IMG/VR virus record: IMGVR_UViG_3300027708_000019
Source: a virus
Length of the DNA: 64,000 nucleotides
Reading direction: 5' to 3' (one strand)
The notes under the pieces are model-generated. The model saw only the letters and a program-made list of their open reading frames with translations, had not been told where the DNA came from and searched no databases. The translations under genes were made by a program, and so were the position numbers. Of this stretch, positions 1 to 64,000 are shown in pieces; position 1 is the stretch's first letter; each line of letters opens with the position of its first letter.

Positions 1-2745
1 ACTACTCATTGAGTAAATAATAAAATCACTAATACTAGCACTGGCAGTACATGCTTGACTCAACTCAATTGTTGAATTTGTTTGATTGTAGCCAGTAATA
101 TATGTGTTTTCTGGAATACCTGTTCCTGTTACATAACAGCCAACTGGTACCATGTTAGCAGAGTTACCAATACCGTTAACAGCGAAACCTTTTGTTGTTG
201 TTAATGTATTACTGCCGTTTACTGTTGCTACTGTACCACCAGATACGAAATAATCTGAACGATAACCAGCATAAGTAGCACCTGTCATACCTAAACCAGC
301 ACCACGTTGTGTAACAGTAAATGTATTTGTGCTATCATCTTTAGAAGTATAATAAACATACTCATAATAGTCAGCAGTTCCTGGACCACCAGATGTTAAT
401 GCTGTGTCAGTACTATCTTTTCCTGGATTTGCGATTAATAGAATACCACTATTTGGGAATCCAGAAGTATCAGTAACAGTTAATGTATTATTACCAGAAG
501 TAAAATTAGCAGCAAGTGATGTATATGGAACAAAAGTATTTACTTCGTAACGTGCTGGTAAGTTACCAGAACGCATATATGCTTCAGTATTAATGTTTGA
601 GTTTACAATTCTGTGACAGTAAATAATATTACCATTTTGGTCTTTAAAACCATATCGAATAGCACCAGCACCATACCAAGCATAGTCGGCATATAACATC
701 TGCATCTTGTTAAGATCTAATGTGAAACCAGATGGACCATATCCATCGCAGCGATCAATATTCCAAGTTGATTGTGGAATTCTTGTATCAATAATTTTAC
801 TAATAACACCAGCTGTTAATGTTGCGTTACCACGATACTCTGGCGATATGCGCAGTCTAGTATCATTGATGATTTCCATAACTCGATATGCCAAACCACG
901 AATATTAACCCAATCACCTGGATTTAATTGTTTTAAGAATTTAGTTTGTTTAGCAGTACCAAGAGATGTAACAGAGTTAATTACATCTGAACCATTGGTA
1001 GCAGTAATCAAACCAGACAACTGAGTTGTTGAGTTTCTTTTTACTGCATATAATTTTTGTCCATCGAATTCGTAAAAGAATCCATTTGATTGATCAAACA
1101 TACCGACACGAATAGCACCACCTCTCCAACCAACAATAGCAACTTGAGGGAAACCAGTAGCAGCAGTTGTTGATGGGGTTGTTGATGGTGTGTATGTAAA
1201 TTCAAATTCATTGTTTACGTCAACAACTGCAAATGATCCATTATAACCTGTTTCAGTTGCATTGAAAATAGTAATAGTATCTCCTGGTTGCAAGTTGTGT
1301 TGCTCTTTTGTAGTAGCAGTACACACACCAGTACCAGAAGAATATGTCAGCGCATCAAGTGTAAAGTTTGGACGTAAAACAGTACCAGTCGAGAATTGAA
1401 TACCTTTACCAGATTGGTATCGGAAATAACGACGAGTCTGTCTAATTGCTTGGTAATTGTGAGATTGAGTATTAACAGAGAAACGAACACCACCATCATA
1501 TGGACGATGGGCAAATGTAGATTCGTTACGAACGTAACAAACCATTGTACCAATATTACTAATTGTTGGCACTAATGAACCAGCTGGCATAATAACGCCA
1601 AATCTATTTGGTCCATAAATCGCAACAACTTGATATGATTGACGTCCTGGGTTTGTACCAGCAGCAACAGTTGCTTGACCAGTAATATAAACAAGATTAC
1701 CAACAGTCAAAGCATGAGTTCTTGCTGTTGTGAAAACAACAATGATATCGTTAGCAGCTGAACCAGCAGCAGTTGCTGAATACGCAGTTGCGGTTGATAA
1801 AGCAATAGAGGAGTTAGAATAAAATTGTCCCAAGAATGCTAATGTACCACCATTGTTGTAAACTGATCCAGTTACTCCAGAGAATTTAGCTGAGCCACGG
1901 AAAGTAATATCCCAACGTGTTGGACTAGATGCTGGTGCTGATGTTTCAACCAAGAAACCACCATTTGCGCCAGTAAACAATGAATCCTGAATTTGAACAG
2001 GAGTATCAACTGTAGGGAATTGTTGTGGCGCATATTTAAATGCGCTTGATGTTATAGCAATTGCAGCATTTGCTTGCAATGTTAATGAAGTATCTGTTTC
2101 AACAGAAGAAACAATACCAATAAAAGTATCACCTGATGAATACAGTGCATTACCAGCTTGAATTTGCGACAAGAATGCTGTACCTGCGCCAGTTACTGTT
2201 GTTGGATTTGCTGATGTTGAAGTAGTCATTGTACCAGTACCATTATTATAAGTACAGTTCAATGTAATTGTACGGCTACCATTCGTTGCTTGAATATCAT
2301 ATACACCAAGTTGTGATTGGAAGTCAACGAAAAACGATGGGCGTCCATTTAATGTTGATACGTTTTCCCATTTAGTTGGCTGAAGACCATATTCAAAGTC
2401 GGTATCAATTAATGACTGTGGTTGAGAAACACGCATCTTTTGGACTGGGTCCATATATGTTTCTGCTGGCACAATCTCTTGAATTGTATCATCGTACACA
2501 AACTGCAACGAGTCAGTAGAAGACATCGTTGTTGTGTTGTAGTTTAAAGTAATTGTCGTTACACCATTGACAACAGTATATCCAGTTGCAGTTAAGTTAG
2601 GATCACTGAAGTTATAGATAACTTTGTTTTGTGTTACGTTGGTAATAAGAACAAGGTTTTCTCTTTGAATCGACTTCGGGATAATAACTACACGTGATGA
2701 AGGATTAAAGGTATAATATTGTTCAATCAGGACTTTCTTTGCCAT
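1..2745 (-). CDS. Large virion structural/fibre-associated protein, paralog of 4346..7603 (3'-truncated by window edge, >915 aa)
   Basis: Not in the ORF track because it runs off the edge. ATG at 2745 after GGAG RBS and late promoter; reads MAKKVLIEQYYTFNPSSR...SQPQSLIDTDFEYGLQPTKWE...RQTRRYFRYQSGKG...MRSGNLPARYE, matching blocks of the 1085-aa ORF. Confidence 0.85.
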   Translation of the reverse strand, partial: MAKKVLIEQYYTFNPSSRVVIIPKSIQRENLVLITNVTQNKVIYNFSDPNLTATGYTVVNGVTTITLNYNTTTMSSTDSLQFVYDDTIQEIVPAETYMDPVQKMRVSQPQSLIDTDFEYGLQPTKWENVSTLNGRPSFFVDFQSQLGVYDIQATNGSRTITLNCTYNNGTGTMTTSTSANPTTVTGAGTAFLSQIQAGNALYSSGDTFIGIVSSVETDTSLTLQANAAIAITSSAFKYAPQQFPTVDTPVQIQDSLFTGANGGFLVETSAPASSPTRWDITFRGSAKFSGVTGSVYNNGGTLAFLGQFYSNSSIALSTATAYSATAAGSAANDIIVVFTTARTHALTVGNLVYITGQATVAAGTNPGRQSYQVVAIYGPNRFGVIMPAGSLVPTISNIGTMVCYVRNESTFAHRPYDGGVRFSVNTQSHNYQAIRQTRRYFRYQSGKGIQFSTGTVLRPNFTLDALTYSSGTGVCTATTKEQHNLQPGDTITIFNATETGYNGSFAVVDVNNEFEFTYTPSTTPSTTAATGFPQVAIVGWRGGAIRVGMFDQSNGFFYEFDGQKLYAVKRNSTTQLSGLITATNGSDVINSVTSLGTAKQTKFLKQLNPGDWVNIRGLAYRVMEIINDTRLRISPEYRGNATLTAGVISKIIDTRIPQSTWNIDRCDGYGPSGFTLDLNKMQMLYADYAWYGAGAIRYGFKDQNGNIIYCHRIVNSNINTEAYMRSGNLPARYEVNTFVPYTSLAANFTSGNNTLTVTDTSGFPNSGILLIANPGKDSTDTALTSGGPGTADYYEYVYYTSKDDSTNTFTVTQRGAGLGMTGATYAGYRSDYFVSGGTVATVNGSNTLTTTKGFAVNGIGNSANMVPVGCYVTGTGIPENTYITGYNQTNSTIELSQACTASASISDFIIYSMSS

Positions 2746-2775
2746 TTGGGATGCTCCGTAAGGTATTCTTTATGT

Positions 2776-2783
2776 TATTTATA
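2776..2783 (-). promoter_or_regulatory. T4-type late promoter TATAAATA
   Basis: Exact TATAAATA on the minus strand ~30 nt upstream of the ATG at 2745. Confidence 0.75.
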
Positions 2784-3195
2784 TAATCCAGCGAACCTCT
2801 GGTTTAACTGGGAATGTTGGATTAACCTGAGGTCTAAGAAATAACTTTCTAACAGTATCTCTGTAATTTAACCAGTCCAAAGGATTTTCAATACATGATT
2901 GAACATCTGTTGTTGCTGCCCAATCAGATTCAGATAATAGTTTTCTTGCTTCATCTTTGCATTTTTGTTTTGCAAGTGATATTTTAATGTCATCTATGAT
3001 TACTTCAATTTGTTCCCAGTTAAATGGTTGTGGTTGTGACCAATCAGGAATATTCCAATCGTCAACACCATTATGGAAACGAACATTTTCCATAAATTGT
3101 TCTTCATTGGTAACAATATTATTGAAATAAAATGGCACACCAACTTGTTCAGCAAGCTGTAAACATGCAGTAAAAACTTCCTCATTAGTATACAT
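2779..3195 (-). CDS. Tail fibre assembly chaperone-like protein (138 aa)
   Basis: Start moved to ATG 3195 (TAATG overlap with upstream stop); C-terminal LLSESDW...WLNYRDTVRKL...FPVKP resembles phage tail-assembly chaperone C-termini; follows a fibre-like gene. Confidence 0.6.
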   Translation of the reverse strand: MYTNEEVFTACLQLAEQVGVPFYFNNIVTNEEQFMENVRFHNGVDDWNIPDWSQPQPFNWEQIEVIIDDIKISLAKQKCKDEARKLLSESDWAATTDVQSCIENPLDWLNYRDTVRKLFLRPQVNPTFPVKPEVRWII

Positions 3196-4340
3196 TATTG
3201 TATAATCTCCATAACAGTAAGGGTTGACGGAACCTGACATGTGTATGAACCCTGTCCATTACTTGTTCCTGTCCATGATGTACCAACCACACAAGATTTA
3301 GTTGACCAAGCATCAGCATGAACTGCACGAATTCTTAAATCTAAACTTGTTCCTGGATTAACATTATGATCATAGTATATCTGAGCAGTTCTATTTAAAT
3401 GCATATTTGAGTTCATAGCATAAAAATATCCACCAAAATGCGCAGCTTGTTGACGATCAGATTGTGCAGGATAAACATCATAGTAAAATAAATTACCACC
3501 AGCACCAGAAAGGTTTAAACCAGTTTGTATTGGAGATGTTCCAAGTGTAAAATGACCACGAACTGAAAAATCTTGTGGATATGAACCAGATGCGCTAGTA
3601 GTAAACTGACCAGTCAATATTAATCTAGAAGTTTTATACTTCGGAGTAAATGACATAGTAACAACATCAACTGGTGTAGAAGATGAAGTACCAAAAGTAA
3701 TGATACTTGAGTTTACTGCTGTTTTAGTTTGAACAACTGTACCAGATTGACCAGTTTGCGCATTGTTATTTAATGCATACTGTAATGGTGCTAGATCTGA
3801 ATTTTGAACTTGTGGGGGATTAATCTGTGTTCCGTACCATGTTAATCCACCATCAAATGTGGTAAACTGAAACACATCCAGTTTAAATGGTAGATTCTGA
3901 AGAACTGGATATCTTGAATCAAGTGTACCATAGTTTGTTAGTAAACCAAGGGTATTACCTAGTGGTCCGCTGTTTGGCCAAGTAAGATAAGATGGCCATG
4001 CGCCAATTACTCTATTGCCTAAGATATCTTGTTGTAGATAAACAGTTACTGTAAATGCACCTGCGCTTTTATCAGGCACATTAGTAAACGTGATAGTTGG
4101 GAAGTTAGAAGAGAGGGTAATATTATGCTGAGGATAATTGCAATCAATAACCAAAGTTTCATTTGTTCCATGAACCTTCGTTACATATGAAGTGGTGATT
4201 CTATTCGTAAAAATAGAACCACCAACTTTTAGATCACCTTTTACTCCAACATTAGTACCAAGGGAGACGTTATCTCCCTCAGCAACTATTTGGTTACCAA
4301 CCTTTAAACCATTTTGAGGTAAAGTAAGTTGAGTAGTCAT
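3195..4340 (-). CDS. Tail fibre / receptor-binding-like virion protein (381 aa)
   Basis: beta-rich; LQQD..GNR..WP...FTTFDGGLTWYG domain, a VVQ..S..LTVMEI C-terminal domain typical of phage fibre tips, and a downstream chaperone. Confidence 0.55.
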   Translation of the reverse strand: MTTQLTLPQNGLKVGNQIVAEGDNVSLGTNVGVKGDLKVGGSIFTNRITTSYVTKVHGTNETLVIDCNYPQHNITLSSNFPTITFTNVPDKSAGAFTVTVYLQQDILGNRVIGAWPSYLTWPNSGPLGNTLGLLTNYGTLDSRYPVLQNLPFKLDVFQFTTFDGGLTWYGTQINPPQVQNSDLAPLQYALNNNAQTGQSGTVVQTKTAVNSSIITFGTSSSTPVDVVTMSFTPKYKTSRLILTGQFTTSASGSYPQDFSVRGHFTLGTSPIQTGLNLSGAGGNLFYYDVYPAQSDRQQAAHFGGYFYAMNSNMHLNRTAQIYYDHNVNPGTSLDLRIRAVHADAWSTKSCVVGTSWTGTSNGQGSYTCQVPSTLTVMEIIQ

Positions 4341-4345
4341 TCATA

Positions 4346-7300
4346 TTACGCTTGGGCTTCAGTCCATGATAGACGACTGTAGATGTTAGAAGCAGTCGAA
4401 GTCATTTGTGTAGCCATAATTGTAACTACGTCAGGTCCATTTGGATAGTACATCTGGCAAGATGTACCATGGTTACCGTTCTTAGATTGTGTATCAGCAG
4501 AACCACCACCAAGAACAGAGTTACCTAAGTCACGAACTACGTTCAAGTCGATACCTGTTGTTGTGTAACTTGTTGAACCAATAGTACTTGGAGGGTTCAA
4601 GTAGAAACCACCAATTGTTTCACCACCTAACATTGTGTTAGCAGCACTGTAGATAAAGTATTGAGCCAACGAAGCACCAGTTTGGTTTAGCCAAGTGTAG
4701 TTGTTTTGTGGATAACCATTCAACACAACTTCAATCAACATAGAACCATTTGAGTAAACATCAAGACCACGAAGAACTAACTGCATACGGTTAATCAAAT
4801 CACGTAGACCTTGAGCTGAACCACCTTGTCCGTTGTTAATCATTGGAGCAACACGGATACCCATAATTGCGTTTCTTGTGTATTGAGTACCACTAATACC
4901 GAAAGCAGCAGTAGAACCACGTGTAAACACGAATGATTTATCGTCATCGAAACGACCATCCATAATCACAGAAGTACCCCAGTGTTGGATAGTACTTGCT
5001 GATTGTGGAGCATGTAGAGATATTTGAATCGGACGACTAGCACTATATGTATGTGTCACTGGAGGAGTTTGAGCCATCGCAGAGAAATATACAGTTGAAG
5101 CTGAGATGCTGTTAGTAATAGCACGTGACAATGTAATTGTTGTACCACTAATATCAGTTACAAAAGTGCTATGTGGAATTTGGCCAATAGTACCAGTATA
5201 AACCATCATACCTTTCTGTATGTTAGAAGCAGAAGAAACTGTTATTTGAGTAGCACCCTGTGTAGCAGTAACTGTTTGTGAAGAACCAGACTGTCCACGA
5301 GTACAACCAGTAAAGGAAGTAGTAGTAGTACCAGTATAGTTAAAGTATTCAAACACACCAGAAGAAGAACCAGTTGTACCGTGAATTAATGCAGTACCAA
5401 CTGATGGGAATCCTGTTGTACTTGATACGTTAATTGTAGTATCAGCTTGGTTAACAGTAGAAGTGATTTGAGTATACACAGGAGTAGTGTTAGACTCATA
5501 ACGAGCTGGTAAGTTACCAGAACGCATCCATGCTTCTTGGTTTTGGTTGTTGTTAATAACTTTATGGCAGTAAATTACGTTACCGTCTTGAGTACGAACA
5601 CCCCAACGAATGAAACCAGCACCATACCAGCTGAAGTCCATATAGAACATCTGCATCTTGGCTGGATCCATAATATAACCTGATGGACCTGTACCGTCTA
5701 AACGATCTAAGTTCCACTGAGATTGTGGGATTCTTGTGTCAACACGTTTGCTAATAACAGCACGAGTTACGTTTGACTCACCACGGAACTGAGGAGCAAT
5801 GTGGAATTCAGTATCAGAAACAATTTCCATTACTTTATAAGTTGCGCCACGAATTACAACAAAGTCACCAACAACTAATTGCTTAGAGAACAGAGTATTG
5901 ATTGAACCAGCACCAGTTGGGTTAGTAATTGCTGTTGAAGAAACGACATAATCGTTTGCGTTAATTGCACCATAACCAGCTAATTGTGTTGTAGAAGAAC
6001 GGCGAACAATCCATTGAGTTTGACCATCATGTTCAAAGAAAATACCGTTTTGATCATCGTACAAACCGCAACGATTAACGTGACCATACCATCCGTCAAC
6101 AGTTAATGATGGAGTACCAGAAGCTGGTGAGTTCATACCAGTTGTTGTAGCGGTATATGTGAAGCGATAGTTATCAATAACTGAGGTAACTGTAAAATTG
6201 CTAACTGCGCCAGTTGCGATATTGATTGTTGAGTTGTAACCAGATTCGTTACATCCAAGAACTCTAACAGTTGCGCCTGGAAGAATACCGTGTGGATATT
6301 TTGTAGAAACAGTTACTGTAGAACCAGAAGCAGTAATTTGTTCAACATATAACTGTGACTTCAATGAAGTACCAGTAGAGATCTGAACACCTTTACCTGA
6401 TTGGTAACGGAAGTAACGACGAGTTTGGCGTACTAACTGTTGATTGTGGAAAGCATTGTTTGTTGAGAAGTGAACACCACCATCAAACGCACGATGCTTA
6501 GAAGTACCTGTAGGTATTACCATCAAATTATCAGCACTGAATGTACCAGCTGTACCAGTTGCTGAATCAGTATAGTAAGTAAAGATATATGGGGATGTAA
6601 CACCAGTAACACAATGAGTACCATATGTTGATGTTGCAACACCAGCTACTGTTGTACTAGAGTTTTGATCGTTACGAACAGCAACCCAGTTACCGATTTC
6701 TAAGTTATGTGGCTTAGAACATGTAATTGTAACAACTTGACCAGAAACAGAAGCAGTAATTGTACCACCAAAACCACCATTGCTGAATAATGGTGCATCA
6801 TAAATTAGAGTTGGATAATCAGCATCTAATAGAGATGTTGATGGAGAAGCACCAGTTGTCCATGCTTCACGAGCACGGTAAGTAATTGTGTTACTTGACA
6901 ACGCTTCAATAATGAAGAAACCATCAGCTGGACCCCATGTTGTATCTGTAACATAGATAAATTGACCGATTGCGAAACCAGTTGCAGAAGCAAGAGCTAC
7001 TTGAATAAAGCGAGAGTTGTTTGTCGCTGTAATTGAAGAGATTGTTGTTTGCGTACCTTGGTTACGACCCAATAATGGAAGACCAAGATAAACATATGGA
7101 CCCATTTTATTATTGATTGTAGATAGTTGTTCCCACTTTGTAGGTTGGAGACCATATTCAAAGTCAGTATCGACTAGAGCCTGTGGTTGGCTGATACGTA
7201 ATTTGCCTACTGGGTCAAGCTGAGTTTCAGCAGGACGAGTAGCAATTTCATATTCATCAACAATAATTTGCAACTTATCTGTGTTGCTCATTGATGTTGT

Positions 7301-7603
7301 GTTATAGTTTAATGTAATTTCAGTCCAAGTGTCATTGTTCGAACCAGCAAGACCCAAACTTGTGTTTGTTACGTAGCTGTTTGCATTAATGATAGTACCG
7401 CCTGCGCCTTGCGATGCGTTACCGACGAAATTAGCAAAACCAGTTGCTTTTAAATTAGGATCACTGAAGTTGTAGATAACAGTGTTTGTTGTTACGTTCG
7501 TAATAAGCAGCAATTGTTCTCTTTTAAGAGGACGACGAATCGTGATCTTACGAGTTGATGCATTAAACGAGTAGTATTGGTCAGGTAGGACATTTCTTGC
7601 CAT
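4346..7603 (-). CDS. Large virion structural/fibre-associated protein (1085 aa)
   Basis: Thr/Ser/Gly-rich beta protein in late module; conserved blocks shared with the ORF at 1..2745. Confidence 0.75.
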   Translation of the reverse strand: MARNVLPDQYYSFNASTRKITIRRPLKREQLLLITNVTTNTVIYNFSDPNLKATGFANFVGNASQGAGGTIINANSYVTNTSLGLAGSNNDTWTEITLNYNTTSMSNTDKLQIIVDEYEIATRPAETQLDPVGKLRISQPQALVDTDFEYGLQPTKWEQLSTINNKMGPYVYLGLPLLGRNQGTQTTISSITATNNSRFIQVALASATGFAIGQFIYVTDTTWGPADGFFIIEALSSNTITYRAREAWTTGASPSTSLLDADYPTLIYDAPLFSNGGFGGTITASVSGQVVTITCSKPHNLEIGNWVAVRNDQNSSTTVAGVATSTYGTHCVTGVTSPYIFTYYTDSATGTAGTFSADNLMVIPTGTSKHRAFDGGVHFSTNNAFHNQQLVRQTRRYFRYQSGKGVQISTGTSLKSQLYVEQITASGSTVTVSTKYPHGILPGATVRVLGCNESGYNSTINIATGAVSNFTVTSVIDNYRFTYTATTTGMNSPASGTPSLTVDGWYGHVNRCGLYDDQNGIFFEHDGQTQWIVRRSSTTQLAGYGAINANDYVVSSTAITNPTGAGSINTLFSKQLVVGDFVVIRGATYKVMEIVSDTEFHIAPQFRGESNVTRAVISKRVDTRIPQSQWNLDRLDGTGPSGYIMDPAKMQMFYMDFSWYGAGFIRWGVRTQDGNVIYCHKVINNNQNQEAWMRSGNLPARYESNTTPVYTQITSTVNQADTTINVSSTTGFPSVGTALIHGTTGSSSGVFEYFNYTGTTTTSFTGCTRGQSGSSQTVTATQGATQITVSSASNIQKGMMVYTGTIGQIPHSTFVTDISGTTITLSRAITNSISASTVYFSAMAQTPPVTHTYSASRPIQISLHAPQSASTIQHWGTSVIMDGRFDDDKSFVFTRGSTAAFGISGTQYTRNAIMGIRVAPMINNGQGGSAQGLRDLINRMQLVLRGLDVYSNGSMLIEVVLNGYPQNNYTWLNQTGASLAQYFIYSAANTMLGGETIGGFYLNPPSTIGSTSYTTTGIDLNVVRDLGNSVLGGGSADTQSKNGNHGTSCQMYYPNGPDVVTIMATQMTSTASNIYSRLSWTEAQA

Positions 7604-7640
7604 TTTAATTGTCTCCGTTAATTATTGGTCCAAGTTCTTT

Positions 7641-7648
7641 TATTTAGT
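7641..7648 (-). promoter_or_regulatory. Late promoter variant ACTAAATA
   Basis: TAAATA core upstream of the 7603 start. Confidence 0.5.
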
Positions 7649-7651
7649 CAT

Positions 7652-8119
7652 TTATGAAAGCACCACAGGAACTGCTCTAAAAACATTCCTAGTGACTGTA
7701 TCGGTTGTATTGATATATGTACCGAGTAATCTTCCGTAAAATCTTTGCGTTGTCAATGGTGCATCGGCAAATGTAATTACATTACTGGACACTGTGTAAT
7801 TTCCACTTGGTACAACATCCATCTCTTGTGGAAATATGTATTGTTCATATGTGTTTATAACATATGGTGTTAAAATCATATTACCCAAGGTGATCAATAA
7901 TGCATGAGGACTATCAACTGTTACTGCACTAAAATTTGAAGTCAAGTTGAATGTCTTTGTTGTATTATCAAACGAATTCGTTAAGTCATCTAAAACTGTA
8001 ACAGTAGCTGCGTTTCTAAGATTGATCAAATTCTGATCGATCTCCGCATTCGTCAGGGGTGCACTTTTAGTAGTGTCCCCTGAGTTACTCAGCGTACGTA
8101 ATGTTAGTGCACTAGCCAC
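7652..8119 (-). CDS. Virion structural protein (155 aa)
   Basis: GTG start with GGAG RBS; N-terminal K.APLTNAEID.N motif of phage fibre attachment segments; Ig-like C-terminus. Confidence 0.55.
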   Translation of the reverse strand: MASALTLRTLSNSGDTTKSAPLTNAEIDQNLINLRNAATVTVLDDLTNSFDNTTKTFNLTSNFSAVTVDSPHALLITLGNMILTPYVINTYEQYIFPQEMDVVPSGNYTVSSNVITFADAPLTTQRFYGRLLGTYINTTDTVTRNVFRAVPVVLS

Positions 8120-8133
8120 ATCAACTCCCTATA

Positions 8134-8601
8134 TTAAGGTGCGTTGATTGTGATAGTCCAAGTAATTGCTAATGTGTCAGCTGGGTCTTTGTTAACAACT
8201 GAGAAAGTTGTACGGCAAAGCATTGTGCCACCAGATGAAGCATTGAAAATACCAGCTTCGTAAATACCAGTTGAACTCGCTGGGTTATTTGGTAGGAATG
8301 TGCCAACATAAGTAACCACGTTAGATGCACTGCTTGCTGCTGGAGAAAACACAACACGAGTTCCAACTTCTGAGCCAAGTGCTGTATCACCAGCTGCTGC
8401 AGCAGTAGAACCAGTACCAATAGCCATGTGAGTCATAGCAGCTGGACTGTTTGATGTTGTTTTCAACATAGAAGCAGCAATAAAGTTTTTACCTGTATCA
8501 ACTACCAAGTTATTAACATTTTGCTCTTGTTTAACTGTACCGTCTGGGGCAACAACTTGAATTTTCAAGCGTCCAACAGCACTCATATCTTCGTAAATCA
8601 T
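8134..8601 (-). CDS. Tail/collar fibre-type structural protein (155 aa)
   Basis: NLVVDTG...MAIGTGSTAAAAGDTAL..E...EAGIFNA..GGTMLCRT.F motif typical of phage tail-fibre N-terminal/baseplate-attachment domains; AAGGAG RBS. Confidence 0.6.
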   Translation of the reverse strand: MIYEDMSAVGRLKIQVVAPDGTVKQEQNVNNLVVDTGKNFIAASMLKTTSNSPAAMTHMAIGTGSTAAAAGDTALGSEVGTRVVFSPAASSASNVVTYVGTFLPNNPASSTGIYEAGIFNASSGGTMLCRTTFSVVNKDPADTLAITWTITINAP

Positions 8602-8649
8602 TCTTTTTTTCTCCTTAGATCTAGAGTAGGAATCAAAATTCTACTGGTT

Positions 8650-8657
8650 TATTTATA
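8650..8657 (-). promoter_or_regulatory. T4-type late promoter TATAAATA
   Basis: Exact motif upstream of the 8601 start. Confidence 0.75.
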
Positions 8658-8661
8658 ATCT

Positions 8662-11600
8662 TCAAAATGTTGAGGTTGTTACACCATCCGCTGTGTAATC
8701 CTCGAGGAAATATGGCGAAGTATCTATAACATACGCACCACTATTAAAATTTCTCACAGAGCCAGAATCATTTGACTTTGGATTCTCTGTTATACCTTTA
8801 TTTAGTCGTTTTGTTGCAGTATCTACAGGATTCAACAATTCAGTTGTATATGGATCATAATATTGAGCAATATCATATCCTGGATTAAATTCATTAAAAT
8901 CGCTCCAAATTCTGGTGCTATACGATCCAGGTTTACGATTCCACTGTCTTGATGTTGAATCAGAATATGATGCATTGTCGAATTTTATAGTCTTCATATA
9001 ACCATATGTCAACAATGTTTCATCGTATGATAAAATCTCATATGTATCCAACCAGAAAGTTGATGTAGAGTTACCAACTTGGGCAATACTTAAACTCTTT
9101 CCGATTGTTTGTGATGCCAATAATGTATGAGGGAATCCTTTAGTTGGTAAGAATTGGATTGTTTCTCCAAGTAAAATTGCTTCAGATTTCTTAGGCTGAA
9201 TTTTCTTAGTTATAGTCTCAACTGGGAAAATAATCTCATAACTACTTGCTGGTAAAATCTGAACCAAATCTTGTTCAATAGTTATCTCATTAAAGTCTGA
9301 CCAAATTGATTGTGGTTTACCAGCTGCTTTGCCATACTGTTTAGATGCCAATTCAGCAAGAGCCAGTGATTCAGATTTTGTGCCTTTACTTAATAATTTC
9401 TGAACCAACTCAACACTCTTAACAATTTCAGGTGATGTTCTCTTAAATGACGCAACTCTTGTTAACACATCAACTGCTTGGATAATTTCAGTTTTATATG
9501 GTGTGGTAAACAAGTCTGAGAATTCAGAATAGATAAAATCGTCTAGATATTTGTTAAAGATTGGCAGAGCAAATGCGCTGTTATCTGAACCGATAGATCC
9601 GAATACTTGTACTGTTTCATCAAAGTTTGTAAGTTCAAGACCTGTGTCAAGCCATCTATTTACTGGATCAAAACCAGCCTGTTTGCTGAAGTTGAATCCC
9701 TTAGCATCGTTTACTGTTGACTTGTCAATTTTGTAGCTTGGATATTGACTTTGTAAACTTTCATCTATTAAAGAAAAGAACGCAATGTATTCTGGATTGT
9801 AAATTAAATGGTCATTAACAGTTGTATTACCAACAGTTGGTTTTGTAATTAGTTTCGGGAATGTCTCAGGAGTAGTAATTATATCTGTTCTTGGTTTTCC
9901 GAACGATTTGGTACTTGTTTCTGTCCAAGAAATAATTTCTGTAACATAGTCTTGTGGATATACCTGGACCAAGTCTTGAATAAAATATACTTCTTCATCA
10001 AATGTATTCCAAATATTCTGAACAATACCAGCTTTCTTGTTAAACTGATTTGTTCGTACATCAACCGATCTGTTAATATCAGTTGTAGAATCCGTACCAC
10101 GATAATAGTATTGAGCAAGTTCGGTTGCTAATTCCAATTCAACAAAATCTTGCCATGTACTGTATACTGATTTAACATTACCAGCTGCTTTAGTAATAAA
10201 GAATGGGTGAATAAGATCAGCTGACTTAGCAATATCAGAATTTGTTCTCAACAACGTAAAGAATACGCTACCATTTTTAGACAATAACAATGAATCAGCA
10301 ACATGGATTGTTTCAGCAAATGTTCTTGTTGAGTTAAACACTCTTGAAAAGATATCACTAGATAACGCAGAGTCAGAGCCATACTGAGATGGAGTAAACA
10401 AATCTTCGCTAACTGTAAAACTTTCAAAATAATCTAAAAACTTAACATCTGGAAATACTTGGTTTCCTATATCACTAATACCACCGAATGTAACAACTGT
10501 ATCATCAAACGATGTTAACTCCATTCCTGTGTCAACATACTTACGTATTGGACCTGTGCCAAGAATTACTTTAGATATGAATGCACCTTTACTATCACTG
10601 ACTGTTGACTTGTCAATTTTGTAATTTGGATACTGTCCCTGTAAACTTTCATCAATTAATGACAAGTAAGGAATATACTCAGGATTATATGTTAGGTGAT
10701 CATTAAGAGTTGTATTACCAACACCACTCTTAGTAATTGTTTTAGGGAATGTCTCAGCAGCATTGAGTGTTTCAGCAAATGGTTTCGCTAAACTTATTTC
10801 AGTTTTATGTGTAAGTGTAGCGTAGTCTGTAGTTGTTGTGAATCCAAAACCTGTTTGAACCAAATCTTGATCAACTGTTGCTGCGAATGTTAAATCGTTA
10901 TAATCTGTCCAAACATAATTGAGGTTTACAACTTTCTTACTAAAAGTTTTAGGTAATGTTTCACCAAGTTGAATTAACTCATAACGACCTTCATATGATA
11001 ATTCAATGTCTGACAGAACAGCAAGAGATGTTTCATCATAAGATCTCCAACTTCTATTAGCGTATGCGCCAGCAGAAACATTATACTTTTTTGCGAATGT
11101 TTGTGTTACACCAGCAGTATCTTCTTTTGGTTTTGATAGACTCTTAGGAATTATATCAGCAAGACTTACTGCATCGCGATTACGTTTTGTAAATCCAACA
11201 GTTGCTATTGAAGTAGTACCAATAACAGAAATCGTTTCTGGTGTTGATTTTGTCAAGTTTAATGACAAGTCTTGGTCTAAACCATTACCACTTCCGAATG
11301 ATAGATCAGCGAAGTCAGTCCACCAGCCTTGCGCATAATAGTATTGTGTCGCATTCTTAGAAACTGTTTTACCAACAGCATCACTATATTTTGCTGTATC
11401 GCCTGATGCTGTTGGGTTTAATGTAAATAATAAATCTTGACCAACAACATTTCGTTTGGTTTCATAACTCTTTGGTCCAACATCAACAGTTACTGATGAT
11501 GGATATGTATATGTTCTAGCATCATACTGTACCAAATCTTGGTCAGCTGTTGTGCCAAAAGTTAATTGGGCATGGTCAGTAAAATATGCACTTTGTGTAT

Positions 11601-14184
11601 TTGTTCTAGATGGTGTACCAGTAATATTCGTTATGAATAAAATTTTACCATCGCCAAATGTCGCTGCAACTTGGAATGAACAGTCAGTACCAATTCCTGT
11701 AGCTACTGAAAAATACTGGTAAGTAGATGAATACTTTGTACCAGTGTTTAGTATTGTAACATTATAAGTTGGTGTGCCAGAAGGAACAGATGGCTGAACA
11801 ACTTCAATTAATGCTGTTGCGTTTACACCACCAGTATCGCTGTAGAATTCATTCGTATAGAATATATCATTGAAGTCATTAAATACGTTTGGTTTAAAAT
11901 CACCAACAGTTCTTGAAATAGTTTTAGGGAATGTGTCAGCAGCAGGAACAGTATCCGCTGGTAATCTTCTGTAAGTTACAGTTTTCGCAAAGGTATCAGC
12001 TGCTAATGCTCTTTCTGAATCAGCAGTATATGATGATGCGTATGATAGGTATTGGTCTTGATCAAATACAGCTGTAGTTGCGAAATTTGGATCAGTTGAT
12101 ATTACTGAAGAACTTTCGGCGAATGTTAAGTCAGCATAATCTGTCCAAATAGAATTGTTATAGTATGTTAAAGTTTTGTTTGCAACTTTAGTTACATATT
12201 TTGCTGGTGAGTCAACTGGCTGTATAAAATCAACCCACTGAGAACCATAGTACTGGCATAATTCAACAGATACATATATGTCGTTGAAATCGTACCAGCG
12301 ACTTTGGGCACTACCAGCAGTTTTAGATACTGTTTTAGGGAATGTCTCTGCTATCGCAGTAGTGTCATTGAACTGACGAATAAAGGAAACAAGTTTTCTA
12401 AACTGATCGTATACTTTAGATATGTTGGTTGGGTTGTGTCCAGGCGTAACTTCTGGATGGGTAAATCCAAAAGAAAATCGATCATTACCTTGTAAAGTAT
12501 CAGCAAGTTTCTTAGCAAAATACTTGGCAGTAATTTGATCAACTGCTCTTGATATGTCAGCTGGTCTTCTTCTTGCTGTTAATACCTTACTGAATACATC
12601 TGTTGCTCTTGATGTGTCAGCTTTAGTTCTGTTATAAGAAACAACTCTTAAGAATACTTCTTGTGCTTTTGCTACATCAGCAGGTAATCTTCTGAATGTT
12701 ACAACCTTACTGAATACATCAGTTGCTTTTTGTATTTCTGCTGGCGATCTTCTAGCAACCCATGCTCTTGTTAATGTATCAGTTGCTCTTGGTACATCAA
12801 AGAATGATCTTCTGTAATACTTAACAGTTGCAATAACATCAACAGAGTGTGTTGATGTAGCTGTTGAGTTTAAAGATTTATTAAATGAAACAAGTCGTGA
12901 GAATGAATCAGATGTGCGAGCAGTATCTGTTTTATTTGGACGGATGGCTTTAGCTGCTGCATCAACTGCTCTGTTCGTTTCAGCAAATGTGCCTTTACCA
13001 ATATATTTTGCTTTTGTATCAGTAAACGATGTTGTGTCATTCTTCGTTCTGTTAAACGAAACAACTTTACTAAAATTCTCAGCTAATGAGATTGCTTCGT
13101 TCTTAGGTCTATTGAATGTTACAACCTTGCGGAATGTATCAATAGTAGATTCGCTATCGCTGAATACTTTATGATATGATGCAACTCTTAAAACAGAATC
13201 AGCAGCAAGAGGTGTTTCTGTTCTTGGCTTACTTACTGTTTTCTTTCTACTCTCAACCAATGATGTAGTATCAGGAACAGATCTTACGAAGGAAACAATC
13301 TTAGAGAATGTATCGCCGATATGAGAAATGTCTAATCTAGAAGATGTGTTGTTCCAGTTTAGATTAGCATTATGTACGGCAGAAACAAAATCAATAATTC
13401 TCTTTGTCAACAACAATGTTCTGTTGTCGTTGGCTTTGAAGATTTCACTGGCAACTTTGCCGAAGTTTACTTTCTTTAAATCAGAGAAACTGACAGTTTG
13501 AGTTGATGGAGATTTAGATACCTGTTTAAAACGCGAATCAGCAGCACTAGCAGTTTCAGTTTTTGGTTTTGTTACACTTAATGCTTTTACATCTGCTGAA
13601 GAAAGTAATTCTGCTGGTAGTCTCTTAAAGGAAACAACTTTAGAAAAATTCTCAGCAAATTTGACAGTATCGTTTTTAGTTTTCTGAACACTCTTAACAG
13701 CAACATCAGTACCACGTGATGTGTCTGATTTAACTTTACCAATTAACTTGGTTCTAGTATCAGATAGGGAAAGGGTATCGTTCTTTGTTTTGTGGTAACT
13801 AACAACACGAACAACTGTTTCGTTAAGTGTAACGATTTGTTGATAGACTTTACCAAGACGTTTAGTGGAGATTGCGTCACTAGCATGGGCAGTTTGAATA
13901 GCTGCCTTTGTAGTTTTAAGAGTTGCCTTATCGACTGCGTGTCCAGATTCGATAAGACTTAGGATATGACTTAGTGCGTCGTAAACAACACTTAGTTTTG
14001 CTGCGCCAACAACTGCTTGAGCCATTGCTGCTCGAACAGCTTCTGCTGGCATAGCAACAACTTTTTTAACTTGATTGCGAATATCCTGTGCGGATATTGC
14101 TTTGTTTTCAGAAAGTGATGATGCCTTAACCTTTACAGGTTGATTCAATTTATCATTGTTATTTGAACCTTTGGCAGATGGCAT
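8662..14184 (-). CDS. Large repetitive virion-associated protein (1840 aa)
   Basis: Long ORF after a late promoter; ~20-aa basic repeats in the N-half, acidic/aromatic W.D(F/Y)...QDL.Q repeats in the C-half. Confidence 0.7.
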   Translation of the reverse strand: MPSAKGSNNNDKLNQPVKVKASSLSENKAISAQDIRNQVKKVVAMPAEAVRAAMAQAVVGAAKLSVVYDALSHILSLIESGHAVDKATLKTTKAAIQTAHASDAISTKRLGKVYQQIVTLNETVVRVVSYHKTKNDTLSLSDTRTKLIGKVKSDTSRGTDVAVKSVQKTKNDTVKFAENFSKVVSFKRLPAELLSSADVKALSVTKPKTETASAADSRFKQVSKSPSTQTVSFSDLKKVNFGKVASEIFKANDNRTLLLTKRIIDFVSAVHNANLNWNNTSSRLDISHIGDTFSKIVSFVRSVPDTTSLVESRKKTVSKPRTETPLAADSVLRVASYHKVFSDSESTIDTFRKVVTFNRPKNEAISLAENFSKVVSFNRTKNDTTSFTDTKAKYIGKGTFAETNRAVDAAAKAIRPNKTDTARTSDSFSRLVSFNKSLNSTATSTHSVDVIATVKYYRRSFFDVPRATDTLTRAWVARRSPAEIQKATDVFSKVVTFRRLPADVAKAQEVFLRVVSYNRTKADTSRATDVFSKVLTARRRPADISRAVDQITAKYFAKKLADTLQGNDRFSFGFTHPEVTPGHNPTNISKVYDQFRKLVSFIRQFNDTTAIAETFPKTVSKTAGSAQSRWYDFNDIYVSVELCQYYGSQWVDFIQPVDSPAKYVTKVANKTLTYYNNSIWTDYADLTFAESSSVISTDPNFATTAVFDQDQYLSYASSYTADSERALAADTFAKTVTYRRLPADTVPAADTFPKTISRTVGDFKPNVFNDFNDIFYTNEFYSDTGGVNATALIEVVQPSVPSGTPTYNVTILNTGTKYSSTYQYFSVATGIGTDCSFQVAATFGDGKILFITNITGTPSRTNTQSAYFTDHAQLTFGTTADQDLVQYDARTYTYPSSVTVDVGPKSYETKRNVVGQDLLFTLNPTASGDTAKYSDAVGKTVSKNATQYYYAQGWWTDFADLSFGSGNGLDQDLSLNLTKSTPETISVIGTTSIATVGFTKRNRDAVSLADIIPKSLSKPKEDTAGVTQTFAKKYNVSAGAYANRSWRSYDETSLAVLSDIELSYEGRYELIQLGETLPKTFSKKVVNLNYVWTDYNDLTFAATVDQDLVQTGFGFTTTTDYATLTHKTEISLAKPFAETLNAAETFPKTITKSGVGNTTLNDHLTYNPEYIPYLSLIDESLQGQYPNYKIDKSTVSDSKGAFISKVILGTGPIRKYVDTGMELTSFDDTVVTFGGISDIGNQVFPDVKFLDYFESFTVSEDLFTPSQYGSDSALSSDIFSRVFNSTRTFAETIHVADSLLLSKNGSVFFTLLRTNSDIAKSADLIHPFFITKAAGNVKSVYSTWQDFVELELATELAQYYYRGTDSTTDINRSVDVRTNQFNKKAGIVQNIWNTFDEEVYFIQDLVQVYPQDYVTEIISWTETSTKSFGKPRTDIITTPETFPKLITKPTVGNTTVNDHLIYNPEYIAFFSLIDESLQSQYPSYKIDKSTVNDAKGFNFSKQAGFDPVNRWLDTGLELTNFDETVQVFGSIGSDNSAFALPIFNKYLDDFIYSEFSDLFTTPYKTEIIQAVDVLTRVASFKRTSPEIVKSVELVQKLLSKGTKSESLALAELASKQYGKAAGKPQSIWSDFNEITIEQDLVQILPASSYEIIFPVETITKKIQPKKSEAILLGETIQFLPTKGFPHTLLASQTIGKSLSIAQVGNSTSTFWLDTYEILSYDETLLTYGYMKTIKFDNASYSDSTSRQWNRKPGSYSTRIWSDFNEFNPGYDIAQYYDPYTTELLNPVDTATKRLNKGITENPKSNDSGSVRNFNSGAYVIDTSPYFLEDYTADGVTTSTF

Positions 14185-14188
14185 TTTG

Positions 14189-14241
14189 ATTTGACATTAA
14201 TTCTGTAACCTTGTATAATTACAGTGTTGGGTTTCTAGTTA
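14189..14241 (+). repeat. Promoter-containing 53-bp element, copy 1 (TTGACA-17-TATAAT, antisense to late genes)
   Basis: ATTTGACATTAATT-N9-TGTATAAT-N4-GTGTTGGGTTTCTAGTTA, identical framework to 61901..61953 on the minus strand. Confidence 0.8.
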
Positions 14242-14250
14242 TCAAACCAA

Positions 14251-14258
14251 TATTTATA
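14251..14258 (-). promoter_or_regulatory. T4-type late promoter TATAAATA
   Basis: Exact motif upstream of the 14184 start. Confidence 0.7.
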
Positions 14259-14592
14259 CTTGCGTAATCTGCGGTGATACGATTATTACACCCTCAACTG
14301 GTCTGGTTCTGAAATTAGATGTATCAACCATTTCAATATCATATAGATATCTTCCTGATTTTAATGCACCTGTTTGTGCTGCGCTCAAAGATAATACCAC
14401 TTGACCAGTAGCTGGAAGTGGAATTGTGCATGTAAATGTAGTTGCAGTTGAAGAAGCAAAAGACTTTCTTAATTGGGATGTAAACGAATACCCAGTCAAA
14501 TTCAATGGCGTAATTCCATTGTCAGCATACAATGTGATTCCAGTTTGGAAGTCGGCTCCCTGATCAATATACAGTGTTTGAACTAATGCCAT
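14254..14592 (-). CDS. Small virion structural protein (112 aa)
   Basis: IDQGADF...LTGY...QLRKS...GRYLYDIE...VEG.I.VSP.IT pattern common in T4-like aquatic phage structural modules. Confidence 0.7.
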   Translation of the reverse strand: MALVQTLYIDQGADFQTGITLYADNGITPLNLTGYSFTSQLRKSFASSTATTFTCTIPLPATGQVVLSLSAAQTGALKSGRYLYDIEMVDTSNFRTRPVEGVIIVSPQITQV

Positions 14593-14817
14593 TTATTTTT
14601 TCTCTATTAAGTATCTAAGTAGATTTTTGATCTCAGCGATATCTTCTTTCATCGATTCAACTTCTTGTTCCAATGTCATTACTTGTTGACGTTTTGCCTC
14701 ATTAACAGAACGCTGGACAAGATATGCTTGATACGCATTATCATCATTATTTAGCACCACACCTGTCGCAAGGTTTTTTGTCAGGTGGGGTTCATCAGTT
14801 GGTACAATCTTATCCAT
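14593..14817 (-). CDS. Small conserved hypothetical protein with coiled-coil C-terminus (74 aa)
   Basis: Translationally coupled to flanking genes; L.K...TG..LN.D...Y..Y...R...LE.E...MK.DI.EIK.LL. Confidence 0.7.
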   Translation of the reverse strand: MDKIVPTDEPHLTKNLATGVVLNNDDNAYQAYLVQRSVNEAKRQQVMTLEQEVESMKEDIAEIKNLLRYLIEKK

Positions 14818-17800
14818 TATGCAGTTGCAATAATACGAAGATCTTTAATCTTTGGTACGTACGCAGGATTACGAGATCTCATTGTAATTTTAATAATAGC
14901 AGTATTGAACGGATCTAAGTTATCAACTGTAAACGAATGATCAATATACTCAGATGGATCATCAGTCGTTGTCAACTGTCCCTTACCAACAGCAAGAGGA
15001 TAGATACCACCATAAGTACTGCTATCACCACCAATCGAAGTATCTGGTAAGATACGGAAATATGATTTATCTTCAATAGATGCTTGATTCTTTTGGTTTA
15101 CGTCAGTTAGAGTATGATTCTCTTGAACCGAAGTTGCTGAGATATTAATCGCAGCATAGCCAGAAGTTCCTTTTTCAGTTTCAACCGCAGCAGTATATGA
15201 AGTTGCTAGTTTGATAGATGTTGTAGAAGCGAAGATAGCATAATATACAGTACCAGATTTTAAGTTGGTAATGACATTAGACTGAGCATTATACAACACA
15301 GCCGAACCAGTGTTCAAGTTATGTGCAATCGGGAAGTAGATAATATCATTTGTGCTATCTACACCATATGGGTTTGTACTAGCATTGTATTCATTAGACT
15401 GGAACTGTAGAGCAGAAGTTGATACAGCATTACCACCATTAGTTATCTTAGCATATACCTCAACTTCAGAAGCTGGAGGTGTAGTAAATGATAACAAGTT
15501 AGTCGCAGTTCTTGATGACAATGTTGGAACAACATCAGCTGTTACAGCTTGATTCAACTCAATCGTTGGGTTGAAGAAGGTAATAACAGAGTTGTTACTG
15601 TTAAAGTAGAAGAAGTTTGAGTAACCAATTGTTGAAATTTCATCAAGAGGTGACAGCTTCTCAACTGTAATAGATTTAGCATCTGTGTTAACACGAAGAA
15701 CACGACGAACTGTCATTGGTGCCCAAACGTAAGTAGCATCATTGTTAGCATAGTTAAGAATGTAACAATACATACCTTGCTTAATGTTTGTCAAGTCATC
15801 CACGAAGAATGTCATTGTGTTTGTTGTTGGGTCAATACCGCTTCGGACACCATTAAACAACGCAACAGGAACTGCTGTTGTTGCTTCAACGAAAGCACCA
15901 CTTGAATATGTACCAACTTTCTTAGTGAAGTAAGTATTCTTAGGTGCTTTAACAACATATGTATTAGAAGGAATTGGTGTTCCTGAACCACTAGTATTAT
16001 TATATGTTACATAATCGCCTACGTCAATTTGTTGAGTCTTATTCTGACCAGAGATATCGAAGCCAGTGAAGAAGTAAACAGTACCACTCGATGAAGAAGG
16101 AATAATAACTTTAATCGCTTTGTCGAATGTTACGTTTGTGCTAGAGATACCATTAACACGTGTACCTGTTTGGATACCTGGACCATAAACATACATACCA
16201 TCAACAATACCAGTTACTGATTGGAAACCAATTGTAGTTGTACCGATTGCGTAAGTTGTTGTAATAGCAGTACGTTGAGTAACCACATCTGGGTGCTCAG
16301 AAGTACGTGATCCAGATTTGATTTTAATTGGCAACGTAATAGATGGAGTTGACTTATCAATACCCATGTTTGATGGTACAGAAGCAGCGAACTGAATCTT
16401 TAACAGCTTAGATGTATTTTTAAACTGCAGTTTACGAGTAATATATCCCATCTGCGCACCACCTTGCTTGTTCTCATATTCTGAGAAGAAGATTTGTGAT
16501 CCATCAAACCCACCAGTTGCTGAGTAGTAGTTACTATTCGGACTCTTAGTTGTTACTGGATCATCAATACGGTTTTGTGTGGCAGCAAGAACAACACGAT
16601 CAATATCAACCATAGGAGAAACGAATTTACTCTTAGTCTGTAACTGTAGTCTTAACTCTAATGAATTTGCTCTGTCTAAAACATCAATTTCATTTTGTTT
16701 GTTTAAGATTACACGTTGACTTGGGAAGTAATTATTATCATTAAGAATAATATCATTCCAAGTATTGTCTTTCGTAAATGGAGTTTCTGATCCAGTTGGA
16801 CTTCTTCCTGATGTTGTTTTAATTTGACCAGTAACAGTAGTTGCTTCCAAATTCATCATAGCTACTGATGGGTGAAGAACTGTATATAACGCATTCATAG
16901 ATGCATACATTTGATCACCACCAAACTGACCAGATCCTGTTGCTAAGCGAGCAGAACCACTGGTATCATACAATCTAATACTGTATAAATCATGGCTGTA
17001 AACTTTATATACTTTGTGTTTTACAATTGTTCCAGTTGTAACATATGCAGCTGTTTTAATATCATACTGTGTTTCAGTATGAGTGCCTGTATTAAATAAA
17101 GCATTAGTAAAACCAAATGATTCAGAACCAGTTACATTTTGATATGTAACATAAGCACCAGCGATCATACCATGGTTTGGTTGACGAACAATAATTTCGC
17201 TCTTACCTAATGTACAACGGAATGGGTTTAATGCCAATTTTGTAAACTTAGATTGTCTACCAGAATTGGATAATGGTTTAATATCTTTCGGTTTCAAATA
17301 GATGAAACTTTCGCCAACAGTTGTTCCTAAAGCATCAACAGTTGTTCCGCTTGATGTTGTATTAAAGATAGCACGATAGATAACCATCTTCAAATCTTGG
17401 GTCGATGATTCGCTCCAAGTAGCAGAGTTTTGCGATCTAAACATAGATCCAGTAGCAGGATTCTTTAATACTTTTCCAAGTTTGTTGTTACTAATATCTG
17501 TTTTCTCAAGCGTAGCTGTATAAACTGAGTATGTTGGACTTAATGTTGACAATACAACACAATACATTTCGCCTTCTTTAACATATACTGGCGCATCAAA
17601 CCTTACTCTTGTACCAACAGTACCAGTTGTAGATGTAAGAATCTGTGATGGGTACAGATATTTCTGTCCGAATGGTAGAGTTGTTGTAGTTGGGTAACCA
17701 TTTTGCGTAGTGCGAATCTCAACAGCGATTGGAGCGATTGGATCTTTATTGGCAAAGAAAAGTTCAACATCAGTAACAAACGATCCTTGACTTGCATCAG

Positions 17801-20800
17801 CCATAGATGCAGCTGAAGAAACAATAAATGTTTGCGCCAACGGATCTTGTGATTGTGGAGGAGGTGGATCTGGAACATATGATGTTGATGTACTAGAAGC
17901 CAGCGTTTGTGTATATGAACGATCGCGAGTTACGTCGCCAACACCAACAGAAGCATTTCTTACGCCAACCACACCACCGCCACCAGCATCAATAATACCA
18001 ACAGCAGAATAAACTGCATCAGCATAACATGTTCTATCTACAATACCAGCCGATGATGCTGTATTTGTTATAGTATCTTGTAAAGAGAATGTTCTCTTAC
18101 CAGTTAAGAATTTTGGTGATGATTTATTGTTGATTGTTTGACCACTAGTAATCAACCATGTACCAGCAACACGACCAGTACCAGAAGTAATTAAATTACC
18201 TGGAGATGGTGCTTCAAAGTGACTAGATGCACGCAATGTTAATGTTAATACTCCACCATTTAATTTGTCACGTTTAATTGTACCAGATATCTGTTCACCT
18301 GCTTTAAATGTTCCACGAATATTTAAAACGTGTAAGCAATCAATAGAACCATCTGCGTTACCATTTTGTGTAGAAGTTGATTGTTCATGTAGAATAACAA
18401 TAGCAGTTGCACCAGAAACCATTCCTTTAATTACTTCACCTTTTGTGAATGCTTGAACTTCAGAATTCTTAGGAATAAGGTTTGTACCAACATCACCAAG
18501 AATAGTACTAGTTCCTGTCGTTACGATACTTGATGGTTGAATTACAGTTCCATTAAACACACTAGTAAATGAAGTAGTATAATTAAAATCACTGTTTGCT
18601 AAAGAACCAATAAATGTTCTTTCATAGTTAGAAGTAGATCCAGAAAACACATCATCAGTGTTGAATGTTAACCAAACATTTCGTTCAGTTGCTGACTTAC
18701 CAAATTGGAATGGAACTTCTGAGTAATCAAATCCGCGAGCAGCAAGATATAGTCTAGATGCTTGAGTACAATAATCAGTTACGTTTGTTGTATCACAGAA
18801 TGCATAAACTCTTGAACCACCCTTCAATCCATTCGCTACGAATGTTACTGGACGTGAACGAATATATGACTGTGATTGACGAGCAGTTAAGCGACCATTA
18901 ATTTGTGTAAGTCCAACACTTTCATTTAATGAAGTTGTTTTACCTTTTGCGCTCTCACTAACTTGTTGAGTTGTAACAGAAGTAGATGAGTAGTATGTAC
19001 CAGCACCACTTCTCCATGAACTATTGCTAACAGTAGTTACTGGGCGACCGAAACCACTAACTTGCCATTGATTCCAGATTGTGCCAAAATCAATACCAAG
19101 CGCATCCGCTTGAGCAGCAACGCTGTCGTATGTTCCATTTTCATTAATAACAAGTTCTTGAGGAATATCTGTTTCAACCCATGTATCGCCAGAAGGGAAT
19201 AGTGTAACAGTACCAGAAGAAGAACCAGTTAACAGAGCTGTAACTTGGACAGATTCTGTTGCATATGGTTGTTCCATAATGATAAGATCATTGTTCTCAC
19301 GAATTAGTGTTTCTTTTCTGAACAATTCTACAGAAGTTGCATTAGCACCTTTGTCAATAATTGTTTGAATTTCATTTTTATTTTTATAGAAGTACTCTGG
19401 TCCAGCATAGTATGGTAAAGTTGCGATATTGCCTGGATGAATTCTATAATTATATGTGTTGCGTTCAACAACAGATTGAGCAACCTCAACCATATCTACA
19501 CCAACTGTATAGAAAGCTGGACGTAAATTATTTTCTAAAATATCAATTGAACATTCGTAGTCAGGATTTGATACGTCACCAACTTTATGTCCTGTGAAGT
19601 TATCAACAACGAAACCATTCTTGAATCTATCTAAACCATCTTGGTCTTTAATTGAGAAGGTTGCTGTTGATCGCTCTAATGAATTTAATACGGTAGCATC
19701 TTCCAAGTTAGCAATACGTTTCTCTAACTTAGCAATATCTTTCATTGTGTAACGCTTGTTATCGATTGGCTTGATAAAGACGTTGCTTGAATTTACTTTG
19801 TATGTATATGGCTTGTATTCAACATCGAACAACTCCATAACATCATCAGGTAATTCTGGATATTGCGGATTTTCTGAAGATACACCTTGGATAACAACAA
19901 ACTGTCCTGATTTGTTTAAAACAATTTTATCTTTGCGTGGCAAATAGTAAGCGAAGTCGCATTGGAAACCATATTTTTGTTGCGGTAAAGCAGTTAAAGA
20001 AGCTGTACCACCATCAAATGTACCACCATCGTTTACACGTGGACGATAATCAAGCACATCGCGTAAACTTATTGTTCTACCAGTAACTTTACTGAAGTAG
20101 TTTGGAATTTCTTCATACAATAGATCTGGGTATGAGTCAGCTGAGAAGTAGTCACCACCACTGTGTTCAAAATATTCATAAGTAATACGGATTGGACCAG
20201 ATGGGAAAGCCACTGATTTACTCTTGATTAGTCGTGCAAGATCATAGTGAGTATCACGTTGACCATTGTCAAACTCATAGTTTGTTGTAATATCAACACC
20301 AGTTCCAGTAATTTGACCAGAAATATCATTACCGAAAATAACATTCGGGAACATTTCAATTTTAAGAATACGATATACGTCAGCTTTGTTAATTTTAATT
20401 GTATCTAATTCAATATTCTGCTGAATTGTAATATCTTGAGAAGCAGAAACAAGAGATTTAACTTTCTCTTTAGCATTAGTCAAACGCTTTAGTGTTGGAA
20501 TAAACACACTGTAAGAATCGTTTTGTAAATACGCTAAACTATTTGTACGACTTGCTGATGCATTTAAACGAATTGACGCTGTTGTCAATGTGTTTAATGT
20601 AATATCGTATGGGTTTACCAACTCACCAGTTGTGTTGTTAATAACAACATAAGCAGCAACATCGGTAATACGAATTTGATCAGGTTCAACTGAAGACACA
20701 TTTAATGTAACATATGTTCCATCTGAGGAACCACCAGTAACAACTGCCTTTTCCAGAGTTGTATATGTTGTATTATTGTCTTGAAGAGTTTCGCCACCAC

Positions 20801-23087
20801 GAATAGTCAACACATCTTTCTTAGGCATGTCGAATATTGAATCACCATCTTCAGGTTTCTGGAATACACAATCTGCTCTATATAATGGACCAGAAATATT
20901 ATATGTACTGAAACGTGTTACTAATGCGCCTCTATCGGATCCTTGAAGATCGCGAACAAAGAAGAACTGAGATGGCACATTTGGGAACCAAACCATATCA
21001 CCAGCAGTTAACTGGGTTGAAGAAAGCCATTTAGTACCAAAACCAGTCATTGTTGCAGCAATATTTCCACTTGTTGCGATTGTAGCTGTACCAACTTGTG
21101 TTGAGTTATATGTTTGTGGGATTACTAGAGCACGGAAACACTGTGGATCACCACCAGCAGAAGTTGAACCAACGCTTAATGGTGTACCAATAACACGAAC
21201 TTTACGGAAATCTTTACCTGGATCCATTTGGACATCCATTAAAGATATTTTAGCAGTTGCTCTACCACCAATTGGCTGAGCACCTTCTACATAACGTAGA
21301 CGAGCAGTACCAATTTTAGATGTTGGTAGGAAATACGCAGCATCATTTGATGAGCCACCAGAGTTATCTGTCCAGGATTGCATACTGTTTGTAAATACAG
21401 TCGTTGTAACTGTGTTCGCAAGAATCTTTGCAACAGTATATTCATTAACACCTGTTGATGATGTTTGATGCGCAACAATACCATATGTCAATTTGGCTGA
21501 CATATATCCCCATGAACCAACAGTACCAGAACTATCAGCTGATGCTGTTAAATACGGCATACTTTGTGAAGCATTTGGTGGAGTATCAACTGAATATAAG
21601 TCAACAATTTGGAAACCATCAATATCTGGAACACCAAAAGGAATTACATCGATAAGGTTACCAACAGAAACTGGAACACCAGTATTTTTAATTTTGTTAT
21701 ATGATCTTGCTTTTGGTGCTTCAACATATCTAACACCATTTACAGCAAATTCAAATCCTTTGATATATGCTTTACCATTTTTTAAACCAAATGCAATTTT
21801 TTCAGTATCTCCACCTTCAGACTCTGAATAGATACCATAATTATATGTGGCTTGTGGTGTAAATCTCCAGCGAACACCACCATCACTAACAGCACCAGAA
21901 ACGTGCGTTGGGGCAGATGTACCAGAAACACCTGAATCTAAACAGATGTAGAAATTTGTTTTACCAGAAGATGGGCTTACATAATAAACTGTATCGCCTT
22001 TACCGTATGCCGTTGTTCCTGTCCAAACACCTTGGTCTGAGTTACGATGTTGACGCATTTCAATTTCAAAATCGCGAACAGTATAATCACCATTGGTATC
22101 ATATGTTCTGCGAGCAAGTACTTTTTCTAATTCAGCAAGACTTGAACCTTGCGCTTCGAATTGTAAAATACCTCTTCTTAATGTAGAAAGAACAATAAAA
22201 CTTTCGCTGGCATAGCCAACGTCTTTTTTCGTAAGAACTAAAACAACTCTGTAGCGATGAGCACCTGGAGCAGTATAGTTTGGTGTTCCAGTTGAATTGT
22301 CTAATAATGTTGTGTCTTGCTCTGGAGTTATGATGTTGTCAACAATATCTAAACCAACTGCAGTTGTTGGTGTATTTGTATATTTTGATAAACAAATTCT
22401 TTGTGAGTCAACTTTAACGAATGCGCCATTGACATAGAAAATACCAGTAGTGATGTTTGCGATATAAGAATCGTTTTGATAATCGCTTACGTTTTGAATT
22501 CTTACACGATATGATCCAGAAGCAGCTGTAATTACTTCACCAGTTCTTGGATTTGTATATGTTGGAGAAACATAATCTGTTGTTGTTACAACTGGATCTG
22601 TTTCGCTTGTTCCACCAGTAGATGTTGTTACAACGCTTGCCACTACATCAAATTTTAATACTTCATTTTGTGAGAAATATTCTTCTCCGTTAAAACCTTG
22701 TGAAACATATTTGATGTGGAAAAGTGGAGGATCACCAGCTGATGTAGATGGCTCACCCAAAACTAGAGTTGCTCTTACGCCAGTGGTTTCACCAGTAATT
22801 GTAATGTTATCTAATGCTTGGATGAATGTATCAAGATTAAATGATTTGTCAATTTCTAGTGGTTCTAGTTTAATTGAGTATGCTGTAATGAGTTTCAACT
22901 CTCCAGGGATAACTCTGGACTTATTTTTAAATACATAATCGCCAAGTCTTTGGACTTGTTTTTGTAAGATCGTCTGCGCTTGTGTTAATTCACGTGCCTG
23001 AACAGAATATCCAGGACGGAACAGGACACGCAGGAATTTCTTATCCTCATCATAATCGTCGTAATATGGCGATACGTTAAAATTCAT
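14817..23087 (-). CDS. Very large virion structural protein, DUF4815-type (2756 aa)
   Basis: N-terminus NFNVSPYYDDYD..K.F.RVLFRPG.SVQARELTQ.Q.ILQ, APGAHR, LARRTYD..GDY, DRFKNGF.VDNF, DPLAQTF and C-terminal VP.IKDLRIIA are hallmarks of this T4-like baseplate/fibre-associated family. Confidence 0.8.
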   Translation of the reverse strand: MNFNVSPYYDDYDEDKKFLRVLFRPGYSVQARELTQAQTILQKQVQRLGDYVFKNKSRVIPGELKLITAYSIKLEPLEIDKSFNLDTFIQALDNITITGETTGVRATLVLGEPSTSAGDPPLFHIKYVSQGFNGEEYFSQNEVLKFDVVASVVTTSTGGTSETDPVVTTTDYVSPTYTNPRTGEVITAASGSYRVRIQNVSDYQNDSYIANITTGIFYVNGAFVKVDSQRICLSKYTNTPTTAVGLDIVDNIITPEQDTTLLDNSTGTPNYTAPGAHRYRVVLVLTKKDVGYASESFIVLSTLRRGILQFEAQGSSLAELEKVLARRTYDTNGDYTVRDFEIEMRQHRNSDQGVWTGTTAYGKGDTVYYVSPSSGKTNFYICLDSGVSGTSAPTHVSGAVSDGGVRWRFTPQATYNYGIYSESEGGDTEKIAFGLKNGKAYIKGFEFAVNGVRYVEAPKARSYNKIKNTGVPVSVGNLIDVIPFGVPDIDGFQIVDLYSVDTPPNASQSMPYLTASADSSGTVGSWGYMSAKLTYGIVAHQTSSTGVNEYTVAKILANTVTTTVFTNSMQSWTDNSGGSSNDAAYFLPTSKIGTARLRYVEGAQPIGGRATAKISLMDVQMDPGKDFRKVRVIGTPLSVGSTSAGGDPQCFRALVIPQTYNSTQVGTATIATSGNIAATMTGFGTKWLSSTQLTAGDMVWFPNVPSQFFFVRDLQGSDRGALVTRFSTYNISGPLYRADCVFQKPEDGDSIFDMPKKDVLTIRGGETLQDNNTTYTTLEKAVVTGGSSDGTYVTLNVSSVEPDQIRITDVAAYVVINNTTGELVNPYDITLNTLTTASIRLNASASRTNSLAYLQNDSYSVFIPTLKRLTNAKEKVKSLVSASQDITIQQNIELDTIKINKADVYRILKIEMFPNVIFGNDISGQITGTGVDITTNYEFDNGQRDTHYDLARLIKSKSVAFPSGPIRITYEYFEHSGGDYFSADSYPDLLYEEIPNYFSKVTGRTISLRDVLDYRPRVNDGGTFDGGTASLTALPQQKYGFQCDFAYYLPRKDKIVLNKSGQFVVIQGVSSENPQYPELPDDVMELFDVEYKPYTYKVNSSNVFIKPIDNKRYTMKDIAKLEKRIANLEDATVLNSLERSTATFSIKDQDGLDRFKNGFVVDNFTGHKVGDVSNPDYECSIDILENNLRPAFYTVGVDMVEVAQSVVERNTYNYRIHPGNIATLPYYAGPEYFYKNKNEIQTIIDKGANATSVELFRKETLIRENNDLIIMEQPYATESVQVTALLTGSSSGTVTLFPSGDTWVETDIPQELVINENGTYDSVAAQADALGIDFGTIWNQWQVSGFGRPVTTVSNSSWRSGAGTYYSSTSVTTQQVSESAKGKTTSLNESVGLTQINGRLTARQSQSYIRSRPVTFVANGLKGGSRVYAFCDTTNVTDYCTQASRLYLAARGFDYSEVPFQFGKSATERNVWLTFNTDDVFSGSTSNYERTFIGSLANSDFNYTTSFTSVFNGTVIQPSSIVTTGTSTILGDVGTNLIPKNSEVQAFTKGEVIKGMVSGATAIVILHEQSTSTQNGNADGSIDCLHVLNIRGTFKAGEQISGTIKRDKLNGGVLTLTLRASSHFEAPSPGNLITSGTGRVAGTWLITSGQTINNKSSPKFLTGKRTFSLQDTITNTASSAGIVDRTCYADAVYSAVGIIDAGGGGVVGVRNASVGVGDVTRDRSYTQTLASSTSTSYVPDPPPPQSQDPLAQTFIVSSAASMADASQGSFVTDVELFFANKDPIAPIAVEIRTTQNGYPTTTTLPFGQKYLYPSQILTSTTGTVGTRVRFDAPVYVKEGEMYCVVLSTLSPTYSVYTATLEKTDISNNKLGKVLKNPATGSMFRSQNSATWSESSTQDLKMVIYRAIFNTTSSGTTVDALGTTVGESFIYLKPKDIKPLSNSGRQSKFTKLALNPFRCTLGKSEIIVRQPNHGMIAGAYVTYQNVTGSESFGFTNALFNTGTHTETQYDIKTAAYVTTGTIVKHKVYKVYSHDLYSIRLYDTSGSARLATGSGQFGGDQMYASMNALYTVLHPSVAMMNLEATTVTGQIKTTSGRSPTGSETPFTKDNTWNDIILNDNNYFPSQRVILNKQNEIDVLDRANSLELRLQLQTKSKFVSPMVDIDRVVLAATQNRIDDPVTTKSPNSNYYSATGGFDGSQIFFSEYENKQGGAQMGYITRKLQFKNTSKLLKIQFAASVPSNMGIDKSTPSITLPIKIKSGSRTSEHPDVVTQRTAITTTYAIGTTTIGFQSVTGIVDGMYVYGPGIQTGTRVNGISSTNVTFDKAIKVIIPSSSSGTVYFFTGFDISGQNKTQQIDVGDYVTYNNTSGSGTPIPSNTYVVKAPKNTYFTKKVGTYSSGAFVEATTAVPVALFNGVRSGIDPTTNTMTFFVDDLTNIKQGMYCYILNYANNDATYVWAPMTVRRVLRVNTDAKSITVEKLSPLDEISTIGYSNFFYFNSNNSVITFFNPTIELNQAVTADVVPTLSSRTATNLLSFTTPPASEVEVYAKITNGGNAVSTSALQFQSNEYNASTNPYGVDSTNDIIYFPIAHNLNTGSAVLYNAQSNVITNLKSGTVYYAIFASTTSIKLATSYTAAVETEKGTSGYAAINISATSVQENHTLTDVNQKNQASIEDKSYFRILPDTSIGGDSSTYGGIYPLAVGKGQLTTTDDPSEYIDHSFTVDNLDPFNTAIIKITMRSRNPAYVPKIKDLRIIATA

Positions 23088-23118
23088 TTAATTTTCTCCA
23101 GTGGTAATGTTCTATTTA

Positions 23119-25149
23119 TCAAAATTCTAGAACAAATCTAAATTTTTCTTTTTCTGTGGATCTTGTAACAGCATTTCTATACTCAGCAAACACCACATTA
23201 CCAGTATACTTTTGAACTGTTGGATAAGAAACACTATCCGAACCTGTATATTTAAGGGTATGTGTACCAACGCCAAGACCAGTTAAATCGATGTTTGTTT
23301 TAGCGATTGCGTTGGCATATGATGTTGCTAATCTAATTTCGTTTGCAGTTACACGAATAATGTAATAGGTATTTCCACTCACAAGAGTAGAACCTGTTGT
23401 TGGGATTGTTGTTCCACCACCATTTGTATATACTACTTGGTCGCCAGTAAGGAATGGGTGGGCATTGATAACAATAGTATCAGAAGCAATAACTACAACA
23501 GAACCAGACGCTGAATTAAATGTAGCATATGGACCAAGATACATTGTTGTAGATGAATCTGTTTTTGTTAATAAATTACCAGCGACTAATGGTGATTGTT
23601 CAACTAACTGTTCGGTTGAGCGGATAAAAGAAACATACCCTTTAACTACTGTGTCCGTAAATGTATGAGTAGAACCAATTCCAGCAGTAATTGAAATAGC
23701 AATATTACCTTGCGCATTAGCCAAAGATGATGCCAATTTAAAATTATCAGTATCAACTTTAATTACAAAATATGATGCGCCATTTGTAAGATTACCAATT
23801 GTAGTACCACCACCTGTTGAATAATTTACTGTATCTCCAGTAACTAATCCGTGACCAATAGCAGCAATTGCTTTGGTTGATGCGTTAACTGCTGTTGCTG
23901 CATTGATAGTAACAATATCAGCAACATATGAATTATCTTGTCTCTCAGCAACAACTGTTCCGATTGCGTTTGACAATCCGCTTGTTGGTGAAGTATATCT
24001 ATCACCATATGCTACTGTACCTGTTACTGCGTTATATCTAAACTCAGTAAAATTTTTAAGTAAGGTATCAGTTGCAGCAGAAGTTGAATTATACTGTAGT
24101 GGATCTTCCAATAAACCTACTGATCTATATGTTAAATTAGTAACATATGTTCCTGATGTTGCGCCATATGCAGTTGGTGCATTACCACGTGTTGGAAAAT
24201 ATACATCAGTATTGATATTTGAAATTCTAGCGATCAAATAATTTGGATCGATTTCATTTGATACATTGTTACCAAACCCACCATATGGTGCAACAACTGC
24301 TCTAGCAGTTGCTGTAGTTGTTGGAGTTCCACCACCACTAATTGTTAGTGTCAAATATGTATAACCAGAACCAGCAGTAGTAACTGGGATATATGCTATT
24401 GAACCTGCAGAAAGAACTGGTGTACCAAGAACCAAACCAGTACCATCGCCTTTGACTGTTACAGTTGGTGTTGATGTATAACCAGCACCACGACTGAGCA
24501 TAACAATTGAAATTACTTGCCCAGAAGCTACTTTTGTTGATATTAAATTCGAAGGAATTGGCGCATAAGAAGATGTTAAAAATTCTTCAGCATCTGCTGT
24601 TGTTAATGTGCCATAATATTTCCAGCGATATCCATCAGACAATGTTTGAATTTGGTCTGTTGTGAATGTTGGTTTTGTTGTTGATGGAATTGCGTAACCA
24701 GTTGTTATGCTACGATTATCTATGCAACGATACAGTTTATATGAACCACTATCATATACAAGAACAAGACTATTTGTTTTAGATAAAGATAAAGGTAATG
24801 TAGATGCGCCTGTTGTTGTTACGCCATTAACAGTGCCATCATAATCGTCTCTATACATATCATAATAGTTTCCGCTTACCCAATCATTTCTTTTATAAGA
24901 GAAAACTATATCAGAAGATGATACTTTCTTCATGCCAATAATTCCATCCCAAATTTGTTTCTCGCAAAGTTGGGAATCTGTTGGTGTTGGAGGTGCTGTA
25001 TCGCTGTAACTTCCACCTGGATATGTTGACCAAGCTACTGGGTTACCAAAATAATAATAGAGTTTTTTAGCACCACTAACAATGCTGGAATAATATCCCT
25101 TTGCATTTTGTGCCTTTGATTCTTGTTTGATTATTGCATACTGTGCCAT
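23119..25149 (-). CDS. gp8: Baseplate wedge protein gp8-like with inserted repeat domains
   Basis: W..IIGMKKV...R.DW.SG..YDMYR.DY, Y.C.DN, DGYRWKY, EYR.AVTR...E..RFVLEF; follows gp7. Confidence 0.8.
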   Translation of the reverse strand: MAQYAIIKQESKAQNAKGYYSSIVSGAKKLYYYFGNPVAWSTYPGGSYSDTAPPTPTDSQLCEKQIWDGIIGMKKVSSSDIVFSYKRNDWVSGNYYDMYRDDYDGTVNGVTTTGASTLPLSLSKTNSLVLVYDSGSYKLYRCIDNRSITTGYAIPSTTKPTFTTDQIQTLSDGYRWKYYGTLTTADAEEFLTSSYAPIPSNLISTKVASGQVISIVMLSRGAGYTSTPTVTVKGDGTGLVLGTPVLSAGSIAYIPVTTAGSGYTYLTLTISGGGTPTTTATARAVVAPYGGFGNNVSNEIDPNYLIARISNINTDVYFPTRGNAPTAYGATSGTYVTNLTYRSVGLLEDPLQYNSTSAATDTLLKNFTEFRYNAVTGTVAYGDRYTSPTSGLSNAIGTVVAERQDNSYVADIVTINAATAVNASTKAIAAIGHGLVTGDTVNYSTGGGTTIGNLTNGASYFVIKVDTDNFKLASSLANAQGNIAISITAGIGSTHTFTDTVVKGYVSFIRSTEQLVEQSPLVAGNLLTKTDSSTTMYLGPYATFNSASGSVVVIASDTIVINAHPFLTGDQVVYTNGGGTTIPTTGSTLVSGNTYYIIRVTANEIRLATSYANAIAKTNIDLTGLGVGTHTLKYTGSDSVSYPTVQKYTGNVVFAEYRNAVTRSTEKEKFRFVLEF

Positions 25150-25150
25150 A

Positions 25151-28100
25151 TTAGGTCGTCATCTCTGTTATGATTGCATTACTTGTATTATTTATAGTGC
25201 TTCCATTAAGAACTGTATTGCCAAGTTTCTCTACACCCGAATTAACTGTAAAATAATCAACCTCGCCAAATACAGCAAAACCAGCTGGATGAACCAGTTT
25301 ATTGAAGTAAGGTTTCCAATTATCGTGCGAGTTAGCACCTCTGATTACATACGAATAGTCTTGGTAATAATGAGAGTCTTGCAATCTTGTTGTTGTATTT
25401 AATAAGTTTTTATCGCTTGCGTAGTTGTTACTTGATCCATTTTCTGTAGATTCTGTAATCGCAGAAGGAGCAGCAGAAGCAACAGCAGTAAACATACCAG
25501 AACGACCAACAGCTGTATATGCAGTATAACCTGATGGCTGCGCAGCTGTTACAGGAACTGACAATTTTCTATCTGTATAAAGTCTAAATTTATTAGATCC
25601 CATAATAGAAGCATAGTAGTAACCATCAGCAATATTTGGTGAGAACCCACTTATGTAAACCATATCTTGATTTACCATATGGTGCTCATCGCCTGTTGTC
25701 ACAACAGATGTACCTTCTGATACTGCGATACTAGCAATAGTGAATGCTCTTCCAACAAGTGCTGTTGCTCCAGATGTTACGCCAGTAATTGTAGTACCAA
25801 CTCCTGGAGTTGTGTTGCCCAGAGTAATTGGTGTTACCTGATTCCAGTTAATCTTAAAGTAGTGTCCTTCTTTGGACAGTAATGTTCCAACTTCTGATGT
25901 TCCAACTTTAATTGTTTCGCCCTGCACAAAAGTACCACTGATTGTATCAGACATAAACGAATATGGAACATATAATGTTCTTGATACATTGTGAACACCA
26001 CCATCCATAATTTCAAAACCAGTAATCGAACCTACTTGATTTGTTATTGGATATATGTCAGCACCAGAACCTGAACGCTGACCAGCTGTTTTAATTGTAA
26101 CAGTTGGAACTTTTCTATAATGACCTGGAGATGTTAGCACAACTTGGTCAAGATATCCTGTTTCTGTTTGTAGATTTGATCCATATGTGATTGTAAATTC
26201 TTCAATACCTGTTCCTGTTACACCTGGATTTAATGTCGCAGCATAATTTGGTTGAGTTGAATATGGAATTAATTCAGCAATTTCAGAAGCTGTATCAAAA
26301 TCTGTTCTTGTAAAATACTGTGAACCAGTTCCTCTAGCAGTAATATTGATAGGATTGTTGTTTATCGCATCAATAAAAGATGCAGCTATTTTGAAAGTAG
26401 TTGAATTTATTTTAATTACATACACTGTAGAAACTGCTGGTGCGAACGATGTTCCGCTAGTACTGTAAGATATTTCATCACCAGTATAAAACACGTGACC
26501 ATATGGAGCTGTAATTATATCAGTATCAGGATCCATATTAGTAGATAACAATGTCAAATAACCAAAATTACTTGTTGTTAAATTTGATCTTGTTGTCAGA
26601 CCAAATGATTCAGTTGATCCTGTTGTTGAATCTTTAACAAACATTGTTTGACCACTATCAATTAATGTGCTTAAAGATCTTTGTGTTCTAATTGTTACCT
26701 TATCACCAGTATTTAAATAATTTGTATATTGACCAGGAGTAAAGAATTGTTGTTCTTTGATTGTATTGTTTGGAAACAAATTACCATTAGTACCTTTTAC
26801 GATAATAGAAGCTGTTCCAGAACCAACAGTTTTAGGAACAATTGGAATATTGTTTGATGCGTTCTCTAGGGATGAAGCGAATTTAATTTCTAGATCATCA
26901 ACATAAATTACATAATACTCAGCATTATTTGTCAGTCCAGATGGTACAGTTCCTGTTGTTGAAAATACTACCTTACTTAAACCAGACAATGTATGTGGGG
27001 TTGCGAAAGTAATACCACCAGTAATTGTATCAACAGTACTGATTGCAATTGAACTTACATATAATCTAGTATCAAAAGATAAATCTTTAATTGAGTTAAA
27101 ATTTAATGATTGCGGTACAGTTTGTAGAGAACATGTTTTGCCAGATGTTGCGAATGCAGTAAATGTAACATATGTGTTTGAACTGTAATTTGCAAAAGAT
27201 GAACATAATTTTACAGTGTTTGCATCTATTACTTTTACATAATATGTTGTGTTATCAACCAAACCAGATGGAGCATTTCCATTAAAATCTGTTCTAAATC
27301 TTACCCAAGAACCATCAACCAAATTATGATTTCTAACTGTTATCGAAGAAGATGATACGTTTGTTGATGGATCAAAAAATCTTGCCAATGAAATATTATT
27401 ATCTTTTATTAATCCTGTGAATGGATTCTTAACACCAACGCTTGATAATGGATTTGTATATGTACTTGCTACTGTTGTTCCTGAGACAACAGGATTATAA
27501 AATAATTCATTACCTTCTAAATTGGAACCGAAGTTTGCGCCAAGAGAGAATGGTGTTATTGAATTTGTGTCAGCAACTGCATCTTCATATGTTGGGTACA
27601 TCTTAACATATTTACCATAATCATTTTGACCATTTACAATATAAACTTCTTGAATGAATGGTGATACATATGAACCAGTTTCTATTGAATGTTGTGGATC
27701 ATTTGCTAATAATTGTGAATCTGAAACTTTTTCAATAATATAATCAGATTTCTGTAATGATTTGATTGTTACAGTATAATCTTTAATAGTTGTATTAGGT
27801 ACTACGTTTTGATTTGGCGACCAACAATTCATAAATGTATAGATTGTTCTTTGTACGTCGCTAGAAATTTTAGTGTAATCTGCTTTGTTTGCATAATATA
27901 CTAAATGTTTTCTTGGGTCAGCAGGATCCAATGATGGCGAGAAAAACTCAAGCATTATCGTTGGATTCATAATTGACATTTTTTGTTGCGCTAATGATGC
28001 ATAGCCATTTGTGTTTGTTTCAAAGGCAATACTATCACCACCCTCTAACAAAAACACATCACTTCCAGCATATGGAACACCCTCTAAAGAAACGCTGTCA

Positions 28101-31100
28101 TTAAAATCAACATCGGTAAAAGAAAAACCATCTTTAGTAGATTCAATAATATTTGTCAGATTAACTTCGAAAGGCATATCAACATTATAATTTAATTCTC
28201 TTGGTAATGAGAAGTTAATTGTAAAATATTTCTTTTTATTTGTATTGTATGCAGTTTCGCTTGTTACTGTGCCAGTTACTGTTTTAGATATACCAACTGG
28301 TCCATTGTTTGACATTGGATATGCTGGTTCATTATCATAATTTGTTGTTTCAACAAAACTTATTCTACGTTGATCATCAAGCTGCGCTGAGTAAATAAAA
28401 TTACCTTGACCAGCTCCGTCTGTATAATATACAGAATTATTTTTAGATGAAGCCACCATCATTGTTGGACCAAAATTAGCAAACTCTGATGGACCAGAGG
28501 AATACAATGTAATGTCGCTTGGTAATATTGCATTTACATATGGTTGGTCAGAGTATTCATCTGAGTAGATGTTTTTATTTGTGTTATACAATTCTTGATA
28601 TGTGCTAATCTCAGCATAATCATTCCATGCTCTGAACAAACGCTGTTGACCTCTGTTAATATCGTCAACCATTTGCAAGGATTTACGCTCGACCATAACA
28701 CGTGCTTGAGAATAATCTGGAATGTCAACTGTTAAAATATTTTGTTTAATAGAAACATCTGATTTTTCTAAAGCAATGAATGGATTTGTTACATAATCTT
28801 CAATCTCTGATGGATTTGTTTTATTGATTTCTAAATTATATGGCACAACAGTATTATCAAAATCGTTTCTTTCCGATATTAAGTAATCAGTATTTTCATT
28901 AATCGATTGAAACAGATAAACTTTATTGTCTACTGTATATGGATACATTGTTTTGAAACCTGTATTACTATCAGTCGGAATATTTGGATCAAGATTATAT
29001 TTTAAACCCATATCCCTTGTTCCGCAAGATCTTTTCTTAGCAGAGATAGTAATCGCAGAATTAGCAACAGCTGTTGATGTATAATTTGCACCATTGGTTA
29101 CATGAGAGCCAGCGAAATTTGTAAAATAACATGTTGTTCCAGATGAAGCAGCTGGTGTTAATACTTGAGCAAGACCAACATTATATGCTTCACTGTTAGA
29201 TCCTCCATATGGTAACAATATAATGTTGTTAGAATCCACAGGCAAGCAGTTAAATAATTGCCCATCAGTAATTCCACCAACAGTACCTGAATATATACCA
29301 GCTTCGATATCTTGGAAAGTATTATATCGAATTATCTCACCATCATTAAACCCATGCGATGGTACATTAATTACAATATAAGCACCTGCGCCACCCAGCT
29401 GTGTTACATTTGCTGGATCAAAACCAACTCTTCTAAATGTTCCATCATATGTTTCTTGAATCAGAATGTTTGATGCATCATTCTCTTCATAAAAATCTGT
29501 TGTTCCATCTTCGCCAACAATCTTAACAGAACGAAGATCGTATTGAACTGGCATAATAAAAATTTTGAATTTAACAACTGTATCTTTACGGAAAACAAAT
29601 CTATATTCCCATGGTCTTGTTGTATTTAAATCGTGACCACAAAGTTGATTTGTTTCTCGAATGTAAATTATTGGACCTCTGCTTTGTGTACCAGCATTTT
29701 CAGAGAATGGATATAGTGGGCTGAGTGTATTTTGCGACAACTCATATGCACCAATCTGTTGCTGTAATGAAAGGTTGCCAATTTTTGTATCAAGCAATAC
29801 TGTATCAGTAACATTTTTATTAACAACACCAATTGATGGTGTTACTGTTGACGAACCTCTTGATGTTAATTCATAATATTCTAATGCGTTATAATCAGTA
29901 TCAGTGTCAAACTGAATAATTACAGTTCCTGGATTTGGTGGTGTTCCTTCGGTACAATTGATTGACCCAATATATAATTCTTCATCAATCAATGCTACAC
30001 TAATACCTTCATTTTTTGTCCAGTTTAATGCATAGTTTGATGATGCACCAACACGTGGAAGAATTGTTCTAAACAATCCTTGGTTATATGTATACGATGC
30101 TCTAGTATAAGATATTGAATCTTCTTGTTGCTGCTCAGCAAGAATACCAAATTCTGCTGAAGAAATTGAACCAGTGTTGATACCTTTTGTTGTTTCATCA
30201 GTAACTGACATATTGGCTGCTGCTGGTGCACCAAAATTACCATACTCTTGACGAATTTCAAAATTATCTTCGAATGTAAATTTATCCTCTGGTTCAAGCC
30301 AATTAAAATCATTTATCTCTGATATGATTTGTTTATTGATTGTGCTTTGAACTCTAGCAGTTGCTGGAACTTCGCCATCTAGTGGTGTTCCAAAATCAAC
30401 TGTATCATAAACTGAATAGTTATCGCCACGACTTAACAATACAAGTTGTTCAATTGTTCCTGATGAAACTGTTGATACTTTAATATTTTCTGTGTTGGAT
30501 TGTGCTGTTGGTAATACAGCGGAATCTCCTGGAGCATAATTCTGCCCACCAAATGTTGGAGTTGTTGTTGACAACTGAGATTTTAAATTAAATGTTACGC
30601 TTGTTCCATTAACATTGGTTGCATAAACTAAATCTGCTGTTGTGAAATTTAAAATTAAATTGTCAGCAGAAAGATAAAGGATATCGTAGTTTGGATCATA
30701 GTCAACTACACGTGCCTTAACTGTTTTGTGACCATTGATGGCATCAACTTGATAAATTTCTGAACCAAGAAGATGTTCAATTTGGTCGCCTGAAAGATTA
30801 TATATTTTAATCTTAAATGTTTTTCTCCAAATACCAGCATCTAATTTTAAGATGTCTTCTTTTGGTAAAAAGAGTTGAACTTCTTCGCCATATAAAATTC
30901 TAAAGAATGCTTTGATCGAATCAATAGAACCTTTTGAATTATAAAACTCAGCGATATGTTTTAATACAAACTTCTTGTCAGATACAACGAATTGTGGAAA
31001 ATCTGGCAAGAACAATGTGTAAAATGTAGAAAGAATATCAGGATCATCTTGATCATCGATATCATTATATGTATCGATATTTCTTAATACATCATTCGCC

Positions 31101-31219
31101 TTACCATCTTGTTCAACATACTCATAATACTTTTGAAGGAATGTGATGAACTTCGCATAGTCTGAACGAATAAACTCAGGAGCCTGAGAATCTACAACGA
31201 TAGAGGTTTTAATTGTCAT
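25151..31219 (-). CDS. gp7: Baseplate wedge initiator gp7-like (2022 aa)
   Basis: Q.PEFIR.DY.KF..FL..YYEY, FY.SKGS..S...FFRILYGE N-terminus and LQDS.YYQDYSYVI...LVHPAGF.VFGE C-terminus; between gp6 and gp8. Confidence 0.8.
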   Translation of the reverse strand: MTIKTSIVVDSQAPEFIRSDYAKFITFLQKYYEYVEQDGKANDVLRNIDTYNDIDDQDDPDILSTFYTLFLPDFPQFVVSDKKFVLKHIAEFYNSKGSIDSIKAFFRILYGEEVQLFLPKEDILKLDAGIWRKTFKIKIYNLSGDQIEHLLGSEIYQVDAINGHKTVKARVVDYDPNYDILYLSADNLILNFTTADLVYATNVNGTSVTFNLKSQLSTTTPTFGGQNYAPGDSAVLPTAQSNTENIKVSTVSSGTIEQLVLLSRGDNYSVYDTVDFGTPLDGEVPATARVQSTINKQIISEINDFNWLEPEDKFTFEDNFEIRQEYGNFGAPAAANMSVTDETTKGINTGSISSAEFGILAEQQQEDSISYTRASYTYNQGLFRTILPRVGASSNYALNWTKNEGISVALIDEELYIGSINCTEGTPPNPGTVIIQFDTDTDYNALEYYELTSRGSSTVTPSIGVVNKNVTDTVLLDTKIGNLSLQQQIGAYELSQNTLSPLYPFSENAGTQSRGPIIYIRETNQLCGHDLNTTRPWEYRFVFRKDTVVKFKIFIMPVQYDLRSVKIVGEDGTTDFYEENDASNILIQETYDGTFRRVGFDPANVTQLGGAGAYIVINVPSHGFNDGEIIRYNTFQDIEAGIYSGTVGGITDGQLFNCLPVDSNNIILLPYGGSNSEAYNVGLAQVLTPAASSGTTCYFTNFAGSHVTNGANYTSTAVANSAITISAKKRSCGTRDMGLKYNLDPNIPTDSNTGFKTMYPYTVDNKVYLFQSINENTDYLISERNDFDNTVVPYNLEINKTNPSEIEDYVTNPFIALEKSDVSIKQNILTVDIPDYSQARVMVERKSLQMVDDINRGQQRLFRAWNDYAEISTYQELYNTNKNIYSDEYSDQPYVNAILPSDITLYSSGPSEFANFGPTMMVASSKNNSVYYTDGAGQGNFIYSAQLDDQRRISFVETTNYDNEPAYPMSNNGPVGISKTVTGTVTSETAYNTNKKKYFTINFSLPRELNYNVDMPFEVNLTNIIESTKDGFSFTDVDFNDSVSLEGVPYAGSDVFLLEGGDSIAFETNTNGYASLAQQKMSIMNPTIMLEFFSPSLDPADPRKHLVYYANKADYTKISSDVQRTIYTFMNCWSPNQNVVPNTTIKDYTVTIKSLQKSDYIIEKVSDSQLLANDPQHSIETGSYVSPFIQEVYIVNGQNDYGKYVKMYPTYEDAVADTNSITPFSLGANFGSNLEGNELFYNPVVSGTTVASTYTNPLSSVGVKNPFTGLIKDNNISLARFFDPSTNVSSSSITVRNHNLVDGSWVRFRTDFNGNAPSGLVDNTTYYVKVIDANTVKLCSSFANYSSNTYVTFTAFATSGKTCSLQTVPQSLNFNSIKDLSFDTRLYVSSIAISTVDTITGGITFATPHTLSGLSKVVFSTTGTVPSGLTNNAEYYVIYVDDLEIKFASSLENASNNIPIVPKTVGSGTASIIVKGTNGNLFPNNTIKEQQFFTPGQYTNYLNTGDKVTIRTQRSLSTLIDSGQTMFVKDSTTGSTESFGLTTRSNLTTSNFGYLTLLSTNMDPDTDIITAPYGHVFYTGDEISYSTSGTSFAPAVSTVYVIKINSTTFKIAASFIDAINNNPINITARGTGSQYFTRTDFDTASEIAELIPYSTQPNYAATLNPGVTGTGIEEFTITYGSNLQTETGYLDQVVLTSPGHYRKVPTVTIKTAGQRSGSGADIYPITNQVGSITGFEIMDGGVHNVSRTLYVPYSFMSDTISGTFVQGETIKVGTSEVGTLLSKEGHYFKINWNQVTPITLGNTTPGVGTTITGVTSGATALVGRAFTIASIAVSEGTSVVTTGDEHHMVNQDMVYISGFSPNIADGYYYASIMGSNKFRLYTDRKLSVPVTAAQPSGYTAYTAVGRSGMFTAVASAAPSAITESTENGSSNNYASDKNLLNTTTRLQDSHYYQDYSYVIRGANSHDNWKPYFNKLVHPAGFAVFGEVDYFTVNSGVEKLGNTVLNGSTINNTSNAIITEMTT

Positions 31220-32992
31220 TTATCGTACCAATGGTTTTCTTGTATCTAATACACCATATACCTCAACATCTGAATCTTGAATAGTCAAAATTTGATTACG
31301 CATTGATTCAACATCTGGTTTTGTTGGCTTCGCGAAAATTTTACAGTTGTCAGTCAACATTGAAAAAGCAGTTGCTGGTATTGTAATTATACCAGTTTGA
31401 TAATCAACAAACCCAAAGGCAGTTGATTCAATAACAACTTTACCATTGTTATAATAATATTTTTGAATCTTACCATCACCATCATCTTTAAGATAATAAT
31501 CAGTTGAGTTGTTGACTAATCTAAATGATGTGCTGGTAATTGTGTTAATTGGATTTAAAAAATCAAATTTATAATTTAATCTGTTCTCAGAGTTTATTTG
31601 TAAATATTTGTAGAGAGTTACTTGCGTATTACTATTTAAAATTGCTTTACTTGTGTAATCAATCTCTCTGCTTAATTGACTCTTTCTAAAAATAGAATCG
31701 TAATTATTTAAATTTGAATCTTCAAAATTCTGAATAGTAGCACGGACGTTGGCTTCTAATGTTTCTTTTGGTGTTGTTGTTTTTGATGGATCATAATAGA
31801 ATGTTGTTTCTAACATTAAGTACAGAAATTCTAGATCAATAAACTCTGGTGTGATACCAACAACATTCTTTCTGTTTAAAATAGATGACAGTCTTGTTTT
31901 TGTTTCATCAGTTAATGATGTTCCATTTTTTGGCTTGGCACTAATATAAACTTTACCATATACTGGAGGACTTGCATTATCGCCACCCCAAGCACTAACA
32001 GCTTCGATATCAGATGCTTCTGCTAGAATAATGTTTTTATAATCTTCAGCAGTAACAGCACGATTTTGTGTAACGAAAAATTTTGATGCATTATTTCTTA
32101 TCGATTCAATTGTTTCGCGATCGCGACCACCCAATGATTTCTGAGCCAATGTTAATGTAAAATTTGTAACAGTAAATGCCGAAATACCACCAAGCGTAAA
32201 TGAAGTAGCGTTATTAGCAATTGTACCATTAGAGATTAGATATGTCATTCTAACAACATTACCATCGACCAATGCTTTACCAATAGCATCATCTCCGAAT
32301 ACTAATTGATAGTAACCATCACGTGTTTCTTCTAAGAAATATACTGGATCTGTTCCAGTAACTGTTGTGTAATCTTTATTTCCAGCCAAGTTGAATGTTT
32401 GAGTTGTTGCATCTGCTGAACTTGTTTGAACTTCTACCAACAATGTAGAAGTGTCAACATTAGAATTTGGAATTAAGAATTTTGTTTGTCCATTTTGAAC
32501 TGTATATCTGTAAGTTAATGGCTTACCTTCAACGATTTCAACATTATTGTATGTAAATGTATTTGCGCTTACTGGAGTTGTTGTTATGTTTGAAAGATTA
32601 TAGAAACTATAATCTGTTCCATCAATCGTTGTTGTAAATGTAGTATATCTTGGTAACATCAAAGATTGTGGTGAACCAGTTGTTGTAACTGTAAGATTAA
32701 TCTTTGCTCTTGATGAAACAATAGAACGAGGTGTATAACCAAAATGTTTTGCTAATGATACAACTGAAGAACGCTTCGCTGCTGTGTCTAAGAACATTTC
32801 ATTGGCAACAAAGTTTGCATAGATTGCGTTATAGTGTGTATTGTATGCCAACAGGTCAAGCAATACAGACATAGCTGAACCTTCAAAATCATAATCGGTA
32901 AATTCGTCTTGCGATTTTAGAAATGTTTTTAAATTATCTTTGATGTTATCAAAGTCTAATTCGGTTACTCTTAGATTTGATGAGTTCGCCAT
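31220..32992 (-). CDS. gp6: Baseplate wedge subunit gp6
   Basis: LDFD.IK.NLK.FL..Q.EF.DYDFEGS.MS.LLDLLAYNTHYN; QNRAVTAEDY; AWGG. Confidence 0.93.
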   Translation of the reverse strand: MANSSNLRVTELDFDNIKDNLKTFLKSQDEFTDYDFEGSAMSVLLDLLAYNTHYNAIYANFVANEMFLDTAAKRSSVVSLAKHFGYTPRSIVSSRAKINLTVTTTGSPQSLMLPRYTTFTTTIDGTDYSFYNLSNITTTPVSANTFTYNNVEIVEGKPLTYRYTVQNGQTKFLIPNSNVDTSTLLVEVQTSSADATTQTFNLAGNKDYTTVTGTDPVYFLEETRDGYYQLVFGDDAIGKALVDGNVVRMTYLISNGTIANNATSFTLGGISAFTVTNFTLTLAQKSLGGRDRETIESIRNNASKFFVTQNRAVTAEDYKNIILAEASDIEAVSAWGGDNASPPVYGKVYISAKPKNGTSLTDETKTRLSSILNRKNVVGITPEFIDLEFLYLMLETTFYYDPSKTTTPKETLEANVRATIQNFEDSNLNNYDSIFRKSQLSREIDYTSKAILNSNTQVTLYKYLQINSENRLNYKFDFLNPINTITSTSFRLVNNSTDYYLKDDGDGKIQKYYYNNGKVVIESTAFGFVDYQTGIITIPATAFSMLTDNCKIFAKPTKPDVESMRNQILTIQDSDVEVYGVLDTRKPLVR

Positions 32993-32993
32993 G

Positions 32994-33395
32994 TTATCTT
33001 GTTCTCTCTACTGTTATTGTTAATTCTTCTGTTGTCTGTAGTCCAATAATCTCATAAGTGATAGATATATCACAAGCATTTTGCTCATCCTGCATAAATA
33101 TGTTTACATCAAGAACACGAATTCTTGGTTCAAAATTCTCTAGAGTATCAATAATTCCACGCTTTAATGTATGGACTGTTAATGGGGTTGCTAATTCAAA
33201 TAACAATCCTCTGACTGGTGAACCAATTTCACTGTGAAATGGTCTCTCATAATATTGTGTTAAGATTAAACTCTTTACAGATTGTTTAATTGCTTCTTCG
33301 TTGCGCTTCTTAACAACATCTTTAGTATTTGGATGTGCTGTGAAAAGGAGATCGATATCCTTAAATATTTGAGTTTGTCTTGTTATTGTAACCAT
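32994..33395 (-). CDS. gp25: Baseplate wedge subunit gp25
   Basis: FKDIDL.F..HP...D, AIKQSV..LILT..YERPF..EIGS, ENFEPRI. Confidence 0.92.
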   Translation of the reverse strand: MVTITRQTQIFKDIDLLFTAHPNTKDVVKKRNEEAIKQSVKSLILTQYYERPFHSEIGSPVRGLLFELATPLTVHTLKRGIIDTLENFEPRIRVLDVNIFMQDEQNACDISITYEIIGLQTTEELTITVERTR

Positions 33396-33412
33396 ATCTT
33401 TATTTATTCGTT

Positions 33413-33748
33413 TTATCCACCACCAGAACCAGTATCTGGTCTAGAATCTCCACCACCCAAATCGCCTTCTGGAATATCTGGATTGGCAGAAGCCTCAAGT
33501 TGTTGCAAAGCAACTACGACTGCCAGTTCGTTTAAATTCTCAAACAATTCACCAACAGTTGCTGGTCGTATACCAAACAGATTACTAATCTGGGAAACCT
33601 TTGTTCTTGCTAATGTCTCTAAATCTGCAACCTTCGTTAACTCTGAAGGATAATTTTTATAATTTGTGAAGATCCTCGAGTATAAGTCTTGAGTCGAATA
33701 CTTTTGTAAAAATTCAGTTTTTGCTTGGGTTAGCGCAAGAACTGACAT
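33413..33748 (-). CDS. Hypothetical protein (111 aa)
   Basis: ATG 33748 directly after the PAAR stop is more plausible than the track start at 33808. Confidence 0.6.
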   Translation of the reverse strand: MSVLALTQAKTEFLQKYSTQDLYSRIFTNYKNYPSELTKVADLETLARTKVSQISNLFGIRPATVGELFENLNELAVVVALQQLEASANPDIPEGDLGGGDSRPDTGSGGG

Positions 33749-33750
33749 AG

Positions 33751-34059
33751 TTAAGGTCCAACAAAAATGTCTGTATCGTGTGGTTGACTTGTAATAGGAT
33801 CCCCACAACTAGCAAGACATCCATCATATGCTAATGGTATGTGATCTGGTCCAAGAAACACAGATGTACTTCCCTGAACAATTTTTGGTAGAAAATTATG
33901 TGGTGGGGGTCCATGCGCCTGGATAGTTGTACCAACAACACCTGGAACCAGTTTTGCTGGTGTTATTGCAACTCCAAGTTTAATATCGTTTCTTACATTA
34001 CCGCTACCAACATTACTAAGTTGACCGCATGCTATTTGCCCTGTAGGTGGTTGTGCCAT
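33751..34059 (-). CDS. PAAR-like spike tip protein (gp5.4-like)
   Basis: H...PH...I.QGS.SVF....PLAY.G..ASCGD.I; immediately after gp5. Confidence 0.75.
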   Translation of the reverse strand: MAQPPTGQIACGQLSNVGSGNVRNDIKLGVAITPAKLVPGVVGTTIQAHGPPPHNFLPKIVQGSTSVFLGPDHIPLAYDGCLASCGDPITSQPHDTDIFVGP

Positions 34060-34069
34060 AATATATCCT

Positions 34070-36985
34070 TTATGCTAATAGTGTAAATGCACCCTTGGTA
34101 TGGGTATGATGATTGTTCATTGTGAAATTCATATTTCTTTGTGTTCCCATACCATTATATGATACGTGAATCCATACAATATTTGAGTCTTGATATTCTA
34201 AGATTAATTGATCATGCGGAACCTTTGCTGCAATTTCTTGAATCAAGTCATAATGTTTCTTACGATCTCTAGCCGACTTCTTCAGAACAATATCAGCAGC
34301 CATACCTTTTGGATGCTGAGAGGTTGCGCTTTCTGCGCCAACCAATCCCTTCTGACGATATCCTGAAGTAATAGTAATCTCAGATTTCGGAACAATCTTA
34401 ATAATGTTTTCAAGAACATTCTCAGCCAATGCTTTTAAGTTACACACAATCTGTGCTTTAGTCAAACCATCTTGGTCTTGTAACTTATGTGGTGATTTCG
34501 CTGAACAAATGTAACCAGTGCCACCACCAGGAATAAAGTCACCAAGATAGAAGTTTGCTGACAGTTTTGTAGTAACTGGGAACTCAGTCATATTCTTGAA
34601 TCCCTCGCAAGGAACAGCAACACCAGCTGGTGGTGGTTTGCTCGGAGTAGCAGTATCATTTGTAGTTGGTGCTTGATCAGTTGGTGGCATACGACCACTC
34701 TGTCTTTGCTTATCAATATACTTAGAAGGATCACCATCTTCTGGTGCTTCAAACATTTGAGAACCAGAAACATTTCTTGGAGGTAAACTCAAGTGAGCAA
34801 AGTATGGATTAACTGCAGTAATTCTATCGCCAGCATATTCTAAGTCAACTGCATCTTTCTGAGTTGCTGATTCTGCTTCGTTAGGATAGACTACGTTGAA
34901 CGATGGCGAAACACCCACGTTGTTTCCGTTCAAGTAAATCGCACCACCAGAACCAGCATCGATGTTTACGTTATTAGTTCTTGACTTAATGTCGAAACGA
35001 CCAATAGAACGCATCAACATACCTTGCGAAGCAACACCAAAATATTTTGTTTGAATGTTGATATCAGCTGGTGTTCTTAAATTAAAATCATACAGAGAGT
35101 AAAGATTTAAATAACTCTCAGACTTAATGTTTGTTGAGAAACCACTCTTCAGTAACAAGTTAGAAACAGCATCTACGTTGATGTTACCCAATGCTGTAAC
35201 ATATGTGCTAACACCAGAGAACAAATGTGTATCGTTTGTAGTTTTGAGATAAAAACTATCTGCCGTATTGACAGTCATGTTTCCTCTAGTCTTAATGCTT
35301 AGGTTTTCACATTCAATATTAAAATCCTCAGCAATAGACAGATCCATTTTACCAGCAACACGCATATCTACGTTGTTTCTGAAGTACGCTTTAGTATCTC
35401 CAATAATTTCAATGTTGGCTGCGCTTCGAACAAATATGTTTGCTACTCCATCAATCGTAATATCCTGAACACCTTTAACATATAGGTATCCATTTCTATC
35501 AACAATCTGATAATTGTCGCCAACAATTTTATTTACTTGTGTGCCATTAGCATCCCACTCAGTAAACGAACCACTCTTATGATAATGGTGAATACGTTCG
35601 TTTTCTGGAGTGTCATCAAACTCTTGTACATGTCCAGACTCTGATTGGTAAACGTGATTAAATGGATAACTGGCATTGAATGGCGATTCTGGTTGATCCC
35701 ACGTTGCTTGAGTTATTGATACTGGAACTTTGGTTGTTCTTGTTGCGTCTTTTTTACCAACGATAGTGTTATCAATTTGTTCATGTCGAGCAAGACGATT
35801 CGTATCTGGTTCATTTAAAAATTCTTTTAATGGATATTTTTTATTTGGGTCACCAAATCCATAAGAGACACCACTGTTATTTGTGCCATCACTTATAGTT
35901 CCATCTGGTCGTGTTTCACCAAGAGGTACTGTTTGTGCATCAACACCAGCTGGTACGTTCTGTGGTAATGTTTTTGGCTGGTCGCCTTCTATTGAAGAGT
36001 AGCCAGATTTATATAAATCTGTTGTTGTGTTTCCGTAACCATCATCAATATCTTGTCCAGATTTTAATGCTTGTGCTCTGCTGGTTCCATCTGGATGTGA
36101 TGCTTGTAGATAACCAGCAATTTCTTTTTTATCTGATGTACTACTAATAATACCAAGACGAGTAAGTTCAGCATAATTATATGCAGTCCACTCATCCATA
36201 ACCTGTTCTTGAAGATCGGCAGTTGAGAGGAATACGGCAACAGAAGTTGCGCCACCTTTACCAGTCCAAACTGTGTCATCAGCTAATTTAAAGTTAGATG
36301 GTGGTACTGTTTCGCCATTAGCATTTAATACACGTTTAACATAACCAAGTAAGTTCAAAGACTTTGCGTCCATTTGATACTTACCAATTCTGCCTTGTGG
36401 ATTTACTACACCATAATTCTGCTGTCCGACATTACCTGTAATAGTAAAATCTCGTTCGCCTCCAGGTGTTGATGTTGTTTCTAACAAAGCAACATTGTCT
36501 TTGTATTTTCCAACATCTAAATCTGTTAATGGACCAATTGCTTCATCGCGACCAGCAACTGGTTCGGTAGGTTCTGGATCAGTACTTGCTGATCCACCCT
36601 GATTAGTTGGTTGATTGGTTGCGTCTTCAGCACCACCACCATCTGTTTTAATTAAATAATCATCACCATCGTTTACATAATTAGAATCAATACCTTTGTC
36701 TTGAGGAACACCACCAATCGTTCCCATCATAACAGGTTGTTGACACTCTTGATCTCTAAAGAAAATTACAACCCATGTCCCCTCAACTGGTCCAAGTGGT
36801 GTATGACCAATACCATTCATCGCTGCCGATGTAACAGGTTGCATTGGATATGCCCATGGTAATAACTCCATAGGTAATTCGTTTTTGTTTTCGGTGTGTA
36901 AACCAACAACTCGAACTTGACAACGTCCAAGTTGTAATGGGTCTAATCTATTTTCGACAACACCTGTGTAAAACACACCATTCAT
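34070..36985 (-). CDS. gp5: Baseplate hub/central spike gp5 with lysozyme-like insert and C-terminal peptidase M15 domain
   Basis: OB-fold GVVE.R.DPL.LGRC.VRV.G.H..LPWA; YPFNHV..SESGH..EFDDTP..ERIH; beta-helix repeats; C-terminal ITSGYR...SQH..GMAADI...WIHVSY. Confidence 0.92.
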   Translation of the reverse strand: MNGVFYTGVVENRLDPLQLGRCQVRVVGLHTENKNELPMELLPWAYPMQPVTSAAMNGIGHTPLGPVEGTWVVIFFRDQECQQPVMMGTIGGVPQDKGIDSNYVNDGDDYLIKTDGGGAEDATNQPTNQGGSASTDPEPTEPVAGRDEAIGPLTDLDVGKYKDNVALLETTSTPGGERDFTITGNVGQQNYGVVNPQGRIGKYQMDAKSLNLLGYVKRVLNANGETVPPSNFKLADDTVWTGKGGATSVAVFLSTADLQEQVMDEWTAYNYAELTRLGIISSTSDKKEIAGYLQASHPDGTSRAQALKSGQDIDDGYGNTTTDLYKSGYSSIEGDQPKTLPQNVPAGVDAQTVPLGETRPDGTISDGTNNSGVSYGFGDPNKKYPLKEFLNEPDTNRLARHEQIDNTIVGKKDATRTTKVPVSITQATWDQPESPFNASYPFNHVYQSESGHVQEFDDTPENERIHHYHKSGSFTEWDANGTQVNKIVGDNYQIVDRNGYLYVKGVQDITIDGVANIFVRSAANIEIIGDTKAYFRNNVDMRVAGKMDLSIAEDFNIECENLSIKTRGNMTVNTADSFYLKTTNDTHLFSGVSTYVTALGNINVDAVSNLLLKSGFSTNIKSESYLNLYSLYDFNLRTPADINIQTKYFGVASQGMLMRSIGRFDIKSRTNNVNIDAGSGGAIYLNGNNVGVSPSFNVVYPNEAESATQKDAVDLEYAGDRITAVNPYFAHLSLPPRNVSGSQMFEAPEDGDPSKYIDKQRQSGRMPPTDQAPTTNDTATPSKPPPAGVAVPCEGFKNMTEFPVTTKLSANFYLGDFIPGGGTGYICSAKSPHKLQDQDGLTKAQIVCNLKALAENVLENIIKIVPKSEITITSGYRQKGLVGAESATSQHPKGMAADIVLKKSARDRKKHYDLIQEIAAKVPHDQLILEYQDSNIVWIHVSYNGMGTQRNMNFTMNNHHTHTKGAFTLLA

Positions 36986-38283
36986 TAAGTAGTTCCTTCT
37001 TTAGACAAATCAATGATCAACGAATCTTTGATTAGCGACATATGTATTAAATGCTTTTCTCTATTTAGATTATGACACAGAGCAGCAATTAGGTAACGAC
37101 CTGAGAAAGTTTTATCAATAATATCTTCTTCTTGATCTTTTTGACTTATTGGGGAATTTCTGTAAATGAAAACATCAATTACATCACCAACACATAAGTC
37201 AGATCTACCAGGAACTGTTACTTCCATTGAATATGCATTAACTTCAGCCATCTCCATAATTCCTTTGAGATGCCAGTTCTTCATTTTGTCTGTTTTAAAA
37301 TTAGTATATGTTTCTAATGCTCTTGGTTGAACATCTAAGAATGCTAATGTCTTAGATGGTAAATTACCAGTAGACATTGGATATGGATTTAAGTGATTAT
37401 GTTTCTCAAAATTATCTGCGTAAGAAAGTGTTTGAACATTGTACGTTTTAGTAACAAGTTCATGTGTAATCAATCTAGACTTATACATACCAGATTGAAT
37501 TCTATTCATATAGTCATATGCTGTTCTGATTTCATATTTTGTAATACGCTGTAAATCTGCAGCAGTATTACGAGATGCGCTACCACCATCGCCTGATGGT
37601 TTTCTTGAAGTGTTATCGTAGATATATCTTGCTTTAGAATCTTGTTGTAATAATTTATCAATAGATACAAAATTAAATGCTCTGTTATTTTCAAAGAATA
37701 CAAAATTTGCTGAATCAGTTTCTTTCGAAATAGATCTTTTTGCCAAATAATTTATGTTTGTGAATGGTGTCCAATAGTTTGAAACATATATAATTGTGTT
37801 TGCTGTTTCTTCAATGTTCAAAGGTTTTTCTGTTTGTAAATCTGATCTAAGAAACTTTGGAACAATATCACTAATTGTTCCAGCAAATCCTTTACTAACT
37901 TTTGCATTTAAATCTCTAACAGTTTCAAAAGAAGCAAAATGCAATGTATACTGAACAGCTCTTTCAGCAGTATATGTTCTGTCTGTCATTTTGTAAACAT
38001 AAAATGCTTGTGACCACAAACCATCATCGTCGTTCATTGATGGAGTTTTAAATGTAATCAATAATTTTTCTTCGCCAATCATTGGCATTAAATTTACCAA
38101 ATCTTGAGCATCATTTAATACAATGTTTCCTGAAATTGTAGGGGAATGCATATCTTCGTAAACATTAATGTCAATAACAAAGTTAAATACGTCAAATATA
38201 ATTCCTCTAGCAGATCCAATTTTTGCATCAATTAACTGATAATCACCTGCGAATTTTAAATTCTCTTGGACTTCTATTGTCAC
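36985..38283 (-). CDS. Baseplate hub protein (gp27-like / tail protein)
   Basis: Between gp53 and gp5; I.VYED...P.ISG...L.D, F.FFEN...FNF.S, VPG.SDL.VGD, SG.YLI..L.H typical of hub proteins. Confidence 0.65.
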   Translation of the reverse strand: MTIEVQENLKFAGDYQLIDAKIGSARGIIFDVFNFVIDINVYEDMHSPTISGNIVLNDAQDLVNLMPMIGEEKLLITFKTPSMNDDDGLWSQAFYVYKMTDRTYTAERAVQYTLHFASFETVRDLNAKVSKGFAGTISDIVPKFLRSDLQTEKPLNIEETANTIIYVSNYWTPFTNINYLAKRSISKETDSANFVFFENNRAFNFVSIDKLLQQDSKARYIYDNTSRKPSGDGGSASRNTAADLQRITKYEIRTAYDYMNRIQSGMYKSRLITHELVTKTYNVQTLSYADNFEKHNHLNPYPMSTGNLPSKTLAFLDVQPRALETYTNFKTDKMKNWHLKGIMEMAEVNAYSMEVTVPGRSDLCVGDVIDVFIYRNSPISQKDQEEDIIDKTFSGRYLIAALCHNLNREKHLIHMSLIKDSLIIDLSKEGTT

Positions 38284-38798
38284 TTCAGTACCTCTCTGAA
38301 TTGTCTAATAACATCACCAAGAACATTAGGTGGAATAATTTTCATTCTTCGTTTGGCTTCATTTAATTGTAATTCGTAATCATAATTTGTTATTGGTGTT
38401 GCATCAGCTACACCATTTGGATTTACATAATCTGACATTACCCAATAGCCATCAGAAGATTCATAATGGTTGATGTCATATTGAGCATCCCCATATTTGT
38501 CATAGATATACGCTTCAAGATTAATTTGCGTTAATGGAAAATCATCGACGTAACTATACTTCTCGTTAATTAACATCAAGACCCAATGATATTGTGATGT
38601 GCCATAAAACAATTCAGAAATAATTTCTGGTGTTTCACCATCTTTAATGTCATACTCTTCGTAATATACAAGATTCTTCAATAAATCTGCTTTTATTCTT
38701 ACGTTTGTAATAATATCGCTGATGAGATATTTTTTTGAATCTTGTCCAAATTCTGAGAAATCTACAATGGTTGTTGGTATGTATTGAAAATATGCCAT
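38280..38798 (-). CDS. gp53: Baseplate wedge protein gp53
   Basis: YF...P; Y.IKDGETPE.IS..FYG....HWVL.L.N; TNYDYE...NEAKR.MKII. Confidence 0.9.
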   Translation of the reverse strand: MAYFQYIPTTIVDFSEFGQDSKKYLISDIITNVRIKADLLKNLVYYEEYDIKDGETPEIISELFYGTSQYHWVLMLINEKYSYVDDFPLTQINLEAYIYDKYGDAQYDINHYESSDGYWVMSDYVNPNGVADATPITNYDYELQLNEAKRRMKIIPPNVLGDVIRQFREVLK

Positions 38799-38800
38799 GA

Positions 38801-40081
38801 TTAGAACGCTGCCAAGTTAGGATCTTCAAAATTCTGTGATGAGAATTTTGGTTGGCCATCTGGTGACTCGCCAAGGAAACGCTCTTTAGATAATGTTTCT
38901 AGTTCTAGGAATGACATTTGCACATTTATCTGAGCAGGCATACCATCATCGAACGTAGCCATCTGACCATTTGGTGAATAGTTTACTTGTAAATCTGTAA
39001 GAACACAAGTTGAAATTTTATTCAAGTGCGGATGTTCTTTATCACCGAAGTAATAAACAATATCAAACTCAGAAGGGAACAAATACAACATCTTGTTTAC
39101 GTTGTTTTGATATTCTGGATGCATGTAGAATTTAAAAGTATTGATAATACGCTGGATATTTTCAGCTTCTTTTCTAGTTCTTGGAGCAAACTGATAATTG
39201 AATGAGAATCGACGAAATTCCATCGATTTAAATAATTGTTCTTTTCTTGGGTTTGGTGCTGCTTTATATAATGCTGAAAGAGCAGCACGAGCAGGATTCA
39301 TTTCCATACCCTTAACAACAGCACTCTGTAATCCCATACTAGCAGTTCCAGCATTTGGGTTTGTTGCTGCTTCTGCGCCAGCACCAAAAATAGCACCGAG
39401 TTCTTCCTCACCATAAGTCGCACGATAACCAACTGAAACTTCATTCGGAACATGTAAAGCAATAGCAGTTTTCAAACGCTTTGTGCTTTGTGTTGTTTTT
39501 AATCCAGGAAATGCTGTTTCCATCAACAATCCTTGAGCCTCAACAGCACCACCAGTTACAGCAGCACCTTTAACAGCACCAGCAGCAGCGGTTCCTAATG
39601 TTCCCTTAACAAATGATACTACAGATTCTTTTTTAGTTGGAACAGTACCATCAGGTCTTTTTGCGCCAAAATTACCAGCTTCTTTTCCAGCACCATCTGC
39701 CAATCCAACAACAACACCAACAGCTGCACCACCAGTAGCTGATACTGCTGCTGCTTTACCTAGTGATGCTTGTTTACCTTGGACTGTATTTTGATCAGAT
39801 TTATCTACATCACCAACGATTTGTATTTTACCATCAGTAAATACACGTGACTGAGAAGATACGTTGATATAAAACACAACATAGTTTTTGTAGATTTGAT
39901 TAAAGTAACTGTTGCCACTTCCACCTGTTGTGGTGCTGCCTTCTCCACTAAACAAATCTATTGGATACTGTAGATTATCAATAGCGTATTTTTGTCTGTT
40001 AAGAGAAGTTTCTCTTTTAACTTTCTGTGGCGTACTTTGTTTTGCTTTATTAGTATTTGCGCCTTGGGTGTTTGATGCCAT
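38801..40081 (-). CDS. gp48: Baseplate tail tube cap gp48
   Basis: L.YP.D; IAL.VP; NPR.EQLF....FRRFSFNY.FAPR...EA..I..II..FK.YMHP; C.LT...VNYSP.G. Confidence 0.88.
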   Translation of the reverse strand: MASNTQGANTNKAKQSTPQKVKRETSLNRQKYAIDNLQYPIDLFSGEGSTTTGGSGNSYFNQIYKNYVVFYINVSSQSRVFTDGKIQIVGDVDKSDQNTVQGKQASLGKAAAVSATGGAAVGVVVGLADGAGKEAGNFGAKRPDGTVPTKKESVVSFVKGTLGTAAAGAVKGAAVTGGAVEAQGLLMETAFPGLKTTQSTKRLKTAIALHVPNEVSVGYRATYGEEELGAIFGAGAEAATNPNAGTASMGLQSAVVKGMEMNPARAALSALYKAAPNPRKEQLFKSMEFRRFSFNYQFAPRTRKEAENIQRIINTFKFYMHPEYQNNVNKMLYLFPSEFDIVYYFGDKEHPHLNKISTCVLTDLQVNYSPNGQMATFDDGMPAQINVQMSFLELETLSKERFLGESPDGQPKFSSQNFEDPNLAAF

Positions 40082-40124
40082 ATCTGTCCTAAATAGAGAA
40101 TGGTTATTTTAGTATTATTTATTC

Positions 40125-40583
40125 ATGTTCTACAAAGGCAAGTTCAAACCAAAAAACCCACAAAAGTATGATGGAGACCCAACCAACATTATCTATCGCA
40201 GTAGTTGGGAACTTCGTTTTATGGTGTGGGCAGACGAAAAACCGAACGTACTAAAATGGCGTTCGGAGGAAACCATCATTCCTTATTTATCCCCAATTGA
40301 TAACAAGTTTCATCGTTATTTTGTAGATTTTCAAATACAGATAAGAAATAAAGATGGGATGTTAAGAACATATCTTATTGAGATTAAACCAGAGGCACAA
40401 ACAAAACCACCTGTGCCACAAAAGAAAGTAACAAAAAAATACCTTGAGGAAGTTATGACTTGGGGTAAGAATGACGCAAAATGGAAGGCAGCTGACAGCT
40501 ACGCTAAAGATCGTGGCTGGCAATTTTTGATTTTAAATGAAAAGCATTTGGGTATAAAGCCCAACTGGTATAGGAATAAATAG
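40125..40583 (+). CDS. gp4: Head completion nuclease gp4
   Basis: YKGKF.PKNP.KY.GDP..I.YRSSWE..FM.W.D; HRYF.DF; EIKP..QT; N.AKW.AA. Confidence 0.93.
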   Translation: MFYKGKFKPKNPQKYDGDPTNIIYRSSWELRFMVWADEKPNVLKWRSEETIIPYLSPIDNKFHRYFVDFQIQIRNKDGMLRTYLIEIKPEAQTKPPVPQKKVTKKYLEEVMTWGKNDAKWKAADSYAKDRGWQFLILNEKHLGIKPNWYRNK

Positions 40584-40588
40584 ATAAT

Positions 40589-41185
40589 ATGGCTAAAGAT
40601 AACAAAATAATTGCTGCTAAATCGCTGGAATCTATCTTTAATGATAGATCGTATGACATTTCAGCTGCTAAAAAATCACAGTCTTGGTTCTCCAATCAAG
40701 TAAGAGGATTGAGTGCAGTAACACCAAACAAACTTCTAAACCAAGCGAACTTTGTAAGCACATTAACTCCTGGTGATATGTATTTGTTTTACTATGATCC
40801 AAAGCATAAAGATACATTACCATACTTTGATAGATTTCCTTTGGTTTTACCATTCCGTAAAGTCAAGGGTGGGTTTTATGGATTAAATTTCCACTATCTT
40901 CCTCCGCTTTTACGTGTTAAACTATTAGATAGACTGCTAATGTTTTCAAACACTAAAGGTATTACAGAAGATACAAGATTAAGATTTAAATATCAGATGC
41001 TCGCAGGCAGTGCCAAGTTTGGTTGGGCACAACCATGCGTTAAGATGTATTTAAATGCACATGTAAGAAGTAGATTTGCTAGAATTGAACCAGAACATTG
41101 GGTAACTGCTATGATGTTACCAGTTGAACGCTTTGCTAAACAAACAAAAGAAACAGTCTGGAGAGAGTCAAGAAAGGCATTCTAA
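40589..41185 (+). CDS. gp2: DNA end protector protein gp2
   Basis: PG.MY.F.YDPK.K.TLPY.D.FPLV; GLN.HYLP...R..LL. Confidence 0.92.
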   Translation: MAKDNKIIAAKSLESIFNDRSYDISAAKKSQSWFSNQVRGLSAVTPNKLLNQANFVSTLTPGDMYLFYYDPKHKDTLPYFDRFPLVLPFRKVKGGFYGLNFHYLPPLLRVKLLDRLLMFSNTKGITEDTRLRFKYQMLAGSAKFGWAQPCVKMYLNAHVRSRFARIEPEHWVTAMMLPVERFAKQTKETVWRESRKAF

Positions 41186-41189
41186 TTAA

Positions 41190-41855
41190 ATGGCAGAAAT
41201 AAACGAATTTATTGCACTTGTAAAAAATGAAGGATTGGCAAGAACCAATCGCTTTGTGGTTTACATCACACCACCAGCAAGATTGTTGGGGGTAGCAAAC
41301 AATACGAAATTAAGATTTCTTTGTGAATCAGCTTCAATTCCTGGCATGAATTTTTTATCTAATCCAGTAATGACATATGGTGAACAAAGGGAAGTAATTT
41401 ATAATCGTTCTTTTGAACCTGTTAATCTTGAGTTTATGTTAGACCAAGATATGGAAATTAAAAGATTCTTTGATTCTTGGCAAAATTTAATCATTAACCC
41501 AAGAACAAGAATGCTGACATATTATGAAAACTATATTGGAACTGTAGAGATCTATCAATTAGATAATTCTGGAAAAGAATCATCTAGATATATTGTTAGA
41601 TTAAACGAAGCATTTCCAAAATCAGTTGCGCCAATATCATACAGTTATGGTAATAAAGACATAACAAAATTATCTGTTGCCATGGAATACAAGTTCTGGG
41701 TACCATTAACAACAGCAAATAAAGGTGGCACTACTGGACAACTACAAGTTTCTCCGCAACCAAAGTTTGGAAAAATGGGCTTGGATACTGGTGGATTATC
41801 TGGACAAAATAGTTCAGATATACCATCAGGTGGCAATAATGATACTCCTGTATAA
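41190..41855 (+). CDS. Tail tube-fold protein (gp54 tube initiator / gp19-like)
   Basis: GLAR.NRF.V; LCE..S.PG; FF..W...I; YY..Y.G...IYQL; L.EAFP..V. Confidence 0.75.
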   Translation: MAEINEFIALVKNEGLARTNRFVVYITPPARLLGVANNTKLRFLCESASIPGMNFLSNPVMTYGEQREVIYNRSFEPVNLEFMLDQDMEIKRFFDSWQNLIINPRTRMLTYYENYIGTVEIYQLDNSGKESSRYIVRLNEAFPKSVAPISYSYGNKDITKLSVAMEYKFWVPLTTANKGGTTGQLQVSPQPKFGKMGLDTGGLSGQNSSDIPSGGNNDTPV

Positions 41856-41877
41856 AAATAAGAATAAAGGAATCAAA

Positions 41878-42330
41878 ATGGCAGAAGAAATTAAAAAAGA
41901 CGAAGATTGGATGCAGAAAAAATGGAGACCAGCCATGGGCTGGATGTACATGATTATTTGTACACTAGATATGGGTGTGTTTCCAGTAATGTGGAGTTTG
42001 TTACAAGTGTTTACGCATCAAACAATTACACAATGGAACCCACTAACACTACAAGGTGCTGGTTTGTTCCACTTAGCAATGGGTGCTGTTCTTGGTATCG
42101 CAGCTTGGGGTCGTACTCAAGAAAAACTCGGAGGCGCAGCAAACAATACAACTACTACCACACCAACAGCAAGCACCTTCGGCTCAGCTATGCCAGCAAC
42201 ACCTAGCATTTCTGCGCCAGTATCAACACCAAGCGCAAATCCATTTGGGGCAACAGACAATAGTAACCCATTTGGATCAACACCTCCAGCACCACCAGCT
42301 GGGATATCTAAAGGAAAAATAATTGATTGA
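41878..42330 (+). CDS. Holin-like membrane protein with low-complexity Pro/Ser/Thr tail
   Basis: Start at ATG 41878 (AAAGGA RBS); KWRPAMGWMYM..C..D..FP..W.PLTLQG.GLFH.AMGAVLG..AWGRT.EK with two hydrophobic segments (3TM-holin-like). Confidence 0.6.
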   Translation: MAEEIKKDEDWMQKKWRPAMGWMYMIICTLDMGVFPVMWSLLQVFTHQTITQWNPLTLQGAGLFHLAMGAVLGIAAWGRTQEKLGGAANNTTTTTPTASTFGSAMPATPSISAPVSTPSANPFGATDNSNPFGSTPPAPPAGISKGKIID

Positions 42331-42745
42331 TAAATCTTTGAGCGAAGTTTTTGACATTGAAGCAGAAACTCCAAAAGGAGTTGTGAAACAACTTGTCATT
42401 AATGATGATGTGGCTAAGACTGATGTTACTAAAGTAGAATCAGATTTCGATGATGCCAGAAAAAACTTACAAATTTTACTTATGCAAGGTGAAGATGCTT
42501 TGATGGGTGCTCTTGAGGTTGCTAAGCAATCTGAGCACCCTCGTGCGTTTGAAGTTGTTGGTAATTTAATTAAACAACTGGCTGATGTAAATCAACAGTT
42601 AATGGATCTACACAAACAAAAGCAACAATTAGAAGGCACAAATGAAAGTGGCTCTAAGAAAAGTGTTACAAATAATAATGCTATATTTGTTGGTAGTACA
42701 ACTGATCTAAACAAAATGATACACAAATTGACTAAAGGAGATTGA
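42323..42745 (+). CDS. Terminase small subunit-like (gp16)
   Basis: D...AR.NL..L...G..AL...LEVA..SEHPRAFEV...LIK..AD; NNA.FVGST.DL pattern of T4-like small terminase. Confidence 0.75.
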   Translation: MIDKSLSEVFDIEAETPKGVVKQLVINDDVAKTDVTKVESDFDDARKNLQILLMQGEDALMGALEVAKQSEHPRAFEVVGNLIKQLADVNQQLMDLHKQKQQLEGTNESGSKKSVTNNNAIFVGSTTDLNKMIHKLTKGD

Positions 42746-42746
42746 A

Positions 42747-43457
42747 ATGAAGTTGCCTGTATATAAACATCCTGTCTATACATTAACTCTACCATCAAAT
42801 GGTAAACAGATTAAGTATAGACCATTTTTAGTAAAGGATGAGAAAAATTTGTTGCTTGCGCAGCAGAGCGAAATTGAACTGAACATGATTGATACATTAA
42901 AGACAGTTGTAACTGACTGTATTTTGGATAAAAATGTTGATGTTGAGTCTATGCCAATTTTTGATTTAGAATATATCTTTACCCAACTACGTGCAAAATC
43001 AGTTGGTGAGATGGTAGAATTATTATTCACATGCAGAAATACTGAATGTGATGAGAAAACAAAAATCTCTTTCAAGATCGATCCAGTTCTTGTTAAAGAA
43101 GAAGGACATACAAACAAAATTGATTTGTTTGATGGTGTTGGTGTTGTAATGAAATATGCCAGCGTAAATTTATTACATGAAATTGCCAAATTAGATTTGA
43201 ACAATCCAGATGAGATTGTCAAATTGATTACTAAAACAATTGATTACATTTATGATTCTGAATCTGTATATCCAGCTAGTGAACAGAAAGAAGAAGATTT
43301 GATTGCATTTGTTGAGGGATTACCAAGATCCCCTACAGAAAAACTTAAGAATTTCTTTCAATCGCCACCAAAACTACAACAGAGAGTTACTTATGATTGC
43401 CCAAAATGCAGCAACCATAACGAATACGATGTAGAAGGTATTGAAAGTTTTTTCTAA
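42747..43457 (+). CDS. gp26: Baseplate hub assembly protein gp26 (probable tail assembly chaperone G-equivalent)
   Basis: LP....P.Y.L.LPS.GK..KYRPFLVK.EK.LL.A; DLEYIF..LRAKSVGE; two CxxC-type sites; ends EG..SFF. Confidence 0.88.
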   Translation: MKLPVYKHPVYTLTLPSNGKQIKYRPFLVKDEKNLLLAQQSEIELNMIDTLKTVVTDCILDKNVDVESMPIFDLEYIFTQLRAKSVGEMVELLFTCRNTECDEKTKISFKIDPVLVKEEGHTNKIDLFDGVGVVMKYASVNLLHEIAKLDLNNPDEIVKLITKTIDYIYDSESVYPASEQKEEDLIAFVEGLPRSPTEKLKNFFQSPPKLQQRVTYDCPKCSNHNEYDVEGIESFF

Positions 43458-43642
43458 TTTGTCTTAGCCATGAAAGTTTGGTAAATTATTATCAGATTAA
43501 CTTTGGGTTGTTACAGCACCATAAGTATTCGCTTGAAGATTTAGAAAACATGATGCCGTTTGAGCGAGAGATCTACGTTACTATGTTAATAAATTACCTA
43601 GAACAAGAAAAAGAACGAATCAAGGAAAGACTTAAAAGATGA
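43454..43642 (+). CDS. gp51-like segment, probably expressed as -1 frameshift extension of gp26
   Basis: Missed by the ORF track: LICLSHESLVNYYQINFGLLQHHKYSLEDLENMMPFEREIYVTMLINYLEQEKER...; frame opens at 43445 just before the slippery T TTT TTC (43448..43454). Confidence 0.8.
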   Translation, partial: LICLSHESLVNYYQINFGLLQHHKYSLEDLENMMPFEREIYVTMLINYLEQEKERIKERLKR

Positions 43643-45501
43643 GACTAGTCTTAGATAGAATAGAAGATCAGCAGTCAGGAAGCACCAAACTAAAACAGTT
43701 TGCAGGTGACTTAGCAGACACACTCAAATCTACGTACGAAAAGAAAATACGTCCAGGTGCAATGGGTGGGATTCCTGGCGCAGGTAAGTTTAGTTCTTCA
43801 TTTCTAGGATCTCTTGGATTTACTGGTCTTGCTGAATCAGTAAAAGAAAATGCTGAAGCAAAAGAAGCCAAACGACAAGAAAAAGAAAAGTTCGTTGGCG
43901 ATTTCCAGCAATATTCTGATGCTGGTAAAACACTATCATCAAATACAGCAAGAGATGTAGCTGAATCTTTATATGATGAAATTGAAGCAAAGACAAAAGA
44001 ATTAAAGAAACTTCAAGAAGAAGCTGATAAACAAAAGAAAGCTGGATATGGAGTAGATCCAGAAAATGCAAAGAAACAAGAAGAACTACTCAAAGCAATT
44101 CAAGCAATCGATCCAAGAAATAAAGGTAAGGGAGCAAGTGACAAAGATATTCAAGCTGTTGATGCTGATAATAAAAAAATAGAAGATGGAAAGAAACAAG
44201 AAGAAATAATAAAGGCACTTGACCCAAACAAAAATCAAGGATCAAGCGACAAGAACATTCAAGCAGTTCAAGCTGATGAAGCGAAGATAGAAACTGCTGA
44301 GAAACAAAAAGAAACATTTGAAGTTAATAAAAAAGAGCAAGAAGATTTAACTGCTCTCTACACCATTACCGATGACCACTTCAAGAAACAGGATAAGTGG
44401 AATGAAGATTCCATGAAACTTCTTGAAACTATTGCTGCCAATGGAACAGGTGGCGGTGGTGGTGGAGGTGGCTTACTATCATCAGCAGCTGAGATGGCTG
44501 GTGATTTAATGGGCAATGGTAAGGGTAAAGGTGGTGGTAAATTAGGTAAGTTGGGTAAGGTAGGTAAATTCCTTACTGGAAATGCTGGTAAAATTGCTGG
44601 TGTTGGTGCTGGTTTATTATCTGTTGGTACTGCTGCTTACGAAGGATATAATGAATATAATCAAGCTGACGAACAAGTTAAGTCAGGTGAAATTACCAAA
44701 GAGCAAGGGCAAGAAAAAAAAGGTGAAGCAGTTGGTGGCGCAGTAGGTGGTGCTGCTGGTGGATGGGCAGGTGCTTCAACAGGCGCATCAGCAGGTGCTG
44801 CGATTGGAACACTGCTGTTTCCTGGAGTTGGTACTGTTATTGGTGGTGCTCTTGGTGCTGCAGCAGGTGGTGCTCTTGGATATTGGGGTGGTAAAAAAGT
44901 AGGACAAACAGTAGGTGGCGGTGCAGTAAAAGGTTATCAAGCACTTGGTGGTAATGATCCAAATTCTGGTGCAATGGAAAATGTTGATGCGATGGGCAAC
45001 CCAACTGGTATGTCTAGTGATAGTTCTCCACCATCCAACGCAGATCCTAAGAAAGATAAACTAGCAAGAGATTGGGCTTGGTCAATTATGACTGAGCAAG
45101 CAGGAGATAAAAAACCTGACGCATCTATCAAAGCACAAGTTGATACTATCATGAAAACTGATACTCAACTACAAACACAAGCAAAAGCATATCTCGAAAA
45201 TAAAAAAGCTGGTGCTAAGAAAGTTGACAAATCGCAACAAATATCCAAAGTTGAAGCACAACCAGAAAGAGTTTCACCAGATACAGGTAATGCTCTTGCT
45301 CAAAGAACTAACGAAGTTGAAGATGCTAGATCTGCTGCTCAGAACAATTCAAATATAGTAAATGCACCACAATCTAGTGTAACAAATATTACGAATAATA
45401 ATGGTGGTGGAAAAGAATCATCTAAGCCATCTGCAAGAAATGATGAAACCACTTACCAAAGATACCTAGATAGAAGATATTATCCAATGCGCGATTTTTA
45501 A
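43639..45501 (+). CDS. Probable tape measure / baseplate hub protein (gp29-like, 620 aa)
   Basis: Coiled-coil N-half, Gly/Ala-rich hydrophobic central segment, NNS.IVNAP..S...TNNN C-terminus; follows gp26/gp51; length similar to T4 gp29. Confidence 0.6.
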   Translation: MRLVLDRIEDQQSGSTKLKQFAGDLADTLKSTYEKKIRPGAMGGIPGAGKFSSSFLGSLGFTGLAESVKENAEAKEAKRQEKEKFVGDFQQYSDAGKTLSSNTARDVAESLYDEIEAKTKELKKLQEEADKQKKAGYGVDPENAKKQEELLKAIQAIDPRNKGKGASDKDIQAVDADNKKIEDGKKQEEIIKALDPNKNQGSSDKNIQAVQADEAKIETAEKQKETFEVNKKEQEDLTALYTITDDHFKKQDKWNEDSMKLLETIAANGTGGGGGGGGLLSSAAEMAGDLMGNGKGKGGGKLGKLGKVGKFLTGNAGKIAGVGAGLLSVGTAAYEGYNEYNQADEQVKSGEITKEQGQEKKGEAVGGAVGGAAGGWAGASTGASAGAAIGTLLFPGVGTVIGGALGAAAGGALGYWGGKKVGQTVGGGAVKGYQALGGNDPNSGAMENVDAMGNPTGMSSDSSPPSNADPKKDKLARDWAWSIMTEQAGDKKPDASIKAQVDTIMKTDTQLQTQAKAYLENKKAGAKKVDKSQQISKVEAQPERVSPDTGNALAQRTNEVEDARSAAQNNSNIVNAPQSSVTNITNNNGGGKESSKPSARNDETTYQRYLDRRYYPMRDF

Positions 45502-45510
45502 GGAAAAATT

Positions 45511-46107
45511 ATGTTAGCTGAAATGTATTATGAACCAGACTTCTTGTCAAATGAAGAATGCCTTTATTTGATTCAACACTATAAAGAAAATGAAGATAAG
45601 TCAAAACGTGGAGCATGTGGATATCCCCCACACAGAAGAATCAATTTCTTAAAACGAATATCAAATGTATTGACAGTTGATAAAGAAGATCCAAAAATAA
45701 AAGAGATTAATGATAAAGTCTTCGATAAAATCAAACAAGTAAACGAAGATGTGTTCTTCTTTGATATTGATTATGATTACTCATCCAAACTAGATTACCC
45801 TACCATTGTGCATTATGATGGAAATGAGAAGGCATTTTGGTCAAAACAAGCGCATGTGAACTGGATTTCTAACAATATGCAGCAAAAACTCTTTGTTTCT
45901 GTTACTCTTTCTGCGCAAGAGGAATATGAGGGTGGCGATGTTATTTACTACTTTGGTAAACATCAAGATCGCCCAACACCAAAAGAACATCGTCAGCGTG
46001 GTCTACTTACAATTTTCCCATCGTTCCGAGCAACGCAAACTATGCCTGTACTCTCAGGTGTCAAATATACCTACGACTTCAGATTCGAAGGTCCATGTTG
46101 GAAATAA
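45511..46107 (+). CDS. 2OG-Fe(II) oxygenase-fold protein (metal ligands apparently degenerate)
   Basis: FLS.EEC, KL.VSV.LS...EYEGGD, G.L.IFPSF...V.SG.KY of prolyl-4-hydroxylase-like family; HxD and distal H not evident. Confidence 0.7.
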   Translation: MLAEMYYEPDFLSNEECLYLIQHYKENEDKSKRGACGYPPHRRINFLKRISNVLTVDKEDPKIKEINDKVFDKIKQVNEDVFFFDIDYDYSSKLDYPTIVHYDGNEKAFWSKQAHVNWISNNMQQKLFVSVTLSAQEEYEGGDVIYYFGKHQDRPTPKEHRQRGLLTIFPSFRATQTMPVLSGVKYTYDFRFEGPCWK

Positions 46108-46128
46108 AAAAAGGGAGCCGAAGCTCCC
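46107..46128 (-). terminator. Intrinsic terminator after gp32 (possibly bidirectional)
   Basis: GGGAGC-TTCG-GCTCCC followed by T-tract; sits between convergent genes. Confidence 0.88.
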
Positions 46129-46151
46129 CCAAAATTGCTCAGAGTATTTAA

Positions 46152-47066
46152 TTACTCGTTAGCAAGTTTCTGAAAATAAGATAAGTCATCTTCATCATCA
46201 GCAGTTGTAGCAGCAACACGTGGTTGTGGTGCTGGCTTGCTAACACGCTCAGGTGCAGCTGCAGCAGGACGATCTTCTTCTTCAGCCATTTGGGCAGCAG
46301 AACGAGAAGGAGCAGATTCACCGCTCAATACCATCTCCAGTTTTTTCTTCAATTCGTCATAAGACTTGAAGTTCTTACGATCTGTGAATTCAGATAACTT
46401 GTATTGCTTAGAAACAATAGCAAGTTTCTCTTCATCAGTTGGAGCAATTTCAGTTTGCTCATTGAATTGAGATTGGTCGTAGTTAGAATAACCATCAACC
46501 TTGCGCATACGTAGTTTAAAGTCTGCGCCTTCCCACAAATCAAACACGAGAACTGGCTTCTCATCTTCAAACGTAGGGTTGGCTTTGTCCATAATCTTAT
46601 CAAAGATTTTCTTACCAAACTTAAACAACTTAACAGTGCCATTGTTCTCTGGTTTAGCAGGATCGTTGATGATATAGACGTTAGCAATGTAAGATAACTT
46701 ACGTTTTTGCTTGCGAGCAATTTCTTTATTGGCTTCAGAGCCAGAATTCCACAAACGTGAATTCAACTCACCAACAGGATCGTTCTCACCGAGAGTCGTT
46801 AGACTGTTCTCGATGTACCATTTACCAGTTGGACCTTGGAAACTGTGATTGAACACACGTGCCCATGGGAACTCGTCGCCTTCTACTCGTGGGAGAAAAC
46901 GAATCGTTGCGGTAGCATTTCCTGCTTTGTCTGGAGTAAGTTTCCAGAAACGATCGTCTTCATAAGATTTGCCACCACCTTCAGATGGTTTGGCAATTTT
47001 GTCGAACTCTCCAAGGATCTTAGAAAAATCTTGGTTGCGTGACTTGCGTAATGTTTGAATATCCAT
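46152..47066 (-). CDS. gp32: Single-stranded DNA-binding protein gp32
   Basis: DDRFWK...DKAGN..A.IRFLP; H.FQG.TGKWYIEN..TT.G..DPV; RKQKRKLSY; GKKIFDKI; acidic tail DDDLSYFQKLA. Confidence 0.96.
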   Translation of the reverse strand: MDIQTLRKSRNQDFSKILGEFDKIAKPSEGGGKSYEDDRFWKLTPDKAGNATATIRFLPRVEGDEFPWARVFNHSFQGPTGKWYIENSLTTLGENDPVGELNSRLWNSGSEANKEIARKQKRKLSYIANVYIINDPAKPENNGTVKLFKFGKKIFDKIMDKANPTFEDEKPVLVFDLWEGADFKLRMRKVDGYSNYDQSQFNEQTEIAPTDEEKLAIVSKQYKLSEFTDRKNFKSYDELKKKLEMVLSGESAPSRSAAQMAEEEDRPAAAAPERVSKPAPQPRVAATTADDEDDLSYFQKLANE

Positions 47067-47141
47067 TTGTATTTCCTTTGTCGTATAAAAGTGTATTTAA
47101 ATTGTCGTATTTCACATTAGTCATGATATACAACTATTTAG

Positions 47142-47972
47142 TCATAGTATATCTGAAACTTCAGTTTCTGTCAAGTTTTTTTCTCCAATTTCTTCTTCCT
47201 TCGGCTTGGCTTGCCAGAATGGAATTTGAATAATTGGAGCATCAAGGTATCCGCTCAGTACATATTGCGTATCCTCAATTTTGTCATCCTCAAAATAAAT
47301 TTGATGGAAGTATAGTGGGTCATAAATTACCACACTATTGTATTCGAATTTCTCGTAGGCATATGGTTTCCAATTTTCATTGCCTTCGAAGTTTGTCCAT
47401 TTAACTTTTTCTGGATTCTCTTGTTGTTTATATACAGGAAAAATTGTATTAAACAATTCTTCATCACAACCTTTGATCTCATCATTGTATCTTGCGTAAA
47501 TATGCTCTGGGTCAATGACAGCTTGGAAAAACCCCATCCCCATTTTAGCATCCTTAGACAAACACAATTGTGTTGCTAATGGATATGGTGAGAACCTTGG
47601 CATATTGTTATTGTTGGTAGCAACCATATCAGTATGATAGATTCCAGAGGTATAATACCATGAAGACATCTTAGATTCAAATGAAGTAAATTCTTTAAAC
47701 AACTGAGCATATAACTTTGTCAGTGTTGGAATTTCCAGTGAACTAATCAACTGTCGATATCCAGGTGTGTTAATTTCAACATCACCACCATAGGCATTAT
47801 GTTTCTGCATAATCTCAACAAACGCATCTGGATCTTGTAAAACATTTTTAATCACATAATACTGCAAGCCAGTGTTTTTATCGGAAACAGTTTCTACTTC
47901 CAATTTCTTACTCACAGCAATTGATTCGAAATGTTTACTTCTGTCTATCAGATTGAATTTGTTCAAACTCAT
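47142..47972 (-). CDS. DUF6445-like / oxygenase-fold hypothetical protein
   Basis: Likely start MSLNKF at 47972; VI.N....PD..V, PGYR, YN..V.Y....FH pattern. Confidence 0.5.
   Translation of the reverse strand: MSLNKFNLIDRSKHFESIAVSKKLEVETVSDKNTGLQYYVIKNVLQDPDAFVEIMQKHNAYGGDVEINTPGYRQLISSLEIPTLTKLYAQLFKEFTSFESKMSSWYYTSGIYHTDMVATNNNNMPRFSPYPLATQLCLSKDAKMGMGFFQAVIDPEHIYARYNDEIKGCDEELFNTIFPVYKQQENPEKVKWTNFEGNENWKPYAYEKFEYNSVVIYDPLYFHQIYFEDDKIEDTQYVLSGYLDAPIIQIPFWQAKPKEEEIGEKNLTETEVSDIL
47146..47174 (-). promoter_or_regulatory. sigma70-type promoter for gp32 (TTGACA-17-TATACT)
   Basis: -35 at 47169..47174, -10 at 47146..47151; ACTAAATA late-like motif just downstream. Confidence 0.7.
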
Positions 47973-48123
47973 GTTCTTCCTCTTCTTCATAATCTTCCTC
48001 GTCTTCAAAGAAGACTGTATTTTGGTTTTTAGTATACTTCTTTTCTAGAATACTATTTAGACGCTTTTTAGCACCACGTCCATATTCGTCAAATGACTTT
48101 TCTTTCCTGTATGTATGACCCAT
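47935..48123 (-). CDS. Small hypothetical protein (basic N-terminus, acidic C-terminus)
   Basis: MGHTYRKEKSFDE... start directly after gp59 stop. Confidence 0.65.
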   Translation of the reverse strand: MGHTYRKEKSFDEYGRGAKKRLNSILEKKYTKNQNTVFFEDEEDYEEEEEHEFEQIQSDRQK

Positions 48124-48124
48124 T

Positions 48125-48742
48125 TTAGAACTCTTGAATAAACTCCAAATAAATTGGTTTGACCTTTGCCTCATCAAATTTCACAAATGGTTTGGTTTTG
48201 ATGATGCGACGAATATCATCCGAGAATAGATTACCGATGGATGTTTTCCAAGTATCTAAGAACGGATGAAACTTATCCAACATCACAATTGTCTCAAGTG
48301 TTATATGGTTGCCCAGAAACATTTGAAATAAATGTGGTATGGTTGGAAACTTTGATTGAATGTCAGGTAGAAACTTAATCTCGTTTGTCTCATAATGCAA
48401 ACGAATCTTACTCAAGTCATTTTTAAAGATTTGAGTAATTGATTCTTTTCTACGATTCCACTCTTTTAAATTCTGGTCAGATTCAGAGGTGCCATAAATG
48501 ATATCAGTATTGCCCCATGCTCCATAAGCAAAGTTGGCAATTAGATATTGTGCCATCTCAGATTTTTTATCGAATTTATCCGCAAACTTTTCATATAGTG
48601 ATGATTGGTTTCGTTCGTCAAACTTTTTGTACGAAACACGAACATGATCTCGGCTGTCTGTGATATCATACTTATCAGTCATAAAGTGTAATTTCACAGC
48701 AAGATACATTCTATAAGCATTAATTGCTTTGTTACTGGACAT
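48125..48742 (-). CDS. gp59: Helicase loader gp59
   Basis: AY.MYLA.KLHF....YD; F..R.....YEK; W..R.ES....FK.D; I.LET..L; K.KPF; between gp33 and gp32 as in T4. Confidence 0.85.
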   Translation of the reverse strand: MSSNKAINAYRMYLAVKLHFMTDKYDITDSRDHVRVSYKKFDERNQSSLYEKFADKFDKKSEMAQYLIANFAYGAWGNTDIIYGTSESDQNLKEWNRRKESITQIFKNDLSKIRLHYETNEIKFLPDIQSKFPTIPHLFQMFLGNHITLETIVMLDKFHPFLDTWKTSIGNLFSDDIRRIIKTKPFVKFDEAKVKPIYLEFIQEF

Positions 48743-48956
48743 CGATGTCGAGAGTGGCTGGCTTTGGGAAATAGTTGAGTTCTGTAGCATTAACTTTAAT
48801 TTTATCTTTAAGTGATTTGTTTATCAGCTTCTTAATATCTTCTGGTTCAATAAAATTTTCTTTACAATATTCTAATACAGCATCCATGTGCGAGATGCGT
48901 CTATCCTTGACTATCTGTTCAATGTAGAGAGAAAATTCTTTTGGACTATTAAACAT
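48732..48956 (-). CDS. gp33: Late transcription coactivator gp33
   Basis: FS..IE..V......MDAVL.YC..N.IE......LI.K.LK.KI...A..LN. Confidence 0.88.
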   Translation of the reverse strand: MFNSPKEFSLYIEQIVKDRRISHMDAVLEYCKENFIEPEDIKKLINKSLKDKIKVNATELNYFPKPATLDIDVQ

Positions 48957-49224
48957 TCTTGTTAAGATAATATCTTGATTGTGCAACACATCGTTCAATA
49001 TCATTGTATTCCTTTAACATAATTTTATATTGCTTCCAAGAAGCACTGTCAAACTGGTCAGATTGATTCATTTCTTCTTCAAACTCATCAAGGAACAATG
49101 AGAATTGTTTATCGAGTTTCATTTTTTCTAGAACAAATGTTTGATGTACATCATCGATATTGACATTTGTGTCAGCCATATACATATATCTGTTAATGGC
49201 ATCCTTGGCTTCAATTACATTCAT
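48949..49224 (-). CDS. Hypothetical protein (91 aa)
   Basis: Coupled ORF in the gp33 operon. Confidence 0.7.
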   Translation of the reverse strand: MNVIEAKDAINRYMYMADTNVNIDDVHQTFVLEKMKLDKQFSLFLDEFEEEMNQSDQFDSASWKQYKIMLKEYNDIERCVAQSRYYLNKNV

Positions 49225-49379
49225 GCTACATCTTTTCCGTTGAGATGTTCTTTTAAAAACTTCACAACTTGACTATATCTAGTAAAAACAAAAGTTTGGT
49301 CTATCAATTCGTCTTCAATGTCTTTGTTAATACTCACCACAAATCCATTGTCAACTTTTTTAATGTTAATTTCTAACAT
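49221..49379 (-). CDS. Small hypothetical protein (52 aa)
   Basis: Below the track cutoff: MLEINIKKVDNGFVVSINKD...; GGAGG RBS; ATGA overlap with next gene. Confidence 0.75.
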   Translation of the reverse strand: MLEINIKKVDNGFVVSINKDIEDELIDQTFVFTRYSQVVKFLKEHLNGKDVA

Positions 49380-49413
49380 ATACTTCCTCCATAATTATCA
49401 ACACGGTATTATT

Positions 49414-49442
49414 ATTATACTATAAATCGGTATTATTGTCAA
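49414..49442 (-). promoter_or_regulatory. sigma70 consensus promoter (TTGACA-17-TATAAT) for gp33-gp59 operon
   Basis: -35 at 49437..49442, -10 at 49414..49419. Confidence 0.8.
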
Positions 49443-50502
49443 GCATTAGATCGTCTTCTGTGATATTTAATATCGAATCAAATACAGATTCTAATGTTTG
49501 CTCACGATCGCCACTGTTACTGTGCCATACTGTCATTGTCTGCGATGATTCGAAATGCTCTTTCATTTCAGAGTAATCGATATATACTGTTTTATCTTGT
49601 TTAAATTTCGGTTTCTGTAAATAGAATTCGGAAACCATTGCGAAAGATGTATCTTGATCATTCAAAATATCTTTTGATTTATCAAACATTGGGATCAATT
49701 CTGGCCAATGATTTTTTAAGAACAGTGGCTTTAAACAGTATTCGAATATTTTATTGTATTCATCGACTGGTATTAAATTTGGTGTGTAGATTAACTCTTG
49801 CGAATTGACAAACGACAACAGTTCTTTACTCATAATAAATGAAGCAATCAACTCTGGTGTGTATAAGAAGAAATTTGAAATAGCATTTTCTTCTCTGTCA
49901 ATGAAGTATTGTTGAATTGGCGATGATGGTATTTTCCAAGAGCATTCGCTATATGTAGTACCATCTATTCCGATTGGATATCTGTTTAATTCCATGAGTT
50001 TTCCAGATACAAAAAACCCACCATGTTCAAGTCTTACTTGTTCTTGAACCCATAGATTCATCAGTTCTTGCGAAGTAACAAAACTGTATTGTTTGATTAT
50101 TGGTGCGCAAAATTCTTTAAAGAAAGTTGGCATATGAATTTTAAACAACAAGTATCTGAGTTTAAATTTCTCACAAAATTTCTTTGCTTGTTGAACATCA
50201 TCTACGTTAAGATTGTTTCCCATTGATGGAATACAAATAGTAAAATCTAATTGCGCTTCCAACATTGAGAAACAAATCACTTGCGTATCGAGACTACTGT
50301 CCCACATAACATAAAGACGTCTTTGAGTTTGCTGAGAAATAGTGTCAGCTGCAATAATACACTCTTCACGGAATGAAGAATACTCACGTTTACATGCACC
50401 GATACCAACTCGCAAGGTTTGGGATTCTTGTGATTGATTATTAAACCACTTATTGTGATCCCATCCCCAACGAAAATGATTATTCAGTGTATACTGAAAC
50501 AT
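49420..50502 (-). CDS. Hypothetical protein, degenerate PP-loop (adenine nucleotide alpha-hydrolase-like)
   Basis: LYVMWDSSLDTQVI aligns with a hydrophobic-SGGxDS strand; D...A..FC.......L; F..YTPEL. Confidence 0.5.
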   Translation of the reverse strand: MFQYTLNNHFRWGWDHNKWFNNQSQESQTLRVGIGACKREYSSFREECIIAADTISQQTQRRLYVMWDSSLDTQVICFSMLEAQLDFTICIPSMGNNLNVDDVQQAKKFCEKFKLRYLLFKIHMPTFFKEFCAPIIKQYSFVTSQELMNLWVQEQVRLEHGGFFVSGKLMELNRYPIGIDGTTYSECSWKIPSSPIQQYFIDREENAISNFFLYTPELIASFIMSKELLSFVNSQELIYTPNLIPVDEYNKIFEYCLKPLFLKNHWPELIPMFDKSKDILNDQDTSFAMVSEFYLQKPKFKQDKTVYIDYSEMKEHFESSQTMTVWHSNSGDREQTLESVFDSILNITEDDLMLDNNTDL

Positions 50503-50984
50503 TATGCAGCCCTTGCGTAATCCATAACAAACTTCATTCTATCTGCAGCATATGAAGCAGCAAATGCTTTTGGTTTAACCAGAGGAACAACATTACACAT
50601 TCCCTTGATGTAACCAATCGCTTCATTGATAACGCAACTTGATCCATGCATTTCATTTGGATTAATATCTAAATGAACTTCAATATCATTTGGGATTGCT
50701 TGAGCAAGTTGTAAATAGAGATCGGCAACTTTATATACTTCGTTCATCAAACGCATACGAGGTTTGTCTTGCTTTTGATCAAAGTCTTGTTCTTTTTGAA
50801 TAGCACCAAAGATTTTACATCCATTGTTACCATTGATGTGAACAACAACAGCGAGAATATAATCAGCCATCCAGCCTTTATCAACTCGGTATCTTTCAGA
50901 GTCACAACCAATATACACTTTGGTATCTGGTCCACAGTTTTCAATAAACTCTCTCACTTCGTTGATATCAATTTCTCTTTTCAT
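50502..50984 (-). CDS. Ribonuclease H-like YkuK family protein
   Basis: YIG.DS; R...EV...; EVHLDIN; KP.A.AAS.AAD. Confidence 0.75.
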   Translation of the reverse strand: MKREIDINEVREFIENCGPDTKVYIGCDSERYRVDKGWMADYILAVVVHINGNNGCKIFGAIQKEQDFDQKQDKPRMRLMNEVYKVADLYLQLAQAIPNDIEVHLDINPNEMHGSSCVINEAIGYIKGMCNVVPLVKPKAFAASYAADRMKFVMDYARAA

Positions 50985-50998
50985 TACTTTCTCCTAAC

Positions 50999-51083
50999 TG
51001 GTGCGAGTAGCCAGAATCGAACTGGCACGACCGAAGTCGAGAGATTTTAAGTCTCTTGTGTCTACCTATTTCACCATACTCGC
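50999..51083 (-). tRNA. tRNA-Leu(TAA)
   Basis: Cloverleaf with long variable arm, AGAGA-CTTAAAA-TCTCT, CCA end. Confidence 0.95.
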
Positions 51084-51090
51084 ATTTACC

Positions 51091-51168
51091 TGGAGCACAG
51101 AGTGAGATTCGAACTCACGACTTTACGGATTTGCAATCCGTTGCATTTGACCTCTCTGCCATCTGTGC
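51091..51168 (-). tRNA. tRNA-Cys(GCA)
   Basis: ACGGA-TTGCAAA-TCCGT, U73, CCA. Confidence 0.95.
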
Positions 51169-51169
51169 A

Positions 51170-51703
51170 CTAATATGCCCACGCTACATACGTATACCTT
51201 ATACCCTTTGTTACTTCTGTTACACTATGTGGGTAGATAAAGGTTGATGGAAACATAATTATGTCTCCCTGCTTCATCTCTATTACTTCTTTGTTCAATA
51301 AAAATTGTCCACCATCATAGTTATCATTTAGTGCTCCCAAAAATGTTAGCACTGGAATACCATCTGTTTTATTTCTGCGTATCAGATCAAAATGTTCTGA
51401 CATCACAGTTCCAGTTTTATACTTGTTCAATCTTATATTGCTATGATTGCTTACAAGGTTTGTTAATTTTAACTCATCGTAGTATTTTTGTAAAGCAATT
51501 TGTAGATATGGTTTTAGAATATCCAAGTTTTTATTGTAAAGAACATCCAACTCTTTAGTGTGTTGTGGTTTCTTTTCATCAGCAACATTGTTATACCAGT
51601 TATGCGTTTTCCATTCTTCATCAGTATCGTACTGTTGAATTACAGTTTCACATATATCTTTGGGCACAACATTAAAAACTCTTACAAAATGTTTTACGTC
51701 CAT
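51170..51703 (-). CDS. 2OG-Fe(II) oxygenase, prolyl 4-hydroxylase-like
   Basis: Y..G..M.EHFD, LND.Y.GG.F, GD...FPS.F.YPH.V.EV.KG.RY. Confidence 0.88.
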   Translation of the reverse strand: MDVKHFVRVFNVVPKDICETVIQQYDTDEEWKTHNWYNNVADEKKPQHTKELDVLYNKNLDILKPYLQIALQKYYDELKLTNLVSNHSNIRLNKYKTGTVMSEHFDLIRRNKTDGIPVLTFLGALNDNYDGGQFLLNKEVIEMKQGDIIMFPSTFIYPHSVTEVTKGIRYTYVAWAY

Positions 51704-51712
51704 ACGTTTCCT

Positions 51713-51789
51713 TGGTGGGCTGAGTGGGATTCTAACCCACGATCAATCGATTATGAGTCGACTGCTTTAGGACTCTAAGCTACCAGCCC
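51713..51789 (-). tRNA. tRNA-Ile2(CAT) (lysidine type)
   Basis: GTCGA-CTCATAA-TCGAT and acceptor resemble ileX rather than Met tRNAs; CCA. Confidence 0.8.
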
Positions 51790-52023
51790 AAATTTTTTAC
51801 GAATAGCAGCTGGTGCCTGCGTTCCCATAATCCTGTCTACCTCAACACCATCTTTCATCAAGACCAATGTTGGTACACTACGAACTTTAAATTGATTTGC
51901 CATATCTGAATTCTCATCAATATCAACTTCTTCAACCTCAACTCCGAGTGGATCTTTCTCTAACATTTTAGATAAAGACTTACATGGTTGACACCAACTA
52001 GCACTAAACTTAATTACTTTCAT
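51775..52023 (-). CDS. trxA: Thioredoxin
   Basis: True start MKVIKF at 52023 (AGGAG RBS); F.ASWCQPCK, VRSVPTL. Confidence 0.9.
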   Translation of the reverse strand: MKVIKFSASWCQPCKSLSKMLEKDPLGVEVEEVDIDENSDMANQFKVRSVPTLVLMKDGVEVDRIMGTQAPAAIRKKFGLVA

Positions 52024-52040
52024 GTTTTCTCCTGTTAAAT

Positions 52041-52115
52041 TGGCCTCGCCAGCAGGAATCGAACCCACATTATAGGTGTAGAAGACCCATGTATTATCCG
52101 TTATACGATGGCGAG
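52041..52115 (-). tRNA. tRNA-Arg(TCT)
   Basis: TGGGT-CTTCTAC-ACCTA, CCA. Confidence 0.92.
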
Positions 52116-52122
52116 AAAAAAT

Positions 52123-52212
52123 TGGCGGTGAGTCAGGGAGTCGAACCCTGTCAGCTACTTTCATAACTGTACGGATTAGCAATCCGCTGCATTACCATCC
52201 TGCCCACTCACC
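52123..52212 (-). tRNA. tRNA-Ser(GCT)
   Basis: GCGGA-TTGCTAA-TCCGT, long variable arm, G73 CCA. Confidence 0.95.
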
Positions 52213-52348
52213 TTGTTACTTTACGTAGCAACTTATACCAGTAATATTTAAACCCTCTCCAAGTTGGGAGAAAATTCATGTCCCAGAAAAACCCAACTTC
52301 TTTGGGCACATTTCCGTACGCTTTTTGTAATGTTTCGTCTGACTTCAT
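52208..52348 (-). CDS. Small hypothetical protein (46 aa)
   Basis: MKSDETLQKAYGNVPKEVGFFWDMNFLPTWRGFKYYWYKLLRKVTR; ATGA overlap with upstream gene; stop inside tRNA-Ser 5' end. Confidence 0.65.
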   Translation of the reverse strand: MKSDETLQKAYGNVPKEVGFFWDMNFLPTWRGFKYYWYKLLRKVTR

Positions 52349-52926
52349 GTTGGTCCATTCCCATTTTTAAATCCAATCGTTCCACCTTCTTCTTTGATTC
52401 TGTCAATGACTTCTTCAAAAAGAATAGGACGAAAGTCAGTTTGTTCTACGCAAACGCAATGGTAACGTGTGTCAACAATGTCAGTAATTTTGCCACCAAA
52501 TCCAGGTAACATAACTCTATTGCTATGAGTATGTCCATGAATGTTGACACCAAACCTACCAAGACTTTCAGGATGAAGCGGAATATGTGAAAGAATCATT
52601 CCATTCATCACATGATATGCACGCAGTTCACGAAAGTGTTGACGATATTCTTCATCTCTAAAGATATCATGGTTACCACGAATCAGAACCTTATCGCCAT
52701 TCAGTCTACGCATGATTCCCAGTGCTTTCCTGTTAATCACTACGTCACCAAGATGATAAACTTTGTCTGTTGGTTTGACAGTTTCGTTCCATGCTTTTAC
52801 CATGGCTTCATCCATTTCCTCAGGATTATCCCAAGGACGAAGTTTTGTAACACCATCATTGCGAGTAAACTTACAAACACCCATGTGTCCGAAGTGAGTA
52901 TCGCTGACTAAAAATACGCTTGGCAT
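52345..52926 (-). CDS. Calcineurin-like metallophosphoesterase
   Basis: SDTHFGH, HLGDV, GNHD, SH.P, HGHTH motifs. Confidence 0.93.
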   Translation of the reverse strand: MPSVFLVSDTHFGHMGVCKFTRNDGVTKLRPWDNPEEMDEAMVKAWNETVKPTDKVYHLGDVVINRKALGIMRRLNGDKVLIRGNHDIFRDEEYRQHFRELRAYHVMNGMILSHIPLHPESLGRFGVNIHGHTHSNRVMLPGFGGKITDIVDTRYHCVCVEQTDFRPILFEEVIDRIKEEGGTIGFKNGNGPT

Positions 52927-52928
52927 AA

Positions 52929-53357
52929 TCACTCCTCCTTGTAAGTTAGTCCAAGAACCTGCATCAATTTTTTCTTCACACGAAGATTTGGTTGACGATA
53001 ATTATCAGTTGGTGTAAATCCCATCATGGTCGCAACTTCAACAACTGCCCCACTGCGACAAATACCAGCAAAACAATGAACGACTACATTCATACGCTGA
53101 TCAAGTGCGCGATTCAACAGAGCAATAATATTTTCTGCTTGCTCATCCTGAAATTTACACTCATCAGGAAAATCATCCTCATCCTCAGCATCAAGAAATT
53201 CAAATTCATGAACCTCTTTGAAGTTGTGTTTGGGGTTTGGCTTCCAACCAGCAGGATCGGTAATGCTAATAAGCATAGCATTCGGTCCAGCATCGTAGTG
53301 AAATCCAGTGTTTACATCAGAAGCTGCTACGTTTTCGATAAATCTAATTGTTTCCAT
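52929..53357 (-). CDS. Protein-tyrosine/dual-specificity phosphatase-like protein
   Basis: VHCFAGICRS (CX5R) motif; ISITDP; PN..V. Confidence 0.88.
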   Translation of the reverse strand: METIRFIENVAASDVNTGFHYDAGPNAMLISITDPAGWKPNPKHNFKEVHEFEFLDAEDEDDFPDECKFQDEQAENIIALLNRALDQRMNVVVHCFAGICRSGAVVEVATMMGFTPTDNYRQPNLRVKKKLMQVLGLTYKEE

Positions 53358-53363
53358 ACCTAT

Positions 53364-53392
53364 ATTATACCTGATTATTGCTTAAAAGTCAA
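53364..53392 (-). promoter_or_regulatory. sigma70 promoter TTGACT-17-TATAAT, positioned for a leaderless transcript
   Basis: -10 ends 6 nt before ATG 53357; no RBS. Confidence 0.75.
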
Positions 53393-53412
53393 TACCCCTG
53401 GAAACTCTTATC

Positions 53413-53488
53413 TGGAGCGGGAGACGAGACTCGAACTCGCGACATCTTGCTTGGCAAGCAAGTGCTCTACCAACTGAGCTACTCCCGC
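53413..53488 (-). tRNA. tRNA-Gly(GCC)
   Basis: CTTGC-TTGCCAA-GCAAG, U73 CCA. Confidence 0.95.
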
Positions 53489-53491
53489 ATT

Positions 53492-53567
53492 TGGCACCCC
53501 CTGATGGACTCGAACCACCGCATGTCGGAATCAAAATCCGATGCCTTACCAACTTGGCGAAGAGGGT
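53492..53567 (-). tRNA. tRNA-Gln(TTG)
   Basis: TCGGA-TTTTGAT-TCCGA, CCA. Confidence 0.93.
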
Positions 53568-53576
53568 ATAATAAAT

Positions 53577-53650
53577 TTGTGGCAGGTGAGGTATCTAGTC
53601 ATTGTCTAGACAACGACTTGCCCATTCTCCTTTTACTTTCCTTACCACAA
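53577..53650 (-). ncRNA. Candidate small structured RNA between tRNA-Trp and tRNA-Gln
   Basis: Closing stem TTGTGGT.AGG / CCT.GCCACAA; internal hairpin AGTCGTTGTC..GACAATGACT. Confidence 0.45.
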
Positions 53651-53653
53651 AAC

Positions 53654-53727
53654 TGGCATCCCGATAGGGACTCGAACCCCAACCAACAGTTTTGGAGACT
53701 GCTATGCTGCCATTACACCATCGAGAT
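53654..53727 (-). tRNA. tRNA-Trp(CCA)
   Basis: GCAGT-CTCCAAA-ACTGT, CCA. Confidence 0.93.
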
Positions 53728-53731
53728 ATTT

Positions 53732-53998
53732 TTACTTTTCTATAACAGCGACAACATGTTCTTCAGTAAGAATAACACGTTGAGCACCTTCAAGAACAAC
53801 AATCTGTGACTTGCCCCAATCAATGAGAACAACATCACCAACATTAACAAGTGTTACTTCTGGACCAACAGCCAACACAGTCGCAGTTTTAGATTCGCGA
53901 GTTGAGTCAGCACCTTCAAGGATAATTCCTGATGCAGTTTTTGTTTCTGCTTTATTCTCTGCAACAAGAACACGTTTTCCTAATGGTTTTGCAATCAT
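53732..53998 (-). CDS. groES: Co-chaperonin GroES (copy 1)
   Basis: KPLG.RVLV......KTASGIIL; TVLAVGP.V..V.VGD.V. Confidence 0.9.
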   Translation of the reverse strand: MIAKPLGKRVLVAENKAETKTASGIILEGADSTRESKTATVLAVGPEVTLVNVGDVVLIDWGKSQIVVLEGAQRVILTEEHVVAVIEK

Positions 53999-54070
53999 AA
54001 TAATCCTCTGTTATTTTAAATTAGTGACATACTACTTATCCTTTTATACTCCGTATGTCAGGGAGAGGTT

Positions 54071-54159
54071 TGGCGGAAGAACTGAGATTCGAACTCAGGG
54101 ACCTTGTTACAGTCGGCAGTTTTCAAGACTGCTGGTTTAAACCACTCACCCACTCTTCC
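54071..54159 (-). tRNA. tRNA-Ser(TGA)
   Basis: GCAGT-CTTGAAA-ACTGC, long variable arm, CCA. Confidence 0.95.
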
Positions 54160-54167
54160 TTAAACTT

Positions 54168-54242
54168 TGGCACCCAATGAGAGAATCAAACTCCCAACCC
54201 AGCGTTCGTAGCACTGTGTGATATTCATTTCACCAATCGGGT
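54168..54242 (-). tRNA. tRNA-Arg(ACG)
   Basis: CAGTG-CTACGAA-CGCTG; atypical T-loop TTTGATT; CCA. Confidence 0.88.
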
Positions 54243-54244
54243 AT

Positions 54245-54319
54245 TGGTACCTCGTGACAGATTCGAACTGCCGACCTTCTCCGTGTAAAAGAGACACTCT
54301 ACCACTGAGTTAACGAGGC
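54245..54319 (-). tRNA. tRNA-Val(TAC)
   Basis: TCTCT-TTTACAC-GGAGA, CCA. Confidence 0.95.
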
Positions 54320-54320
54320 A

Positions 54321-54596
54321 TTATTCTTCAATGAGCATTAAGATTTCTTTCTCAGAAACCATAACTCTTTTCTTTCCTTCTACATCAATCTCGTGTGCTT
54401 TATGCCAATTCACAATACACACATCACCTATTTTTACAGTCTTAGTATCTGGACCAATGCCAAGTACAGTACAGTGCCAAGTGTTTCCACCAACACCATT
54501 TTCTTGACCAAGATCTAACTCAATACCACTTGCTGTTTTTGTATCTTTCTTGTTCTTAGCAAGATAGACCATATCTTTAATTGGTTTAATTTCCAT
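54321..54596 (-). CDS. groES: Co-chaperonin GroES (copy 2)
   Basis: KPI.D.V.L......KTASGI.L; TVLGIGPD...VKIGD; SE.EIL. Confidence 0.85.
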   Translation of the reverse strand: MEIKPIKDMVYLAKNKKDTKTASGIELDLGQENGVGGNTWHCTVLGIGPDTKTVKIGDVCIVNWHKAHEIDVEGKKRVMVSEKEILMLIEE

Positions 54597-54598
54597 AA

Positions 54599-55300
54599 TT
54601 ATCCTTTAATATAACCTGCTTTAATGTGTTCTTCAAGTGTAAGATATCCGTATTCTTCTGGCTTTGGATAAACATACTGATCATAATGGTCAGAGTTTGT
54701 TCTTCCAACTGGCATACAGTTTGCTCCAATAATCATTCTATATGTGCTTGGCGATGGTAGAGCTACATGATTTGCCCAAGACGGAAATATAATTGCCGTT
54801 CCTGGAACAAATGGAATCTGTTCTTGAATCGAGAAAAACTTTCTCGCACCTTTTTTAATTCTAGGCACAATCTGAAACAGATTAGCATTATGATTCTTAA
54901 AAGCAGTACCATTCGCATTACCATCTATATCAAACAAATACAAAACACCTGCTAGAAAGGTATTGGCATGAACATGTTCATGGTGATTGCCACCTTGCTT
55001 ATGTCTGGTTGCCCACATTGATGTAATACCAATATCTTTTTCATAACCACATTTATCCATCACATCCTCAAAACATGATGTAAAAAATTCTGTAACTTCA
55101 GACAGTTGAGGATGTAATGTTTTATCATTTAAATTACCATCAGTAATTTGTAAACCATTACGTTCTCTTTCAACAAAAAAGTTTTTGTCTTGAGCCAAGT
55201 ACGTTGTCAATTCCTTTTGTTTCTTCTGAAAATCAGGAAACTGATAACGCCAAACTGGTGTCGGAAAGAAATCGTGACGATCTAAAAAATTATTGTTCAT
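54599..55300 (-). CDS. 2OG-Fe(II) oxygenase (TIGR02466-like)
   Basis: FPTP, SMW....GG.H.EHVH.N..L.GV.Y, G...IFPSW..H...P.....R.II..N. Confidence 0.85.
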   Translation of the reverse strand: MNNNFLDRHDFFPTPVWRYQFPDFQKKQKELTTYLAQDKNFFVERERNGLQITDGNLNDKTLHPQLSEVTEFFTSCFEDVMDKCGYEKDIGITSMWATRHKQGGNHHEHVHANTFLAGVLYLFDIDGNANGTAFKNHNANLFQIVPRIKKGARKFFSIQEQIPFVPGTAIIFPSWANHVALPSPSTYRMIIGANCMPVGRTNSDHYDQYVYPKPEEYGYLTLEEHIKAGYIKG

Positions 55301-55526
55301 CTACTTTCTTACCCCAATCAGACACATTCCAAGCACGTTCATGGAAGAAGTACATAATGCTATTTACGACAAGCGCAAAACTAACAACACCAAGTCCTAC
55401 CATCCAGCTACCACTTGCTAACCAACCACCAATAAAATTGGTAATCGTCACAAGGATACGCCATGTAATAACTTTAGCAAGAGATCGTGGAATACGTTCT
55501 TGAAATTTCGTTTTAAAATTAAACAT
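55290..55526 (-). CDS. DUF2061-like small membrane protein
   Basis: RSLAKVITWRI...YFFHERAW..WG motif. Confidence 0.8.
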   Translation of the reverse strand: MFNFKTKFQERIPRSLAKVITWRILVTITNFIGGWLASGSWMVGLGVVSFALVVNSIMYFFHERAWNVSDWGKKVDEQ

Positions 55527-55542
55527 AATAATTCTCCAAAAT

Positions 55543-55571
55543 GAAAAAAGAGCTGGGGTTTATTCCAACTC
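55543..55571 (-). terminator. Intrinsic terminator after dctP
   Basis: GAGTTGG-loop-CCAGCTC + TTTTTT. Confidence 0.65.
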
Positions 55572-55575
55572 TTTT

Positions 55576-55604
55576 ATTATACTTTACTTTTGATTATTTG
55601 TAAA
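55576..55604 (-). promoter_or_regulatory. Early-type promoter TTTACA-17-TATAAT
   Basis: -35 at 55599..55604, -10 at 55576..55581, upstream of the DUF2061 gene. Confidence 0.6.
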
Positions 55605-55610
55605 GTTTTT

Positions 55611-56555
55611 TTATGCTTCCTGTATTCGTTGGACTAATCCAGGACTAAAGTATGTAGAGAATCGAGTATATACTTTGGATGTTAATTCTTTAAATTTCGA
55701 TTTCTCTGTTTCATTCATTCTTACTACTTCAACATTATTATCTGCGCATTGTTGTAAGATGTTTGGTATATCTGCTACCGAAGTTTGTCTTTCTTGTCTA
55801 GCAGCATTAAATGCAGCTGTTGACATAATTTCTTGAGTAGCTTCATCAAACTGACTGAAGAATTGTTTATTGACAATAATTGATGTCAAAAACAAACTAT
55901 GTTCAGTGTCATTAACAACTTCGAATGTTTTATGCTGCTCTAGTGGGAACACACGAACGTATGTTGATTCACCAGCTTCAATAAGACCTTGCTCAACAGC
56001 AGAATGCATTTCTTCTAAAGAGATACGATCTTTTGGCACAGCACCAAGCATTTTAAATGTCTCAACAGCAACTGGGCTGCGAGCCACACGAACTTTTTTA
56101 CCACGCCAAGAATCAACTGTATCAGCACGGAAATTAGCAGGAACAATTCTGAACCCACCTGAATATGTAAAACTCATTGCCTTCGTGTTGGAATTTTTCT
56201 CCACACTTGAAAGCAACTCTGCACCGATTTCGCCTTCTAATACACGATCAGCATGATCATGATCTTTGAATAAGAAAGGTAAATCTAATGCATGTAAATC
56301 TTTGTTGTAGTCAGCCAACCATGTTGTGTAGATATGGCTCATTTCAATTTCGCCAGAATCAATCAACCCCATTAAGTCGTCTTTCATAATGTGTTTGCCA
56401 TCATTGTATTTTTCTGAATAATCAGACAATGATAGAACTTCGCACTGGAAATTACCACCAGTCTTTTCATTTACTTCGGCTACAAATGCCTCAGCTACTT
56501 TTACAAAGTAGTCAATTGGTTCATGGGCAATCACCCAACGAATTGGTTTTGTCAT
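55611..56555 (-). CDS. dctP: TRAP transporter substrate-binding protein DctP-like, no signal peptide
   Basis: F...V.EKT.G; G.IEM; LDLPFLF.D.DHA..VL.G.IG..L; GGFR; G.KVRV; F..LGA.P; A..QG.I.A.E; T.H. Confidence 0.85.
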   Translation of the reverse strand: MTKPIRWVIAHEPIDYFVKVAEAFVAEVNEKTGGNFQCEVLSLSDYSEKYNDGKHIMKDDLMGLIDSGEIEMSHIYTTWLADYNKDLHALDLPFLFKDHDHADRVLEGEIGAELLSSVEKNSNTKAMSFTYSGGFRIVPANFRADTVDSWRGKKVRVARSPVAVETFKMLGAVPKDRISLEEMHSAVEQGLIEAGESTYVRVFPLEQHKTFEVVNDTEHSLFLTSIIVNKQFFSQFDEATQEIMSTAAFNAARQERQTSVADIPNILQQCADNNVEVVRMNETEKSKFKELTSKVYTRFSTYFSPGLVQRIQEA

Positions 56556-56588
56556 TTTATCTCCTGATATAAGGTACTATTACAACCT

Positions 56589-56596
56589 TATTTATA
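56589..56596 (-). promoter_or_regulatory. T4-type late promoter TATAAATA upstream of dctP
   Basis: Exact motif ~35 nt before ATG 56555. Confidence 0.7.
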
Positions 56597-56599
56597 TGA

Positions 56600-57862
56600 C
56601 TAATTTGGCCAATCTATATCATAACGCTGTAAATGGTATTTAAAATATCGTCTTACAGATAGGTTTTTTCTGTTCAAGATTTGGTAGTTGGAATCAAGTC
56701 CAAGTAAATGACGTCCTCTAACATCTTTTCGAACTTCCCTTGGTTTGCGTTTTGAGTTCAAATTTCCCAAAGATTCCAGCTTGGTTTTGAAATGGAAGTA
56801 CCAGTCGTTCTTGTCTAGATCGTAGATATATTGTCGCTGAGCATATTTGTATGTTGCAAGAGTACTACCAATTTTCTGACCATTGTTATTGTTAGCCATA
56901 CTCCATTGTTGATATTCGCCACCATTATACCAGTTTTCCATTGAGTCAATACATTCGCGAATCGGTATGGTATAATTAAAGTAGATCGCACCACGAACTG
57001 AACAATTTAAATACTTGACATTAAAAATTAACCACCAAAAGAAATCGTGTAAACTATGAATAGGAACAGATCCAGTATTGGCATTATGAACATACTTATG
57101 GTACAACAGCCTACCAAACTCACGACCCTCTGGTGTATTGTTATATGATAGATGTTTGATAATTAAATCTTTATACAAACTATAATGAGCATCAGCAGAA
57201 GATATCTTATTTTTGATTGACAATAAGTTTTGTCTTACCTCAGGACTTAAATCCTGAATGTAGTAATCGTAGTTGTGGTATAATTGTAAACCAATTGATG
57301 TACCAAAAATACAATCACCTTCGTCTGCAGTAATTGGTCTATAACCATCACGAATTAAATCATCATAGAAACATGTATATGAATCAATTACTTTTAATTT
57401 ATTGTGTATAAATTTTTCCCAGAATACTGGATTTTCAGCAATACTATGTATGCTGGCGCAGACAACAACTGATTTTAATTCTTCTTCATTTAAGTTTTTA
57501 ATCAACGAAGCAAGAACCAGTGTACTATCCATACCACCAGAATACATCACAACAAGTTTCTCACCATTATGAATTCTTTGACGCATTTGAAGCGCACGTT
57601 CATCAGTAACTTGTTCATACGATTTTGAGAAGTTTGGATCATATGGTGGCATTTCAAATCCAGGAATCAAAGGTTGTTTCCATGGCAACGACCACTCGCC
57701 ATTGCGTGTGACAAATCTATTTTGCGTTAGACGTTTTGCAATATCAATGTAGAACTTTCCACCTGCGCCACATTCTTCTCTGGTCTCTGCCCAGAAACCT
57801 TGTTGTGGGGTTTGGTCTAGTCGAATGTTATAAAAATAAATTGGGTCGTCTAATGCTATCAT
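56600..57862 (-). CDS. PP-loop (adenine nucleotide alpha-hydrolase / asparagine synthase-like) protein
   Basis: VVMYSGGMDSTLVL and IT.DEGD.IFG motifs (asparagine-synthase-like SGGxDS and tGegaDelFg). Confidence 0.65.
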   Translation of the reverse strand: MIALDDPIYFYNIRLDQTPQQGFWAETREECGAGGKFYIDIAKRLTQNRFVTRNGEWSLPWKQPLIPGFEMPPYDPNFSKSYEQVTDERALQMRQRIHNGEKLVVMYSGGMDSTLVLASLIKNLNEEELKSVVVCASIHSIAENPVFWEKFIHNKLKVIDSYTCFYDDLIRDGYRPITADEGDCIFGTSIGLQLYHNYDYYIQDLSPEVRQNLLSIKNKISSADAHYSLYKDLIIKHLSYNNTPEGREFGRLLYHKYVHNANTGSVPIHSLHDFFWWLIFNVKYLNCSVRGAIYFNYTIPIRECIDSMENWYNGGEYQQWSMANNNNGQKIGSTLATYKYAQRQYIYDLDKNDWYFHFKTKLESLGNLNSKRKPREVRKDVRGRHLLGLDSNYQILNRKNLSVRRYFKYHLQRYDIDWPN

Positions 57863-58575
57863 AAAATTTTCAGATTTGGAACTTCATCAAGGAATTTATA
57901 ATACTCATTGGCAAGAGTAACAACTTTGTTGTAGTCTTTCTCCCAAACACCTTTGATATTATCACGTGCTTCTTCAACACTGTTTGACATATAAAGTTGT
58001 TTCTTTACTTCTTTAATTACACCATCTTCAAATTTGGTTGCGTCTCTATATAATGTTACACCATTCAACCAGTCATTTGGTAAATATTGTTCAGCAAAAG
58101 TTTTGTTATCAACATAATTGACAATCGTATTAGATAAACTCAAAGCATATACACATCTATTAACATACTCAGCGTATTCTTTCAGCTGAATTAACTTATC
58201 GTATCTACTACCTGTGTCAAATTCTTTTGGTAATCCAACTTCAACAAGTTGTGTTGCGTCGTTTAACACTTTTACTGTAGGAATTTGACTGGTAATTAAA
58301 TCAGCAGCAGCACCACGTTTCTCTGCTGTCTTATTGAACACCATGTAATTTAAACAGTTATCATTGGTCATACCACTAGTAATTTTGGGCAGAACATAAA
58401 CTGTGGTCGCGATCTTTGAAGACAAAAGTTGAGCGGTCTGCAGTGTAATCCAGTAATCATAATCATCAAGCATAAGCCAACGATCAAAAATCTGACAGTA
58501 GATACCATTCGTTCTTCTATTTCCTTCCTCGTCGTAGTACATGTTATCTACGATTTTAATAGTGTTACGTTGCAT
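57859..58575 (-). CDS. Hypothetical protein (238 aa)
   Basis: AAGGA RBS; ATGA coupling to the PP-loop gene. Confidence 0.75.
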   Translation of the reverse strand: MQRNTIKIVDNMYYDEEGNRRTNGIYCQIFDRWLMLDDYDYWITLQTAQLLSSKIATTVYVLPKITSGMTNDNCLNYMVFNKTAEKRGAAADLITSQIPTVKVLNDATQLVEVGLPKEFDTGSRYDKLIQLKEYAEYVNRCVYALSLSNTIVNYVDNKTFAEQYLPNDWLNGVTLYRDATKFEDGVIKEVKKQLYMSNSVEEARDNIKGVWEKDYNKVVTLANEYYKFLDEVPNLKIL

Positions 58576-58588
58576 AATTTATCCTTAA

Positions 58589-58662
58589 TGGTGGAGGATG
58601 AGAGAATCGAACTCTCAATAATGACTTGCAAAGCCATGGTTATCCCATTTAACTAATCCCCC
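58589..58662 (-). tRNA. tRNA-Ala(TGC)
   Basis: G3:U70 pair, ATGGC-TTTGCAA-GTCAT, CCA. Confidence 0.95.
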
Positions 58663-58665
58663 AAT

Positions 58666-58743
58666 TGGTCTCAGTAGAAGGATTCGAACCTTCGACCCCC
58701 TGCTCCCAAAGCAGGTGCGCTAACCAGACTGCGCTACACTGAG
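58666..58743 (-). tRNA. tRNA-Pro(TGG)
   Basis: CCTGC-TTTGGGA-GCAGG, CCA. Confidence 0.95.
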
Positions 58744-58750
58744 TTAATTT

Positions 58751-58825
58751 TGGTGGTGATGGTTGGATTCGAGCCAACGACCCCCTGCGTATGAAGCAGA
58801 TGCACTACCACTGTGCTACATCACC
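58751..58825 (-). tRNA. tRNA-Met(CAT), elongator-like
   Basis: TCTGC-TTCATAC-GCAGG, paired 1:72, CCA. Confidence 0.85.
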
Positions 58826-58832
58826 GAAATTC

Positions 58833-58915
58833 TGGTGCCCCAAGAGAGACTCGAACTCTCACGCTTGCGCACTGGCTTCTAAGACCAGCGTGTCTACCAA
58901 TTCCACCATCGGGGC
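58833..58915 (-). tRNA. tRNA-Leu(TAG)
   Basis: CTGGT-CTTAGAA-GCCAG, variable arm, CCA. Confidence 0.95.
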
Positions 58916-58934
58916 ATACTTCTACTTCAATAAA

Positions 58935-59008
58935 TGGTGCCCCCACACAGAATCGAACTGCGGATTGATGCTTACAAGGCAACTGTTATACCATTTAACT
59001 ATGAGGGC
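58935..59008 (-). tRNA. tRNA-Thr(TGT)
   Basis: GTTGC-CTTGTAA-GCATC, CCA. Confidence 0.93.
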
Positions 59009-59014
59009 AATAAC

Positions 59015-59089
59015 TGGCTCCAGTGGCTGGGATCGAACCAACGACCAATTGATTAACAGTCAACTGCACTACCGCTGTGCTACACTGGA
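59015..59089 (-). tRNA. tRNA-Asn(GTT)
   Basis: GTTGA-CTGTTAA-TCAAT, G73 CCA. Confidence 0.95.
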
Positions 59090-59097
59090 ATAATGAA

Positions 59098-59313
59098 TTT
59101 GTAAGTTGTGCCACCATCGTTATTGGCACCATTCACCTGTTTATACAAGGGCGACCAGGACTCGGTACGTCACTTGGGATTCATCCAGTTGATACGCCAC
59201 CTGTATACCTCCACCGTAAACGGCGATAAGTCGGAATCGAACCGCAACCTTTTACTAACTTGGTCCTTCGAAGAAACTTCATTAGCATGACTTCACTTGC
59301 TGACACTTACAAA
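59098..59313 (-). ncRNA. Candidate ~215-nt structured RNA containing a T-loop motif
   Basis: 9-bp closing stem TTTGTAAGT/ACTTACAAA filling the fMet-Asn spacer; internal CGG-TTCGATT-CCG; GTGCCA..TGGCAC hairpin; GC-richer than other spacers. Confidence 0.6.
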
Positions 59314-59316
59314 ACT

Positions 59317-59393
59317 TGGTAGCGGAGGTTGGATTCGAACCAACGATTCTTGGCTTATGAGACCAAGCGGATAGACCACTTCCATACACCGCA
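59317..59393 (-). tRNA. tRNA-fMet-like (CAT)
   Basis: Mismatched 1:72 (T:T), GCGG acceptor, CTCATAA loop; anticodon stem GGT/GCC rather than GGG/CCC. Confidence 0.8.
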
Positions 59394-59435
59394 ACAATTA
59401 TATTATGTATATATCTGTTACATACATAAAACAAC

Positions 59436-59511
59436 TGGTGGGACTGCTGGGACTCGAACCCAGAATTGGCAGATTAAAAGTCTGCTGTGATAACCATTTC
59501 ACTACAATCCC
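59436..59511 (-). tRNA. tRNA-Lys(TTT)
   Basis: GCAGA-CTTTTAA-TCTGC, CCA. Confidence 0.95.
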
Positions 59512-59543
59512 ATTCGCTTTCGAACTTTCGTCTTTCGTTTCAT
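59502..59543 (-). CDS. Lys/Arg-rich minigene MKRKTKVRKRMGL ending inside tRNA-Lys
   Basis: Strong RBS TAAGGAGA-AAGTA-ATG; stop TAG at nt 8-10 of tRNA-Lys. Confidence 0.5.
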   Translation of the reverse strand: MKRKTKVRKRMGL

Positions 59544-59563
59544 TACTTTCTCCTTAAAAAAAT

Positions 59564-59638
59564 TGGTACCCAAGGGTGGGAACGATCCACCGACCCTCGC
59601 CTTATCAAGACGATGCTCTACCACTGAGCTACTTGGGC
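59564..59638 (-). tRNA. tRNA-Ile(GAT)
   Basis: TCGTC-TTGATAA-GGCGA; T-loop ATCGTTC; CCA. Confidence 0.92.
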
Positions 59639-59646
59639 ATTATTAT

Positions 59647-59722
59647 TGGTGCTGCCTAGTAGAATCGAACTACTTTCAATGGTTCTTCAAACCACCGCTA
59701 TGACCACATCAGCTAAAGCAGC
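59647..59722 (-). tRNA. tRNA-Phe(GAA)
   Basis: GTGGT-TTGAAGA-ACCAT, CCA. Confidence 0.9.
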
Positions 59723-59724
59723 AT

Positions 59725-59799
59725 TGGGGTGTCGTATGAGAATTGAACTCATGATGACGGAATCACAATCCGTAGTTTTACCACTAAACTAACAACACC
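59725..59799 (-). tRNA. tRNA-His(GTG)
   Basis: G-1:C73, ACGGA-TTGTGAT-TCCGT, CCA. Confidence 0.95.
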
Positions 59800-59805
59800 A
59801 TAAGA

Positions 59806-59880
59806 TGGCGGTCTCAAGGGGTAACGATCCCCTTCTTCGACAGTGACAGTGTCGTGTGCGTCCATGAACACTTTGAGACC
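59806..59880 (-). tRNA. tRNA-Asp(GTC)
   Basis: CGACA-CTGTCAC-TGTCG; T-loop ATCGTTA; G73 CCA. Confidence 0.92.
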
Positions 59881-59884
59881 TGAA

Positions 59885-60006
59885 TAAGTTGGCATTACGA
59901 AGTTTAGCCGTGCATCTTTCGTGCGCACCGAATAGACTGACTGACGTCAGCCCCAAATAACACGCTAGACCCTTTGTCTAGATTGACAGCAACGATAGTT
60001 GCTGTT
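59885..60006 (-). ncRNA. Candidate structured spacer RNA between tRNA-Tyr and tRNA-Asp
   Basis: Hairpins ACAGCAAC/GTTGCTGT, CTAGAC/GTCTAG, GTGC..GAAA..GCAC. Confidence 0.4.
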
Positions 60007-60008
60007 TA

Positions 60009-60093
60009 TGGTGGATGCGGTTGGAGTCGAACCAACAGTGCCAGAGGCGGGAGATTTACAGTCTCCTGGGGTTACCAGTTTTCCTACACATCC
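60009..60093 (-). tRNA. tRNA-Tyr(GTA)
   Basis: GGAGA-CTGTAAA-TCTCC, variable arm, CCA. Confidence 0.95.
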
Positions 60094-60213
60094 ATTAGTA
60101 GAATTCTCTGCACTATTTGCCTACGTTCAACAGCTTTACTCGAGTTTACTGTTTATTGCGTAAGTTACATAACGAATGATCAATCCTCTGTGCTTACAGA
60201 GAATTCTACTAAT
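60094..60213 (-). ncRNA. Candidate ~120-nt RNA closed by a perfect 17-bp stem
   Basis: ATTAGTAGAATTCTCTG (60094..60110) is the exact reverse complement of 60197..60213; fills the Gly-Tyr spacer. Confidence 0.6.
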
Positions 60214-60286
60214 GGAGCGGAATATCAGAATCGAACTGATGACCGAAGATTGGAAATCTGCTGTTTTACCATTAAACTAATCCCGC
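60213..60286 (-). tRNA. tRNA-Gly(TCC)
   Basis: AGA-TTTCCAA-TCT anticodon arm (outer pairs mismatched), U73 CCA. Confidence 0.9.
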
Positions 60287-60290
60287 AACT

Positions 60291-60561
60291 ATATGGCAAC
60301 CTGAGTGTCTCACGACAAGTCTGCTACCATAGTAAAATACATGAGGATGATCAGCAACAACCATCACCCGATGGCTAACCACGTATTCGTCATACGATTG
60401 GTTGCTTCTCACATTACGTTCCAACTTTCTCCAGCGTGACCACCGTATCCACCTTTCGGCTTCGTTTCCATCTTTCGTGTAATCTAGCGAGAGCCAATCC
60501 GTCGATTGGTTATCCTCTCCTAGATCACCTACTGGTTTTGGTAACCCAATGCATTTTACTA
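60291..60561 (-). ncRNA. Candidate ~240-270-nt structured RNA between tRNA-Glu and tRNA-Gly
   Basis: 18-nt inverted repeat 60325..60342 / 60549..60566 (one G.U); internal hairpins CCAATC..GATTGG, TCTAG..CTAGA, CC-GAAA-GG, TGTC-GTGA-GACA. Confidence 0.6.
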
Positions 60562-60637
60562 TGGTACTCGATGGGGGAATCGAACCCCTCCTTCCTGCCG
60601 TGAAAGAGCAGTGTCCTAACCGATAGACGAATCGAGC
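60562..60637 (-). tRNA. tRNA-Glu(TTC)
   Basis: CTGCT-CTTTCAC-GGCAG, CCA; first tRNA of the array. Confidence 0.95.
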
Positions 60638-60650
60638 ACATGGTGAACAA

Positions 60651-60683
60651 ATTTTTAAAGAACAGTTGGCTGGGCTTTGCCCA
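60651..60683 (-). promoter_or_regulatory. rrn-like boxB hairpin + boxA antitermination signal
   Basis: TGGGC-AAA-GCCCA followed by TGTTCTTTAAAAAT (rrn boxA consensus TGCTCTTTAACA) just before the first tRNA. Confidence 0.7.
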
Positions 60684-60750
60684 TTTAATGTTTCCTGCTC
60701 AGCGTTTTGCTTTTCAGCGTGCTTCGCGTTTTGAAACAACCTCAGAAACA

Positions 60751-60779
60751 ATTATATCTCATTTCTGTTTATTTGTCAA
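60751..60779 (-). promoter_or_regulatory. Perfect sigma70 promoter (TTGACA-17-TATAAT) for the tRNA array
   Basis: -35 at 60774..60779, -10 at 60751..60756. Confidence 0.88.
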
Positions 60780-60800
60780 GCACTATTTCTAGTAGCCTAC

Positions 60801-60837
60801 AAAACAAAAAACCCCAAGGACTTTCATCTCTTGGGGT
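60801..60837 (-). terminator. Intrinsic terminator (attenuator terminator)
   Basis: ACCCCAAG-A-GAT-GAAA-GTC-CTTGGGGT then TTTTTGTTTT. Confidence 0.88.
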
Positions 60838-60860
60838 ACTTTGGTTTGGAAACTTTTCGT

Positions 60861-60980
60861 TTACCTTACCGTACCCCCACGAATCTCTGGATTGTTATAG
60901 CCAAATGCTGATGTGCGTGTATCTCCAGCCCATGACTTCATGGTCTTATGACTTTGGAGATGTAAACACATTTGTAACAT
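60861..60980 (-). CDS. Putative attenuator leader peptide, 39 aa containing all 20 amino acids
   Basis: MLQMCLHLQSHKTMKSWAGDTRTSAFGYNNPEIRGGTVR*; AAAGGA upstream; last codons carry GGGGTAC complementary to the terminator 5' arm. Confidence 0.7.
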   Translation of the reverse strand: MLQMCLHLQSHKTMKSWAGDTRTSAFGYNNPEIRGGTVR

Positions 60981-61016
60981 TTGAAATTAAAATCCTTTTC
61001 ATTCATCGAGGTATCA

Positions 61017-61045
61017 ATTATACCTCTTTTATTTATATAAGTCAA
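61017..61045 (-). promoter_or_regulatory. Composite promoter: TTGACT-17-TATAAT with nested late TATAAATA
   Basis: -35 61040..61045, -10 61017..61022, TATAAATA 61030..61037; drives the leader ORF. Confidence 0.8.
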
Positions 61046-61329
61046 GCACTATTTTCAGTTGTTTCGGAAAATATTTTTGACCATGTTTGAAGTTTATTCA
61101 ACTTCTCATTCTTCGCAGTCATAACAGCAGCTTCGCTAACGATACCGCTGTCAATCAGCAAGTCAATCATACACATTAAATCACCAACTTCTTCTTCAAG
61201 ATGTTGTCGATTGCTCAATCCTTTGAAGAAATCGTCAGCACCAAACCGAAACACTTTACTAATCGCCTGAGTTACCTCGGCACATTCTTCCTGCGTAATC
61301 AGCAGGATTTCTTTTTGTACTTCATTCAT
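61042..61329 (-). CDS. MazG-like nucleotide pyrophosphohydrolase
   Basis: EECAEV.QA.SK..RFG.......L.EE.GDL motif. Confidence 0.8.
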   Translation of the reverse strand: MNEVQKEILLITQEECAEVTQAISKVFRFGADDFFKGLSNRQHLEEEVGDLMCMIDLLIDSGIVSEAAVMTAKNEKLNKLQTWSKIFSETTENSA

Positions 61330-61463
61330 CACTTCAATTCCTTTTCCTCAATATACCATTCTTGCAAATCGTAGTATTTCGCAGCTTTTTCTGCTTCTTC
61401 TCTACTACGATATACTGCTAGGTTATCGCCTTCGTCAATCAGAATGTAAACATATGTCTTCAT
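61329..61463 (-). CDS. Small hypothetical protein (44 aa)
   Basis: MKTYVYILIDEGDNLAVYRSREEAEK...; GGGGAG RBS; TGATG coupling. Confidence 0.7.
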   Translation of the reverse strand: MKTYVYILIDEGDNLAVYRSREEAEKAAKYYDLQEWYIEEKELK

Positions 61464-61494
61464 ACGCTTAACTCCCCAATCTTTTTCTGATTCA

Positions 61495-61752
61495 TTATGC
61501 GTACTCATAAAATTTAACAGTCGGATCCAACTTCTGAAGTTGTTGGGCTACAGTTGTCAACTCGCGATACTTCGCTTGAACCACACTGCGTGGCAACTCA
61601 CCATCACAAGTCAAATTCTCAGGACTCAAGTCAGCATGAATTTTATCTGCCAAACTTTGACGATCGGCATGACTATCGAGACTGTATTGTTTACCTTTGA
61701 AAATCGAATTCCACTGGTTTGTCTTGGCAACATAAGCATTTAACTGTTTCAT
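61495..61752 (-). CDS. Hypothetical early protein (85 aa)
   Basis: Start MKQLNAY with AAAGGA RBS; LSPENLTCDGE motif. Confidence 0.75.
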   Translation of the reverse strand: MKQLNAYVAKTNQWNSIFKGKQYSLDSHADRQSLADKIHADLSPENLTCDGELPRSVVQAKYRELTTVAQQLQKLDPTVKFYEYA

Positions 61753-61782
61753 TTCAAGTTCCTTTTTGATCATCATAAGATA

Positions 61783-61811
61783 ATTATACGTCTAAACCGA
61801 ATTTATGTCAA
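61783..61811 (-). promoter_or_regulatory. Perfect sigma70 early promoter (GTGC-TTGACA-17-TATAAT)
   Basis: -35 61806..61811, -10 61783..61788; GTGCTTGAC shared with the promoters at 60779 and 61045. Confidence 0.85.
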
Positions 61812-61900
61812 GCACTTTCTTTAATAACCTTACAGTCTGTAGGGGTATCTGTAAGTCCTTGAAAGTAAACGATTTGTTTTAGGACTGTAACTCTTAGGTC

Positions 61901-61953
61901 TAACTAGAAACCCAACACCGCTATTATACACCGACTGTTAATTAATGTCAAAT
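61901..61953 (-). repeat. Promoter-containing 53-bp element, copy 2
   Basis: ATTTGACATTAATT-N9-TGTATAAT-N4-GTGTTGGGTTTCTAGTTA, matches 14189..14241. Confidence 0.8.
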
Positions 61954-62013
61954 GCTTTTCCGAACCCCCCAAAGGGATAAATATAATTCGAATCCCATAA
62001 AAACAATAAAAAA

Positions 62014-62796
62014 ATGGATCCCTTAACACTCTTTGCGCTTGCGAATGGGGCAGTCTCGGCTGTCAAGGCAGGATGTAAACTATACAAAGACATAAAGGGT
62101 GCTGCTGGTGAAGTCAAAGATGTTCTAAAAGATTTAGATAACCAGTTCAATAAACTTCATCCACCAGAAAAACCTGCTACTGTTGCACAGAAAAATGCTT
62201 ATATACAGGAAAAGAATCGTGTAATCGAGTTAAACAAAAAAGCCAATGCTAATGATCACACTGGTGTGTATACTGAGATCGGCGAACATCTAGGTACATA
62301 CTACGATAACTATTACAAATGTATTGCTATTTTTGATGAAGAAGAAAAGAAGAGTAAGAATGAAATTTATACAGGCGACGCCAGTTTAGGTAAACGTGCT
62401 TTACAACGTGTCTTGATGCGCAAACAATTAGAACAGATGGGCACTGAATTGCGTGAGATTATGGTATATCAAAGCCCACCTGAACTTGGTGCACTTTATA
62501 CTGAAGTTGAAGAGATGATGGGAGTTATGGGCAAACAGCAGAAGAGTCTTATCATCCAACAAATGAAGAGGCATGCAATTGAAGAAAAGCGCAGAGCTGC
62601 AAGAAGAAGACAACTTAATGAGCAATGTTTATGGGGAATTGGTGTTATGGTTTGTATTTTCTTTTTTTTCTTTATAATGATGTTAGTAGCAAAATCTCGC
62701 CAAGAAATGTATCCACAATATGGTAATGAGTTATTCCCAAAGACAGAGGAACAACGAAGAAGAGAAGCATTGCCACAGGTATATGTAGGCAGATAA
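62014..62796 (+). CDS. Hypothetical membrane-anchored coiled-coil protein (260 aa)
   Basis: GATAAATA late-like motif upstream; one C-terminal hydrophobic helix. Confidence 0.75.
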   Translation: MDPLTLFALANGAVSAVKAGCKLYKDIKGAAGEVKDVLKDLDNQFNKLHPPEKPATVAQKNAYIQEKNRVIELNKKANANDHTGVYTEIGEHLGTYYDNYYKCIAIFDEEEKKSKNEIYTGDASLGKRALQRVLMRKQLEQMGTELREIMVYQSPPELGALYTEVEEMMGVMGKQQKSLIIQQMKRHAIEEKRRAARRRQLNEQCLWGIGVMVCIFFFFFIMMLVAKSRQEMYPQYGNELFPKTEEQRRREALPQVYVGR

Positions 62797-62846
62797 CTAA
62801 ATAAAAGAGCGGTAAGTCTAATAATAAAAATAAAAGGAAGACTAAA

Positions 62847-63191
62847 ATGGCAGAAGAAAACAAACAGAACGACAAAGGTGCATTCATCGAGAAGTTGCTA
62901 TTTGCACTATTACCATTACTAATCGGTTCTACTGGTTATCTGATTAGTGCATTGGGTTCATTACAACATGATGTAACGATTTTAAATCAGAAAGTAAGTT
63001 TGGTTGTTACCACAGATAACAAACAAGCATCTAACACTGGTGCTGAATTGGCTCGTGAGAAACTACGTCAAGATCTTGAAAAAGAAATCCAAAAGAATCG
63101 TGATAGTATCATGGAGAATAGAACTCACATTGCTATCATTGAAGATAGACAAGGAATCAAAAATAAGATTGGTCCAGTAAAATCTGATTAA
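62847..63191 (+). CDS. Hypothetical protein, N-terminal TM + coiled coil (114 aa)
   Basis: ACTAAATA upstream, AAAGGA RBS; LLFALLPLLIGS TM. Confidence 0.75.
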   Translation: MAEENKQNDKGAFIEKLLFALLPLLIGSTGYLISALGSLQHDVTILNQKVSLVVTTDNKQASNTGAELAREKLRQDLEKEIQKNRDSIMENRTHIAIIEDRQGIKNKIGPVKSD

Positions 63192-63201
63192 GGAAATTAA
63201 A

Positions 63202-63726
63202 ATGGCAGAAGTAAAACAATTATCACGCAGCGAACGTGAAGCATTAATTAAAGACAAGGCTGGTTGGGTAATTGTTGTATTTGCAGCATTACTTGCGATT
63301 AATACATATATGGCTGGTGGTAACAGTAGTAAAGTATTAAACAACACAATTGATGCAAATAATACTTGGGCATTTTATCAAGCAAAATCAATCAAGCAGA
63401 CTCTCGCAGAAATGAGATTAGAAGATGCTAAGGATCCTAAGAAAATTAGAGAGTTAGCAGCTAAGATTGAACGCTACGAATCTGATCCAAAAACTGGAGA
63501 AGGTAAAAAAGAATTGATGGCAAAAGCACGCCACCTCGAAGATGAGAGAGCAGTTGCTAAGTCACGTTCACCATGGTATACATACGCAGGAAGTTTGTTT
63601 CAAATTGCGATTGTATTACTAACAGCATCTATTCTTTCAGTCAAGAATAGTTTGTTTAATGCAAGTGTAGGAGTAGGCATAATTGCAGCGATATTGATGT
63701 CGCAAGCATTGTGGTTATGGATTTAA
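63202..63726 (+). CDS. DUF4337-like membrane protein
   Basis: AALLAI; WAFYQAKSIK; LFQIAIVL.ASIL. Confidence 0.75.
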   Translation: MAEVKQLSRSEREALIKDKAGWVIVVFAALLAINTYMAGGNSSKVLNNTIDANNTWAFYQAKSIKQTLAEMRLEDAKDPKKIRELAAKIERYESDPKTGEGKKELMAKARHLEDERAVAKSRSPWYTYAGSLFQIAIVLLTASILSVKNSLFNASVGVGIIAAILMSQALWLWI

Positions 63727-63744
63727 TTTTTTAAAAGGAATGAT

Positions 63745-64000
63745 ATGGATATCGAAATGAAAATCAGAAACGCGAAATATATTTGTTTGTTTATGTTAGC
63801 AGTAATAGTTGGTAGTTATGCTTTCCACGCAATGGCTTGGACTCAGCGTCAACCATTACCAGTAGCAGAATGTAAAGTACATGCACCTTACGGTTTCCCA
63901 CAAACAGGTGGTGCTACTCCAATTTGTCGTCAAGCATATTTGGTTGGTTATGATGCTGTTGCAAAATTACCAAAATTTGTAACATATGAGTTGGCTCCAA
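63745..64000 (+). CDS. DNA/RNA non-specific endonuclease with signal peptide (partial)
   Basis: Runs off the window; hydrophobic N-terminus then PYGFP...ICR.AY.VGYD...KLP.FV.YEL, typical N-terminal part of NucA-family nucleases. Confidence 0.7.
   Translation, partial: MDIEMKIRNAKYICLFMLAVIVGSYAFHAMAWTQRQPLPVAECKVHAPYGFPQTGGATPICRQAYLVGYDAVAKLPKFVTYELAP

Follow-up and report, generated by a model that had tools for sequence, protein, structure and literature searches.

What a phage gains from carrying tRNA genes is an active question, with codon usage, the decay of host tRNAs and evasion of tRNA-cleaving defenses all under consideration, and tRNA genes themselves are regarded, to our knowledge, as controlled at their promoters and by processing, not by attenuation. 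A 39-codon open reading frame (ORF) lying ahead of a large tRNA array in an uncultured freshwater phage raises the question of whether such an array can instead be placed under the control of translation. A preliminary description of this DNA had read the ORF and the hairpins that follow it as a leader-peptide attenuator that senses every amino acid. Here, we examine that reading in a 64,000-nt stretch of DNA (the window, below), taken from an IMG/VR virus record of 105.9 kb with an estimated completeness of 65%. That record encodes a baseplate protein whose counterparts in large cultured phages (infecting Pseudomonas, Vibrio, Pelagibacter or cyanobacteria, with Kyanoviridae cyanophages among them) are distantly related to it, at ~30-35% identity. 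The element and the genes that it precedes comprise the following features, in the order in which they would be transcribed:

61017-61045, minus strand: promoter P1, TTGACT-17-TATAAT (11/12), predicted to drive the leader and conserved in close relatives
61030-61037, minus strand: the motif TATAAATA, nested within P1
61001-61012, minus strand: 5'-UTR segment ACCUCGAUGAAU, which can pair with AUUCGUGGGGGU (60873-60884); candidate anti-antiterminator
60993-60997, minus strand: Shine-Dalgarno-like AAGGA, 12 nt ahead of the ATG
60861-60980, minus strand: leader ORF encoding all 20 amino acids in 39 sense codons, of which 31 are distinct, and closed by TAA
60930-60943, minus strand: mid-ORF hairpin (CCAUG-AAGU-CAUGG), a candidate pause signal for RNA polymerase whose end falls on the only Trp codon
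60833-60877, minus strand: antiterminator hairpin, whose 5' arm (GGGGUAC GGU..GG..AAAC) covers the last five codons and the stop codon (60861-60863) and whose 3' arm ends in GUACCCC
60801-60836, minus strand: intrinsic terminator, in which CCCCAAG (60836-60830) pairs with CUUGGGG (60818-60812) and is followed by UUUUUUGUUUU (60811-60801)
60751-60779, minus strand: promoter P2, TTGACA-17-TATAAT (12/12), downstream of the terminator and ahead of the tRNAs
60653-60683, minus strand: small hairpin (60671-60683) and boxA-like TGTTCTTTAAAA (60653-60664), immediately ahead of the first tRNA
50999-60637, minus strand: 26-gene tRNA array serving all 20 amino acids and interspersed with protein genes; presumed target of read-through

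The features on which the preliminary description had built its proposal (P1, the ORF, the GGGGTAC/GTACCCC complementarity, the terminator, P2 and the 26 tRNAs) are all present at the positions it gave, and a recount of the 39 codons returns the same 20 amino acids and 31 distinct sense codons, among them GGA/GGC/GGG/GGT, CGC/CGT/AGG and ACC/ACA/ACG. GGGGTAC (60877-60871) and GTACCCC (60839-60833) are paired in the predicted antiterminator hairpin just as the preliminary description had drawn it; this hairpin has a folding energy of -19.8 kcal/mol (z = -3.4) that is equaled in 1/200 shuffled sequences. The terminator, a 7-bp G+C-rich stem followed by U6GU4, has its CCCC in common with the antiterminator. 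The whole transcript has a minimum free energy of -70.4 kcal/mol (z = -5.0), and the consensus fold shows one compensatory pair in the ACCUCGAUGAAU/AUUCGUGGGGGU pairing. One further claim, that the TATAAATA motif nested in P1 serves as a late promoter, is not supported by the motif's frequency: its count in the window is at chance level, with 6 copies found against 5.7 expected and no enrichment. All six copies lie on the minus strand (2776, 8650, 14251, 25189, 56589 and 61030), and the one at 56596-56589 is 34 nt before the start of a DctP-like gene. A P1-type promoter region also recurs as a second copy, 80% identical over 62 nt, elsewhere in the same phage record (L002, G000:C1:77866-77927).

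The protein genes within the array, all on the minus strand, encode a Cpn10/GroES-like protein (54321-54596), a DctP-family solute-binding protein (55611-56555), two 2OG-Fe(II) oxygenases (54599-55300 and 51170-51703), and a DSP-phosphatase-like protein and a metallophosphoesterase (both within 51170-58575). A 420-residue protein (56600-57862) has a weak PP-loop match, below the Pfam cut-off, and might be TilS- or QueC-like.

A single 39-codon ORF with all 20 amino acids is, alone, weak evidence for an all-amino-acid sensor. A random peptide of 39-40 residues contains all 20 amino acids with P = 0.6-0.9% (~0.7% for a peptide of this length), and the same full content is found in 0.6% of 1,913 other 36-45-codon ORFs from the same loci. 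Because the ORF is unremarkable by this test, the verdict had to rest on relatives of the element. As a route to homologous loci we used a neighboring MazG-like gene, for which IMG/VR contains more than 600 relatives. Among the best 80 MazG-like loci, the element recurs as a close copy in 4, and a DNA pattern search added 2 more; inspection of the sequence ahead of the first tRNA at further MazG loci then revealed diverged homologs, and a pattern built on their hairpin arms led to ~80 further loci. Roughly two thirds of the family were retrieved by a pattern that fixes the outer antiterminator stem, so the conservation of that stem is partly built in. The resulting collection holds 73 distinct leader peptides of 32-45 residues, all from IMG/VR phages, with a median pairwise identity of 45% and a minimum of ~10%, in keeping with the anticipated family of short ORFs of poorly conserved sequence. 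In every member with enough downstream sequence (68/68), a tRNA gene lies on the same strand 19-403 nt after the leader, at the head of arrays of up to 31 tRNAs. Comparison across these genomes establishes the anatomy of the element, its conservation and its link to tRNA arrays.

A profile search of 1.84 billion proteins returned only 5 small relatives, all of which have 20/20 amino acids when their sequences are read. Neither the window element nor a type-B element had a blastn match among 50,697 cultured-phage records, and an Rfam cmscan of positions 50000-62000 at E-values up to 1 gave hits solely to tRNAs or by chance, none of them at 60800-61045, and no match of the element to the Trp, His, Leu or Thr leader families or to the T-box. 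Among the relatives' genomes, the arrays downstream of two leaders (L107 and L145) include a tRNA with anticodon CTA, of the amber-suppressor type, and a 174-kb relative carries an ARAGORN-predicted tmRNA with the tag ANESSFLMAA (L095:1508-1881, plus strand) ~4 kb upstream of its leader. A cultured phage offers a separate observation: in Synechococcus phage BUCT-ZZ01, a 46-codon ORF (L198:1740-1925, minus strand; ON615601.1 129339-129524) lies upstream of an array of ~30 tRNAs and contains 19/20 amino acids, lacking Gly; coverage of 19/20 arises by chance in ~15% of cases (iid simulation, 45 residues). The GGUGCU directly after its stop codon repeats the 3' arm of the next terminator, AGCACC-GCAA-GGUGCU-U7, and a 75-codon gene and a promoter lie between the ORF and the array. 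This arrangement of ORF and terminator may represent a comparable switch in a phage that can be cultured.

The leader frame behaves as a coding frame throughout the family. It is open in 73/73 members, compared to 3 and 0 for the other two frames, which average 2.8 and 3.7 stops, and indels between close relatives keep the frame. Leaderless mRNA geometry, with the -10 hexamer ending 6-7 nt short of the ATG, is seen in 43 members, and 27/29 members that do not have this close promoter spacing, the window included, carry an SD-like motif of the AAGGA type upstream. From this pattern of open frames and start signals, we infer that the leader is translated.

What the leaders have in common is their amino acid content. 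All 20 amino acids occur in 56/73 leaders and 19 in another 15/73, with 18 in the remaining 2/73, both of which are only 32 residues long; the amino acid diversity foreseen in the preliminary description is thus conserved alongside a stop codon that lies in the antiterminator 5' arm in all members. Thinning the family to below 50% identity leaves 20/20 coverage in 5/8 representatives, and with the last five codons removed 53/73 leaders still contain all 20 amino acids. The most compact case of complete coverage fits 20 amino acids into 36 codons, or 31 without the hairpin arm. Coverage extends to codon boxes: all 23 (20 amino acids plus both boxes for each of Ser, Leu and Arg) are represented in 47/73 leaders, against a null of 1.1e-4, and under strict wobble rules the leaders offer a cognate codon for ~94% of the distinct anticodons of their downstream arrays. 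Enrichment in the sensed codons, a hallmark of attenuators, takes an unusual form here, in that all 20 amino acids are represented with no tandem runs. Cys, Asp, His, Trp and Tyr each appear exactly once in 67-72/73 leaders, where a Poisson distribution would leave ~26 leaders without each of them.

These single-copy residues are kept in the leader even as they change place. The columns occupied by Cys, His, Tyr, Asp and Gln vary among members (the Trp column does not shift); for example, MHKQ-LPL leaders have no His at the K-H-LPL column, and vice versa. In 33 disjoint pairs of leaders, a single-copy residue was replaced at its own column 58 times, and in 46/58 cases it reappeared elsewhere in the partner. 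This is about threefold the 15-16 reappearances expected (z = 9.6), and 0/5000 simulations reached 46. Taken across the compared leader sequences, these patterns show selection for full amino acid coverage, mostly with one codon for each amino acid, and not for a particular peptide sequence. Coverage is incomplete in 17/73 leaders, which have no codon for one or two amino acids, most often Val. The amino acids missing from these leaders do not match the tRNAs missing from their own arrays; for instance, one leader lacks Val (L111), yet its array encodes a tRNA-Val.

The hairpins that follow the coding region are conserved as alternatives to each other. All 66 distinct 3' regions can form an antiterminator of -15 to -30 kcal/mol whose 5' arm holds the last codons and the stop codon, and a terminator of -11 to -17 kcal/mol. 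In 66/66, the antiterminator 3' arm overlaps the terminator 5' arm by 4-9 nt, the overlap that in the window includes the shared CCCC, and folding calculations show the two hairpins to be mutually exclusive, as had been proposed from the window alone. Antiterminator z-scores range from -1.6 to -7.0 and are at or below -3.4 in 14/16; the weak hairpins are those of two subfamily members, L004 (z = -2.0) and L014 (z = -1.6). The covariation expected of the two structures is also present. The terminator stem covaries without a broken pair in 66 sequences (pairs 3-6: UA/CG, CG/AU, GC/UA/AU and AU/GC), and the antiterminator covaries (GC/UA, AU/UA/GC and CG/UA) in 13 sequences that were found independently of the hairpin sequence. 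For antiterminator pair counts, MAFFT alignments were unusable, with arms out of register between subfamilies, and we relied on per-sequence folds and anchored pair tables instead. Nearly all members (97%) have the mid-ORF hairpin, which occurs with 37 distinct stem pairs and with compensatory changes of the kind CCAUG/CAUGG to CCAUC/GAUGG to CCAC/GUGG, and which again ends on the single Trp codon. This hairpin may serve as a polymerase pause signal.

To relate ribosome position to hairpin choice, we used a crude equilibrium footprint model that holds 27 nt around the A site unpaired. With the ribosome at the stop codon, the model yields the terminator in 73/73 members, and typically does so over the last 8-10 codon positions as well. 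A ribosome stalled at codons 4-13 or 22-31 of the window leader yields the antiterminator, so that both halves of the switch suggested by the preliminary description, termination when the ribosome reaches the stop and read-through when it stalls upstream, are reproduced in the model. Only 20/39 window codons, specifying 15 amino acids, give the antiterminator at equilibrium; the Trp, Asp, Glu, Ile and Val codons do not, and the sole Val codon lies inside the hairpin arm. For one of the members with a weak antiterminator (L004), the model predicts termination from nearly all stall positions. Ribosome-free transcripts behave in a mixed manner across the family, forming the antiterminator in 46 and the terminator in 21. 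The free window transcript is predicted to form the terminator, because its 5' UTR pairs with the G-run.

We propose that the element is a ribosome-mediated (leader-peptide) transcription attenuator that heads the phage tRNA array and senses the decoding of all amino acids, with a leader kept complete by selection; on the comparative evidence above, we regard this as the likely explanation by a good measure. Transcription would start at P1, and the 39-codon leader would be translated as it is synthesized. A ribosome that decodes all codons would cover GGGGUAC when it arrives at the stop codon, leaving GUACCCC free for the terminator, and transcription would end at 60811-60801. When an aminoacyl-tRNA is scarce, the ribosome would stall early, the antiterminator would sequester the CCCC, and polymerase would continue into the tRNA genes, passing P2 and the boxA-like site on the way. 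In the window subfamily, a transcript that is not translated probably also terminates, through pairing of the 5' UTR with the G-run, which would give a three-state logic like that of trp. The net effect would be negative feedback that couples tRNA gene transcription to decoding capacity. By the same reasoning, ribosome stalling within the leader, and a response of read-through to it, would be expected upon starvation or the action of tRNA nucleases.

The interval from the terminator to the first tRNA contains a promoter-like site scoring at least 9/12 in 40/68 relatives, as it does in the window (12/12). In 23/68 relatives, the first tRNA follows ~60 nt past the terminator with no promoter-like site above 8/12 between them, and the arrays of these phages would thus depend on read-through from the leader promoter. 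In the window, P2 follows the terminator, and the switch can therefore only add to P2-driven transcription of the array. In this genome, the element is probably a modulator alongside a constitutive promoter and not a gate, as the preliminary description had itself cautioned. A boxA-like TGTTCTTTAAAA is found in 32/66 relatives, mostly 28-31 nt ahead of the first tRNA; the E. coli rrn boxA is TGCTCTTTAACAA. In sequence and position, the boxA-like site and the small hairpin beside it suggest rrn-type antitermination of the tRNA transcript.

The attenuator model has to be weighed against other accounts of the same locus. One is that the switch is coupled to translation in general, reporting ribosome availability, host shut-off, ribosome-targeting toxins or antibiotics, or that its main output is the short terminated RNA or the peptide. 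The modeled architecture reacts to any ribosome that fails to reach the stop codon, the leaderless geometry makes initiation itself variable, P2 limits any effect on the tRNAs in the window, and an attenuator of this broad kind exists in the uORF of whiB7, which reacts to many translation insults (PMC10274678). A sensor of general capacity, however, has no need for every amino acid, and selection for 20/20 coverage, the presence of both Ser, Leu and Arg boxes, and codons that match the array all point to the decoding of specific tRNAs, as does the invariable tRNA context. We consider this account unlikely, if the best of the alternatives.

Less probable still, and in our view quite improbable, is that the ORF is an ordinary small early gene for a functional 39-residue micro-protein, with its own promoter and terminator and an incidental position next to the array. 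Some motifs are conserved at the peptide level, including W..R(T/P), GY and a C-terminal GGFGK or GGTVR; the unit is bounded by a promoter and a terminator of its own; and the window's tRNAs are served by a different promoter. The conserved motifs, however, coincide with RNA helices, namely the mid-ORF hairpin and the antiterminator arm. Full amino acid coverage is retained even as identity falls to ~10% around a median of 45%, and single-copy residues relocate instead of holding position. A plain gene end would also not need a second, stronger hairpin that contains the stop codon and overlaps the terminator, and no second promoter serves the tRNAs of 23 relatives. That the locus instead encodes a structured, non-coding small RNA (a long hairpin and terminator in which the ORF is fortuitous), a reading prompted by the very stable transcript fold (-70.4 kcal/mol, z near -5) and by compensatory changes within the ORF, is scarcely credible and is rejected on the frame conservation (73/73 against 3 and 0, with in-frame indels) and the selection on amino acid coverage, and further opposed by the fixed distance of the ATG from a -10 hexamer or SD-like motif and by the want of any matching Rfam family.

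If the element is a leader-peptide attenuator, as we propose, its likely purpose can be considered. We lean, with some reserve, toward the idea that in phages with full tRNA sets it forms a homeostatic and possibly counter-defense circuit, in which a leader with one codon per amino acid audits every tRNA species and boosts the whole array when any one of them is depleted, whether by starvation, host tRNA decay or anticodon nucleases. So compact and conserved a switch suggests that these phages follow decoding capacity in real time and tune their tRNA supply to it. A full-text literature search found no description of attenuation of phage tRNA genes; if our proposal is true, these would be, as far as that search shows, the first published tRNA genes under ribosome-mediated attenuation, and the leader would be the first attenuator selected for complete amino acid coverage. 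The element would also provide a natural minimal reporter of translation stress, and, as the family is large and easily recognized, the idea is directly testable with reporter constructs.

Attenuation by leader peptides is familiar from the amino acid operons of enterobacteria, with trpL, hisL, leuL and pheL as well as the multivalent thrL and ilvL. The phage element shares with trp/his-type attenuators a promoter, a short leader, mutually exclusive antiterminator and terminator hairpins, and a stop codon placed where a terminating ribosome blocks the antiterminator; in the window, the likeness extends to a candidate 1:2-type pairing and a mid-leader hairpin as a possible pause signal. Unlike the enterobacterial leaders, the phage leader has no run of one regulatory codon and devotes approximately one codon to each amino acid, and many phage members are predicted leaderless mRNAs. 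The enterobacterial systems control biosynthetic enzymes, whereas the phage element heads phage tRNA genes, and the two have no sequence or Rfam relationship. The phage element would in this way extend the trp/his paradigm to an all-amino-acid sensor.

Two other bacterial systems resemble parts of this arrangement. The T-box binds one uncharged tRNA directly, with no ribosome or ORF involved. Like the T-box, the phage element would couple tRNA charging to the choice between terminator and antiterminator upstream of translation-related genes, but it would sense all tRNAs indirectly, through their decoding. The likeness to rrn-type boxA leaders lies in the boxA-like TGTTCTTTAAAA and small hairpin between the terminator and the first tRNA, found in the window and about half of its relatives; in the phage, however, this putative boxA-like site lies beyond the attenuator and forms a module distinct from it.

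In function, the closest precedent is the uORF attenuator of whiB7 (wblC) in mycobacteria and other actinobacteria, a broad-spectrum attenuator that works by ribosome stalling (PMC10274678). The whiB7 uORF of M. smegmatis contains 19/20 amino acids and is enriched in alanine, that of M. tuberculosis is without several amino acids, and the sequence varies between species (PMC10274678). Sensing of Trp starvation there depends on one Trp codon, single codons decide which shortage is detected, abolished translation leads to read-through, and basal read-through increases when the start codon is lost (PMC10274678). The same paper reports no selection for full amino acid coverage (PMC10274678). The resemblance to the phage element is in logic only: the two are unrelated in sequence and host, and what lies downstream in this virus record is not a WhiB-like regulator but tRNA genes. 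The whiB7 attenuator serves a host stress regulon, with a transcription factor as its target, whereas the phage element would feed back directly on the supply of tRNAs.
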